Shown: one piece after another, positions 1 to 64,000 of the stretch
Position numbering within the stretch: position 1 is the first letter of the stretch
How the letters are laid out: each line of letters opens with the position of its first letter
Assembly (NCBI GenBank): GCA_010093605.1
Contig: MU004195.1
Location: 806,001-870,000, forward strand
Origin: Lophium mytilinum
Lineage: Eukaryota
DNA: 64,000 bases
Direction of reading: 5' to 3'
Notes under the pieces: model-generated
What the model saw: only the letters and a program-made list of their open reading frames with translations
Databases searched by the model: none
What the model was told of the DNA's origin: nothing
Program-made: the position numbers and the translations under genes

Positions 1-827
1 TTTCCGGTTGGTTGGAGTGCCAGAAGAAAGCGACCGACATTGGGCGCAATTTGAAGCACGACGCTACAAGAATTGAGGGCGAGGCCAAGACTTTGAAGCA
101 AGGCGCTAAGGATGCCACAGCAATGCGCATCGCCTTGATGAGCATTGACTGTATCCTGTAAGATCCCCTAAACCACTTTCATCCTCAGCATTCCATCCTC
201 TCCATGCCTATCGAAGATCCTCCAATTCATTTCCTGCGCTAATATTCCCGCAGTGCCTTCATGATCGCCTTTCACGCTGGAGATGCCAGCCAACACGTGC
301 AAAGCCGCCCCCCAAATATCGATAACACATGGCGTACCCTTCTAACGCTGACCCACTCCTTCAAACCTCGCACCGTCCCTTACCGAGACCTCGAAAACCT
401 CCGCATTACCCTAGCCTCCATCATTGCTACCCGCATCGCCAACCAGCCGCGCCCCAGCAACATTAGCAACATGACGACCGCAGAAGCCGCTCAAGCATAC
501 TACAACTTGAACAAAGACATGAACAGCGTCATGCGCCTGTCCGCTGAGGCCACGACGGCACTGCCTACTTCCACCATCATCGAGAAGTATCCCCAGACCT
601 GGGAGCTACGGTCCCGCGCCACGCCTCAGGCATTCCAACAGAAGGACTTTGGCAACCACGGCGAGCTCACCGGTCCCTTCTGGCTGCCGATCGGCCCCTG
701 CACTTTCCCCATCCACGGCGTGAGATTCGGCATCGCGTACATGAACGAGTTCATGGAGCACAAGGGCACAGACTACGGCATGCTCAAGGTGCAAGCTTTC
801 CTCGACCGAAAAGCCGACGAAGCATAA
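1..827 (+). CDS. 3' part of a gene truncated by the window edge; resembles the fungal ELL-binding protein Ebp1 C-terminal domain
   Basis: Open frame from base 3 (..IGRNLKHDA..IALMSIDCIL) joins ORF 261-827 in frame across intron 158-253 (GTAAGA..GCTAAT..CAG). The pattern GRxLKH..IDCILAFMIAF..YPQTW..FWLPIG..VRFG..MNEF recalls Ebp1_C-type proteins (from memory, not searched). Confidence 0.5.
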
Positions 828-997
828 GGCACTCCCGTTGCCAAAACCCGTCTTCTCCTATTTGTTAATTAATATTCCTTACTATCAGGGTGCTACCCCA
901 CATTACGGGGCGTTGCGTTTCTGGCGTTTGAATTCCACGGACTATGGATCGGGGGTCCCGGCGATTTGCGGGGTTTTGGTACCGGGCTTGGATTCCC

Positions 998-1021
998 GGA
1001 TGGATGGATGGATGGATGGAT
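998..1021. repeat. (GGAT)6 microsatellite
   Basis: Six perfect GGAT units. Confidence 0.9.
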
Positions 1022-2039
1022 TCAGGCGTGTGATATATTGGTCTCTGATACCCCCCCTTTTCCCTTAGTCTGCGCGTACTGCGGAGATTTTGTGCATAGG
1101 CACTGGCATTGCGGTTGTGTAGTATAGCGGATACCGCCCGGTCTGGGTGCGATGATTGCGAGAGTGAGGAATAGAGCGAGAACTGTTCAATTTTGGTGCC
1201 GGGTATTGAGTGAGTGAGTGATGCAGTGATGCGTGTGTGGGTGTGAGAAGCTCCGACGTATGTACTATCGGAAACTGGGGGCCGGCAGATACCGCTTTCA
1301 ATCTGTGTACAGCAAATTTTTACCTGGTGTCCATAACGCAATTTGTTTTTCGTGAGAGTTCATATTCGAGCGACGTGAGGACGAATATGGGTACTAGGGA
1401 CGACGGGCTTGGTAACGAGCAGGACATGACATCGTGAGCAGTTGGCGCGTAGCGAGTTTGTCTATTGGAGCTGTACCCACGAAATCGCTGCATATTCTCC
1501 GTGCCTCGTGAAGGTCATCCATGTGCTCCAAGAATGAAGTAGTACAGTACTGCGCCATTAGTTTGGGCACACGGACATCACTACTTGAGTGCCGCTTTTG
1601 CAAGCCGGACGCTACTTTCAGCGGTGGCCTCACCGCGAGGATGCTTCTTAGTCAATAGGAAGCGTAGATTACATTGTGTAAGTCTTGACTTCACGCTTGT
1701 GTTGCGCTCACCCCACAGGGGCACTCCAAGCCGTGGCAAACAAAGGTGCACAGAGTTATGGCCTGTCACTGTAGGCTCCGCCACATAGAGTGACATTGCA
1801 AGCTTTCAGTCGATCCAAAGCATAGAGCAATGTCTGTTCCAAAGCTTTGAGAAGAGATAAGGGAACCCGATGAGCTCTAAACAGCCATAAAACAGACATA
1901 ATTTCATCTAGTCAAATGAAGACTTGATCCTAAAATGCCACAAACGCCAACTCCACCGTCCAATCGTGCCTATCTTCATTCCTAATAACCGTGCTGCGAC
2001 CTATCGACGTCCTAAGATTGACCTATGTTGATCGTGCAT

Positions 2040-2896
2040 TCATAGATCCAGCATCTCTCGACGGCACCTCATTTCTTCCTCCTCATCCTCATGTTTATGC
2101 AGCCATTGACACGGGCTGATCGCATAGTCGAAAGCCTCAGTATCTGACGCCCGCCATAACGCCTCTCCCCTACTCATCGACACCTTCTGCACAACAAGCA
2201 ACCATTCGACGAGCAACTCCTTGGGCATGGCCAAAAGGTCGTCTCGGAGTCCAGGCTCCTCGTCAGGATCGAGAGCGCCATTCTTTGCATAGCAAAAGAG
2301 CAGGAACTTGGTCATCCGAGAAGTGAGTCCAAGCTCCGTACCCGCTCTTCTCACATAAAATAACCCAGGAATATCGGTCATGTGGTTCAAGTAAAGCTCA
2401 CTCAACTCAATCATAATGGCGTTGCGCAACTCCACAAGGTCGTACCTGCTGGCAAAGACATACACGTCGAACAGCTCGTCAAGAGCGGAATGGAACTTCT
2501 CTGCCTCGCTTCGATCTGTGCTGATCTCTACCACTGCCTGAGCTTCGCCGTGCTTAGCCCTACCGCGTTCGAAGATGAGGTGGCCACGGAGATCGAATTG
2601 GAGCCACATGAGAACGATCTCAATTACTCGAGCGCTGGCATCGCCCTCAATGCCTACAGTGGTCGTCTTTGATTCGCGGTCTTCCTCGAAGTACTTGCGA
2701 TAGTATGTCGATGCCTCCGAAATCGCGTGTTTGGACACCCAGAAGCTCTGCTTGGAAGGCTTGATCATAAACCGAATATGATCATCCGGTCTCCACCTGC
2801 CAGAATTAGACAAACCTGGAAGAGCTCTTGCACGTATCAAGCTCGAACTACTTACCGGTCTAAAGGAGGTAGCTCGGATGATCCTGACGGCGGCAT
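2040..2896 (-). CDS. BTB/POZ-domain-like protein
   Basis: ATG at 2896 (MPPSGSSELPPLDR), phase-2 intron GTAAGT..CTAAT..CAG (about 2797-2855), then WRPDDHIRF..FWVSKHAISEASTYYRKYF..IVLMWL..LFDVYVFASRYDLVELRNAI. This is the typical fungal BTB pattern, with a C-terminal CQWxHxH. Confidence 0.75.
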
Positions 2897-3561
2897 CGCG
2901 AAGGAAAGCTAATGTTCGCTACTGTAGACTCTACGTGGCTCTGCACCTATGGTCGGTTAGGGATCACGGCCAACTTTGAGACTCGCCCTCGATTTCGAAT
3001 GTGAAGAGGGCACGGTTGTCAGATATCTACAGTTTACTTCGAAGGCCGGGTTCATGATATAGCTAATAGCCAGGTCAAGTTTGCGAAGCTTGTCGTCGTC
3101 TGAACCACAAGCATGAAGTTTTCATCAAGCAACTAGAGTGTCTTCAATACTTGTGTTTGCGTAGCCTCTGTGGCCGAAGGACGTAGAAAGTCAGGTCTAT
3201 CCTACGTGATCTGCTAGAGATTGCTACTGATAGACACGAGTCGTATTTTTGCTTGAGCTAGCACTTTCCAGAGTGGCGTGTGCTTGAATGTTCCATATGC
3301 CGAGACATCAAAGAACAACAACGAAAATAACAGAGTTAATCTGTTTGATATCAGACAACTGCTGAAAAATGTGCCACATGCTTGAAGTCAAAGTGCTTTG
3401 AACAGCAAACTCAGAGTAATTATTTCTTGAATGTTTCCCACCAAGTTCGCTCACTCTCAAGCCTAGCTCCACCTGGACTGCGCATTGGGAACCACTCCAC
3501 GCGGATCGCCGAAAGCAAAACACCGGACCACCGCACCCAACGTCAAGATGTCCTAATCACC

Positions 3562-4475
3562 ATTGCCGAAGAACTTCCAGGACCCGCCAGAACTCGCACG
3601 GTAAGTGTCCCACCACCGAAACTTCCTCGTGTTCGAGCTTCTCTAATATCCGGTAGTTGGAAGCGATATGACCATGTAGCGTGCGAAGTCGGACTGCCAG
3701 GCGAAGAGAAAGAAAGATTCATGATCTCCAGGAACGCAGTAGGCGAAGTGTGGGAGCCGACATCACCGTTCCGCAGACGGCTCGAAACCCCCCAGGACAC
3801 CTCGCCCGATGGTGTGGTAGTCCTGGACGATATTAGCGTCCCAACATTCAAAATCGTCTACATGTGGCTTCGGTGGGATTTCAGCGAAGAGTTGATTCTC
3901 TGCCACATCGCGAGGTTCAGAGCAGCACGCCACAGAGCTAGCAACGGAAGAGGCATAACGCGCGCAAACGAAATGTAGACGACGAGCCACAAACCTACAA
4001 CCCTCCCGAGCTTCCAGGCGTCGATCGGGCATTCGATGAGCTGTTCGACGCCTACGTCTTTGCAACGACATACGACTGCAAGGGCCTGCGCAAGAAGATT
4101 GTTTCCCAGCTGGAGGATTGCTGGGGTTCCGACACAAAAGTCCCGAGCGCGAGCATCTTGACCAGTATCAGCCAAAAGCTCTCTTGTCACTCGCCGTTGA
4201 CGCAGTTCTTCTTCTTTGCGTGGGCAAAAGATGTGAATCCGGAAAGGTTGGACCAAGATGACCGACGCGAGATCGAATCATTGCCTCCCGACTTTCTTTA
4301 TGAGTGGTTGGTCGTAGAGAAGCGAGTTTCCATGGCTAGAGAAAAGGATATTACGGGCGGGAAATGGTCGGACGCAACAGCGATGCTTGAGGCTATGGAC
4401 CCATGCCAATGGCATGAGCATGGGGACGACGAAGACGAGGAGGAGGAATGTCGAGAGGCGCGTGAAGAGGATTAA
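3562..4475 (+). pseudogene. BTB/POZ-like paralogue of 2040-2896, apparently disrupted (broken ATG and internal frameshift)
   Basis: Same phase-2 intron (3601-3656) and matching motifs (IVYMWL, FDELFDAYVFATTYD, EWLVVEKRVSM, PCQWHEH). The expected start reads caccATTGCCG at 3562, and the reading frame shifts between 3942 and 3975. Confidence 0.65.
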
Positions 4476-5623
4476 TTTCTGGCAGTGACATAGCTGGAGA
4501 ATATTGCAAAGTCTTCGTGTGTAGAGTGTGGTGCGATCGAAAAGGAACTAGAAGCTTCAATCAGTAAATGAACATATGCGACAAGCACTCCGCATAAGCT
4601 CTCAACCCCAACATGGCTATGCGAGCGGATGATTCCCCTCCAGCGGCACGCTACTAACCTCCTCTAGCCTGCCGCAGGACATCCAACCGTATCATGATAT
4701 CCTCACCACTAATCTGCACAACGTCCACGCGCACCCCATCAGCATTACAGGTTGCCTCGTACAACGTCGTTCGTATAACGTCGGATGGGATGCCGACCGG
4801 CGGGGCTGCGCGCCTGGTTGGGGCAACCTAGCCGATGGTAGAGTAAAAGGTAACACCGGCCGGTATGGAAGCCTAACCCCCGTACTCTGGGCTCGTGACC
4901 AGGTAAATGACGCTGCGAAGGGTGAGCATTGGTAGATCGGGTTGATTGGGACATGCCTAAACGAGTTAATGCCGCATTAGCTCCGAGAAGTCTTGATATT
5001 GAGGTGGGGAAGTGTGACGGAGGAAGACGGGATCCGAAGAAACAGGTGTCAACGTCTGATAGTAGCGGTGTCGGGAAAATGATATCATGAGACTTAACAG
5101 GACATTCAGCTTCTCACTCGCCTCACTCGCTCCTCCACTCCACGGACACACACACCGAATGGAAAGTTGTCTGATTTTGAGTATTGTACATGCCGCCCTG
5201 CTCGGTTATCGTACACATCATCCCGAGGAACATCATCAAGCGGGAACTCATTCATCACACCAGATTGCCATGACTCATTGAATTCGTGACTGCCGTTACC
5301 GACTCCAAAGTCCGATGCAAAAAAGCCTAAGTGAACAGTGCCGCTTCCTTCCAAGCTAACACAACTTGCTTTTCCAAATTGTCTGACAAAAAGTGCTTTT
5401 TGGATCCTTCCAGGATTGGACATCCAGTGCAAAAATCGGCCCACATGCTGGTGGCACCGAGCGAACAAGAGCAATCATGATACAAGAAAAGAAATCAGGT
5501 GCTTAGCGAACATCGACTGGCCGCGGCCCGAATGGGATTGAGGGGATCTTGTCGGCGAAAACGAGTCTTCCGGTGTATCGAGAGTTTGGCAGGCGATCGT
5601 AGGCGAAGCGAGTGATGGGGAGC

Positions 5624-6632
5624 TTAGTTGGGGCAGGAAGCCTGGACGTGGCCCGGCTGCTTGCACTTGTAGCAGACGCGCTCGTTGGAGGTCTCGGATG
5701 GGCAGTCGCGGCTAAGATGACCGACTTCGCCGCCTGAGAGCGATTCAGCGTTAGCAAGCTGTTTGGAAAAAGTGATGAGTGGGCTTACAGTTGTAGCACT
5801 TCTGGCCTTGAGTGCAGTCGCGCGACATATGTCCATAGCCACCGCAGGAGTAGCAAGTTGTCTGACGCTGTCCTCCTCCATAGCCACCGGCTCCTCCGCC
5901 GTATCCTCCTCCGCCGTATCCACCTGGGGCGCCGCCGTAGCTACCTCCGCCATTCTGAGTGCATGAGCGAGCGATGTGGCCGACCTTGCCACACTTGTAG
6001 CATTCCTGGCCCGAGCTACCGGCTCCACCACCGTAGCCGCCGGCAGCGGCCTCCTGGGGGCAGTCACGCGAAACGTGACCGGTCTGACCGCATCGGTAGC
6101 ACGTCTTCTCGGCCTGGGGCTGGGTGCATTCGCGGCTAAGATGGCCCTTCTCGCCACAGTTGTAGCAAGTAGGGTTGCCCTTGGACGGGCAGTCGCGCGC
6201 TTGGTGGGTCGTGTCGCCGCCTTGACACCATTAGTATTGACCTCCACAGTTTGTAATTGCAGCAAAACTTCAGCAAAGTGCAAGCAACAAGAGCGAGTAG
6301 AGTGGAGTCCTTGGAACCTCGAGACCTTTGGTTGCGCTTGCATACAGCAAAGGTTCTCGAAGTGGCAATTTCCCGACAGGATTGGCTGGGATGACGAGCT
6401 CGTAGCAAAACAGATGGTGAACAAGGGGTGGAGTCGAGCTTGACATGGGGCGTTGAATCGAGGGTCGGGTTCGTGATACATGACTTGAAGGGCAAACAAA
6501 GACCATTGTCGTTGCGAATGTCGCGCGAAGAGAGGCGGGGAAAGCAAAATTCGAGCGGATCGAGGGCTGTTAGTACGTACAGTTGTAGCAACCGCGTCCT
6601 CCGCCTGGGGCAGCACCAGCGTTGAAATCCAT
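5624..6632 (-). CDS. GIS2: CCHC zinc-knuckle nucleic-acid-binding protein (GIS2/Byr3/CNBP family)
   Basis: Exons 6632-6581, 6220-5789 and 5733-5624 splice in frame to give [29 protein letters not shown]...[16 protein letters not shown], with repeated CX2CX4HX4C knuckles and a Gly-rich linker. There is also a 5'UTR intron at 6634-6723. Confidence 0.92.
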
Positions 6633-7338
6633 ACTGGAAATTGTGCTTCAATTGCTGTCAGTGATGGGTCCGCGTGAAAAGCGCGACGCCCGACTTTTGT
6701 CGGATGCTTGTTGATGGACTCACTTGGGTTGAGGTTGCTGGTGGCGAAGTGATAGTTAAGAAGCTGTTGATTGCTGTTAGCCAAACGGTCTCCACTCGAG
6801 CGAGTGTTGTAAGGCGACGGTGGTGGCGGTGATGGTGACGGGCGGTAAAGTGGTGAAAGTCGGCTCGTGAGTTTTTTTGAGGAGTGCCCCGTCGGCTGCG
6901 CTAGTCCTAAGGTGGCTAGCGAACCGCGGTTAAGCCGGGAGTCGCCGTTGGCTTTGTTTGATGACCAGGGGCCGCTGGAATGACGGCAGATTCCTCCATC
7001 AAGAAGCAGAAAAATGTTGACATGCAAACAAGTGATGGATTTCAAGCCTGAACGTCGTGAGAAATGTGAAGTGAAATGAAAGTGCCACATGCGCCTTTCC
7101 TTTCCGTTCCTTTTCTTGGTAATTAGTACAGCGGGAACATGCAGACGGGAAACTAGCTGGGCACGTGCTGGGATAGCCCAGCGGGTTTGGGGGGCAGACT
7201 GTTCAAGATATAGAATATTGAACTGCTTGCGCATGGGAAGATGTCACTTAAGACAAACTGTATACTCACTTGGTGCCTGCGGTATGAGCGGGAACAGGTA
7301 TGTACGTCTTTCACTGGGGTATCTAATGCTGGCTGGGA

Positions 7339-9057
7339 TCATGTGAAATCATATACAACTAACGCCTGACTGCCTTGGCTCTTTTCCCGCAGAACAATGA
7401 CATTTTCGTCATCGAATCCCACCCATCCACGAGTCACAGACATGCTCTCCATCTTATGCTCCAGGGCAAGTCCTGAGCCGGATCCCCGTTGAAGGATCGC
7501 ATCAGATATAGCGGCTAGATTCTGGGAAGCCACGCCATTCTCAGGTCTGAGTCGCACGCTGAGCTCTCCAGTAACTAGCTTCCTCCTGGTGGCCGACGAC
7601 GCCATTCCTCCTTCCAATTCCCATACGCGTAATTCATCCCCGTGGCTGCTCACAGACACAGCCTTGCCCCTTCCACCAACGTAAGCGCCAGAGACGGAGG
7701 AAGTGTGACCCCACAACCGGCTTCCTGGGCCAATGGATAGCGAAGAAGACGTGGATGTGACCAGGTATAGCGTAAGAGTGTTGTCTGGATGCGACACCAA
7801 AAGATATGGATGAGAGTAGGATAGTGACGTGGGTTTGGCGTGTGCGTCCCGAGACCCAAACGACGAGTCCTGAGCTGACACCATACTTGGCGAAGATGGT
7901 CGCGTTGACGGCGAGGAGAACGACCCTCTGCGAGCGAGAGAATGAAAGTTGTCGTTCGCAGCAGACGCTAGTCTTGATTCGATCAATTCTCCATCAGATG
8001 TCAATCGCATCTCTTGAATTCCCACTGACCATCCGGAAAGGTATGTCGGCACAGAGTATGCAATAGAAGCTATTATGCTGCCTGATGCTGGTCGGATGGT
8101 AAGTGACAGCGGTAAGCTGACAGTATGTGACCGCAGAGAGTAGAGCAACCGTGGTGGTTCAAGCGTGTCTTGTCCCCGGTCGTCCTTTTCTGCTTCTGGG
8201 AATTTGTACAATGAAAGGAGTTGCCCTTCTGTCATGGTAACGAGATACGGCGATGCGTACGCAACTGCTGAGAGCATTCCGTTCGATGACCGAGGGTGGC
8301 GGTAAACTTCGAGGAAACGGCCCGCGTCTGTCCTAAGCTCGTAAATGCAGAAGTGACCGTCCTCAAAACCAACAACAAGTCGGTGACGGTCCATAGATAG
8401 GTCTTGTGGATCCACTGCCAATGAGGTCGGATTGCGGTCCGCTTGCGTCTCGAGTTCTACCGTGGCGATAAGTTTGCGGTCTTTCTTGGAAGACCAAGCT
8501 CGGAGCCCTGCGATTGAGTCCACTGTATACACAACGCCATCATGCATGCGTACTATCAGCGGCGGGGCCGGTGGCTTCTCCGTGACAGAAATCTCCCGGA
8601 CAGCACATTTCCCTTGCGACCAATTGTCGCGTAATTTGTATTGCCGTTTCCAGTTTGTCTCTTGCCCTCTCCGCACTAGATGCTCGTCGTCTAGCCACTT
8701 GGACAGTTTCGAAGAATAGAATAAGTGATTAGAGGACATGCTGGGGTCTTTGATGCCCGGTAGTCGAGACGCTCTGGGGCGTACAAAGCGGTTGTAGTAT
8801 GCCGCCTTCCATAGTTGTGAATCGCCGGCTATCGCGTGGAATTTATGGGACAACCTACGTATTTCAGCACCTGAGTACGAAGAGTGTATGAGTGCGACTT
8901 ACCTTTGACAGAGACCCAAAGTTGACGTGGGAACGAAGGATAGTATTCGGAGGAGTAGCTCGTCGCTGAGCTGTGAGAGTCGATCGATCGAGTCTATGCG
9001 GCGAACTTTAAGTTCTCGTCCTAGAGGACCGTCTCCATCATATGCACGCTTTGCCAT
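7339..9057 (-). CDS. F-box protein with C-terminal WD40-like region
   Basis: Exon 9057-8903 contains the F-box start (LSQLSDELLLRILSFV). Intron 8855-8902 joins in frame to RLSHKFHAIAGDSQLWK. The C-terminus has WD-like segments (LWGHTSSVSGA, ELRVWELE). Confidence 0.85.
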
Positions 9058-9512
9058 GGTGTCGGAGTTTGGTTGTGATCTTGTAGAGGGGTGCCATCCA
9101 AGAGTTGATGTCCGAGAAGTCAATCACGCTGGGCATGGAAAGAAGTGGCACTCTCATCAATATTTATCTTTTGCACATCTGCTGCCACTGTCTGGAGTGT
9201 TACAACGATTTTCCAGATAGGGCAAAGCGATGAGGAATTATCTCATTCGTATTCCCGAAAATGCATTAAGCCCCACAAACAGCGGTGCATAAGAGGCAGA
9301 ATGCGGGTTGAGCATGCCACCTTTCTCATGCCCCGCGCGGTGAATATAGCGTCTTGGCAACTATCACGTGCTCGCGGGTCACCGTGCTTTTAGCTGCCTC
9401 GGAGCTATGTGCGCTCTCGACAACAACTATACACCACACCACATTAGGAGTGACCGCCACACTTCGACAGCTCGACGCGTTCAATTATCTGTTATCGCAC
9501 GCCGGACATGCA

Positions 9513-12354
9513 ATGGAGAAGCCGGGTGGTGGGTGGCTCGAGATATACAAGAATGCGGTAACTACCGACCGGGCACGCGTTGATGAGGTGGCGTTCAACA
9601 TCCTGGAGGCAGAAATATCGCGTCGTAAGTCGATTCCACTATACACGAAATCTTTTGAATGAACTTCAACTCATATTCGGTCACCTAGGAGATGAAGAAA
9701 AGCAAAGCCTCACAGACCACATTTCTGAACTTGTCATCAAGAACGCCCAACTCGTTCAAGATAATAACAGATTGAAAGATCAGCTGTCTATTGCTCACTC
9801 TGGAGTAGTACCCCCAAATGAAAAGAACCTCTCTAGCAGAGACGTTCAAGAAGACACGAGAGGAGAAAAGGACAAGGCCGTTCCATACGAGGACTATGCC
9901 AATCTCACATCAAGACTAGAGGAGCTCCGGACGCGAAACGTTACCACCGAGAAAACCTTGGAAGATGCCATCAATGAAAACGAACGTCTCATAAAGAAAG
10001 TAAAACTTTGGGACCAGAAATTTCACACGTTGAAAACCAGTTGTAAAGAATGGCATGCTTACGGACAAAGAATGAAGCAGGCGTATGATGAGCTGAGAGC
10101 AAACCCCATTCTCCAGTCCACCTTTCCCATTTCAGCTGCCACCAATGGAGCAGCGCCGATCTCAAAGCTCTCAGCTATTACTACTCTCCCAACAACTCCT
10201 TCGGACTTGGCCAGTTCGCCAGCACCGCATCTGCTTTTGAATGCTGGGGATAGATTGTGTCCCATTGATGAGATCCCACAAGTCGCTCTATCCACAGAGG
10301 AAACTAAGCAGCTGAATACCCCGACCCTGGCACGGAGTATCAATGATCGGCCAAAGCCCGGGGAGACAACCGAACTCCCTCCAACAGTGCCTAGTGAAGC
10401 TCATGCCACCCTTGCCAATGCCTCTAGGGATAGTGGTCCTTATAAGGATACCAAAGAACTACATCAATACATTTCTGCGCACTGGGTTGAGGTGAAGGGC
10501 CGAGACCTTAAACGTGTAAAGGAAATTGTTCGGCGAAGTGACCCTGAGATGGGGAGGAAGCTAGCCCTGGACCGGCTTTCCCGAGAGAGTCTGGAGGAGC
10601 TGTATACGCATGTGCGGGAAGTTGTTGGAAGGCGGTCCTTGGAACTCGATTTTGAAACATCGAGTGCTGGCGAGCATACCGAGTCCGAAAAAGGGTCATT
10701 TCAGAACTCATCGACCATTTTCGAGGCAATGCCAAACGGCGAACCTCCAAATACACACAGAGATCACGGTATCAGTATCACGGACTTTGCGTTTGACACA
10801 TCGAGTGTCGCTGGACCTCCGATATCTGAGATCTTGCCGTCGAGTCAAACCACCCAGGACGATGCAGCCACTGAAGAAGGGACTGTCATCCAGCCGATAG
10901 ATCAAGACGATGACGACGATTTACCAGTCTTTGTATCCGCGAAATCTCTCAAGCGAAAGAGGCGAGGGCCAGATCCTGTCGAAGTGATCAACCACAATCA
11001 CGTACGACAGGGTGGATCCGCCACGCCAATCCAAGTGAAGGACGAACCGCACAGCAGCCCACCAGTTCTTCCACGTTCACCGAGAAGATTGGATCGGACC
11101 GAGACGCTTGATCTCGATGAGCTGGGGTTCAGAATCGCCACACCACGGAAACCGGCATTGCATCCAATCCTTAGTCCTGGTACAACCAAGGGGTCTATTC
11201 GATCGCTAGCACTCCAGAAACTCCGCCATGAACGATCTACCAGCGAGCCAGCTGTCAAAGATGAACCCAGTTTCGACTATCAGCCTTTCGTCAGACCGTT
11301 TGAAGCAGCAGCCGGCCCGACATATCTAGATAATGTAGACACAGCTGCAGAGGATCGGGCGAACAGCGCACCTGCTGAAACCCAGCAACTGAAACACGCA
11401 GCCGCAACAACACGCGTTCTGAAAGAACTGGATCCAAATACTAAGATCCTCTTCGAAAGCAGCGACCAGGAGCCTCTCCGGAAGCGAAGGCGCGAAGCAA
11501 TCCAAGCTGTTAGGAATACCCCAACAAGCAAACGCGAAATTGCTGATGACGGACGAGGGCATTTTGGTGTTACTGAGCAGCTACAACGGCATATTGGCCG
11601 CAGTGCTCTTACAAACGCTCGTACTCCGGCTAGACAGTCCAAAATTCGTTCTTCTATACAGAATCCAACGCCACCTACGACTGGAAAATCTCGCTCTGCT
11701 CGCGACAAATTAGCAGCTCAGGCGACCCCAACTACTAGATCCGCATTGAGCCACCCGCCGGAGTCACCCGCATCTCGTCCAGGTTCGCGAACATCGCAAC
11801 CTCCTCTCCGTTCTCGTCCTATCGAGCAGCTCACCCTAGACCACTTCAAGCCAAATCCGACCTATAACCAAGGGCTCGACTATGCCTTTGTCGAGACTGT
11901 TCGCGGACGGGATGCTCGAAAATGCCTGCCAGGGTGCACGAAGCCCGAATGCTGTGGCTCAGCTTTCCGGGCCCTCGCAATGGCTGCTCCAACCCTAGCA
12001 GCCCCAAGAGGTCTCTTCGACGGGGACGATGAAGTGGATGACGAAACACGCTTGCTGAAAGACTATATGGGCGATGCATATAGCGCAGTACGGATTAGCC
12101 GCATGTCGACCGACGAAAAGGAAGAGCTGCTACTCCAGGCGCGAACCCGTCTGCTTGCAGACAGGCATGGCAGACATAAGCAGGCTTATGAACGACAATC
12201 GACGCCGCCAGGCTTTTGGAGAACCGATTTTCCGTCCACGCAGGAGACGGAGAAGGATAGGGAAGAGGCGAGGAAGCTTGACAGGGCTAAGGTTGAAGAG
12301 CGGTGGAGGGACGCGATGAGAGATGGTGGACGGTGGATCTTTAGGGATGAGTGA
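9513..12354 (+). CDS. SAE2: DNA end-resection factor SAE2/Ctp1/CtIP homologue
   Basis: Exon 9513-9624, intron 9625-9688, then ORF to 12354. N-terminal coiled coil; C-terminal VRGRDARKCLPGCTKPECC and GRHK..TPPGFWRTDFPSTQE match the CtIP/Sae2 C-terminal signature. Confidence 0.85.
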
Positions 12355-13164
12355 GTGGCTTTTGTGGGCTGGGACCGCTCGTTTTCGTTATGGGAATTGC
12401 TGCATAGCGCACGCGATTAGTGCATGGAATGGCGTTTCTGCTATTATGCTGCATTTTTGAAGCGCGCATGGTGGTATGGGTCGCAAAGCGGGATTTGGGA
12501 GTCTGGGTGGGCTTCGCTGTTAGGGTGACATCGACGTCATGTCTGCATTTTATTTAGAACGCATTATCTTTCAAATTGCAAGATCATCTTTTAACAGCCC
12601 CTTCTTCTCTCGTTGAAGATTGTTGGATGCAGATTAGCAAACCAGTCCTATAATTCCACGTCAAGGAGGTGAACTGTATGCTAGCTTAGTTTGATAAAAG
12701 GATTCAGTTCTGGGGCGTGAAAATCAGGCGCCGGTTTCAGTAATACTGAGTTGGGATATAGATTGCACCTCTACCGAAAAGAAGAAAATGTTAACATTTA
12801 CGAAGGACGAATCCATCCGTCCTACGCGTCAATTCAAACCTTACATACATAGTAAACTTCAAAATTGTGAAAATAAGTTTATAGTATCCAAGCATTCTTA
12901 GAAAAATGGGGCTTCTTTACGATCCTGAGACTCTTTTCGTACCCTGTTTCCGTGTCACCAAATGATCTCTCGCTACGCACCCCCTCATGTTCCCTCATAC
13001 CATCAGGAGTCAGTCCCTTATTGCAAATCTCACGCCGCACCGTGAATCTTTCTTTACAGCCACAGATCCTCCTTTTTCAGTCCTTTAGTAAATCTGGCTA
13101 GGCATATCTGTAAAAGAGCTTTTCGTTTCGTCAAAGCGCACGGGGAGCCTTTCACTACCTCTTC

Positions 13165-14002
13165 CTCTACGGCGCCGAAATGAGAGATCGGAATGAGGCA
13201 CCGTGCGCACCCCACGACATGAACAACCCCTTAAAATGGGCACCAATTTGGTAGTAAACCTTCCACAAAATAAATAGAGGTAAAGACCAGGGCTGCTATC
13301 CAACCAACCAACCAATCCGAGTCCTTCAGATTGGTTGAATTGGCGTATTAGTCAGCGAGGGGTTATATCAGTTAGTTGGTTGGCCCAATATTAGCCAATC
13401 ACCAATCAATTGGCTAATTAGTATGGTCAATGCATAGTGGTGATGCTTAGCGTAGTATTAAGTTTAAGTGTTAATTTATCTACCCGTTTCTAGCAGCCTT
13501 AGTCCTTACTTAAATTAACATGTTATTATTTATTTAATAGGAAGGCTACACCTTATAGGAAGGCTGCAGGATTATAGCATAACTGTATAATTATAGTAAG
13601 ACTGTAAGATTATAGCAAGACTATAGTATTAAGGTTGTAGGCGGCCCGGGCGCTAAGGCGGTGTAAGGTCATGTGGTGGGCGCTAAGGCGATTTAGGGTC
13701 ACGTGGTGACGCATTGGCGTATTAGCTAATACTCCAACTAATCGGAGCCCTCTATATTGGTTGGTTGGCCTATTTTCTAGAGAGAGATTGGTTGGATTGG
13801 TTGCTTATTAATCAACCAATATTGGCCAATCGCCAATTTAGTTGGTTGGATAGCAGCCCTGGTAAAGACCCTTAGCTTACCTAGCATTATTAGGCTTCAA
13901 AATATAATTTAATAAAGATTTGGGTGAGTTCTGTTCATTTAGGTGGGGTGCGTTTGGTGTGCACGATGCCTCATTCCGATCGCTCATTTCGGCGCCGAAG
14001 AG
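13165..14002. repeat. Outer imperfect inverted repeat (about 45-65 bp arms), possibly an older TIR/foldback element
   Basis: 13171-13210 GGCGCCGAAATGAGAGATCGGAATGAGGCACCGTGCGCAC is the reverse complement of about 13957-13996 with 3 mismatches. The structure is flanked by direct CTCTTC at 13159-13164 and 14003-14008. Confidence 0.7.
13288..13861. mobile_element. Non-autonomous hAT-superfamily DNA transposon (MITE-like, 574 bp)
   Basis: Perfect 21-bp TIRs CAGGGCTGCTATCCAACCAAC (13288-13308 and 13841-13861), an 8-bp target-site duplication GTAAAGAC (13280-13287 and 13862-13869), subterminal CCAA/TTGG repeats and no transposase ORF. Confidence 0.92.
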
Positions 14003-14889
14003 CTCTTCTTTCCCTTGGCTTCTCCATATCTCGGCAAATGGCTCCAGGCTCCATCTCGAATCCTTTTCTCTCTACCCACCATCCTAGCCATGCACTCCAC
14101 AGGGATGCATATTATCGCAAGAAGAAGGGTTTCTAGCGTCCCAATAACCCATAAAGTCCGGACTAGGCCAACTTTCCAGGCGATAAGTGGTTTGCTCCTA
14201 CCATCCCTGTAGAAGGCTTTGTCGAAGAGGCAAACTAAGTAAAGATCCAAAGCCATGATAAGGATAACCAAAAGGCCGACACCTATGCTGGAGAAGCGTG
14301 GGTGACTGCGGCGGCCACCGAAAAGCTTGTTCCATACCTTACGAAGAACATAGACGGGAGCCACGGTGAGCATCGACAATGTGGCTAGCAGAAAGGCAAC
14401 GGCGATAGCGTAGTAAGTCAAACCAGCTAAGGCGTCTGTTTGAGAAGGCGCCTTGGGTTCCAAGCCAGTTTTGTACGCTATCCACCAGCTCAAACTCTTT
14501 CGGTCGACTAATCCGCGCCAGTCTTGAGGACTAGCCGTTTTCCCATCGAACCACCTGAGGGAGGGATATTGTGTGATATTGAGCTGCCGGGCAAGTGCTG
14601 GTTGTTTGGATGCATTGATCTTAGCGATGGTCAGTTTGTCCGATGCGTAGGCGAAGTTAGACGCAATCTGTTCGAAGTAGGGGTCGATTTCGTGGCACCA
14701 ATGGCACGAGGGATACGAAGCAGTGAAAAAGACCAAGGTTGGCTTGTGGGACAGAATAACGTCGAAGTTACTGGAACTGAGGTCGATGACGGAGGTAGGC
14801 TTGGGGATGGCGAAGAAGAAGAAGATCGCAAGTGCCGGAAAAAGTAGGAATTTGAAAGCCATCCGGGGCTTAGATTTAGTGTACTTCAT
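13984..14889 (-). CDS. Thioredoxin-fold (PDI/TigA-like) protein with signal peptide and about 3 C-terminal TM helices
   Basis: Hydrophobic N-terminus; VIDLSSSNFD..KPTLVFFTASYPSCHWC..DKLTIAKINA..QYPSLRWFDGK resembles the first domain of TigA/ERp38; hydrophobic tail; no introns. Confidence 0.8.
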   Translation of the reverse strand: MKYTKSKPRMAFKFLLFPALAIFFFFAIPKPTSVIDLSSSNFDVILSHKPTLVFFTASYPSCHWCHEIDPYFEQIASNFAYASDKLTIAKINASKQPALARQLNITQYPSLRWFDGKTASPQDWRGLVDRKSLSWWIAYKTGLEPKAPSQTDALAGLTYYAIAVAFLLATLSMLTVAPVYVLRKVWNKLFGGRRSHPRFSSIGVGLLVILIMALDLYLVCLFDKAFYRDGRSKPLIAWKVGLVRTLWVIGTLETLLLAIICIPVECMARMVGREKRIRDGAWSHLPRYGEAKGKKSSSAPK

Positions 14890-15507
14890 GTTGGTTCGGG
14901 TCCTCGTGATGTATTAGGGGGGTGTATGGTTCTTTGAGGTTGGCTACTGGTCGTGCCTTTGGTGAATATATAGCAACTGTGAAAAAGTAAATTTTGAGAC
15001 GATTAGAGGTGGGCAGGGCATGCTATGGTTATAGGAAGTATGCCGAGTGTACGCTCCAAGGTTGGTTTGCACAATCAGGGCTAAGATGATTCAGCCGGGG
15101 TACATCCATACTTTGATAGCTGCGAGACCTAGGCATGCCTTTTGCCTTATTTTCAACACTTCCGTCGATAAGCGAGCTTCGTTACCTCCATCAAACCATA
15201 TCTGTATCACCCCGACTTCATGGGTACTTCACTAATAGACCCCCGCAGCTTGTGGGCACCGAATCTGGGATTGAGTGCGTGGTAACTATTTCTGGAAATA
15301 CGTCCCATGGCTATTCTCGTGCTGAACCATGGAAACTCGTCATCTAGAAGGATCGCGATATGAGGTCACTGCCCCAGAGAAGTTACAAGGAGTGATCCTA
15401 GAGGGGTATCTAACCTTCGTCAGCTCTCTTCCCATAGCTAACTTCACAATATTCATCACTCACACCCGCATGCCACAAACAAGCCATTATTTCCAATCAC
15501 GAGCAAG

Positions 15508-16032
15508 ATGGCGTCTGCCCTCCCCCTTTCTAATGTAACGCCGCCCGGAACGGGGCCGCCTCCCTATGAATTGCTATCGAAGCGACAGCAACTTCGCCGC
15601 CACCTTCAAATTCGCTCTCCACAGCCACCGCCTTCCTTCCTCTCGTCCACCTTCCAACCCGCCATCCGCCCCGTAACCATATTCGCCATCTTCCTCTCCA
15701 CTACCGTAACTTTACTTGCCACTGTATATCTTGCCGTATTCCTGTTATCCTACGAGCTCATGACAATCGGCTCCGAGGAGGTGCAAATTCCACCCATCGC
15801 AGCCACTTGCGTCCTCTTTCCCTTCATCACGATGGTGCATTTCGCTTGCACGAATTCCTACGCGAGCAAGCGTCCTAGGGCTAATCCAGACGATGCTACA
15901 ACCGGGAAAGGCTGGCTTATTGGGAGTTTACAGAGTTTGATTGTGATTTCAGGGGTGCTGGCTGGGATTTATGCGTTCATCTGGATCATCGTGGGGATTC
16001 TGATTGCTGCTGGGGTTACGGACTTGCATTGA
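15508..16032 (+). CDS. Hypothetical small membrane protein (about 3 TM)
   Basis: 174-aa ATG-initiated ORF in good context (caagATGG) with a PPPY motif and three hydrophobic segments. Confidence 0.6.
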   Translation: MASALPLSNVTPPGTGPPPYELLSKRQQLRRHLQIRSPQPPPSFLSSTFQPAIRPVTIFAIFLSTTVTLLATVYLAVFLLSYELMTIGSEEVQIPPIAATCVLFPFITMVHFACTNSYASKRPRANPDDATTGKGWLIGSLQSLIVISGVLAGIYAFIWIIVGILIAAGVTDLH

Positions 16033-16247
16033 GGGCGCGATGAGGGGTTAGATGAAGGCGGGTCAGGTGAAGGTACTATAATCAGGAAAGGAAAGGGGGT
16101 TAAGAAGGAACAATCGAGACGTTGTTTATTTTCCAAAAGATTCTCCCTCTGACAGGCACATAGACCTTTGCGAAACGCCCTTGAAGCGCCGCATCTCAAG
16201 AATAGAAAGGATGCCTTAATAACGCCTTCATCTAGGATAACCAAGCG

Positions 16248-16703
16248 TCATGGTGGTGGAGAATGGTCCTCGATCTTGGAAAATGTACTGTCAAGATATG
16301 TAGCAAAGAACAGCGGTGCGATGTCGTATTGGGTACTGAGGTGGATGAGTGTGAGCCGGTCGATGTTCTCTACCAGAATCAAACGACCCTGACAGTCCGG
16401 AGAGATGGTCGTCACTTCTCTTAATTTCGACTCCCTTAGCGACTCTTCCGGTACTGCGCTCGATGCTTTTTCAAAACCCTGGGCTCCCAAATTTTGAGCT
16501 GCTTTTGCGTGGGTCTCTCCGTCTTTAGGACTTATCTGCCAAGATTGAGGACTCTGGGCCTCGTCCTGCGAATAGTCGATGCAAAAAATAATGGCTGGAT
16601 GGACTTGTCTTTCGTTCGCATCGGCTAGAAAGTCTGCTAGTCGATGAAGGCAAGGGTTGCGGTCCTTTTGATCATTCACGTAGTCTACATAGCTGTAGGC
16701 CAT
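16248..16703 (-). pseudogene. Truncated N-terminal fragment resembling fungal CorA-like membrane proteins
   Basis: MAYSYVDYV..NPCLHRLADFL..RLILVENID..LSTQYDIAPLFFATYL resembles the N-terminal region of fungal CorA-like proteins (from memory). The ORF stops after PPP with no recognisable continuation before the converging gene. Confidence 0.4.
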
Positions 16704-17496
16704 GATGATGTCTTCGAGGCCTCTTCTAAGCACTCATCCATGAGCTGTCAGTGAGCTGATAAGATCTAGAAATTATCAGCCCTCATCCATCTCATCATTC
16801 ATCAACACCATTGCAGAAGCCACTTAGTTACCTCACGAGATATTCGCTACCATGCCGTTGCATATCGCAAGTAGATTAAGCTAAAATCTGGACTCATACT
16901 GTCGAGTAAATGCAGATTCGTTAATGTCATGTGGAATCCGGGGCGTTTGTCCTGTTGGCAGCGAAAGGCTTATGGTGGCACGAGTATGAGGCAATGATTG
17001 CCTCCTCACGAGCGCCTTGTAATCTAGGCAACAGTTGTACTCTGCTGCAAGACAACTCACGAGGCAGACTTGGGTTACCTTTGTAGGCCCCTATCATTGG
17101 CAGATATGCTGACATGCATGGCCTTTGACTAGGCTCAACCAGATTCATGGGTTTAAATACGGGCGCTAAGTGCACCCTTCGAGAGCTAGGCGCATAGGTC
17201 CACGCTGGCCTTACTAGCGCAGACATTCAGCTCCCGGCATCCGATAACCTCTTCCCATCGTAACTGAGTTCCTCTTCATTATACACTGATAGTCGACCTT
17301 GCAATACAGACCCAGGATCTCTTCTTTGCTCAAGTATTACTGCGAAGCGAGGATAAATAAACTTCCTCTGAAATCGAGCGTCAGTCCATTTCTTCTAGCC
17401 TGGTTCTGTCTCTCTGAAACTTTACTATAACTGAGGTATATCTTCAAAGGGACGGGTATATTGGAATCCTCACTCTAAGCTTCCAAGTTTGCCCCA

Positions 17497-19590
17497 TTGC
17501 TACCCAATAGTTCGAGAAATGGCCGGGCAATCGACACATTTGTGAAAACTTGGCTGCGGCATTACCACTTCTGGGACACTCTCGTAGAGTCAGTTTCGGA
17601 AATTTGCAAAATAGAAATCAAGGAAAAGCTGAAGTTGAAATGTCACATCCAATATCGCGCGAAATCTCGAGATTCAGTGAAAGGGAGCATCGAACGGAGA
17701 CAAAGAGCACGAGGACAAGACTATACCACGCAGGAGGAGATTAATGAAGATATGATCGATTTGGCGGGAGTTCGTATCACGCTCACCTTCCCCAAAGACG
17801 TAGATGAAGTAAAAAGAGTTTTGATGAGTATATTCGGAGACGTAAGACAACGTTTCTGGGGTCTAAACGAATCTGGTCAAGCCGTTGAGTGCGGCGAAGA
17901 GAAAGGTCGATTTATCGGATATCGGGCGACCCATTTTCTGGTCAAATGGAAAGAACCACCGAGTGAATACCGACTGAAAACGAATGAGGATCATCTCGGC
18001 AGCACTGTTGAGATTCAAGTCACTTCCATCATCATGAGCGCCTGGCAAGAAGCGCAACATGACCTGGTGTACAAACAGCTGAATGGAGCTCCATCAGAAG
18101 ATGAGAGGCAACTCCTTGACATGATCAACGGGCTTGCACATGCTGGGGAGGTGGCACTCACTCAACTTCAGAACTGTCTCAAGAGAAGACTTGAAGATGG
18201 GTCTAGAGCTTTTGCGGACGAATATGAGGTGCGCACATGGCTCAAAGACCAAGTTCCGGACCTGCTAAAGTTCAAATGGCAAAACAAGGGGGTTTACATG
18301 CAACGATTGACCACCCTTTTTGAGGTGCTTCAGATATTCGACTTGAAGACTCCGGAAAATCTCCGCGAGGCTCTGAAAACTCCTTTCGAAACCGACAAGG
18401 CTCCCAACGAATTGTCAGCCATGTTTCAAGAAAAGTTGGCGACGGAATCAGACGCAGAGGAATGGGAGCACACTTTTCGAAACGATCCAACCGACTGGGC
18501 GACTCTTAGAATTTGCACCTACCGTTTCCAGGAATCCCTACAGAAGGACTCCAAAGGCCCAAAAAGTCCACCACCTATTCCAGCAAAGAAGTCGTCTATC
18601 TTCAGAAGAGATGCGCTAAGCAAAGACCAGCCTTCTTCCATCTATGACGCACAACCACTGGATGCTGGACGCTACCGATATCACTATGAAACCAACTTGG
18701 GCTTCATCTACGAGGGATGGTCGATGTCAAAACGGAAGCAAACGCGTCTTAAAGCATTCTTCATCGTCAACACCATCAATTTCGCCTTATCAGAGCCCCA
18801 AAGGGTGGTTTACTTCCAAGGACTCGTCGCTGAAACTCTTACTTGCGATCGTGCACCGGACTCCATGATCCGCTCTCTGGCAGCGGTACTGACGAGTAAA
18901 CCTGACGGCAACATGAAAGAAGAGGATATCAGTAATACGAACAGGATCTGGGACGGCCTCTTGTGGACAACAGTCAAATTTCGGTCCATGGTTTTGCGAG
19001 TAGGGCTGGCGCTTTCAGTTTCCGGTGTTGTCATCATGCCTGCATTAGCCTATCCGGAATTTATCGACGTGAACGCACGTCGCCCGACAATTTGGCCAGG
19101 ATCTTTGCCGTACGGGCTTCGAAACTTATGGGGAGATGGCGATAAATCAAGTACCAGGACCACCATTACTATCATGCCCAAGGAAGAACAGTTGGTAATC
19201 GGCGAGTTCTCATGGAGGAGAGAGCGAATATCTTTGGAGAAAATTGCGACAGGCGAGGGCTGGTATCCGGCAGGCGTTCCATTAGGTCTTTCATCTTCTC
19301 CGCCACCTGACTGGGGAATGGAAGTCCCTCCGTTCACACCTCACAAGCCTATTGTGGAGTCCGACGACGAAGACCCTGAACTCTATTCAACACCCGCCGG
19401 GCCCCGCCAAGATGGTGATTATCATGGATCCGATCATCGCAGCGGGCGCAACGGCATGCACCTAACAGACATCAATACATCGTCTCCACTACATTTTCCA
19501 CAACAACCAACCCCAATGAAGATGCAATCATACACGGGTAGTACTTTCCGAGAGTACCAAAAACCCGAGGATAGGAGCCGCCCGACATAG
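17497..19590 (+). CDS. RelA/SpoT (RSH synthetase / nucleotidyltransferase) domain protein with unrecognised C-terminal region; start codon uncertain
   Basis: Motifs in the correct order: YRAKSRDS, DLAGVRI, GYRATH, VEIQVTS, AWQEAQHDLVYK. The ORF has no in-frame ATG before the domain; the ATG at 17519 is one base out of frame. Confidence 0.88.
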   Translation: MLPNSSRNGRAIDTFVKTWLRHYHFWDTLVESVSEICKIEIKEKLKLKCHIQYRAKSRDSVKGSIERRQRARGQDYTTQEEINEDMIDLAGVRITLTFPKDVDEVKRVLMSIFGDVRQRFWGLNESGQAVECGEEKGRFIGYRATHFLVKWKEPPSEYRLKTNEDHLGSTVEIQVTSIIMSAWQEAQHDLVYKQLNGAPSEDERQLLDMINGLAHAGEVALTQLQNCLKRRLEDGSRAFADEYEVRTWLKDQVPDLLKFKWQNKGVYMQRLTTLFEVLQIFDLKTPENLREALKTPFETDKAPNELSAMFQEKLATESDAEEWEHTFRNDPTDWATLRICTYRFQESLQKDSKGPKSPPPIPAKKSSIFRRDALSKDQPSSIYDAQPLDAGRYRYHYETNLGFIYEGWSMSKRKQTRLKAFFIVNTINFALSEPQRVVYFQGLVAETLTCDRAPDSMIRSLAAVLTSKPDGNMKEEDISNTNRIWDGLLWTTVKFRSMVLRVGLALSVSGVVIMPALAYPEFIDVNARRPTIWPGSLPYGLRNLWGDGDKSSTRTTITIMPKEEQLVIGEFSWRRERISLEKIATGEGWYPAGVPLGLSSSPPPDWGMEVPPFTPHKPIVESDDEDPELYSTPAGPRQDGDYHGSDHRSGRNGMHLTDINTSSPLHFPQQPTPMKMQSYTGSTFREYQKPEDRSRPT

Positions 19591-19844
19591 AATAGCAAAC
19601 ATGCCTACACCACAACCAGTAGTGATAGGTTTCCTTATTCTAACATCTTTCTATTGGCAACGAAGTTCGAATTTGCCCCCCTCTCCTGCCGTAAATTCCC
19701 AGAAGACATAGGGTTGCAAAGTAACCGACTCCATCACATTCCTCTCTACTCTTCGTTGTCACTCAAGTCTACGGACCAGACAGCTCGATAAATCGCGTCG
19801 ATGTTTGGAGAAAACGTTGGACTAAACTCCTATATCCTTACTCT

Positions 19845-20330
19845 CTACCCATCCATCAAACTCCCCCTCTCGTTCTTCTCGACCTCGCTGGCCAGTCCTC
19901 CCACCCGCGCCGCCGGCCGAACGCTATCCGCCTGCACCCACAGAACCAAAGCCTCCCCCACCAGTCTTATACTCAGGAACACGGTTACCACAGTCCCGAC
20001 CACCAGCCCGCTCTTCACGCTCCCGCCAACCATCCCGCCCTGCGCCGGCGCCATGAAGGCGGTCGTGTAAAGGTGGGCGAGGAAGAGCACGCCGAGGGGA
20101 GCACCGGCGAGACCGCTGTCGTCGGAGCTGGCGCTACTGTTTGGAGGGTTGGGTGGGGGAGGGGTAGGAGCCGCGGGAGTGGGAGTGGGATTGGGTAAGA
20201 TGAAGCCGCTTTTGCAAAGGAGGAGAGTAGGTATCGCGAGAAGGGCGAGAGTGAGGGAGAAGACGAGGATGGCGGCGGTGGCGTGCAGGCCTTGGGTGAT
20301 GCTGCTGGTGAGGAGGGTGAGGAAGGCCAT
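19845..20330 (-). CDS. Hypothetical small membrane protein (about 3 TM, Pro-rich linker)
   Basis: 161-aa ATG ORF with hydrophobic segments; similar to the gene at 29695-30131. Confidence 0.55.
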   Translation of the reverse strand: MAFLTLLTSSITQGLHATAAILVFSLTLALLAIPTLLLCKSGFILPNPTPTPAAPTPPPPNPPNSSASSDDSGLAGAPLGVLFLAHLYTTAFMAPAQGGMVGGSVKSGLVVGTVVTVFLSIRLVGEALVLWVQADSVRPAARVGGLASEVEKNERGSLMDG

Positions 20331-21286
20331 GATTGGAGCGGAGGACGAGGAAAGTGTGAGAGGGGCTTCAGTGGACGGGTTTTCGCGGGAATGGTTTCTT
20401 TTTTGCGGGAAGAGCTATGGAAAGAAGAGGTTCGAAAGCCAAATTGGAGTGTCTTTCCAAGTGATGGATAGACTGGCGGTAAAATGACGGGGTGCCTCAG
20501 CGGAACATTGGTTTTTCGAAATGTAAGATGTAGAGGCTGGGAAGGGCGTTTCGTGGATCTAAGTATTATAGGAGCCTACGACGTTGGACAAGGGCTCAGC
20601 CACGAGGGCGATGTTGGTGAGGCATTTCGGTGGCGACGAGGCAGACTCCACTGATCGACATGAAACAACTAAGAAACTTCAAAGTTATGGTGACAAGCGG
20701 AGCACGAATTAAGAAGCCCCTTCCATGTTATAGTCGACTACCCTACCTACTTCTTTAATTGACGCACATGTAGTGTTCTAGTTCTTGAGTGTGCTGATGC
20801 CTTGTTGCCTCAACGAAGATGGGAGGTTGGCAGGTGGCAGGTGAGGTATGAGGTGTGACAAGGCTGAATAAGCGCTAATCTCAATATAGACTACACGTGA
20901 TATGGATTAAGAAATCAGCAAGGCTGTACACGGCGATCACAACTGCAACTCCAATCCCGTATACTTATGGAGGTATTGATACTAAGCGAAATAGTTGAGC
21001 GCTTAGAAGTTAAAATGGTTGCGTACTGCTTAAGAAGTCTTGTCGGGTTTTCATGCTGCGTGGCTTAGAAGGACATTAGCTTTACCCAACCCACCACCCC
21101 ATCTCTCGCACTCGTACTTCCAAAGCCTCCACTCCACGCCCCAAAACAACACCCTCACAAGCCTATCCAACATAAAGGCTACGATCTCCGTTCAACATCG
21201 CAAACGACACACGTCTAACCTCCTCGCCGTGCCCGCGCCGTCTCAAAGTCCCCCCCCCCCAGGCTCCCGGCCCCTTCAACCCAACC

Positions 21287-21610
21287 TCAACACCCCCATA
21301 CTGCCCTAAGCCCCCGCAAACATTCCCCCAAACACACCCGCACCGACCACCATAACCGGGAATGTTGGGTCTCCAAGTCTGCGGTAGCGGGAGCAGGAAT
21401 AGCGGTACCAGTAGGTTGGGACGGGGTGCTCGAGAAAGTCGAAGGCGCGGTGGGTGAAGGGGTCTCTGTTTTAGTGGTGGAAGCGGGAGTAGGAATAGTG
21501 GTGGGTTGGGTTCGAGACTTCGAGACGGAGGAGCGCGTGGTGGATGAAGTGGGTTGGAAGGGGAGTTGTTGCATGAGGGAGAAGAGCGCGACGGATGTGG
21601 ACATGGCCAT
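21287..21610 (-). CDS. Hypothetical Ser/Thr/Pro-rich protein, 3' end possibly frameshifted
   Basis: S/T/P-rich ORF. A TM-like segment (PVMVVGAGVFGGMFAG) lies in an adjacent frame within G-rich runs. Confidence 0.35.
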   Translation of the reverse strand: MAMSTSVALFSLMQQLPFQPTSSTTRSSVSKSRTQPTTIPTPASTTKTETPSPTAPSTFSSTPSQPTGTAIPAPATADLETQHSRLWWSVRVCLGECLRGLRAVWGC

Positions 21611-21869
21611 ATTTTCGTTGTTGTGAAGAAGGTGGTGTTGGGTTGGTGTGTGATGGTTGTTCGTGGAGGATGTGTTGGGGGGATGTTGGAGGGGGTTGAG
21701 GTTTAACGTGTAAGGTTATTTTGGAGTGTGTTGGAACTGTGGCCACTGCATCGTCTTAACCATATTCCGCGATACCTGCCCAAAAAACCTTGTTACTCGT
21801 TTCTCTAAGAAACAGGATGTTAATCAGGGTGCCTAGACACGTATTGCCTAAGGAAAACCAAGACGGTAA

Positions 21870-24800
21870 GCCAAGATAGCTACAATCATGTATCCGAAAC
21901 AAAACCGCACGTAAGGCCATCGGGATATCGGCGTTCTCAAAACAGTACCATGTTCGAATCCAAGGTTGAGCGCATCGCAACCAACCGTGGTTCCGATTTC
22001 GGCTGCTCGACCGGCAGATTTTCGCCAAGTAGCTCGCCAAGGAGCTCGTGGTCACCAGCCCAGGATGAAACGTGACTGAAATGTATTATGCGCATCTAGG
22101 CTTGATGAAATGGTTGCCAAGAAGAGCTATGAAGGACTATAGAGGCTGGCCAGGAGGGAACGTCTTGGGTGAGGGATTTGCATGATGTTTGGTGGTACTG
22201 TTTGAGTGGGTTCGTTCTGAAGACCTATTTTCGCCATGTTGCGGATGACCTTATTGGCAGAGCAATACGCACTCCAGAACGCAGCTTGGAAAATCTGACC
22301 TGACGCTGGAAAAGAGATGGGAAAAATCGAGAAAGTATGATATACCTTAGTCAAGATCTAGCAGTCTAGTACTCGAAATGGGTATTCTTACCTCCTAACC
22401 AACAATTCGGTTTAATTTAGTTGGCCAACCACGTTTAAGAGAGGTGATGAATGGACTACTTCATGAGTACTAGACGCGATCTCTATACAAAGACCAAGTT
22501 GAAATTTTGGCGCCGAAAATGACCACCTTTTCTCCTGTGCCTTACTTACTTACGTAGCTTGAATTAGCATTGACGTTGCGGATATTCTGTTCTGCCGTTC
22601 AGCGTGTGATAGACCCTCGTAAACGAATTCCGCAACCTAGAGTGTCTAGAGGCGAGAAGTCAAGCTTATCAGCGCATATTAGTGAAGAAGATCGTCGTCC
22701 ACAATCTTCTTCTTCGTACGAGCCTCGTCACTGTTCCTGACATGTCGTCCTGGAAGTGCCAAGCTGGAAATCCGTGGTACGAAGTACGTACCTATCCTCG
22801 GCGCCACCCCACGCCCCAACGTCGATCGATCTCTGCAACACACGTCGGAGACGAATTAAAAACAGCAGCCCGTTTACGTACATGGACGATCGGCCTTGGC
22901 CGCAGGCACGGCATCAACGATAGATCGCCAAGTCTTGCACGAGGCTCTCGCCGCGCATTCAGGAGCTTCCCGTCCTATAAAAGCGGACAATATAGCTAGC
23001 GCCGAAAGGGCCCGTGGTGAAGTGCGTTACATCGCAATTCGGCCTACGAATCGCCAAGCGGAACCCCATCAGCTCCTGAGTCTGGACCAACGGTCTGGGG
23101 TTCTGGAGGCCGGCGGAGGAGGTCGAGCCGCGACAGCATTTGCGTACGAACAGAGTCGTCTCACAGCGGAGGTCCGGAGTGTGCAGCGCGGAAGTCTTGG
23201 TATTTTCTTGGAAGAGAGCACAGGAGGCCTGAGTAGGGGAATTGGGAGAGCGGATTGGGAGGTGCCAAGAGAAGATCGTTGCATGTGCGACAATCGTGCT
23301 ACGGAAAGGAGAAGAACGCGTGCGGTATTTCAAACATGGACCACAAAACACAGCGCACCGCCCTCGAGACGCGTCAAGATGTTCGTTATAAAAGAAAGGA
23401 GAAGAAGCTTGGCAAGGCGGCATACGGCCTTGGCTCAATAGAAGAATTGGCCGGAAAGACAGGCCAGGTTGCAGATGTTGATTTCGCTAGACGGGAAAGG
23501 AGGCTCATCTCAGCGCTCGGGCTGGGCCGCAAGTAGCAAGTGAGCCAGCAACAAACATTGGCAGCACGGGCTGACAGCAAGGAGGGCGAGGACAACAGTA
23601 ACAGGAAGGATAGCGTTTAGCGTAGAAGTCAAAGTGAAAGCCAAAGTGATGACTGTCGATGAAGCTGGAACGCAAACACTTTGCCGGGTGCCATATCGAG
23701 TCGCTTATCTTTCTGGGTAGATGTTGCCGTGATCTCGTGAATGCGGGCTTGGAGCAGCGAACAAGCAATGGCGGTTCAAGGTTCGTAGGGGTATCCATGT
23801 AGCCCGGCATACCCGTTGTCGCACTCCCACAAGAGCTCCGAGCTTGGCAAGCGAAAGTCCTGCCGATTCGATACAGCAGCGCCCGTCTTAGGGCCATCCC
23901 GCGGCCAGTGTGATAGGCTGGGGGGCCTGTAAGAATGCAGCGTACCACTCTTAATCAGCGGCCGCACAACGCCTCGGAAATTGAGTGCTGAAGTCTTGAA
24001 AGGAGAATGCTGCGTCGGCGGCGCTGAGCAGCCGATGACCGGCGATGAGAGACATCACCACGGTCTGTGTTTGGCTCTTGGCTGATGAATACTGTGTACT
24101 GCTGACCGACGTTGAGGAGGCCAGCACGCTGCATGAAATCCCCGCAAGCCTCGCCGTCACTCGCGGAGCTGCTTGAAACTTGTCACGGTGATTGGGCGGT
24201 CAGGAGTGCATCGGCCAACGGCTTTTGACATGGGCAGAGGGGGATTCTGCAGCGACAGGCCGCCCCAGCAGCGCTCGACACGGCAGCCTGAGCCTTTCTC
24301 TGCAGGAAAAATTGCACCACGCTTCGCTTAAGGAGTGGGCGACGGGCAATGTGGGCCTGCGGACGCCGTCACAAGCTAGCGAGCTTTCAAGTGCTGGCGG
24401 GGAAGCTGGGGAGAGACGACATGAGAGGGACAGCAGAGAGCGTCTGGGGAGAAATGCGGATATCGCTGAGATCCAGAGCATTGAAGTTACCGATGGGGCA
24501 TCTTGGTGAAGGCGGCAGCCTCAGATGCACGCAAATCCCCCGCAGAGGATTCGATTCGGACTTCGTAATAGTGTGACTTGGCGATTCACAAAGGCGTCTG
24601 GGCAGCGTTTCCAACGGTCCGCGGCGTTCTCGAGGCAGATAAGAGCGCTGCCGAGGTTGGAGGCAGGAAATGGAGGCAGGGAGGCAATTGAGGCTGGCGA
24701 TGTGCTTCTTTGTGTGTTTGAGGACTGCTTTCGGCGGCTCTCCGTCAACCTTAAATGCCTGCTTCTCGCGGGACTTGAGCCGCAGTGTTTCGTCGCAAAA

Positions 24801-25412
24801 CTCGTTTACATGCCCGGCATCCATGCCACAGATCGGGCTAAAGGCATGGCATGGCACTCGAGACGGAGCCGGAGAATGCGCTCGAAGCCACCGCAACGCG
24901 CGATTTTCGGCCTCTGGCGCCCGCGTTGCAAATGGCGCGACGTTTTGATATTGAACGGCAGAACCGCGTGGTCTCGCTGCATCTGGAGGCTCTTGGGAGC
25001 AGAGTTTTTCTGCGCCCGCCCAGCGGACAATCCCGCCAGCCTGAGCAACCGCGATGCATGTTTCAGGCTGGCGAGGTTGCCGTGCAACCCTGGTGTTGGG
25101 GGAGGATGGCGACGGCCATAGCTCCACAGACTCCATTGTCTACCCACAATCATGGCCCCAAATAGCGATGGGCCTACCTCGCACGGGACCGCAGTCCGGC
25201 GCTGTACCGTGGCTCGGAGGGCCAAGAGGCTCCCAAGCCGTCGCGCTGTGGTTGCGGTGAAGCTGGAGCGGGCTCAGTCGCATCCGAAGAGAGTGCTTCG
25301 CGGCCTCGACGATAGAGCGTGGAGGGATCGGCTACTTTTGGTGGAGGCATCTGCTTCTCGGCCTGGCCAGTGAGGTGCAGCAATTGGATGTGCGTGTGGG
25401 CGTCGTCTTGGC
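21870..25412. promoter_or_regulatory. Cluster of PacC/Rim101 consensus sites (GCCARG) upstream of PMA1
   Basis: GCCAAG/CTTGGC at 21870, 22024, 22036, 22116, 22758, 22895, 22927, 23053, 23264, 23408, 23429, 23843, 24077, 24577, 25221 and 25407; GCCAGG/CCTGGC at 22149, 23463 and 25362. Confidence 0.6.
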
Positions 25413-25539
25413 CTATCTGGCAGAGTGAAAATGACTAGCGCTGGCCCATAGCGCTGCGATGAATAAAGCCGCCGTCCCGCCCGGCCACCTTAGCCCGCCG
25501 TGCTCGATCCTCCAGCTCACCACCCCTCTCCACTCTCTC

Positions 25540-25584
25540 CGAATCCCCTCCCCTCCACGGCGAATCCCCTCCCCTCCACGGCGA
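25540..25584. repeat. 21-bp tandem duplication containing CCCCT (STRE-like) motifs
   Basis: CGAATCCCCTCCCCTCCACGG x2, about 300 bp upstream of the PMA1 ATG. Confidence 0.85.
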
Positions 25585-25863
25585 GTCTCTCATTGCGTCT
25601 TCAGCGAGCGTAGCTGGGCTGCCTCCACGCCAATTGGACTGTCGAGGTGCGTCTTGCCTGCAAAGTTGTGCGCGCTGCTCCGATGGGGAGCTCTGGTGCG
25701 AGCTCCCACCTGACAGCTGCCGCACAGACCCTCACGAGAGATTGCGGCAACAACAAAAAGCTAACTTTCCCCCAGTCTTCATCACCAACACCACACCCGC
25801 TCGCGACACGTGAACTTCCAGCAGTCGTTTTATCGCTAGCTCACTGCTCGCCGTCGCAGCACG

Positions 25864-28800
25864 ATGGCCGACGTACGCACCGCCCACATCGACTCACTCT
25901 TGAGCTCTCCTCGCTGACCGCATGCAGACACATACCGGTGTCTCTGGACACACGGAGACGCCTCCAAACCACCTCGGGAGCGACATTCCTACTGGCGGCC
26001 TGGTGAGTGACTCCTTTCGCGCCTGCTCGGCCATTGCGCCGTGTGCTTGCCTGCGCACCATGCAGCACAACTTGTTGCGACGCGCTCTTTGTACCGCTTC
26101 TAACATGCTAGGCCCAGGACGAGAAGAAGGAATACCCTTCCGAACACACCCACACCCACGCCGACAACGATGTGCCGCCCAAGAAGCTCGACGAAAACGA
26201 GGAGGAGGATGAGGACATTGACGCTCTGATCGAGGAGCTCGAGTCTCAGGACGCTGGCATCGACGCCGAGGAAGAGGAGGTCACACAGCCTGGTGGAGCG
26301 CGGCCCGTCGCCGAGGACCTGCTGCAGACCGATACCCGCACTGGTCTGACCTCCGCCGAGGTCCTCTCCCGCCGAAAGAAGTTCGGCATGAATCAGATGA
26401 AGGGTACGTCGCGTCGGAAATCTCTGTGCCTTGTCACCACTAACAGCACGCAGAGGAGAAGGAGAATCTGATTCTTAAGTTCCTGGGATACTTCATCGGT
26501 CCCATCCAGTTCGTCATGGAGGCAGCCGCCGTTCTCGCTGCCGGTCTCCAGGATTGGGTTGATTTCGGTGTCATTTGCGCCCTGCTCATGCTCAACGCCA
26601 CCGTCGGTTTCGTCCAGGAATACCAGGCTGGTTCCATTGTCGAGGAGTTGAAAAAGACTCTCGCGCTCAAGGCCACTGTTCTCCGTGATGGCGCCCTCGC
26701 CGATATCGAGGCGCCTGAAGTAGTCCCCGGCGACATCCTCCAGATCGAAGAAGGTACCATTATCCCCGCCGACGGTCGCATTGTCACCGAAGACGCGTTC
26801 CTCCAAGTCGATCAGTCTGCCATCACCGGAGAGTCTCTCGCTGTGGACAAGCACAAGGGCGACACTTGCTACGCCTCGTCCGCCGTCAAGCGTGGTGAGG
26901 CCTTCATGGTCATCACCGCCACTGGTGACAGCACCTTCGTTGGTCGCGCCGCCTCCCTTGTGGCCTCTGCCTCCGGTGGGACTGGTCATTTCACTGAGGT
27001 GCTCAACGGCATTGGCACGGTTCTTCTTATTCTCGTCATCATCACCCTGCTCGTTGTCTGGGTGTCGTCTTTCTACCGATCCAACTCTATTGTCACCATT
27101 CTTGAGTTCACCCTTGCCATCACTATCATCGGTGTGCCCGTCGGTCTCCCCGCCGTCGTCACCACTACCATGGCTGTTGGTGCTGCGTACCTTGCCAAGA
27201 AGCAGGCTATCGTCCAGAAGCTCAGCGCCATCGAGTCGTTAGCCGGTGTTGAAATCCTTTGCTCTGATAAGACCGGCACGTTGACCAAGAACAAGCTCTC
27301 TCTCGCTGAGCCCTACACGGTCGAGGGTGTTGAGCCCGAAGATCTCATGTTGACGGCTTGCTTGGCTGCCTCCCGTAAGAAGAAGGGTATTGATGCCATC
27401 GACAAGGCTTTCCTCAAGGCCCTCAAGTTCTACCCGCGTGCCAAGGGCGTTCTTTCCAAGTACAAGGTCATTGACTTCCACCCATTTGACCCCGTTTCCA
27501 AGAAGGTTCAGGCTGTTGTCGAGTCTCCCCAGGGCGAGCGCATCATCTGTGTCAAGGGCGCTCCTCTTTTCGTCCTGAAGACCGTCGAGGAGGACCACCC
27601 CATTCCCGAAGCTGTCGATGAGGCCTACAAGAACAAGGTCGCTGAGTTCGCTACTCGTGGTTTCCGTTCCCTCGGTGTTGCGCGTAAGCGCGGTGATGCC
27701 AGCTGGGAGATCCTTGGTATAATGCCTTGCTCTGACCCTCCTCGTCACGACACTGCCCGCACTATCAACGAAGCCAAGACTCTCGGTCTGTCCATCAAGA
27801 TGTTGACAGGTGATGCCGTCGGTATCGCCCGTGAGACTTCCCGTCAACTCGGTCTCGGCACGAACGTCTACAACGCTGAACGTCTTGGTCTCGGTGGAGG
27901 AGGAGAGATGCCCGGTTCCGAGGTCTACGATTTTGTGGAGGCTGCTGATGGTTTCGCCGAGGTTTTCCCCCAGCACAAGTACAACGTCGTCGAGATTCTG
28001 CAACAGCGTGGCTATCTCGTTGCCATGACTGGTGACGGTGTCAACGACGCCCCGTCTCTCAAGAAGGCCGATACCGGTATCGCTGTCGAGGGTGCTTCCG
28101 ATGCTGCCCGTTCCGCCGCCGACATTGTTTTCCTTGCCCCCGGTCTCTCCGCCATCATCGATGCTCTCAAGACTTCCCGCCAGATTTTCCATCGCATGTA
28201 CGCCTACGTTGTATATCGTATCGCGCTCTCGCTGCATCTGGAATTCTTCCTCGGTCTCTGGATTGCCATTCTCAACACGTCACTCAATCTGGAACTCGTT
28301 GTCTTCATCGCTATTTTCGCTGATATCGCGACACTTGCCATCGCCTACGACAACGCGCCCTTCTCCAAGACCCCAGTCAAGTGGAACCTGCCCAAGCTCT
28401 GGGGCTTGTCTGTTCTCCTGGGGATTGTTCTTGCTGTCGGTACCTGGATCACCCTGACCACCATGTTCCCGTACCAGAACCAGCCCAACGCAGCCCACCA
28501 GGGTATCAGCGGTGGTATTGTTCAGAACTTTGGTGTCCGCGACGAGGTCCTCTTCCTCCAAATCTCTCTGTCCGAGAACTGGCTGATCTTCATCACTCGT
28601 GCCAACGGTCCCTTCTGGTCATCCATCCCCTCGTGGCAGCTCAGCGGTGCTATTCTGTGTGTAGACTTGATTGCCACCTTCTTCTGTCTCTTTGGTTGGT
28701 TCATTGGTGGCCAGACCTCCATTGTCACCGTCGTCCGTATTTGGATCTTCTCATTCGGTGTCTTCTGTGTCATGGGTGGTGTGTATTACCTCCTCCAGGA

Positions 28801-28988
28801 CAGCGCCGGATTCGACAACCTCATGCACGGCAAATCGCCCAAGAAGGACCAGAAGCAGCGGTCACTAGAAGATTTCGGTAAGTCTTATGATTATCATCTA
28901 CCCATTCTTCCGTCTGTATCATATTCTAATATCTTTCACAGTTGTCTCGTTACAACGTGTCTCGACCAAGCACGAGAAGGGCGAGTAG
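25864..28988 (+). CDS. PMA1: Plasma-membrane H+-ATPase (P3A-type)
   Basis: Exons 25864-25872, 25928-26002, 26112-26403, 26454-28877 and 28942-28988 splice in frame. Motifs [26 protein letters not shown] and [13 protein letters not shown]-terminus [19 protein letters not shown]; strong codon bias. Confidence 0.98.
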
Positions 28989-29694
28989 ACTCGTCTCGCG
29001 TGATGATTTGCATGTTGTTTTTTCTAATATCAAAGGTCGGAGTGCGGCAGAAAGGTTGCTAAGGAAAGGAAAGATCAAAGGAGTTGTTGATATCATACAC
29101 TACCCCAAAAAACCCCCCCAACCCCAACAAACTCACTACAAAGTTTGTAAAACCAACAACTGGTAATAGTTGTGCTGCCGGCTCACGGGAAAAATTGCTC
29201 TCAGAATTCTGGATGAGGTATATTTCTTATTCGAATATATCCAACTCCTGATTTATAGAGGAAGAGCTTGAGCCGGGTTTCCCAACATTCCCCACCCACC
29301 GCTGCTAGTTTGCAAGCTCTATTAATACATTTTCCTTTTGATCGATCCTTTCCCTGAGACAGAACAGTGGTTTTTTGTTAGTTTGTGTATGTTAATCGTG
29401 TGCCACGGCGGCGATTTTTTTTGTGGGGGTGGTAGAATGGACGTTGCTGTTGATGATGTTGGTGCGCTTATGTCATCACGTGAGTGACTATACGATTTAA
29501 GAAGTGCACGTCTGTCGCGAGTCCAAAGCTCACAGCAGTAACGCAACAGCCGATGCGATCTTCTTCGCCACCCACGAATTCTGTTTGCAGCTCGAGTATC
29601 TGCTAATTACACAGCATTACTGATCCCGAGTCCGACATCCAACTACCCTCAACGCATTTTCGCCAGATGCCTCAACCAACCCAACCCCACCCCC

Positions 29695-30131
29695 CTACCG
29701 CCTTCCACACCCTGCACACCTCTTTCCCCAAAACCCTCGGGCAGATGCCCACCCCACTCCCTCCACTAAACCCCCCCGCATCCCGAAACCAGTCCACTGC
29801 ACTACTCCAATCACGACAAAACTGTACACCGCGGTTACAACTACCCGTTCCGCTTGCAGCGCCCGAGCCTCCGCTGCACCAACTAGCAACTCGAAAACCT
29901 CGGAATCTAACGTAAAAAGGAGATGCGCCCAGGAAACAACGAAGCCAAGCAGAACGCTGAGAGGACCCGCGACGGGGGTGTCGAGGGCCCGAAGAGCCGG
30001 GTGAGGACGATGGAGGTGATGGGGTAGATGGGTAAGAGGAGGAGGGCGGTGGTGGTGGTGAGGGCGAGGATGGTGGTGGCGATGGAGGAGCCGAGGGAGA
30101 GGGCGGAGAGGAGGAGGGTGAGGGGGGGCAT
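29695..30131 (-). pseudogene. Small membrane-protein gene, likely paralogue of 19845-20330, with a frameshift near 29925-29940
   Basis: MPPLTLLLSALSLG..ALLLLPIY..LASLF continues in another frame as AHLLFTLDSEVFELLVG..; compare MAFLTLLTSSITQG..LALLAIP..VLFLAHLYTT. Confidence 0.45.
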
Positions 30132-30845
30132 TTTGAGGAATTGGTTGTAGTACGAGATTTATGCGGTGGTGGGTACTGAAACAAAATGATTGTACGAAGA
30201 ATCTAAGGAGCCGGGAAGTAGCTTGGAAGCGGTGCTTAGATATTTATGAACTGTTCAAATTAGTTTTGGATTCTTTGCTGAACTGCCATGGCGTAGGAGA
30301 GGTACGCTGTGAGAGCTCGGTATGCAGGAAGAGAGAATGTAATGCATTATTGTTCGTGTGAGGAGGCTAGCTAGGTCCGTAAGATGGAAAGATATGCACG
30401 GAAGGGCCAATAGCGTAGCGGGGCTGCGGGGTACGTTTAGGCGTCACGAGAGACTGAGATCTAGTCGACTTTCAGACGCTCACGATCGAAATAACATCCA
30501 GATGAACCATTTTACACTGCGGCAAGAGAGTCGCTGTGCTCATACGTTGCAACAGTTAGATCAGTATAATTCGACAGACGATATACTTCACGGACGAAAT
30601 ACCTTACGAGCCGTGGAAAAGAGTACCCCTGACCAAAATAGCACAGTGGGCGGCATGATGGACAGATCGGGGATAGAGATCGGGGATGAAAAATAAGCAG
30701 GAAAGACGGAATACGTGCTCCAGACTTTACACAATTACCTATCGTTAAGTTCCGCAACTGATCATGAAACCATTGAGAAAGTCCTCTCGGAATCTCCATA
30801 AGACCAATCTACAAAGCAGATACTAATCGAACCGGCTGACTTCCG

Positions 30846-33824
30846 TTAGAGTAGGAATCCCCGGCGGGGCAGCTGGATTCTGAATGTGTCTGCGGGGGTG
30901 CGGTGCTTTTTGTTTTTCTTCTCAGCAAACGAGCTAATATAAATGCCATCGTCCTCTGGCTTCAGCTGATGGTTATCTGATACTCGCGTTAGTGGCCAAT
31001 GATCACCGGAATAGACTGCCTTCGTGTAGTTGCGGAAGTTTGCGACTTACAGTGGTATGCTTCAGCCAGTTTCAGCTGCTGAAACTTTTCTATAAGCTCC
31101 TCGTCGTTGCCAAAAGCATCACTGTGCTTTTCCAGTTCCCAGTCTTTGTCAAAGGGGGAAATGGTTCCATGGAAGACTTTGATATAAGTTCGCGTCAGGT
31201 CGTCATACATTTTTCGACAGCTTTGGTAACGCCGCGTTGCGACATCTATATGAAATGAAGTGTCAGCTAAGGTCGCGAAATCGCATTCAATGGAGCAGGG
31301 GCAAACTGGCCATTAACACATGATAGTCGCTTGTATCGTAACATCGAACGCCGATAATGCAAAGCGAATCTTCGAATGCAGTGACCGAGGATGACGGGAT
31401 CCCGCAACTTCTTCCTCCATACTTGGCCATCTCGCTTATCGAACGCTAGATGGTCAATTTGTTTAAGTACCAAAACCTCAACCTCCTCTATGCCTCGAGC
31501 GGCCTGGATAAATAACTGGGTTCGGGCCATTGGGCAGATTTCAGCTGCAGAGCGCAATCGATCCGGACTCAGCCCTACTGCTCTCGCAGCTTGAAGAAGG
31601 TCCTGATCAACTGGACCGCGCTCGTCAAGCACTCTGGCAAGGAATAGGATTGTCAGGACATTTTGAACGAGATCGCGCTGTCAAGTCAGTGAACGTAAAG
31701 GTTATTAGGAGACAGCAACGTACTAGAGGTAGCTGATCACGCTTCAAGTACGAGAGCAAGTAGTCGTCCATCTTACTTTCTATATCATTTGGAAAATTGC
31801 GGGCCTTCTCGGTGATATCCCAGCTCCCCTACTCTGCCAAGGTTTTGATCGTCGGTAATGACCTTGGAGTAATTCGATACGTTCCATTGGGGCTAGAAAT
31901 ATCTATCAGTAGATCCAAGACAGTCATCCTAACACCGGAATCTGAAATTACTACAGGCGTCTCGGCTGTAACTTGCTCGTTCGCAACAAGTTTCAATGGG
32001 GATCCGTTTACACATTGGGCCAACTCATTCCAGACCTGGGAACCTAAATTTAGGAGAGGTTTCTCGGCTGCATCGTGCTCCTTCTCAATGAGTCTAAATT
32101 GATATGGGTAATGGTATGGACATTTGTCGTTCAAGAGTTCAGCCAGCTGATTCTGAGGGTCGGTGACAGAAACAGGAGCGGCCACCATCACTCTGCGGAG
32201 CATTGGTATTGCTGAACAAGGCTCGATCTCGACCGTAAGCGAAGGGCCAGAAACATCGAGCACACGATTGCCGATTCTCAGGGGCGGGTGAGTCAAAGTG
32301 AGGCGTCGGGTGTTGAGATTGCTGATTCTACTAGGACGTGACATACGACGTTCCCGAAAGCGAATGTCGAAGAAATCTAGAAATACCGTCAGTCTAGAAG
32401 TACGTGACCAGGGAGTATGCATACCATCGATTTGAGTCCGAATCATTATGACATTGATGTTCACTCGATAGCATAGATGCTGTGCAATCGCATGTCTATT
32501 GCCTGCGTGATACAAGCACCGCTGACATGGTCTTCCTTCATCGCACTACGAAGTCAGCAAAATTTCTGGACAGGACATACGGACAGCTTACGCCAGTACC
32601 ATCAAGCCTACAGGTAAAGCAGGCTCCTCCTATAGCGCGGATTCTCCGGGCTTTGCCTGGCTCTCTTCCATTTGCCGTACGCTTGGATTTATTTCCTTTC
32701 ATCTGGGCTCTACGCCGCGCACCATTAGTGCGACTATCTGGCGAGCTAATGATGTTCGGGATTTGATGGTTCGAAAGACGTGCCAGATGGTGATCCCTGC
32801 TATCAACAATTGAGCGCGCGGCCGCAGTTTGGGATGTTTCTTGGCCGACAGGTTCTTGAAGATTTGTAGGAAGGGCGTCCAGAGTAGCAGGATCTACGTT
32901 CAGACATCCGGGATATGTACACGCTGGCCCATAGCAAATGTGCTGGGGAACTCCGAGTCCTGAACTGAACGCATTTTGACCTACCGCATCGATTGGAGGA
33001 AACCCGGTGTATTCGCTGATCATTTGCTCCTGTAGCGCTAAATTCTTAGGCATGGCTGAAATCGAGTTGCTTGAATTACCCAAGAAAGGGTCGGGGAAGG
33101 GATCCTGTGGGAAACCTCCGAGGCGGATGCCACCGCTTCCACCATGCCCTTCTCCTATCGGACGATCAAGCATCGCGAAGAACGCGGAGTTCGCTGAAGA
33201 GCTTACGTAGGGCTCGGCGAACGAGCTTGAGTGTGTGACGTCTGAGGTGTTGCGCATCGGCGGCGGTTCCACAGAAACGTTGCCGAAGTCTGGAAAGTTC
33301 CACTGGCCTCCATTTTCTAGATCTCCAGGCGTCGGAAGAAAATGAAGATCCTGTATCTGTAGGCCAGTGTTGGTATGTTGGTTATCACAAGGTGTCGCGA
33401 GATCTATGCCTTCTAGCAGGAAGCTTTGGTTATATCTGTCCACTTCAGGACGAAAATTTGGGACATGAATCGCATTGTAATCTAGCGGAGCTGATTTCAT
33501 TTCAGCACACGGCTTGGGAGGGATGAGAGGTCAGCCTACTGCCAATCTGGTATTGGTAATTTTGCCAATATGCGAGAGATTCGGTGGAAGCTCCGTGGCT
33601 TTCAGTTGGGAGTATACTTCTACACGCCTCGAACTGGTCGAGAGGACGGTGGCCGAGTGAGAACTCTACCCCTTGAACAGGATCAGTATCTTGGGCTTTT
33701 GCCACCTGTGATTCAAAGCTCGTAACTGCGGAGCGATGAATGTTGACAAACCTGGGTTGTTGCTGAGATTGGTATACGATTCTTCTTCGCCATATCGATG
33801 ATGAGGATTGTTGGAAGGATCCAT
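30846..33824 (-). CDS. Zn2Cys6-like transcription factor gene (about 7 exons) with one in-frame TAG at 31829-31831
   Basis: Splicing intron 32546-32591 yields IGGACFTCRLDGTGCDEGRPCQRC..HLC. Other in-frame introns at about 33671-33750, 33491-33539, 31678-31721, 31246-31310 (donor uncertain) and 30977-31050. The frame stays open past the TAG up to a GTACGT donor. Confidence 0.65.
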
Positions 33825-33990
33825 GTCGAAAGCGATTCGAGCGAGGTCTAAACTATCAGAGTCAAAATATGGGACAGCAGATATGAGATAGAGTGGGGAA
33901 AAATCTAACACCAGAGAGTCTTATAAACACGTCGAGCAAAGGTCAAGCTGTGGACAGTTACATCGTAGAGACAGCCACTATATAAGCCAA

Positions 33991-34168
33991 AGGTTCAGCA
34001 AGTAAAATAGAGGTTCGGCAACGGAATGAGAGGTTCGCCAACACGTCACCCCAGCCACCGACTTGGTCCGGAAACGGGAAGTATAGGCATATAGACGCGA
34101 CCCAGATGCAGAAGAGGTCCGGCAACGCGTTTGAGTGTGGCAGTGACGCGGCAAAGGAGGTCCGGCAA
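33991..34168. promoter_or_regulatory. Cluster 1 of repeated motif AGGTYCGGCAA
   Basis: Exact copies at 34011, 34115 and 34158; variants at 33991, 34031 and 34064. All in the same orientation, just upstream of a TATATA box and the Zn2Cys6-like gene. Confidence 0.6.
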
Positions 34169-34984
34169 ACAAACGACAGCGCCAAGCTCATTGGTGGCTG
34201 TGGCTGCCTGATTACGCCCCGTTTTGGAGGGAAAGATATGGGCCGTCCTCGCGGAGAGCTGTCGCCGTGAGAGGTTCTATCGAACGACCATTCTCATGTC
34301 CAGATACACTCTTTTACATGCTGAAAGGTTATGGTCGATCTGCCTCATTGCTCTAAGTCAGTCGCGAGTCGGCTATCTACGAAAGACTTTGCTCCAGTCC
34401 CTAGACACATCTGGTGGTTAGTCTGCAGGTGGCTCTCCGTAAAAGACGGCAGAAGCTCGATCTCATCGAGCTTATTGATCCCAAGCATCTCTTTAGGGAC
34501 CCAAAGGTCATTGTAACACTTGGTACGCTCACAATGAGATGCGCCTAGTGGGGCTGTACATCCATATGAGCGGTGAGAAGGTGGCTTGATGCACGGGCCA
34601 TCTCGTTTTCATCGGGTCACCCACGTCGCTCGCTTATTTGAGCACCCTAGCGCATGCCTAGCGCGGAATCTCAGCAAATACTTCGATTACGAGAACGCAT
34701 TCAAACAGAAACACACGCTCACGTAGAATGTTTGCAAACATGTATGAGTAAAGACAGTATTCTACAAAGAGATTCCGGTATCTCCATCCTTGTCCCTGGT
34801 TTTGCCTTTGGAGAAAAGGTATCTCGATTCGTGTCAATAATTTCGATAAATCCTATCTGGGTTGAGACTGCTGCTTTTCCCTTTCCAGCGAAGCCGAAAA
34901 AGTAGCACCCTTGGCCTTGTCACACCCTTCCAATTAGGTGATTAGAATGTATATCAGTATACGATGGCTAGACCAAGACACTTA

Positions 34985-35290
34985 CTAGGCTTCGCTTTGG
35001 TTGATTTGTTTGCTCGTCGGTCCATCAGCGTTGCCGGCGTCCGAGCTCCCATTAGTTACGCTCTCCTCGTCTCCACCACCAGCATTATTGGTGGTCGACC
35101 ATCCGCTGTCACTTTTATGGGCACCATTCTGACTGCCATTCTCAGTCGCTGCTTCCTGTGCTGGCCAAAAAGTATCTCCAAAGTCACCTGCAGAGTTGTC
35201 AGTCTTCCGCTAAGTCGATGGGTCACGTATGATCAAACCGTTGTTCGATATTAGAGTCGTATAGACCTTTTCCTCGGACTGATTGGCCAT
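34985..35290 (-). CDS. Small hypothetical N/S/G/D-rich protein (about 84 aa, one intron)
   Basis: cacaATGGCC start. MANQSEEKVYTTLISNN joins GDFGDTFWPAQEAATENGSQNG..INQSEA* across a GTTTGA..CTGAC..CAG intron. Not in the ORF track. Confidence 0.4.
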
Positions 35291-35421
35291 TGTGTAGAGA
35301 AGATTTTAGAATTGTCTTGCTGAAAGATTGCGGATCTGGAATTATGCAGGAGATATGAAACGACTCTGGTGGAGTATCTTGGTCAAGAACTCGGCTTCAT
35401 TCATATTTCTGGCAAGAATGG

Positions 35422-35625
35422 TGGTCCGGCAACCGAATGATAGAACTTTGAACATCTCTTACACTTGAAGAAGGTTCGGCAACGCCCTTGACAATAATTT
35501 GGAGGTCCGGCAAGCCAGAGCAGGGGCGAAAGTCGCCTCGCTTCATACGCTGAAGGTTCGGCAACCTTCAATCGATAGCTTTAGGTCTAGTCATATCGCG
35601 GCAATTTCGCAAAGAGGTCCGGCAA
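35422..35625. promoter_or_regulatory. Cluster 2 of repeated motif AGGTYCGGCAA
   Basis: Exact copies at 35472, 35503, 35554 and 35615; variant at 35422. Same orientation as cluster 1. Confidence 0.6.
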
Positions 35626-36999
35626 GTGTAAACCATCAAGTCCGGTGGTAAGAAACACAAGCAGGAGGTCGCACCTTCAGAGACAAACCAGCGCACCAAG
35701 GTCTTCGGCGATGATACTTCGCATGACCTTCATACCTCTTCGAGAGTGCCCTACGGGAACCCCCGATATCCACACCACATACGCCACGCCAACAACCGCA
35801 GCCGGCGCCGCTGTCGTCCGTTACCTCGTGCTGGGTTCCCCTTGACGTCTTGGTTCAAACCTTTTGCATGGATATCGCAAACTCTCTACTCTCGTTCTTG
35901 AACGAATGCGGCTCATCCGGTACTCTTTTCCCCGGAATTCACTCAGAGGTTTCCATCCATGCGTAGCCTGTACTCCAGCCGCCTCGTTTTTGGCACCTGC
36001 TACATGTCATCTCGTAACACGTTCGATCCATCTCTTTCGCGTCCCCTCAAACGTCTCTCTAGAGTCACTAACAGACATCGCATACTCTAGTTTCAACATC
36101 AAAGTAGCTGGTGGTGGGCGTCCGAAAACCGCGTTCGATATGTAAAGTATCATCCACAGGATCTGGGTATACAATGCTGCGATAACCTAGGTAGATAGAG
36201 AAAGAGAGTAATACTCTTCCTCGATATCCCAGTCCATCAGCACGATTTCCCCATCCAGCTGGAATACAATGAGTTCCTCCGTGGACCCGAGAACGAGGAG
36301 ATTGCTGAGCACTTGGAACTTGTGGAGGGAAGCGTCAAAGTCGGTAACTTGGAAGGGGTCGCCGCGGGCGCGGTATAAACTCGTCATGGCGAATTGGGCA
36401 AGAAAAGTTAGGACTGTTCAGGCAACGTCTCGGTTGCTGTCACCATATTGCGGCATAGAAGGAGATGCTGATCAAGTTAGCTACTTATAGACGAAAGGTT
36501 CGGGCATGGCCCGTACCATCCGAAGTCCTTCTATCTGGTGTTCAATTCGTTCCGCACGCAACGCCTATTACACTTAGTATTTGGTTCATAAATCGTACTC
36601 TTTTCGTCGCACTTGATGTGACATTTCCGGTGTTGTGGGTACCTTGAGGAATGTCCGGTCGGTATTACCGTGACTTTCATCTTACAAAACATCTCAGTAG
36701 AGAGTATCTTTTAACAATCAATATAGCCGTTAGACGATCCTGATCCTCGATCTATGATCATTGTTTACTTGCTCTGCAGTGGAGGGGGGCTTGGGGGTCG
36801 GAATGTAGTGCGAGAATTTTGGTAACTGTGCTAACCACATAAAGTTTAGCCCACGAATGACCGTTTGACCCCACCTCATGCTAAGGACTTCGCCGTAACC
36901 TCGCCGCATTCATGGATGCGAGAGGACACAGTACTCCTTCTCGACATGAAGTGTACCTATGTCTTTATGCTGGCAGTCTAGCTGGCGGACTCACGAAAC

Positions 37000-37874
37000 A
37001 TGGCTGGCCCGTATTTCATCGGTGGTCTGACTGCTGTTCAACTCACGTTCATGGACGATGTTCCGCAAGAGGGGCCCGGCGGAGCTGCACAATCTGCATG
37101 GGCTTATGCGATGTCTCTCATTACACAGGAGCGCTATTCTGTGGTTACCAGGTGGGGGAGACAGAGTGATGATCTCAGGCGAGTGTACATCCTGATATGT
37201 ACGTTCAAAAATCTGTGCGTTGATACCTGCTGACAGGAACTTATCCAGCTTGCGAAGAAGTAATTTATAATGATAGCGCGAAACCTCCGATGGGCGAGAT
37301 CACATCTACCAGCCTATCATCTACGCTCCTGCCGCTTTTCCCGTACCTTTCAGACGCTCCTCGACTTGTGTACTTGAGAGTACCCAACAACGCCCGAGCG
37401 ATATGGGCACAAGATACTGCGGTAACAATGGCTCTGGATATTATCTATATTCGAGTTACTAGAGACAGCGATTTACAGGCCTTTGTTGATAACCTGCAAT
37501 TTGGGACCTGGATTCTTGGGCCGGGACGAAGAAATTCTCTCAATAGCGATGTTTGCGCGTCACTTCGCGGCTGGTCTGAGCATGGTAGCGACGCGGTGAT
37601 TATTACATACGCTATCTTGATATATTGGGACGATCGCGATAGCGCCGATCGATTCAAAGATCTCACAAGACCATGTTTTTCACATGGACGTCCCGCCGAC
37701 GACACGTGGGGTAGAGAGATCCTCGCATTACTCAGAGAGCTCTCCAGTCGTGGGGCGGCAATTGAGCATGTGAGCGTGGACTTCGGCTCATGGCCTTACT
37801 TACCCATTCCCTATCATCGAAGATACACGAAGAAGCGAGGGCTGTCATTGCCTAGTAGATGCGTCGTGTCTTAA
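37000..37874 (+). CDS. Hypothetical protein, possibly dimeric alpha+beta barrel (ABM-like)
   Basis: Exon 37000-37198, intron 37199-37248 (GTACGT..GCTGAC..CAG) in frame with ORF 37290-37874. Motifs WGRQSDD..VYILI and ILIYWDDRDSADRFKD. Confidence 0.55.
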
Positions 37875-37995
37875 CGGCATAGAGCGTCGATGCGAAATGA
37901 TACCTATCTGAGATCAAATCAAAGCCTTGCGTCGCAAAATATTTATCCTGTCTTCCTCTTCAAGTTCGGTCGAATTACATGGTAGCGTCTCCACA

Positions 37996-39411
37996 TCATG
38001 CCAGTCTTTGTGCGTATCCATGGCTCCAATCCCAGTCCTTCAGATACATTGCAATCGCAAAAAAAGAAAAGCTGTCTGGGTTTCTTGGTGCAAGATCTGG
38101 CTTACGTTTTGCTAGATCGACACAATTCGCATATCCGTATGCTAACACGTCCGTATTTGTTTCTTCATACTTGTTAGTCTTTGTGTTCCACATCGTCACC
38201 CTTTGGGTTATCTTGTTGCCAGCGTCGTCGTATATTGCCTGATCTTTCACTATGCAACCTAAGTCAGCTTCCATCGGCTGGAGGTTGCAATAAATAATGG
38301 GAGCTTACAAGCTCCGACCATATGGAGCATCTCGTGAATAAGTGTTATCGCCATGCCGCCAGTCTTGTCCAAATCACTACTCTTTGTTTGACTGGAGAAG
38401 GGTTTTTTCTTGTCCGCATAGATTTCTTGGGCCTGTTGAAGGTTCAAATCAGTATTCTCCAAACACGTTGAGGGATCACAACATACTTTGATGTCGACTA
38501 CTTGATCCAGACCCTGTAATTACACGTTGTTTGGAGGGTCTCCTTGAATGGTTAGGGTTGGGACACTTACAGCTTTGCACAAAGTGATGATTCCCAAACT
38601 CATATCAGTCTCAGCCATATAGTCTTTATCGAACCCGCAGATAGGACCTTTCTTGCTGGAGACGCCTAGTACTTTCTTTGGCGGAGGCCCTTCCCGATAG
38701 TGTGATTCGGTGCCGACGCGATTTTTGGAGTACCACACACCCCCACTCCCACACATAGTCGATTCTAAACGGATACTAGTCAGGGTGAATGCGAGTCTAG
38801 ATGGCCATGGAACCTACGAGTCTCGCTGATCTTCTTGCCCGGCTGCTCTGGGTCCTCCCTCGTTTCTTTTAGCCACTACAATTGACGTGTTAGTAGGAGA
38901 TAATTCCAATCTTAGTCGAAGGACCAACCTCCCAATCCGCATCGGTGCAATATATACTCCACTTTCCAATTGACCCGTCACATGCGTGCATCAGAGAAAA
39001 AAGGTTGGTATCTATTACGCTGAGACGGGTCATTGAGTCAAAAACTCCTCTATCGTCAAAACGAGATCCAAACATAGCTGCACTCATCGGGTTGATCCGC
39101 AGCTGTTCCTGGGCCCAATTTGCAGGTTTCTCGGTCTCCGTATTGGCAGCCGATCTCATGAAGTTGATGGCATCATTTGCGGCAGATATCGCATCGCATG
39201 CATCTTTCCAGGCTGTCGTGAGCCGCGCCTTGTGGTCTCGGCACCCTCCGTCAGATTCTTTGGCATCCAAGATATTGAAGCATTCCTGCCATTTGTCAGT
39301 TATCCAATGTCATGAACTTGGACAGCGTGTCCTTACTTCAAAGACTCCGAATCCGGCGTACGCGGAGACCACAAGAAGAGATAGAGGATAAAAGAGGAGA
39401 GAACGCCGCAT
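37996..39411 (-). CDS. Secreted HEXXH zinc metalloprotease-like protein (aspzincin / M35-like), multi-exon
   Basis: Signal peptide MRRSLLFYPLSLLVVSAYA; GIITLC; TLIHEMLH; DVLAYGYANCVDLA..NPDSFSFFA (HEXXH plus D..YG and NxDS motifs). Several short introns. Confidence 0.72.
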
Positions 39412-40188
39412 GATATGGCAGTTTTGGTGGATATGAGAGGAGAAGAGAACGGTTAGATAACTGGAAACAATTCACCTCTCTCCAACTTATGTTGAACAGC
39501 ACGGGGCCTGACAGAGACATCTACGTTGCAGAAGCAAATGTATACGTAACGTTGTCTTTCTGCGCCGTATCCGCCCCTGCAACCAAATGGCACAGGAGCC
39601 TTCTTCGTCTTCTGAAACTACAGTCGACATATCAACAGGAACACCAACATCCTTGGCGTTTGCTCGATGGTTAATGTGAGTCGGTATTCGGTGGAGGCTC
39701 ACATGGATAAGATAAATCCTGAATCCTGTCGATATGGAGTTTCAAAGTTGATATCATGCGAGTCACGTCAGAAGTCCTCGCCACATGACCCTTCTATGCG
39801 GCCTCTTATAGACCCAAAGTTTCATCTCTAATCCTAGGGCATTTCCGCGCCGTGATATCTGAGGCCATCAATATCAACAATGGGCTTAGTCCTTGAAAGA
39901 TCAGGCATCTGAACCATGCGGATTTTGGGCGGCTGCAGCACATGCGGCACGACAAACAGTCCACGTATCGCTTCCGGGATGAAAGCAGTCGTCATTCCTC
40001 CATTGGACTCGCCGCAAGTACGCTGAATTCTGTAAAGGACACGTTGCTTTCTTCAGCTGAACCTCATATACTTGCAAGTTTCATGGCAAAATAGTCTCTC
40101 TTATCCAGGCCTTTTCGTCGTGCTATTGAGCACATCACCATAATCCCCATTATTCATAAGCAAGTCTCCGAACTTCAATCTCTTTGCC

Positions 40189-42955
40189 ATGAAGACCATA
40201 GCTTCTTTCGTTCTTCTCTGCAGCTGGGTACCATTTGGTAAAGCCCAGTCTTCCAACGCACCGAATCACTCAAGTGCGCTGCAGCTTTCGGGTGAGCAGC
40301 TCCAGGCCCAGCCTACGACTCAATCAGGTGCCGATATTTGGCAACGTGGTGGTAAAGTCCCGAAAATGCCAGGAAAGATTCACCCTCCATACGTAAACGG
40401 CTCTGAGACTACCATTAGTGGACAATCAGGTTCAGTTGGACTGCCTCTGACTGATGTGAAAACCAGCGGGCTAGTTGGAGCAACAGGGATTACGTCCATA
40501 AGCGAAGCTGAGCCCACCTCAAACCCCTTGTCACCATCAAGTATATTCATTCCAGGGCTGCCTGCTTCAGGTTCTTCCTCAGCAGCTTCGCCTTCTGTGC
40601 CTATATCTGGAGCAAGTCTACCAGCAGACCAAACTCCAAATGGGCCTTCAATTTTAGAGTCGTCGCTACCAACGACTTCGTCTCAGGTCACACTTGGTGG
40701 ACTTTCGACAGCAGATACATCTATGGGACAGTCTTCATCTTCGGTGCCAGGTCTAGCACAGCCTTCTTCCGAACAACTTCCAACACCGCTATCTTCACCA
40801 GGGTTAGCTATAACAACAGGACCATCCGCGTCAACGGGACAGCTATTTCCAATCATAATCCCAATTCCGAGCAGCGGCGGCGTAGAAACTGCCATTAGCG
40901 GCTCCTTGACTGAAGTATACTCGTTTTCTACTATAGAAAGTATGAAGTCCTTGACAGCGGCGACCACTGTCACCACGGCTATAGTACAGACCAATTCAAA
41001 GGGAGATGAAGCGACGACTTTGATCCCAATGTAAGTGCAAATCTTTGTATGTTTAGCCAAGTGTTTTATTAACAGTCTGATAGAATAATTGGACCTGGAG
41101 GTGAGAGTTGCCGAGCATATGTGACGAAAGCTTTATTGACTTGGATTAGGCGTCGTCATGTACAACTTGCCCAAGATACCTACGCCAAATGTGCCATTAG
41201 TTCCAATTGGACCTTTAAGTCTACCCAAGGTCCCCAGCTGCCCCTTTTATTTGAAAATTCTTGGTCTTTGCCCGAAAGCTCCGAAAGATCCCTCAGATCC
41301 CTCAGATCCCAATGACCCTTCGGATCCTAACGACCCTAAGAACACTGGAGATCCAACCGACAAGCCAGAGGAATCGTCAGCTGAGACCTCGAAAGCTTCA
41401 TCTAGCACATCTTCTTCTAGCTGTACAGCAACCAACAAATTTCCCCAGTGCACAGCATTCTGTACTCCAATAGCTGTGGGTCCCTCCAGCACCACGACGA
41501 GTTGCGCGACCACCGCATGCAGTACTATCACCGCATGTACGGGAAAAGCTGCCACAATCACCACAATGTCCTCGAAGCCTGCACCGGCGTGCTCGATGCC
41601 AACCGAAAGCCAGCCTTATACCCGAGATCCAAATGGTGATTCGGATGCAGTCAAGACCTCTGTTTGGTACTATCTCGAGGGCCTATTTGAGAAAATTGTC
41701 CCTCATTACGTGGGACTGGCAACAACCTTTGGTACCATGACATCTTCCGGGGCGTTTTCAACGCAGTCTACGGAGGGTTCTTCACAGCAATCTATAGCAG
41801 GTTCTGCACAGCAATCTATCGCCAATTCCTCACAGCAGTCTACAGCAAACCCATCACAGCAATCTATCGCCAACTCTTCACAGCAGCCTACAGCAATCCC
41901 ATCACAGCAATCGACAGCAGACCTTTCCCAGCAATCTGCAGCGGACTCTTCACAGCAGTCTATGGCAGATCCTTCGCAGCAGTCCACAGCGGAGTCCCCA
42001 CAGAGATCTACAGCAGACTCTTTACTGCAGTCTACAGTGGGCTCTTCACAGCAATCTACGGCCGTTTCTCCGCAGCAATCTACAGCGATCTCTACAACAC
42101 AATCTATATTGTCTTCTCCAACAGCACAGAGCAGTGCAATGGGCTGTACATATATCAATGCATTACTCCACCCAATCAAGGCACTGTGTGCTGTACCCAA
42201 ATACTGCGATTGCGCGGGTACCCCGGCCATTCCATTGACCTCAACGGTTTCTGGGACACCATATTTGCATTGCGACTTCTCTTCGCAGCCAACCGTCAGC
42301 GAGTGCCCATCTCCGCCATCTGTTATCCCTTGGACTCCAACTCCCACGCCAACACCTGCTACAACTACACCGCCACCGCAGCCGCCTGCAACATCCGCAG
42401 TGATAGCTCCACCGTTCGAGCCCGGAACATGCAGGATTCACATCAAGCAGTGGTCCACGAGCGACGAACCCTGGCAGCCCTCAGTCATGCGAGGTGCCCT
42501 CCAAATATTCGATGGCAGTGGGAAGCATATCTACTCTGACAATGGGTCTCAAAACGCAGATTGGGGCGGGAGCGCCATAGCGTCAATGTCTAATAGTTTA
42601 CTTCCCTACGACGTCATAGTCACCTTCTCAACAGATCTGCCAAAGAAAAGGGCACGCTCGAATTTTGGTCGTTTGCTACGAATTCGCGTAGTCGTTGTGC
42701 CGATGTCCTATCCGGAGCAGACTTGGATGAGACGTCTTGTGAAGATTGACGCTGGGGATTCGCATTGGGACTACTCGAAAACGGGTGGGGGGAACCCGTA
42801 TTGCACTGTGGGTGCTTGGGACACTGATACCTGGGTTGGTTACTCGAAGCTTAAGCCGGTAAGATATGCCAGGCTCCCCTTTGATCATGCTAAGACTTGA
42901 GGATGGCTAATCCGAATACTAGAATCGAAATGCGGATTGCTACTGGACATGTTAA
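40189..42955 (+). CDS. Large secreted Ser/Thr/Pro-rich (mucin-like) protein with Cys-rich modules
   Basis: Signal peptide MKTIASFVLLCSWVPFGKA; introns near 41030-41082, 41101-41149 and 42859-42922; C-terminal GTCRIHIKQW..CTVGAWD..NRNADCYWTC*. Confidence 0.75.
41758..42117 (+). repeat. Coding minisatellite, about 15 x 24 bp (SQQSTAxS)
   Basis: Units STQSTEGS, SQQSIAGS, AQQSIANS, SQQSTANP ... TTQSILSS. Confidence 0.9.
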
Positions 42956-43164
42956 AGGGCGTTGAAATTTATGATATCGGAGAGCAGCCGTACTTTGTGA
43001 GGTCTTATTTAAGTGCTGACTCTATCAAAACACGTTTGTCACAAGTGTGGACATTCTTGTACCCTTACTTAATACAATGGGCATCAGGCCTTCAAGCTAG
43101 AAAATGGTCTCGTACGTCCGTCATATTCACATGAATTGATGTTTGAACCTACCTAGGTTTAGTC

Positions 43165-43199
43165 TGTGGCTTGTAGCTTGTGGCTTGTGGCTTGTGGCT
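43165..43199. repeat. (TGTGGCT)5 tandem repeat
   Basis: Five 7-bp units with one mismatch. Confidence 0.85.
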
Positions 43200-43421
43200 G
43201 TGCTTTTCTTGATCCACGACCCCAGGTGCGCATCTATAACCTCTTCGCTTCAATCTGCTGTACCGCAACAATCTTCCCCGCTTTGTTTCCGACTGATTCC
43301 AAGAGGACACATATACGTCCTCCTCCAAGTATGCTGTGATAACGTCGAAGCATTCTAGCTGCTTTCGACGAATCCGCTCCTAGCTATTACCGCTTCGTAC
43401 CCATTTAGCATATACCTCACT

Positions 43422-44140
43422 ATGACTGCACGCATCCCGACCCCTCCCGCCAATCCCGAAGAAATCACCATCTTTGTTTTTGGCGGACTCTACACCGGCA
43501 AAACTCGCATAATAGATCGCGTAAGTAAACTTCAAGCAGTGCCCCCGCACACACGTCTCACCATCCCCAGTACTGGCTCAACCAGTACAATACAGAGTAT
43601 TATTGTCCTTACCTTCTTAACACATACAATACGCGCATGAGCTGTACGATAGCAGGAATACCATGCATGCTTACGTTCAACGAGATCGACATTCCCGAAG
43701 AATGGATCCGCGACCCAACGGGGATTGATAGGCTGTGGGGAAAGCTCACAACATTTCCTCATGCTGCGATGCTCGTCTATGAAGTTGGTAGCCTCAGAAC
43801 GCTTGAGACACTACAAACGACATGGCCCCCTGTACAGCGGTACTTTGAGAGAGGCGAGTGCAGGGTCATAAAGGTTGTGGCTGCTAAATCGGATGACGTG
43901 GGTACAGTTAGCGTTGAAGGGGCAGTTACGTGGGCGAAAAAAGTGGGTGCAACTTTTGCGCAGTGTTCGGCGCGAGAGGGGACAGGAGTCATAGAGGCTG
44001 TGGGGAGCCTGGTCCTAGCGGTGTTGGAGCAGAGGAAGCGAGAGAAAGAAGTCGCTTCGCCGCAGGAGAAGACGCACGATCCCAACATACCCCGATTCGC
44101 ACGCATTATCCAGAATCTGAGGCATCGGATTTGCGGTTAG
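43422..44140 (+). CDS. Divergent Ras-like small GTPase
   Basis: Exon 43422-43520, intron 43521-43570, in frame to 44140. G1 GGLYTGKT, AMLVYEV, G4-like AKSD and G5 CSAR are present; no DxxG G3 box. Confidence 0.75.
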
Positions 44141-44414
44141 AGGAAGCCACAAATTCCCTTCCCTAAAGTCGTTACGGTTGGTTTAATCCTCACGCTATTC
44201 TAGTCAATGTTTCTTTGTTTGGAATATGTCACTTCTATGCCTCACTTAAACTTTTCGTCGGGATGTCTATCAACTGGCCTCTCATACGCAGCTCGTGCAA
44301 ATAAAGGCACTCTCGTTTTTCCCGCGAGAAAAAAGAACGAGGATGATGCAAGAAGAATTTGCAACACCTATCCACCTGGCCAGCCTCACTGTTGGGCCAT
44401 TCGAAGGCCCTGCC

Positions 44415-46739
44415 TTACGTGCTTCGGCCCCAGCAAAAACATTCATTTTCATGTCCCCCCAGTTTCCAGTACATTATCGAAAAACGTGAGAGGAGAGTAG
44501 AAGCCAGAAGGAAAATCTGATAAATCTTTTTGTTAGTTGTAATCGGCATGACTGAGTGTGCTTCTCACATTGATTATTGAACGTTACGCCAAATCCATTC
44601 AAAGGCATGCCATCAAAATCCGTCAGAAAGTCGTAAGAAGCGGACCCACTTCCGTCCTCGGAGTCTGCAGACGTTTCTGTGTTTCCAAGGACAATACTCA
44701 AAGCTTTCGCTACTTTTCCAGCTTCCGCCGATGCGGTACTCATTTGAAGCCAAATCTCATGCGAGATCGTTAGTCGTCGTCGAATCTCTTCAGTCTGTCC
44801 TGCAGTCTCAGACAATTCAAATTTATCGATGTCTTGAAGGTAGAGACAGAGCACGCTCGTTGCGAGGAGAACATCCTGGTTGAAAATATGCGTGACCTTC
44901 CATCTAAGCTGAGCCAAACGACCAAATGGCTGAGACTCTTCGTGAAGCATCTGCTGAAACGATAGAATTTTGAGTGCGGAATCTAAACAAATTCGCACCG
45001 ACTCCCTGTCGCGATCTTGAGACTCGGACTGTCGAACTGGATAGCTGATCAGAGCTCTCCGGTACAGGAGGATGCGTGATTTGTAGTAGGTCGTTTCTAC
45101 ACTTACCCGCGCTATCACAAGGTTTGGACTATCCGTGATGGGGTGTTGCATAGTTTCCCAGCGCAGCACGGGCGGAGTAGCACAATTGTGTACGTCTTCA
45201 AGAAGTGCGTCGATCTTCTTGACCTTGTCGTAGGAAGGGGGGTTAATATCGGTGTTGACGTCGCAAATCAAGCCGAGAGCTGATATCAATCGCCCTTTTG
45301 CAATGAGAGGGAGCACCGGCGTCCATTCTGTTTCTGGCCTGGGCGGAGGCATCTCGCTCGTGTCCTCGTCAAAATCACAGTCGCGCAGATTACGGGGCGG
45401 TCTTGTATCGATGTGCGTATCTGTGGCACTTCGAGGAAGACCCAGCTCCAAGGAAAGAGCGAGATCTAATACAAGGATTGTAGTCCAGATGCGTCTACGC
45501 ATCTCACTCTCGAATGGAGATATTCCGGGAAAGTGATCTGGGTCCCGGTGATAGCCCATGCGCATTGCAATATGAAGTGTCATACTGATCAAAAGCAAGC
45601 CATCGGTAGCGCTGTTTTTCAAGAGTATGAACTCTCCAGTAAGGACCATTATGAGGGTTTCCAGGATACATGGTCCTCCTGTCGTATACCTGGCCAGAAT
45701 AAGACACTGAACGGCCTTCTCCCGGAAGGCGTCCTTCAAAGTAAGATATTGCGCTTTAAGCGATTCGGCTCGTCCGTCGTTGACGTCAATGGTGAAGGTC
45801 TGCAACTGCGCAGCAATATATAACATGGAGAACATAAGACCGATCCAAGCAATGGAAGTTTCAGACGTATCTTGCCAGAAGGCTTCGTACTGGTCAAATG
45901 TCAGACTGCTTATAATACTAATCGGCCAGATTAGAAAGAACCCACCTCTCGGAGAAACTTCTTGCTATGAATGAGATCTACAGCACCCAGTCAATGCCTT
46001 TGAGAGCGGGAAGAAAGCTTGGATGTACTGACACGGAGTGATAATGTAGGTGTCGAAGTGAAGGGCCATAAGGCGGTCAACAACTGGACGAGGAGGAACA
46101 GCAGCCAGTATCTCATCTCGAGTTGCATGACGGTTCGGGCCATAGAACAAGTGTGAACCGGGTGGAACCTTGCTATCGGTGACCAAGTCCTCCTTCAGTC
46201 CCCTGATTTTGGTAAGAATGGCCTCCCAATGGGCACTCTGGACATAGCTGGTTCCAGACTCGCGCAACTTTAGGGTGCCAGGGTCTGCCGGGGATGCAGC
46301 TTCATCCTGGGATTTCTTTGGTCTCCGGATTTCAGGGAACACACCTGCATCTGCGAATGATAACGAGCTTGGTCTCGGTGATTTCGGTGCGGGCGGACTG
46401 GGGAGAGATTGGCCTTCCATGAGCGTCACGACAAGACTCTCCAGTTCAGATATTCTACCATGGAGGCTAGTGGACTGTCGCGGAGCAACGGACGGCTGAG
46501 CATCAGGCGTAGAAGAAGATGATGTTGTCGCATAATTGCAGGAGTTGGTGAGGCCACGCCTTGAGCAAGCTCCGCATGGGTGCTGTCGGTCGCACCTAAG
46601 CCTAGCAAAGTTCAGCGTGCACGACTCTGTGATGGCTATCGAGCACGTACTTTCGGTGTTTACAAGGGTCGCAGGAAAGCTGGACTTTGTCTCTGCGTCG
46701 ATTTGGCGGCGGACGCGGACGTTGAGCATTGTCGGCCAT
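44415..46739 (-). CDS. Zn2Cys6 transcription factor with fungal-specific TF (middle homology) domain
   Basis: Spliced SCDPCKHRKLRCDRQHPCGACSRRGLTNSC; IAMRMGYHRDP..EMRRRIW; several introns; 3' end approximate. Confidence 0.92.
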
Positions 46740-47320
46740 GGTGTGACTGGATTGAGGCGATCGCGGAGCTTCACCTCCAGCTCGTACGCCGCAATCTGGG
46801 TATGCCCAAAGAGGAATTGTCCTCTGGTCCGTTCTGAAACACTTTCACAGCCACTTCAAGAAGAGAGAGAAGCTGTCTGGCGGCGCAAACCGAGAGGCGA
46901 TGGAGAAAGCAACGACAGTCCAATCCCTGACCGTCCAACCCTCCGCGGCACCCTCCGCTTCGAACGTCCGTGCGCTCCTCCAACCCTCCGCTTCCGCTCT
47001 CCGAGCTCCTATTCTATTAAGCAAATCTCCAGTTTGGCTCCGCATTCACGGACCATTTTGCAGATTTATCTCCTGTTCTCAGATATGAAGGAATTAAAGG
47101 AGTTAGGCTTCCTAACCCCGCGAATGGAACTTCCCCACAATGCTAGGGTCATCTGTATTGAAAAACTCGTAGATATAAAACTAAAAGCCTCTCTTTCCTA
47201 TCGTTTCTCTCTTCCAAACAACATCCACTCCTTAATTCGTCTTATTTATACCATCCACTCGTTAATCTATCTTATTGCTGTTGAATACCGAGTACCTAAC
47301 ACGACCTACCAACACCACTC

Positions 47321-48978
47321 ATGGCGGCCGACTTGGAATCCGCTTATGAAAAGCCGGCCATGTCGGAAGACGGCCAGCAGGACCAACAATCTAGCGAGCC
47401 TGACCAAACAGCAATTGAACAAGAGACAAAGGACAATGTCGTCGACTGGGATGGGCCGGATGATCCCCAAAATCCGCGGAACTGGCCTGCATGGAAACGC
47501 ATGACCCAAGTTGTCTTCGCCGCCACTTTCTTGCTCACTGCGTAAGGCAGCTCCTGCGCTCCTTTGGCGAAGCAAATCCCGTACTGACTAATACACATAC
47601 AGCAACCTCGCCGCGACAATGTATGCACCTGGAGCTGACGCGCTTGCTAATGAGTTCCATATCACGAGCTCCACCATTACCAGTCTCACTGTGTCCATTT
47701 ACCTTGCCGGCTTCGCGGTTGGGCCAATGGTCATTGCGCCGCTATCCGAACTGTACGGACGCCTTGTGATCTACCACACCTGTAATGTCTTTTACATTGG
47801 CTTCATCATCGGATGCGCGCTGAGCAAAAACACCGGCATGTTTCTCGCTTTTCGATTCCTTGCCGGATGTGCTTCTTCGGGCCCATTAACGGTTGGCGGA
47901 GGAACCGTCGCAGACGTCGTCCCGCCAGCTCAGCGTGGGAAGGTGATGTCTGTGCTCTTCGCAGGACCACTTCTGGGACCAGTAGGTGACATTACCCCAT
48001 GCAAACTGCCATGACACTGACGTTCCTTCAAGGTCTTGGGCCCAATTGTTGGTGGCTTCGTGTCCGCATCAATCGGCTGGCGATGGACCTTTTGGATCAT
48101 CCTAATTCTAGTGAGTAGAGCTCAACCCCTAATATTCTCGAGTCGCTGACGGTTCGACCTAGGCAGGAGTATCATTTACGATATCAACCCTTTTCCTCCG
48201 CGAGACCAATGCCGCCGTGCTGCTAGGATGGAAAGCTGCTCGCCTCCGGAAAGAAACTGGCAATGCTGCTTTGGTTTCGAAGATGGATCGAGGCCTGACC
48301 CCCCGCCAGCTATTCCTCCGTGCTATTAGTCGACCAACAAAGCTTCTCATCCTGTCGCCAATCGTACTCCTCCTTTCCCTCCTGTGCGCGTTCCTTTTCG
48401 GCCTCCTCTTTTTGCTATTCACCACGTTTCCCACGGTCTTTGAGGAACAATACCACTTCTCCGCCGGCGTTTCTGGCCTGTCATATCTCGGCGTTGGACT
48501 TGGAATGGGCGTCTCACTCGTAGTCTTTGCCACCTTGAGCGACAAGATGCAAAAGGCACTTGGAGATTCGCCCGAACCGGAAGGACGCTTGAAGCCCATG
48601 ATGTGGGTCATGCCCGCCGTCCCCGTCGGCATCTTCTGGTACGGCTGGGCAGCCGAGAAGCAGACTCATTGGATCGTGCCCATCATCGGCACCTCCTTCT
48701 TTGGATTCGGCTTTCTCTGGGTCATAATGCCAACTCAGCTCTACATGGTGGATGCTTTTGGCCCTGAGGCTGCCGCTTCTGCGTTGGCTGCGAACGCGAT
48801 TGTCCGACTTCTCTTTGCAGCTTTCATTCCGTTGGCAGGACCGCCTTTGTATGCAGACCTAGGACTTGGGTGGGGAAATAGCGTCCTAGGTTTTATAGCC
48901 GTGGCTTTTCTCCCAGTGCCGCTACTCTTCTATCGTTACGGAGGGTGGCTTAGGGAGCGTTTTGCTGTGAAGCTATAA
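47321..48978 (+). CDS. MFS drug:H+ antiporter (DHA1 family)
   Basis: [41 protein letters not shown]; introns near 47542-47602, 47982-48031 and 48111-48162. Confidence 0.93.
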
Positions 48979-50021
48979 TGCTTCATGTTGAGGTAGAGGT
49001 ATTATAGATCTGTTTTCCCGGAGCCCGTGTTCGCGAAGTACAGATGAGGCAGAAGCGCAATGCCGGGCCGGAAAAAGGCAAGCGTGATGGACAGCGGCCT
49101 ACGAGCCTGCGACCAGGAAGCACACCAGATCATAAAGGTTTGCTGCGTCTCACGTCGCCTTGAAATCAATACCTCATATTTTAGATTTCGCTGTGTTATA
49201 GGCGTTTCCCCTTTCGGAATAAGTTGAATTACTAGTACTTCTATATTGGGATTAGTGTTGTGTTAGCGTGTTGGTGTAGCGAACCATTCCAATTCACGTG
49301 ACATGCAACCGAGCGAAACCACTCAACGTGCGCTCCACATAGCAGCGAAGGCGATCGCGACGACCAAAGGTGTAGAAAAGTAAAGCTACACATAGCAGTC
49401 ATGAAGCTTGATTAGAAGAGGATGGGAAGAGCAGGGGACAGTCCAGTGGAAATGACAATGATAACGCGGCTGCAGGAAGTTTCGAACCGCGTAAGTTGAA
49501 TCCAGATCCGGGCCAGATGCGTTTGGCAATAAAGCTGCTAACAAGGCATCCTCAAAGTCTTGGAGTCTTAGGTTTCGGAAGAATAGAATGTGTGGACGCA
49601 CACGCTAGATTGTTGGCTGCAGCTACCCAGTGCTCAGATCAGGCTGAGGTTCAGCCTTGCAGATGGTGGTTGAAAAAGTGATGTGTCGGTGCCTTAGGTG
49701 CGATGGTATTTATCCGACTCTTGTGATTGGGCTGAGCGGAGACAGCACTAATTCCGACTGGATGCTTCGCGCACAAGGCTCATGCACTTCGTCAGCACAT
49801 AGCGATCTACACTTCTGTCCGAGCCAACCAAGTGCCCGTGAGGCTTTCCCCTTAGCATCATGGCTGATAAGGCATCTGTTTCCGCCAAGAAAGGACTACT
49901 TCCCTCTCCCCGCACGCTAACTTCCAGCGCGCCTTGCAGGCTTCAGTCCCTGTGAGCACTGATGCTCAAGTACCTCGCCACTCTTCTCCGAGCATGAATC
50001 ATTGAATCTACTTCCACAAAG

Positions 50022-52697
50022 ATGGAGAGAATGACTCGTTCGCATTTCCTTTTGAATGTCATCGTAATCTTCTTTCTTTCTTGCCTCGGCACGTCCGCTC
50101 CTACAGACGAGAAGCTTCCTGGTTCACCATTTCCTGCACAAGGCTTGCCGCGATATACCTCCACTTCCGTACGAAAAGTTCTAGCAACTCCCATCGAGCA
50201 ATTACACTTGCATGTCCTTGCGCGGGACCTTCAATCTGGAGTAATAGACGCCGCGCCCTCAGCAATCTCTATTCACTCCTTCTCCCCAGCTCTCGCTATC
50301 AAGGCAAGCGCTACTATTACCCAGACCCCAGTCTTGTTCGTTTCAGATGGAACTACAGTCTCTGAGTTACCACATATGTCTCAATATTGCGGATTCTATA
50401 ATGGAGACTGTAAGTGACCATTGATTGTTACAGCAAATAACTTTGAAAAGCTCATTATTTAGTGAAACAAGCGTTATTCTGCACGTCGTCTGAGGCTTGC
50501 AATTTTCACGGCACACTCATGTGCTGTGGCGATTCATGTCCCACAACTTGTGCTAATTATGACGACTGGCCGCATAATCATCGTGATACGAGGATGATAA
50601 TAACAGATGGGACTATGCTATGGTAGTATGCTTATGCACTTCTTCAACCTGTCTAACTAGGCTGCAGTAACTTTTATACCCGTGATTGTGAAACTGGTAC
50701 CATGGTCGGGCCTTTTAGTACGTTCGACTGTACGATGGATCCGGCAATGACCACACGCTACACAGGCCTGGTCTACACCCATCATAAGAGCATTCAGCCG
50801 GTGGACGCTGTGCTTTCATCCTATTCTATGTATACATGTAAGTTCCTCAGGAAACTCAACTTTGGGATTGGATGTTTTGAACTGGAACAAACACAGTGAC
50901 CTTCCAGTCCTCCTACGACGGAGTTTACAATATACTCCCACCAGCACCTACTGACCCTGTGGAGATGCTCTCCGTTTTCAAGAAGAGTCCCCCACGTTGT
51001 GTCGAAAACATGACTGAATTATGTCCTGAGCTGTACTCCTCGGCCTACCTTTGCTCGAATCCGTTCAACGTCACCATTTCTGGCCGCGACTGTTATTGCG
51101 TTCTGCTACTCGCAAATGCCTGCCCGGGCCTCTGCATAGAAGGACGACAGCCTGACGAGTACCTTGGCTGGACAGTGCCGATGTGCGACGATGGGAGTGT
51201 CTTTGCGAACTCTGCAGCGTTCGGGAATGCGGCTCTATTTGCGAACGTTTCAAAGAGCCCTTCAATAAACGCGGCATTCATTGCGGGTGTGAAGAATTTC
51301 AATGCTACGTGGAAAGAACTCTGGCCGATTTACAAGAACATGAGTGAGACGGCATACCTGAACATCATTCCGTGGAAGTGGAGTCTTGAACCTCAGAATA
51401 TGGCCGAGACAGGCTGGTCTACGAATATCACCGTCCAGACTATGAATATCACCTGTCCTTCTGCAAAAGACAAGCTTTTGATATTCGCTATTCCTAATGT
51501 CATCACGTTTGGTAGCTCAATCGTCCTAGCCAATCGGAAAGTCGCGCAGTTCGTTACTTGCACGCTAGGCGGGAAGAAAGGAAGTCAAGGCTGGGCAAGC
51601 ATGGCGATACTTGGTGTTTTTCTCGACCTCATTGCCACCTACATCAACGCGAGATATGTGAAAAAGCAGCCTGGCTATGGAGACGTCGATATCGGCAAAC
51701 TTTTCCTGATCTGGACTACCAGGCCGAGACTTGGCTGGCCTGTTGTTGTCTGGACGCTCCTTTTCGACATGACTGACTACATTTCAGCCGCCATAGCTTT
51801 ACCTCTCACAGAGGTGATCCTCCAGATCATTGGAGTCGCGTACATTGGTTGGACCATTGATGCCGGACGTCGAGAGGGCTACTCCAGCTTGCAGCAAAGC
51901 TTTGACAAATCCGACGGCCGGATGATGTTAGCAGGAGCTATCATGGCACTCTTGGGAATTGTGTTCGCGCTCATTTCGGCTCTCATCATTTACACTCCTA
52001 TTGGCTGGAAACTCGTCGACGACTTCCAGCGGGCTGCTTGGTTCTCCGAACAGTGCTTCACTTCTATTGGCCGTTTAATCCTAGCGCCGGTCAAAACCAC
52101 ATGCGACTTCGTCATCCCACTTTCCTTGGTAATTTGGGGTCTGAGCCTTCGGCTTTACTACTATGTCGCCTGGATACTCAGCAAGCTCGTTCCTGGGTGG
52201 CGTCGGGAGAAACCAAAACTCAGACCACTCTCAAATGTGTGGAGAAATCACAGACCTGCGTGGACGACAGGTACTGAGATCATGACTAGAAGAGAACGCG
52301 AGGCTCTGACGCAGGAGGAGGTTCTCGTCCAGATGGGCTTTTCCAATGAGCTTCCAAAGAGATTGGTCTACCACGCAATGGCAAGCGTCTTCCCGTATTT
52401 TTGCGGACAGGAAGAACTGACTGAGAATATAGCTTCTTGTCGTACCATACCTTGGCCAATGGCTGTTCTGGGCAGGATTTGTCAGGCTGTCGCAGGACCA
52501 CTACGTTAGTCTATTGCGGGTATAGAGTGGCATTCCGGCGTTTAGCTGACACATAGCAGTGTCCTCCCAAGTGGGGCTATTTAACCGCTGTGTGGAGCGT
52601 TTTCTCTTGCGTATGTAAGTTTACACGCTCATCATCCATCTCGTGGACGATTGGTAACCGTTATCTCTCAGCTGTGTTCTTAAGCGCGGCAGTATAA
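50022..52697 (+). CDS. Hypothetical membrane protein with signal peptide, Cys-rich ectodomain and multi-TM C-terminal half
   Basis: Signal-like N-terminus, several short Cys-rich exons, long exon ORF 50896-52380 (LIWTTRPRLGW), then spliced GQWLFWAGFV and CPPKW exons. Boundaries approximate. Confidence 0.65.
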
Positions 52698-53569
52698 TCC
52701 CAACGTTACTATGGAACTTCAACGGACACATGCGCGTTTTCGGAGCCGTGGGCTAAACAAATTGGAGTTAGCTTTTGATTTTGAAGGATGTATATACATA
52801 TAAATCGCCACCCTATGGTATGAGAGGTGAGTCGTCTAATCATACGTCTGATGCACCGACATCGATAGTAATGTCTTTTGGAGCCCTTGTCCCTGTTTGA
52901 ACCAAAGATTGTGGTTTCTTCCTCATTACGAGCAAATTGAGCATTCTTATGTCAACTCTACTTTGCCGCCAGGAGGCGTGGTGACTGATCAGTTCGATGC
53001 AATGTCACGCGACGAGCTCCACAACTACGTACTTCGGAAAGCGCTGTTCGGAGCGCGGGATCAATTCATACATCCCGCCTCAAGCTATATGCCCCATCGT
53101 GCCCCGACTGAAAGGAGTCTGCGTCTTCCAGCTCAATAAAGTCCGATTTTACAAACTCCTCATTTGACTTGAAGGGGAGTTCCTATTTCCGAGGCACTGT
53201 GAAGGGCCTGCGATTAGGTCTAGCTGCAATCACCTTGGCAAGCGTGGCGGGCTAACACGTTACACATGTATTGGAGACTGGTAAATATGTTAGAACGGAA
53301 GCGAACGTATGTAACAGATCGTTTGTCGTTTACTTAAGATTTAGGGCCCTAGAAAGTGGTCCGGGAACGGGCCACCGGGCCTTCCACGAGGCACGATCAG
53401 TGGACCCTAGTTCTAACCCTCTCTGTGCTAGCCCCTTACTAGCGAACGCTTACTCAGCCGCCTCTGTCAGGCTGTATAATCTCACTCCCGATCTTACGTA
53501 CACCATCTTGCAGCCAGCTACTACTTCGACGCTAGCTATTACTATTATGTACCTTAGAAGCAGGGAAAG

Positions 53570-56177
53570 ATGGCCAATCTCTGCTCAGCCTGTGCACAAA
53601 TCCGGTTCTTAGATCTCTGCTGCCCAACGGCGCCTGACATTCACTCAGCCCGCAAAGCGCAAAAAGCCAACCTTAAATACTTCAAAGCTCCTCCATTCCG
53701 CGTTTTCTCTGCAGAACATTCTCCCCCAGACCAAATCGTACCCCTCGGCTCGTTAGGACAAATCCGCAGGAGTAGCACGCAGTGCAGCCTTTGCTACCTG
53801 ATTCATCGAGTTATCAGGCATCGTGGAGCCTATATTCTAGGAAATCGGCCTATTCAAGACGATGATGATAACATCATTTTCTTCGCGATCACAGGTATCC
53901 TCGCTAGCTACGGAAATGTTACGGAGTCAATGAGCGATACTACTGCGAATGGTTGCCCAGACAAATTATTTGATTTTCGCCGACTTTGCTTGACTGTGCA
54001 CTTTAAGGAAGATACAGTGTTTGAGGGAATTTTTGTGGAGCATTACAGAGCGCTCGCGTTTTACAACCATATTGCGCAGGTCTGTCATGTAGACTCCTTT
54101 GAAGGAGATTCCGGTGCTAAGCTCCTAATCGGCAATACGGCCTCGGAGTTTGAAAATCCACGAATGCTGTTCAGTGGTAGGAAGCGCCCAGACACGGTCG
54201 ACATCAAACTTTTGCGTAATTGGATGAGCATTTGCAATACGGAGCACACCGCGAGCTGCTGTGAAGAATCAGAAAGTGAAGATATGTAGGTTTGCATTCC
54301 ACCATCTCAGGCTATATTTGAAACGTGTTTAACGATTCTAGAATAACTCCTTGTAAATTGATTCGCCTGATCCACGTCGATCACCTTTGTTTGCATGTTC
54401 TGCGAGATGTTGATCTAGGCGATCTCCAATACGCGGCTTTAAGCTACGTCTGGGGCGGTCCACAGCCGGTCATCCTCGAAAAAGGCAATGAGGACCATTT
54501 TCAGCGTAAAGATGCTCTGTCAGGAACCGATTTGCCACAGACGATCTTGGATGCCATCCACTTGGCCCGGCTGCTGCAAATCAAGTACCTCTGGGTTGAT
54601 GCCCTATGCATTTTTCAAGGTGGGAGTCCGAGCGAGATTGAGGACCGGCAATATCAACTCAGCAACATGGGAAACATTTATCGCGCAGCCCTTGTCACGA
54701 TCATCGCAGCATGCGGCGCAAACTCAAACGCCGGCCTATCTGGTCTCCGTCCTGGATCACGATCCTTCGTTCAAGAAATCGTGCAGCTTGTCCCCTCAGA
54801 TGATGATTCCGTTCACGCTGGGTTGGGGCTCGTTACTACCTGCACTGCTCGGCCCGCGTGGACTGGATGGGGGCAAGATCAGGATTCTTTCCACGACGAT
54901 ATAGATATCAGTGCATGGAACACAAGAGCCTGGACGTTCCAAGAGCGCTGCCTCGCGCGCCGCTCTCTCGTCTTCACCCCTGAACAGGTCTTTTGGGTTT
55001 GTGACGAGGCGTTCTTTTGTGAAGAGTCGAGCTTCGAGGATCCAAAACTATACAAGAAGGGCAGTTTCGACATGCCACTTCACGTGGAGCTATACGGTTC
55101 TAGATTTCACCCTTTGGCGTGGAAGACTATCGACGGACCGCTGGCTCAAATGACGACTACACGCCAAAACTTCTGGACCCGCTACTCACTTATCGTTCAA
55201 GAGTACTCAAGCCGAAAGCTGACCTGTCCTGGAGATATCTTTGATGCTTTTGAGAAGATTGAAGAAGCGTTCCATCGCATTTCTGGCGAGACTTTTCAAT
55301 GGGGCCATCCAAAGTCGAGGTTTGGCGTTTCGTTGGCATGGACATCGCCTTCATATATTTATACGCTACTGCGCCGCTCCGCAACGACTACACTTCCGAT
55401 GACGTCGTTGAAAAAAACTGTTGTGCTACCTAGTTGGTCATGGATGGGCTGGATGGGAGTCATCAATCTTGGTGCCACTGATGAGAGGCTGGAATGGTAA
55501 GTGTGCTTCCATTTTTCTTGGTGACTTCTTCTGACAAGGAGAACCCATCTAGCGAGACTTCCGACATCAAGATCTTCGAGCATTACAGCTACCCTCTCCA
55601 CATCGTGCCAGTCGTAGGCAGCAACCGCTTCGAATCCCAAGCCTCCGGCTACGGGAGCCTGAAAGATTGGTCTCCCGATATACCTCTACCACCTTATCGA
55701 CAGAAGACAAGTAAGATTGATGTCTCATGGGATGACATACAATCCCACCTCCCAGACATCACCGAAGCCAAGTTACATGGCACTCCAGATGGCCACATCC
55801 TCTTTTTCTGGGCCTCGTCTGCATTCTTCACCGTAGAACCACCCGCTAATCTGGATATCGACATGAAAATGCTTTCCATGCGCGAAAATGCAGCAGAAAG
55901 GAAGCCGAGAGTCTTGAACGCCCAAGGTACCGCAGTTGGGACACTAGATAGGATGGGCAAGGAGCATTGGGCTGATTGTCAGACTGCGTGTTCCCGTGAA
56001 CAATTTGTGGTTGTCGTAAGGAGGGCGTTTCCTCAATTGCCGGATATACCGGCTGTGGTTTTGGCACTGCAGATTCGATGGGAGGACGGTGTTGCGTATC
56101 GTGTCAATATTGCGGAGATTGATGAGGGGGCTTGGATGGAGGCGACACCGGAGTGGAAATTAATCGCACTTATGTAA
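53570..56177 (+). CDS. HET-domain (heterokaryon incompatibility, TOL-like) protein
   Basis: YAALSYVWG, LPQTILDAI, YLWVDALCIFQ, MGNIYRAALVTIIAA, WNTRAWTFQE, PSWSWMGW; in-frame introns 54286-54341 and 55497-55552. Confidence 0.92.
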
Positions 56178-56619
56178 AGTAGTAGTACCGGGGGGTTCAA
56201 AGTGGCCTCATCGCCTCCTGATTCAAGCATCCCTCCCTCGAAAAGCAGGTTTTTCCCCTAAAGCCCCTCGCGTACGCGGAGTTTTTGTGGACAACGCGGA
56301 CCATTCCAGCTGTTCTATCATAGCGTCTCCCAAGCGTACCTTTGAAGGCTCTGATCTCCCTCCACAGCCCCTCTTCTTCCTCGATGAGTCTCATCAAACA
56401 AAAGTCTTCGCCAAAGCCCTTCAATGCCACAAACGTCTTCTAGCCTCCAAGTCTAAACTCAGGGCTTTCTCATGCTGCTTCAATCGACAGTTGAGTGAAC
56501 TTTTCAGCCTTGAGTAAACTCCCTGCATGAGTCTACAATAGTGCAGAAGAAGGAATGTGGATCCCCAAACCGCCTTGTTTTGATTCACGGAGGGTAATTT
56601 CGTTCGCACACGAGACGGG

Positions 56620-59082
56620 TCAGAATCTTGTCCGAGGAGGCTGATTTAAGTCCATGTTTGAAAGCTCGATATCGGAGGAATACCGGAAGTCGCGGTAATG
56701 CCTTGAGCGCACAGAGTCGCTGCTAGATAACGATGCAGAAGGTAAATGTTCCTCTACACGTATAAGAGGGCTTTTGGCGCTGTCTTCACTGCGGATATTG
56801 GGAGTCTCGTCATCGACGTCTTGGTTGATTGTGTGGTGGGCAGAGACTAAACGTGGATGATTCCGAGTGATGTCGAGAACACCCAAAATCTGGTTTTTCT
56901 CGGTGACAGGAATGCTCTCCGCCGTCTTCGACCAGGTACCCAAGCCAAGACTTTCATGGGCAATTCGCTGGAGCTGCAGAGTGGAGTTGGCCTGCCATTC
57001 AAGCGTTGCGTAGGCGCTTTTGCTATTTTGGAGGCCGCGGATTTTGTTCATCAATTTCGCTACATCCTTAAGAAACAGGGCTAGTAGCATGATGAAGCCG
57101 CCCACACAGAGGATGATGGACATGCCGAGGATGCTAAAAGAATAATAGCGAGAGCTTTTGATCTTCTATTGGCCCGAATTAGAAGGATGCGTTACTGAGG
57201 CCGGATCTGACTGACTTGGGTTTTGCACTTTTTGATACATCTCGGTTCAGATTCCGTGCAAATGTCGCCTCCCACCAACATATCGCCCATCGCATCCTCG
57301 ACTAAGGAAGATTGGAGGGAGGCAAGAGTCGCTTGGAAGGAGTGCTCCATCTCTTGTTGCCACCTGTTTGAAGGGATTGGATTCGTCTGCCACGGCCCCA
57401 AGAGTGTGAATCTCGTTAGCAGTACAGGCAAGCCAGCTCCAACATAGAACGTCTCCGGGTAGGCGGAAGTTCCGACATGTATAGGTGCAATTGTGCCTCC
57501 GAGTATGGCTTGCTCTTTCTCATCGGGCCAGAGCTCAGAAAGAAGATCTAGATTAGACTGCTCCAAACTAATAACGCATCGCTTGCCGTCCTGAAGTTCT
57601 GGATTGCAGTAAAATCTCTGCGTCGCGCAACCTAGCACGCCAGCTGGCTCGTTGGCAACAAAGTACTGGTCTAACCCAGGATTTTCCTCTCTTATATCGG
57701 CATTCATGGTTCCCAGTGTCGTGGCAGCGAACCAAGGATCGTCAGTTTTGTCCATGTACAGAATTCCGGACGATTCCAGGAAGAGGAGAGAAAGACGAGC
57801 ATCAGAACGGTTGAGCTGCGGTATGGGGGAAAACAAGTGTCGTAAGCTAGGGCTGGTGATTGTAGCACTGTATGTTATTAGCCATGTTTTGATAATGCCA
57901 GCAATACAACGCTAATGTGCTACTTGCAACGCATATTGAAAACAAATGCTTCGTCTAGGTTAGGGTGTACATAAGTGCCACTCTTACTTGAGCTGATCTC
58001 TTAGATCAAAGTTTGCGTAGCAATAACTCACCTCAGTCCATAATCGGCCATCTTCGAACGGAACATTGTACTGCTGGAATATGGTAGCGATGTGTTTAGC
58101 TGCACTTCATAAATAAACTGATCTTCATCTCCTGCTGGCTGGGATAGGGTTGCTCTCCCGTAATAGTATCGCATGAAATGAAGTGAAGGATTTTGCTGAT
58201 CCGTATGAAGTCTACTGTAGCCACGTGTAACAAGCGGGGCACAGTGCCGTGTGGAACGAACTAGAAATCGAGGGCCCTGGTTCACACCAAGATCGTTGAT
58301 GCTATCCAGGTATCCCGTGTCGAGAAACAAATTTTGATATTTCGAGACGCACATTTCGTCCGAAAAGGGACAGCTTGCGTTCGAGTCTACTGTGTAAGCG
58401 AGTTCGGGTTTTACAAAGGTCTGGCATTTTGTGGAACGACTTTGGTCTGTCCTTCGATAGCACTGTAGTGCATAGGATAGATAGTTCGTGAGCTTGGGTG
58501 CCTGATTGGACAGGAGAGGAATGTCGTCTTCAGATTTAGTGAAGTTTTCACAGAACTTGCCCGACATCAAGACTTCGTTGGCTGTTTTCGTTGTAACTCG
58601 TGAGGAGAGTATACCTGGCGTCCCGTAAGTTTTCGTGCAAGCATTGCTAACACACCAGTTGAGTGGGAAACCGCAGCCCTACCTGCAGTAGCGAAAGTTG
58701 CAGCCACTATTAAAGAGACCACCAGAACTGGGAGAGTCCGTCTCCAGATTCTTTGCGCTCGTTCTCTCCATGCTACGCTGGCAAGGATGAGAGTTATAGC
58801 AGCATCGGGAGCCGATTGCGAATTACGTAACACAGCCTGTCTCTGGTGATAGATGCCGTCTGACGCTGCAGGGGAAGAGTATATGTGATGGAGACTGGAA
58901 GAGACAAGTTTCCAAAAGCTTCTACCGGTTGTGCCCACGTATAAGGCGAGAAATGCGATTAGGAGCCCGCCGCTTTGCCGGTCGAGTGTGAGAGTCGCGC
59001 CATATATTGATCCAAACGATCTGTTGATCCATATCCCAGTATATACGTCGTTATCGGGATTCGCTACTAGCCCTGTTGCCAT
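56620..59082 (-). CDS. Fungal hypothetical membrane protein (multi-exon)
   Basis: VYTGIWINRSFGSIYGATLTL..LLIAFLALYV; DGIYHQRQAVLRNS; Cys-containing lumenal region; C-terminal TM followed by EWQANSTLQLQRIAHE. Family recalled as widespread and uncharacterised. Confidence 0.75.
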
Positions 59083-60112
59083 TCTCCTCGTTCCGTACTG
59101 GACCCTTGGCGAATGGAGTAACGAATGGAGGCAATTATGGATTAAAAGGTTAGAAATATGGGCGAGGCTGCATATGTACAGATCGTTTACATAGGGCGGG
59201 AAAGGCTTTGACATTTGTTTTTTGAGGCGCCGACTGTGGGGTCCAATTGCCGCTTGAGGCTGTGCTCGTCTACCGTATGTACTGAGATTGTTGAGACGGG
59301 GCTCTTGGCACCGCTATCTTAAGCATACCTGTTCCAGCGTATCAGCTCGCCGCGATCGAGCTGAAATGTGGGCCTGTCGGCGCCTGACAGCCCGATCTTG
59401 GACCAGCAGTAACTCGGATAGGTTTAGGCACGCCAAGAGCCCCGTCTCAACAATCTCAGTACATACGGTACATTCAGGTTGCTGCTCCGCTGTCAAAACG
59501 CTAGTGGAGGATTTCAGCGCAACCAACTGCCTACGCTATCCTGGGAAGCTCATACGCGCAGTAGCACTAATTTGGTGTCTTACTGCACACCAATGGTTGC
59601 AGCAGAAACCTCAGTAGCATATACTAAAGGTACTTGGCAGAGGCATACTAGATATACATAGAACAAAGGGGGGCGTAGAAAGAAGAAAAGGGGGGGTTTT
59701 TAGCGAGCCCGAATCCGCAGCATTTGTGCCAAGCTACCCTCGCGGGTAGATCGCTACCTAGGATATATCGTAGCGCCGGCCCCCAAGGTCTTGGCATGCT
59801 CTTGACCATGTTAATCTTAGACCAGGGCTAGTGCTTACGGTATGAAACACCGTAAAGTGCCTAGGAGTTGCTGCCTATATCGCAACAGATCCCGAGTCCT
59901 CCCCATGTTTTGCGCCTTCAACTTAGCAATGCTAAGCAGAGCAACCAAACAACACTGAATTTTGGAATTGAAGTTGCGTCACGCCAGAACGGAGGGCGCA
60001 ATACCCTGGTTTATGTGGACTGAAGTTAGACTGAAAGCTGGCCTTGTACGAATTATAACGACAACTCCCATTCACCGGTCTTGGGCCTTGTGTCTAGATT
60101 TCGACATAGAAA

Positions 60113-61474
60113 ATGCGGCTCCTCAATGTCTACGACTTTAAGATCGAGTCTGGATTTCCAGACCGGGATCTCGCAGACGCACAAAGTCAGCTTTGGCACC
60201 AAACGCCTTCCGCAGCAGCACACATGCCTAATTACGCGATTCTTTCCCATCGATGGATAGGCCAAGAAGTCACGTTCCAGGATTTCCAATCTGTTCCTAG
60301 ATCCCAGCTTCAGGATCTCCCGCCTCGAAACCCTGAGCCCCTGGTTCTCGATGGCAGTCCGCAAACGGTACAAGGCAACCGGTCGTCCATATTCAAAATC
60401 GCAGGCGCATGCAATAAAGTCCGCGAAACAGACCATGCAACCGTCCAACACATATGGATAGATACCATATGCATTGATAAATCCAACGCGCAGGAGCTGA
60501 GTACTTCGATCAATTCAATGTTCCGCTGGTATAAAAATGCTGAGGTCTGCTACATCTACCTCTTTGATGTGTCTTGGGATGGTTCGAACAATTCCTCTTT
60601 CCGTGACCAGTTCCTCCGCAGCGAATGGTTTCTACGTGGATGGACATTACAAGAACTCCTCGCGCCGAAGCAGCTCCGATTCTTCGACAGAGATTGGAAA
60701 TACATAGGATCCAAAGACGACCTCGTTGCTGAAATTGCAAACGCAACGCATATCGAAACTGAGCACCTACTAGGCAACTTTCGCTCCGCCAGCCTCGCGC
60801 AGAAAATGAGCTGGCTAGCGGGCCGCACCACGACGGTCATCGAAGATCGGGCATACTGCATGCTTGGTATCTTCGGTATATATCTTGAGGCTCGATATGG
60901 ACAGGGCGAGGATGAGTTCCTACGGCTCCAGGAGGAAATCTTGAGGAATTGGGACAAAGAAGAGCCGTTCGATGAGTCACTATTCGCCTGGACAGCAAAG
61001 GAGATTGAATCAAGTGAACTGCTTGCCCCCGCACCGGGCTGTTTCCGGAGCGCCGGAAATCTTTTATTTGATCGCAAACTAGCGAAGCGACGTGGGGTAC
61101 AGTACCAAGAGGGGATTGACATCGATGCGGCAAAGCAGATGACCTTCAATGTACCACGGAGTGTTCCAATCCCTCAAGTGGCAATGTTCTTCACTTGCGG
61201 TATCCCTTACTGGTTCACAATGTTGCCAAAACGAATTTACCAGGATGCTCAGCAGCACCTCGAAGTGAAGCTGAACTGTTGGAGAAGAGGACAAGACGGA
61301 AGACTGTATGCGGTGAAAATCAAAATGGAGCAAACTGCGGGCGGGAAATGGCGTCGTGTGGAATGCGACAGGCTTTACGACTCCACCTCGCTCAAGCTTT
61401 ATCCATCACGAAAAGTTGCGCTCACCGAATTGAAGTCGCTGAAAATCCCGCGCGTGGTTAAGTACAAGTCTTGA
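60113..61474 (+). CDS. HET-domain protein (HET-E-type N-terminus, no NACHT/WD40)
   Basis: MRLLN, YAILSHRW, IWIDTICIDKSN..ELSTSINSMFRWY, SEWFLRGWTLQELLAP, EDRAYCMLGIF, SLFAW. Confidence 0.93.
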   Translation: MRLLNVYDFKIESGFPDRDLADAQSQLWHQTPSAAAHMPNYAILSHRWIGQEVTFQDFQSVPRSQLQDLPPRNPEPLVLDGSPQTVQGNRSSIFKIAGACNKVRETDHATVQHIWIDTICIDKSNAQELSTSINSMFRWYKNAEVCYIYLFDVSWDGSNNSSFRDQFLRSEWFLRGWTLQELLAPKQLRFFDRDWKYIGSKDDLVAEIANATHIETEHLLGNFRSASLAQKMSWLAGRTTTVIEDRAYCMLGIFGIYLEARYGQGEDEFLRLQEEILRNWDKEEPFDESLFAWTAKEIESSELLAPAPGCFRSAGNLLFDRKLAKRRGVQYQEGIDIDAAKQMTFNVPRSVPIPQVAMFFTCGIPYWFTMLPKRIYQDAQQHLEVKLNCWRRGQDGRLYAVKIKMEQTAGGKWRRVECDRLYDSTSLKLYPSRKVALTELKSLKIPRVVKYKS

Positions 61475-61490
61475 TATCTTTAGCAGTAGT

Positions 61491-62135
61491 TTGTCTAAGC
61501 GAGTCTTGAGTCGAAGAGCATTTTATGAGCTATATGGACCATGTCAGCAGATCACACTTTTATGGCAAAGCGACTCCAATATAGACTTGAGCCTTTGGTT
61601 AGTCCAGGATGCAGATGGTGGAGATTGTATCTTTCAATCGGACGCTATCTGCTCAAGAATAGCATGTAAGTCTGACTCGATCAAGCTGTGCGACAGAGGT
61701 TCTCAAGAAGACGTGCTTATTTATAGGGACATAGATGTTACAAACAACGGTTCCCTACCTTGGGCAGTCAGCCGTAACGGTCTTTTGGGTTCCGATATCT
61801 ACTACATCTCCGCGTTCTACACATCAGACCCGTCCAACGGGGCCGTCGAAGGCCATGAAAACACCCACTACAGCAACATTGCCGATCAGTCGAGCTCCAT
61901 CAGCGCAGTCACATCTTTCGCAACCACAATTCCGACCTCATCTACTTTAGCGAAAATGTTATCGACTTCTGCGACAACGTACGCAACCTCCGCAACACTC
62001 TCCCCGCCACTTCAACCCTCGAGCCATCCGAACTCCCCAAGCGCACTCCCGTTAGCCGTTGGCCTGGGAGTCGGCATCCCACTTGGCATTCTTGCTGTCG
62101 TTCGAGTAGCATCGCTAGCCCTTCATTATCGTTAG
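61491..62135 (+). CDS. Ser/Thr-rich single-TM protein fragment (Mid2-like architecture), start not identified
   Basis: S/T-rich stalk then AVGLGVGIPLGILAV. No convincing ATG or signal peptide; may be degenerate. Confidence 0.4.
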   Translation: MSKRVLSRRAFYELYGPCQQITLLWQSDSNIDLSLWLVQDADGGDCIFQSDAICSRIACKSDSIKLCDRGSQEDVLIYRDIDVTNNGSLPWAVSRNGLLGSDIYYISAFYTSDPSNGAVEGHENTHYSNIADQSSSISAVTSFATTIPTSSTLAKMLSTSATTYATSATLSPPLQPSSHPNSPSALPLAVGLGVGIPLGILAVVRVASLALHYR

Positions 62136-62517
62136 CGTCCTAGACACCAGGCCGTTCCAAAAATGGAAATGTACCCAGGAGAGGCAGTATACTAAGACCT
62201 CGTTATACAATCAAATATTTCACCCATGTAATCCACGCATGATGTGACCAATCTCAGCACGAAGGCTCTAATATGCATGACCAATCTGCTATTGATGCGC
62301 AAAACAACCCTCGGAGCTGAATCTCACCTGCCTAGAAATATGGTACTAGCCATTGCTCCATTGGGCCTGGTCTCAACTAATAATTTACCTAGGTCTACAA
62401 TCCACGGTCATGACGAGCCTCTCGCATTCATGACATATTGCTTTCCTTGAGTCTCTGGAATTGTAATCTGTTACCCCTTGAAGCATCTGCTGTACTAAAT
62501 GACGCAGTTGGTTTTGA

Positions 62518-63948
62518 TTAGAACCCTAAACGCCCGAGTAACTTGACGAGCTGCTCTTCATTCTCATTCCTGCAAGATACTATAACTTCCTCGGATTGCA
62601 GCCACAGTACATCAGAATTCGTTACCCGCCACGGCAAAATCGAGCGAAGGGTGGTGTCGACATCTGCCACGCTATCGATTCCCGCAATCGTGCGGGGGCG
62701 TCTTACGTCCAGCTTTTCTAACTCGTCCTCCCAGGTCTTCGCAACATCCCATTTGACACCATCCGGGACTGTTGGCGGGATTGGCGACGGAAAGCCCCGG
62801 AGCTTTGCTTCCCTCATTGCCGTCTGCTCACTAGCTTCGTCACCAGACCAGCCTCGAAACTGGCCACCAGCCCCATCAAAAGAGCGCAAGAATTCGTACG
62901 ACGGATGAAGGATGCATGCGAAATCGTAGTCAATCAGTGCCGTGATGCGTTCGGACGCCGCATCGAAGAGGAGATTATTGGTAGCTACGTTGGTGAATAG
63001 GAAATTAGCCTGATAGGCTCAAAAGGACGAAACTCGTTCAACTACTCACTAAAGTCGGCATGTACGATGACGCGGTCACGCTTTGAGCTTAGGGATTCGA
63101 ACTGAGCCGGAACACCGCGCTCAACGAAGCAATCAAGACGGTCCCGAACGCCATTGGCACGCCAGCCTTTGATGTAGGAATTCGCGTCTGCCTTCCTCAA
63201 AGCCAGTGCGAGTCGATCTATGAAATGGGCTTCATACGAGGGCCAAGGCCCGAGACCAACGCTCGTCATGGCGGTGCTTACAATGCGGCCATTCTCGTCA
63301 ATGGTCACGCCGCCGAACCCGGTGATGCTCGCTGGGATCTCGTAGTCTTGCAAGGCCTTCAGCAGCTGCGCCATTTGGGCGAAGATTTTCTGCTTCTGCG
63401 GGAGGTCTAGCGTCTTGAAGGCTTCGTTCACAGGCGTGCCGGGCATCAGCTCTTGGAGGATCCAGCCCTGGGAAGAAGGGGGCGCCGCGCTGGCCCAGCC
63501 GTATATGGAGGGTACCACGTGGGGATGGAAGCTGCTGAGGGCGGTTGAGGCGAGAGTGATGATGGCTACTTCGTTTTCAATACGCGTTTCTGGGTTCATG
63601 CCTTCGGCGATGGGGTTGCTTAGGCGCATAATGAGGGTTTTGGTGCCGGCGGGAATGGGGACGCACCCGGGCTGTCGAGCTTTATCTTTCGTTGATTTGT
63701 CCAAGGGGAGAGGCAAAGGTAGAGAGATGCGGTAGACAGAGTTGTTGTACTTGAAGGGGCATTCGGGGTCGTATTGGATGGGAACGATCTCAGCATCTTC
63801 CTAGTACGGATGCGTATTCAGTGTCTCGGCAGAAAAACAGCAAAGCTCCGGCCAAGCTTACCTTGAGATCTAGTCGGTCGTGAAGCAAGTGCTGTATGAA
63901 ATCAAGCCGTGCTTGATAATTCGCGTGATTTTGGTTCGTGACCGCCAT
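62518..63948 (-). CDS. Aminoglycoside-phosphotransferase (APH)/kinase-like protein
   Basis: ATG at 63948; introns about 63802-63861 and 62986-63049; YNNSVYRI, RIENEVA, VPSIYGW, WILQELMPG, spliced IVHADFTTNNLLFD..ITALIDYDF. Confidence 0.88.
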
Positions 63949-64000
63949 ATGGAGTGAAGGGGTCGTTTGTCCTCAGAAGACTATGCATGAGGACACTTCG

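Follow-up and report, generated by a model that had tools for sequence, protein, structure and literature searches.

A small alarmone synthetase module fused to a clade-specific C-terminal domain in a probably disabled gene of the fungus Lophium mytilinum

Introduction

What does an alarmone synthetase domain of bacterial type do in a stand-alone fungal protein, and can the copy found in Lophium mytilinum still give rise to an active enzyme? Passages of three papers describe RelA/SpoT-type enzymes of fungi as intriguing and uncharacterised, with no known product or role (PMC4986451, PMC10197012, PMC3153485), and one of these passages gives the function of the fungal RelA_SpoT domain as unknown (PMC10197012). 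To approach these questions, we analysed one such gene within a stretch of 64,000 nucleotides of the L. mytilinum genome (contig MU004195.1, positions 806,001 to 870,000 of the forward strand), referred to as the window; all coordinates below count from its first letter. A preliminary description of the gene was at hand, and its claims are taken up where our results bear on them.

Results

The open frame encodes a synthetase-only protein of the RSH superfamily

The gene body is a stop-to-stop open frame of 703 codons (17479 to 19590, with the stop codon at 19588-19590). It lies on the forward strand, as do all parts of the gene described here, and residues are numbered from position 17497. The five RSH motifs named in the preliminary description are indeed found in this frame and in the order given there, i.e., YRAKS (R54/K56/S60), DLAGVRI (D88), GYRATH (Y142), EIQVTS (E172/Q174) and AWQEAQHDLVYK (H188/Y192/K193). 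The identification as a RelA/SpoT synthetase also held: the Pfam model RelA_SpoT (PF04607) matched residues 54-194 (17656 to 18078) with an E-value of 3.3e-10 and 40.7 bits, compared with a gathering cut-off of 27. This core contains R54/K56/S60, D88/G91/R93, Y142/H146 and E172/Q174. Apart from it, no Pfam family passed within the frame, the sole additional row being CBM_11 at an E-value of 0.18; a HD hydrolase domain is absent as judged by Pfam, as are NACHT and ankyrin regions, in agreement with the earlier reading.

Sequence matches in the PDB consisted of eight small alarmone synthetase sequences, and a PDB profile search returned RelQ/RelP-type synthetases only (best E-value 1.5e-11), with no match to a toxSAS enzyme. 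The AlphaFold model superposed to RelQ (5dec_A) with a Z-score of 17.3 and an r.m.s.d. of 2.2 over 180 of 188 residues, followed by 6ewz_A (Z 16.2) and 6fgk_A (Z 16.0). Foldseek likewise retrieved RelP and RelQ at an E-value of 2e-7 with TM-scores of 0.70-0.77, and 6ex0_B at 2.3e-7. Judging from domain content, predicted fold and residues, the locus is a member of the synthetase-only (SAS) class of the RSH superfamily. By both sequence and fold, the domain is nearest to the (p)ppGpp-making RelQ/RelP and not to the solved toxSAS enzymes.

The residues of the active site are well conserved. All 16 rows of clade A, the fungal family that includes the Lophium protein (see below), retain R54, K56, S60, D88, G91, R93, E172, Q174, H188, Y192 and K193, and 15 of them retain Y142. 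In a second fungal group, clade B, no listed active-site residue is retained in fewer than 49 of 53 rows. All catalytic residues are present in the Lophium frame, and the ATP-site residues described in passages on FaRel2 (PMC11782079) and CapRel (PMC9712102) align with these conserved positions. This conservation across the family suggests that clade A is probably an active pyrophosphokinase. Such an enzyme would bind the ATP-Mg donor via R54/K56/S60, D88, R93 and E172/Q174. An acceptor that stacks on Y142 would then receive the beta-gamma pyrophosphate at its 3'-OH, a purine nucleotide and an RNA 3' end being candidates for this acceptor. The Arg of the RelQ motif EIQIRT, which we take to have a role in acceptor binding, occurs in none of the 83 rows examined from fungi and near-bacterial relatives and is replaced by Thr in the Lophium protein. 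The acceptor may therefore differ from GDP/GTP. Moreover, the NCBIfam equivalog NF053588 (GTPPhKinYjbM) was hit at 34.1 bits compared with a cut-off of 320, which lies far below an equivalog-level match.

These data bear on the view that the family comprises ordinary (p)ppGpp-type alarmone synthetases for fungal stress signalling, with the C-terminus serving as a scaffold or for localisation only. The best structural and sequence matches, which are to (p)ppGpp-making RelQ/RelP, would fit this view, as would the retention of the G-loop Tyr and the catalytic Glu. However, the low equivalog score and the missing Arg speak against it, and, according to passages of Atkinson et al. 2011 (PMC3153485), fungi with such synthetases have no RSH hydrolase. 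Core signalling would also sit poorly with a distribution that is patchy and with a Lophium copy that is disabled (see below), and we regard this view as improbable.

Two fungal clades and a bacterial family have the synthetase module in common

By sequence, the Lophium protein belongs to a small fungal family, here termed clade A, for which the collections searched contain about 16-20 proteins. Residues 12-297 (17530 to 18387) form a conserved module of an N-terminal helix, the synthetase and a helical linker of ~60 residues, which is common to the bacterial relatives and to fungal clade B, a larger clade of Pezizomycotina. Profile alignment by hhalign matched clade A to the bacterial family over residues 1-296 of P0001 (37% identity, E-value 2e-55) and to clade B over residues 28-328 of P0001 (29% identity). 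Bacterial relatives were found at 63 loci. Those numbered L001-L012 show 33-40% identity, and their matches span nearly the whole query of 229 residues except for L012 (query residues 76-229); the proteins of the bacterial relatives are mostly 413-443 residues long, with ~430 residues being typical.

In the more careful tree, clade A was supported at 100/97, clade B at 100/99, and the fungi together with the near-bacterial group at 93/92. The two fungal clades group together with less than firm support (94/85). The clade A module is closest to the bacterial family of ~430 residues with a HEPN-like tail. One synthetase and linker module thus carries three unrelated C-terminal modules, i.e., in clade A, in clade B and in bacteria. 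The distribution of the family among fungi is patchy. None of 68 longer relatives (profile matches of 542-2000 residues) carries a HD, NACHT, NB-ARC or repeat domain, and a single-sequence search for longer proteins, which scored 8000 word-sharing candidates and is weak evidence, gave no NLR-fused relative.

The C-terminal half contains a clade-specific domain

About 450 residues come after the synthetase domain. They had been described as unrecognised, and sequence as well as fold searches left that description standing. Most of this part is taken up by a clade-specific domain (residues 298-598; 18388 to 19290), in which helices are followed by a small β-unit. Its model (pLDDT 80.8, pTM 0.83) shows a helical bundle and a small sheet, being neither a solenoid nor a propeller, and matches no known fold; no Pfam repeat family was found in the protein. 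Fold searches with this model gave no convincing match, with a best Foldseek E-value of 1.4 and a best VIA Z-score of 5.1 over 48 residues, and no pseudo-zinc-finger row occurred among the 50 best listed (best Z 5.1). A search of the domain against 1.84 billion representatives yielded ten matches, nine of them being members of the clade A family and the tenth a tandem-repeat artefact. The best match in the ESM atlas (0.82) was to fungal clusters partly labelled NPHP3_N, which is under the tool's own threshold and serves as a lead only; a second query of the atlas yielded no usable match. A Walker A motif was found in 0 of 15 clade A members, and no positionally conserved Rx4-6H occurs across 15 clade A proteins.

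Two possible relationships of this domain were considered and not borne out. Descent of the clade A C-terminus from HEPN was not detectable, with an hhalign Prob of 0.06% against the bacterial C-terminus, and the Csx1 and Csm6 rows obtained with the C-terminal model at Z 4.2-4.4 were tied with unrelated helical matches. Homology between the C-termini of clades A and B was withdrawn because clean alignments, i.e., those without P0017, gave a Prob of 0.76%.

The domain is interrupted by an insertion of ~55-58 residues specific to the window (residues 353-410; 18553 to 18726), which is absent from 15 of 15 aligned homologues and is predicted to be disordered (pLDDT <50 at residues 356-403). Its first 62 nucleotides (18553-18614) were matched on other contigs of the same genome with 2-6 differences. 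A retained intron was rejected, as GT..AG boundaries are lacking. The protein ends in an unconserved tail of low complexity (residues 597-697; 19285 to 19587) with a pLDDT <50, which is unaligned among the homologues.

The ancestral-type start codon is out of frame in the Lophium copy

The preliminary description had let the gene start at 17497, where the codon is in fact TTG (Leu). There is no in-frame ATG before 17752. The description had also called the frame intron-free, which is correct for the gene body. The database model P0002 carries a 32-nucleotide 'intron' (19150-19181), which departs from the conserved frame and is too short for a genuine intron.

Upstream of the gene lies a leader of 371 nucleotides with 0 ATG (17148 to 17518), compared with an average of 16.7 ATG per kb across the window, and this is probably the 5' UTR. 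It is followed by an ATG at 17519 that matches the start of the homologues and is shifted by +1 relative to the long frame. From there, the sequence reads MAGQSTHL-stop (17519 to 17545), so that translation would end after 8 codons, with the remaining 690 codons being open. The homologues P0005, P0006, P0008, P0009 and P0011 start with M-A/T-x-x-I/V-D, which aligns to '..GRAID' of the window, their start positions being taken from gene models and not from mapped transcripts; P0003, P0004, P0007 and P0010 are models with long N-terminal extensions. The first in-frame ATG (17752 to 17754; M86 in 'MIDLAGVRI') is the start of P0002 and lies 3' of the triphosphate-binding RAKS motif, with out-of-frame ATGs at 17640 and 17744 preceding it. 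With the ATG at 17519 out of frame, the Lophium copy has no in-frame ATG start 5' of the catalytic motifs.

Because the ATG at 17519 is off-frame and runs into a stop after 8 codons, and because the next ATG at 17752 would yield a protein without the triphosphate-binding motif, the Lophium copy is most likely disabled and may make no active enzyme. We conclude from the sequence that it is probably a recently disabled gene whose original start is out of frame.

Several ways around this conclusion were considered. Independently assembled contigs from the read runs X1 and X2 showed 0 differences to positions 16800-20200 at depths of 156 and 114; both runs come from one sample, and the assembly itself may have been built from them. 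They exclude a slip of the assembly while leaving room for a mutation of that one culture. A third run, X3, whose kind was guessed, gave three short contigs at a depth of 2-3 (19014-19171, 19280-19523 and 19904-20193, the last being outside the frame), which is uninformative as to expression. An upstream exon joined at an acceptor near 17510 (..cccaatag) was rejected, since 17148-17518 lacks an ATG and none of the upstream frames inspected resembles a coding exon. A splice within the first codons was dismissed on inspection, as conserved residues would be lost, and no canonical slippery heptamer for minus-one frameshifting was seen, again by inspection only. We also searched metagenome DNA of homologues for a comparison of starts; the first scan gave none and the second a single partial locus without the 5' end. 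The 690 open codons after the offset would also fit a gene that is still being translated.

Two other readings follow from the arrangement of start codons. In one, the gene is intact and working, and a non-AUG start (e.g., TTG 17497) or another route 5' of residue 54 leads to a full-length active enzyme. All 703 codons are open with no further lesion, the catalytic residues are intact, and the near-cognate in-frame codons TTG 17497, GTG 17542 and CTG 17554 follow the upstream stop and precede the conserved N-terminal helix. However, the sole ATG after the ATG-free leader is out of frame at exactly the position where the homologues start, a scanning ribosome would reach it first and stop after 8 codons, and a non-AUG start is used by no homologue model; we therefore hold an intact gene to be unlikely. 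In the other, the protein begins at M86 as in the database model, is catalytically dead and acts through its C-terminal domain only. M86 is the first in-frame ATG and the annotators' choice, and the C-terminal domain is intact but for the disordered insertion. Yet residues 1-85 comprise a long helix and the first strand, which pack in the synthetase fold of the model, so that a domain starting at M86 would probably misfold, and the out-of-frame ATGs at 17640 and 17744 come before 17752. This second reading seems very unlikely to us. We thus keep to a recently disabled gene as the preferred reading of the Lophium copy.

Genomic surroundings and a possible role in defence

The locus had been assigned to an accessory stretch. 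As judged by their domains, its neighbours are instead housekeeping genes and not accessory ones, with the flanking frames encoding zf-CCHC, a pof12 F-box propeller, SAE2/CtIP, thioredoxin/OST3 and a P-type ATPase. Among the bacterial relatives, L005, L006, L011 and L012 adjoin genes for recombinases, transposases, DUF4145, DUF4209 and AbiJ_NTD3, and PADLOC gave a weak match to the candidate system PDC-S33; 5 of 9 bacterial relatives have metabolic neighbour genes.

As the preliminary description had proposed for this one gene, the module might be a toxic or signalling effector of fungal defence or cell death and, by analogy with CapRel, the C-terminal domain a trigger-sensing inhibitor. Three unrelated C-terminal modules on one conserved module would be in line with such a eukaryotic counterpart, as would the patchy distribution, the weak PADLOC match and the location of the four bacterial loci beside mobile and Abi/HEPN-type genes; a precedent is the fused toxin-antitoxin mechanism set out for CapRel in passages of PMC9712102. 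On the other side, it is RelQ/RelP, with their housekeeping role, that come nearest (Z 16-17) and not CapRel, Tas1 or FaRel, toxSAS enzymes are absent from the PDB profile matches, metabolic genes adjoin more than half of the nine bacterial relatives, the fungal neighbours are housekeeping, and linkage to NLRs was seen in 0 of 68 relatives. We consider a defence effector conceivable but less than likely.

Discussion

Taken together, we favour, with reasonable though not strong confidence, the reading that the locus is a clade A copy of a SAS module joined to a clade-specific domain, that the family acts as a pyrophosphokinase and that the Lophium copy was most likely disabled recently. In this protein, the N-terminal ~300 residues are the SAS module, which opens with a long helix and continues with the synthetase core and the helical linker, fused to an α-plus-β domain of ~300 residues whose fold is not known. 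The exchangeable C-terminal domain may set regulation or targeting, as it does by comparison in fused bacterial synthetase-sensor proteins.

What is new here is that the stand-alone fungal proteins and a bacterial family of HEPN-tailed synthetases have one module in common, that C-terminal halves are exchanged between lineages, and that one C-terminal domain, although modelled with confidence, resembles no known fold. These findings provide concrete constructs for asking what a eukaryotic cytosolic homologue of alarmone synthetases makes; as the Lophium copy has lost its in-frame start, an orthologue is preferable for experiments. On a wider and rather doubtful view, Pezizomycotina would have obtained a pyrophosphokinase module of conflict systems from bacteria and re-equipped it at least twice with fungus-specific sensor or inhibitor C-termini, giving NLR-free, CapRel-like effectors of immunity or incompatibility. 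If this were true, triggers would be recognised through a new fold, that of the clade A domain, and the Lophium copy, being disabled, would reflect the turnover by gain and loss that is typical of such genes.

Among known systems, RelQ and RelP of Firmicutes (SAS1/YjbM and SAS2/YwaC; 5dec, 6ewz, 6fgk, 2be3, 3l9d) have the fold in common with the Lophium protein (Z 16-17.3, r.m.s.d. 2.2-3.4 over 174-189 residues), together with the donor-site, Mg and catalytic residues, and neither they nor the Lophium protein carry a hydrolase domain. In contrast, identity is only 20-24%, and the Lophium protein is eukaryotic, with a long N-terminal helix and ~450 extra C-terminal residues.

The bacterial L001-L012 family, which is unnamed and found in Bacillota, Chloroflexota, Actinomycetota, Spirochaetota and others, combines the synthetase with a helical linker and a HEPN-like tail, and is the sister group in the trees. 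Like clade A, it has GY(R/A)ATH, EIQV(A/G)S and HDLVYK. Its tail shows R-x-L-R-N-x3-H-G in 5 of 9 proteins, with all HEPN-type Pfam matches being sub-threshold, whereas the clade A C-terminus has neither homology to this tail nor the conserved Rx4-6H, as noted above. In the literature searched, four papers mention both alarmone synthetases and HEPN, none of them in its title or abstract.

Clade B consists of 'RelA/SpoT domain-containing proteins' of Aspergillus, Penicillium, Talaromyces, Botrytis, Xylaria and others. They have the same N-terminal module and are stand-alone proteins of 560-1000 residues, with PF04607 as the sole Pfam family in 66 of 68. Unlike clade A, they show the motif EIQVGT, their synthetase domain carries large inserts, and their C-terminal ~400 residues are unrelated at the profile level. 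Judging from the genera named in passages of Atkinson et al. 2011 (PMC3153485), clade B is probably the divergent fungal SAS ('divRel') of that study.

In fungal NLRs, RelA_SpoT occurs as an N-terminal effector domain, as described in a passage of Dyrka et al. 2014 (PMC4986451). The domain is thus likewise N-terminal in a larger protein, but the NACHT/NB-ARC and ANK/WD/TPR repeats of these NLRs are absent from the Lophium protein. With CapRel(SJ46) (7ztb) and other toxSAS enzymes (FaRel2 8pu3/8pu4, FaRel 8pu1, Tas1 6ox6), fold matches are weaker than with RelQ/RelP and confined to the N-terminal domain (CapRel Z 10.9, FaRel Z 7.5, Tas1 Z 10.4). Nevertheless, these enzymes resemble the Lophium family in their layout, a single chain with an N-terminal synthetase fold and a variable C-terminus, and both have a conserved adenine-stacking Arg pair and the G-loop Tyr.

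A conserved synthetase module in a fungal protein

The open frame spans 17479-19590 on the forward strand (703 codons, stop codon 19588-19590) and encodes P0001, the window protein, whose residues are numbered from 17497. All five synthetase motifs named in the preliminary description are present in its translation and in the order proposed, namely YRAKS (R54, K56, S60), DLAGVRI (D88, G91, R93), GYRATH (Y142, H146), EIQVTS (E172, Q174) and AWQEAQHDLVYK (H188, Y192, K193). The RelA_SpoT profile supports this assignment, as it scores 40.7 bits over residues 54-194, where the curated cut-off is 27 (E 3.3e-10); the sole further Pfam row is CBM_11 (E 0.18). Judged at the sequence level, the likeness to RelA/SpoT is not due to chance. 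A sequence search of the PDB returned eight small alarmone synthetase sequences and one noise row, and an N-terminal-domain profile picked up RelQ/RelP-type enzymes only (top 2be3, E 1.5e-11), with no long RSH, CapRel, FaRel or Tas1 up to E 10. The protein scores 34 bits against the YjbM equivalog model of NCBIfam, which has a cut-off of 320, and is therefore not a RelQ/RelP orthologue.

An AlphaFold model built from a 19-row alignment (A2) reached a mean pLDDT of 73 and a pTM of 0.72, with low confidence in residues 1-5, 356-403 and 597-697. Its synthetase domain superposes best on RelQ in VIA-align (5dec_A; Z 17.3, r.m.s.d. 2.2 over 180/188 residues, 24% identity), followed by RelP (6ewz_A, Z 16.2), 6fgk_A (Z 16.0), Rel (8acu, Z 12.1), an exported SAS (8vx3, Z 11.8), CapRel (7ztb, Z 10.9), Tas1 (6ox6, Z 10.4) and FaRel (8pu1, Z 7.5). 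Foldseek placed RelP/RelQ at E 2e-7 to 4e-6 (TM 0.64-0.77) and CapRel at E 1e-3.

Two fungal clades carry the module

Among 8000 scored candidates, 17 proteins matched the whole protein with E < 0.001; 16 of these carry PF04607 and the remaining one is a short low-complexity match. Thirteen (P0003-P0015) share 37-57% identity with the window protein, and from this group we defined clade A, with source names including Pyrenula, Byssothecium, Amniculicola and Lophiotrema. Query coverage is 83-89% and includes the C-terminal region in eight of them (P0003-P0008, P0010, P0011), and 41-49% in the other five. The N-terminal-domain profile recovered 68 longer proteins of 542-2000 aa, assigned by source name to Aspergillus, Penicillium, Talaromyces, Paecilomyces, Botrytis, Xylaria, Biscogniauxia, Eutypa, Pestalotiopsis, Colletotrichum and others; a single-sequence search gave no relatives above 1220 aa. 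PF04607 is the only Pfam family in 66 of the 68, and none contains NACHT or NB-ARC. The fungal proteins of this set outside clade A constitute clade B. This is probably the unplaced group of synthetase-only proteins that Atkinson et al. 2011 (PMC3153485) described from Aspergillus and Gibberella, fungi in which they noted no RSH hydrolase. One clade B protein (P0045, Pestalotiopsis sp., 1002 aa) has FAD_binding_3 (PF01494) C-terminal to the synthetase module, which may reflect yet another C-terminal arrangement or a fusion of gene models.

In a 127-domain alignment, all 16 clade A rows keep R54, K56, S60, D88, G91, R93, E172, Q174, H188, Y192 and K193, and 15 keep Y142. Each of these active-site residues is present in at least 49 of the 53 clade B rows.

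The C-terminal region of clade A

The C-terminal 390 residues, searched against 1.84 billion representatives, returned ten proteins, of which nine belong to clade A (some as fragments). We rejected the tandem-repeat protein P0021 as a C-terminal homologue, its score being artefactual. Residues 236-598, modelled alone (pLDDT 80.8, pTM 0.83), form eleven helices and a five-stranded unit. Foldseek against the PDB gave nothing below E 1.4, and VIA-align against 48,161 chains gave one chain with Z of at least 5, a 48-residue helical hairpin at Z 5.1, which lies below the usual best score even of unmatched models (VIA-align note). Neither a Walker A motif nor a positionally conserved Rx4-6H occurs in 15 clade A proteins. 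The region thus remains unrecognised, as initially described, and as neither fold nor motif matched we describe it as a clade-specific domain without recognised fold, searches of this kind being no proof of a new one.

Residues 353-410 form an insertion that none of the aligned homologues shares with the window protein and that is predicted to be disordered. The 62 nt at 18553-18614, encoding KGPKSPPPIPAKKSSIFRRD at the very start of this insertion, match other same-sample contigs with six differences; in run X3, they match a 4917-nt contig of depth 168 in two adjacent copies with two and six differences. A repeat-bearing gene of high coverage at another place in the genome may have been the source from which the insertion was copied.

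The database gene model of the locus, P0002, removes a 32-nt 'intron' (19150-19181) and continues in another frame to an early stop. It thereby leaves a frame conserved in all homologues and loses the C-terminal beta unit, which is likewise conserved in all of them. From the sequence, we take this intron to be a gene-model artefact; the continuous open frame is the better model.

Bacterial relatives and a modular architecture

A scan of one genome per species yielded 63 prokaryote loci. Twelve of them (L001-L012), from Bacillota, Chloroflexota, Actinomycetota, Spirochaetota and others, share 33-40% identity over nearly all of the 229-aa N-terminal query (L012 over residues 76-229 only) in ORFs of mostly 413-443 aa. 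In an alignment of nine of these relatives (A5), all carry RelA_SpoT. Five of the proteins (L001:2968-4254, L005:2992-4281, L006:2995-4314, L011:2995-4326 and L012:2968-4038) have an Rx4-6H-type motif, R-x-(I/L/V/M)-R-N-x3-H-G, near the C-terminus, at the end of a helical region. L002, L003, L004 and L007 have R-D and no histidine there and, judging from the alignment, have lost it. We call the tail HEPN-like, a reasoned label, as all HEPN-type Pfam matches are sub-threshold and found in one member each (HepT-like, 0.0011; DUF4145, 0.0041; also HEPN_LA2681, HEPN_Cthe2314, RiboL-PSP and Csm6 HEPN). Within 3 kb, L005 neighbours a serine recombinase and an integrase-core transposase, L006 DUF4209, DUF4145, DUF2726 and AbiJ_NTD3 genes, L011 an IS110 transposase and a resolvase, and L012 a phage integrase and DUF6602; L001, L002, L003, L004 and L007 neighbour metabolic genes.

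Profile comparison by hhalign aligned clade A with the bacterial family over P0001 residues 1-296 (37% identity, E 2e-55), clade A with clade B over residues 28-328 (29% identity, E 2e-40) and clade B with the bacterial family over residues 13-383 of the clade B protein P0023 and 13-305 of L001 (28% identity). The common module consists of an N-terminal helix, the synthetase and a helical linker of 60-90 aa. The clade A C-terminus (298-598 minus the insert, 14 rows) matched neither that of clade B (27 rows; Prob 0.76%, E 0.073) nor the bacterial tail (Prob 0.06%). A relationship between the C-termini of the two fungal clades was withdrawn, the first comparisons having been inflated by the presence of P0017 in both alignments. 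In the clean runs, one module is thus combined with three different C-terminal modules, between which no relationship is seen at this sensitivity.

A quick tree of 96 domain rows united the 38 fungal rows of both clades (SH-aLRT 90), nested them in a group of 52 (93) with L001-L012 and the database proteins P0016 and P0060, and separated this group (97) from 40 rows belonging to Patescibacteria, Treponema and deltaproteobacteria. A more careful, unrooted tree (LG+C20+F+G4) of 49 hand-chosen rows, which leaves out 79 of 128 extracted domains after nine short ones had been dropped, supported clade A (100/97), clade B (100/99), both together (94/85) and the fungi with the near-bacterial group (93/92). 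In view of the many bacterial phyla represented, the simplest reading is that the fungal module came from bacteria, and a single entry into fungi is tentatively favoured. P0060 (ENA assembly, 613 aa), which groups with the bacterial relatives, combines the same module with GGDEF (PF00990) and PF17853, thus placing an alarmone-synthetase module and a c-di-GMP cyclase on one chain.

A start defect in the window copy

The gene had been proposed to begin at 17497, where the codon is TTG. The first in-frame ATG lies at 17752 (M86, 'MIDLAGVRI'), where P0002, a 508-aa hypothetical protein of Lophium mytilinum, begins. Initiation at M86 would deprive the protein of R54, K56 and S60 and, as modelled, of the N-terminal helix and strand. 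Five homologues (P0005, P0006, P0008, P0009, P0011) start with M-A/T-x-x-I/V-D-x-F, aligned with '..G-R-A-I-D-T-F' in the window protein. An ATG at 17519, the first after 371 nt without one (window mean 16.7 per kb), sits exactly where their start aligns but is +1 out of frame and reads MAGQSTHL-stop, which places a frame offset within the first five codons. Logan contigs of one sample from runs X1 (depth 156) and X2 (depth 114) cover 16800-20200 with no differences or indels, so the offset is not an assembly slip; the assembly may itself have been built from the two runs, which therefore speak for one sample and not the whole species. An upstream exon was rejected, since 17148-17518 contains neither an ATG nor a coding-like frame. 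Translation might conceivably start at a non-AUG codon, near-cognate codons being available in frame (TTG 17497, GTG 17542, CTG 17554). Most likely, the window copy has undergone a recent loss of function.

Possible function and comparison with known synthetases

The surroundings do not bear out the accessory stretch suggested at first, as the domains in adjacent ORFs are zf-CCHC, pof12 F-box propeller, SAE2/CtIP, thioredoxin/OST3 and P-type ATPase. GC around the gene (0.46-0.50) is unremarkable. Two minus-strand ORFs flank the gene, one of 161 codons at 16248-16733 and one of 189 codons at 19845-20414 (both counted stop to stop). Neither matches a Pfam family; the second, downstream, has a high content of Pro, Ala and Thr and overlaps opposite-strand ORFs.

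RelA_SpoT is listed as an NLR N-terminal domain by Dyrka et al. 2014 (PMC4986451) and a 2025 Sordariales survey, and its fungal role is described as poorly documented in a 2023 review. Within the open-access papers searched, neither experimental work on fungal RelA/SpoT proteins nor a description of synthetase-HEPN fusions was found.

Clade A proteins are probably ATP-dependent pyrophosphokinases, in which the exchangeable C-terminal domain would regulate or direct the synthetase module. A role in conflict or defence might be considered on three grounds, namely the analogy with CapRel, the swapping of C-termini between lineages and the mobile or defence-type surroundings of four bacterial relatives. 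Arguments against it are that RelQ/RelP are the closer matches and that the neighbours are housekeeping genes.

In RelQ/RelP, the Arg of 'EIQIRT' helps to hold the phosphates of the acceptor. All 83 fungal and near-bacterial rows differ from these enzymes in having Thr, Gly, Ala or Met there; of the 44 bacterial rows at greater distance, 18 have the Arg. FaRel2 employs R64, K66, S70, D90, G93, R95, E145 and Q147 for donor ATP and Mg, and Y128 in the G-loop (PMC11782079), and CapRel uses R79, R116 and Y155 (PMC9712102); every one of these residues has a counterpart in the window protein.
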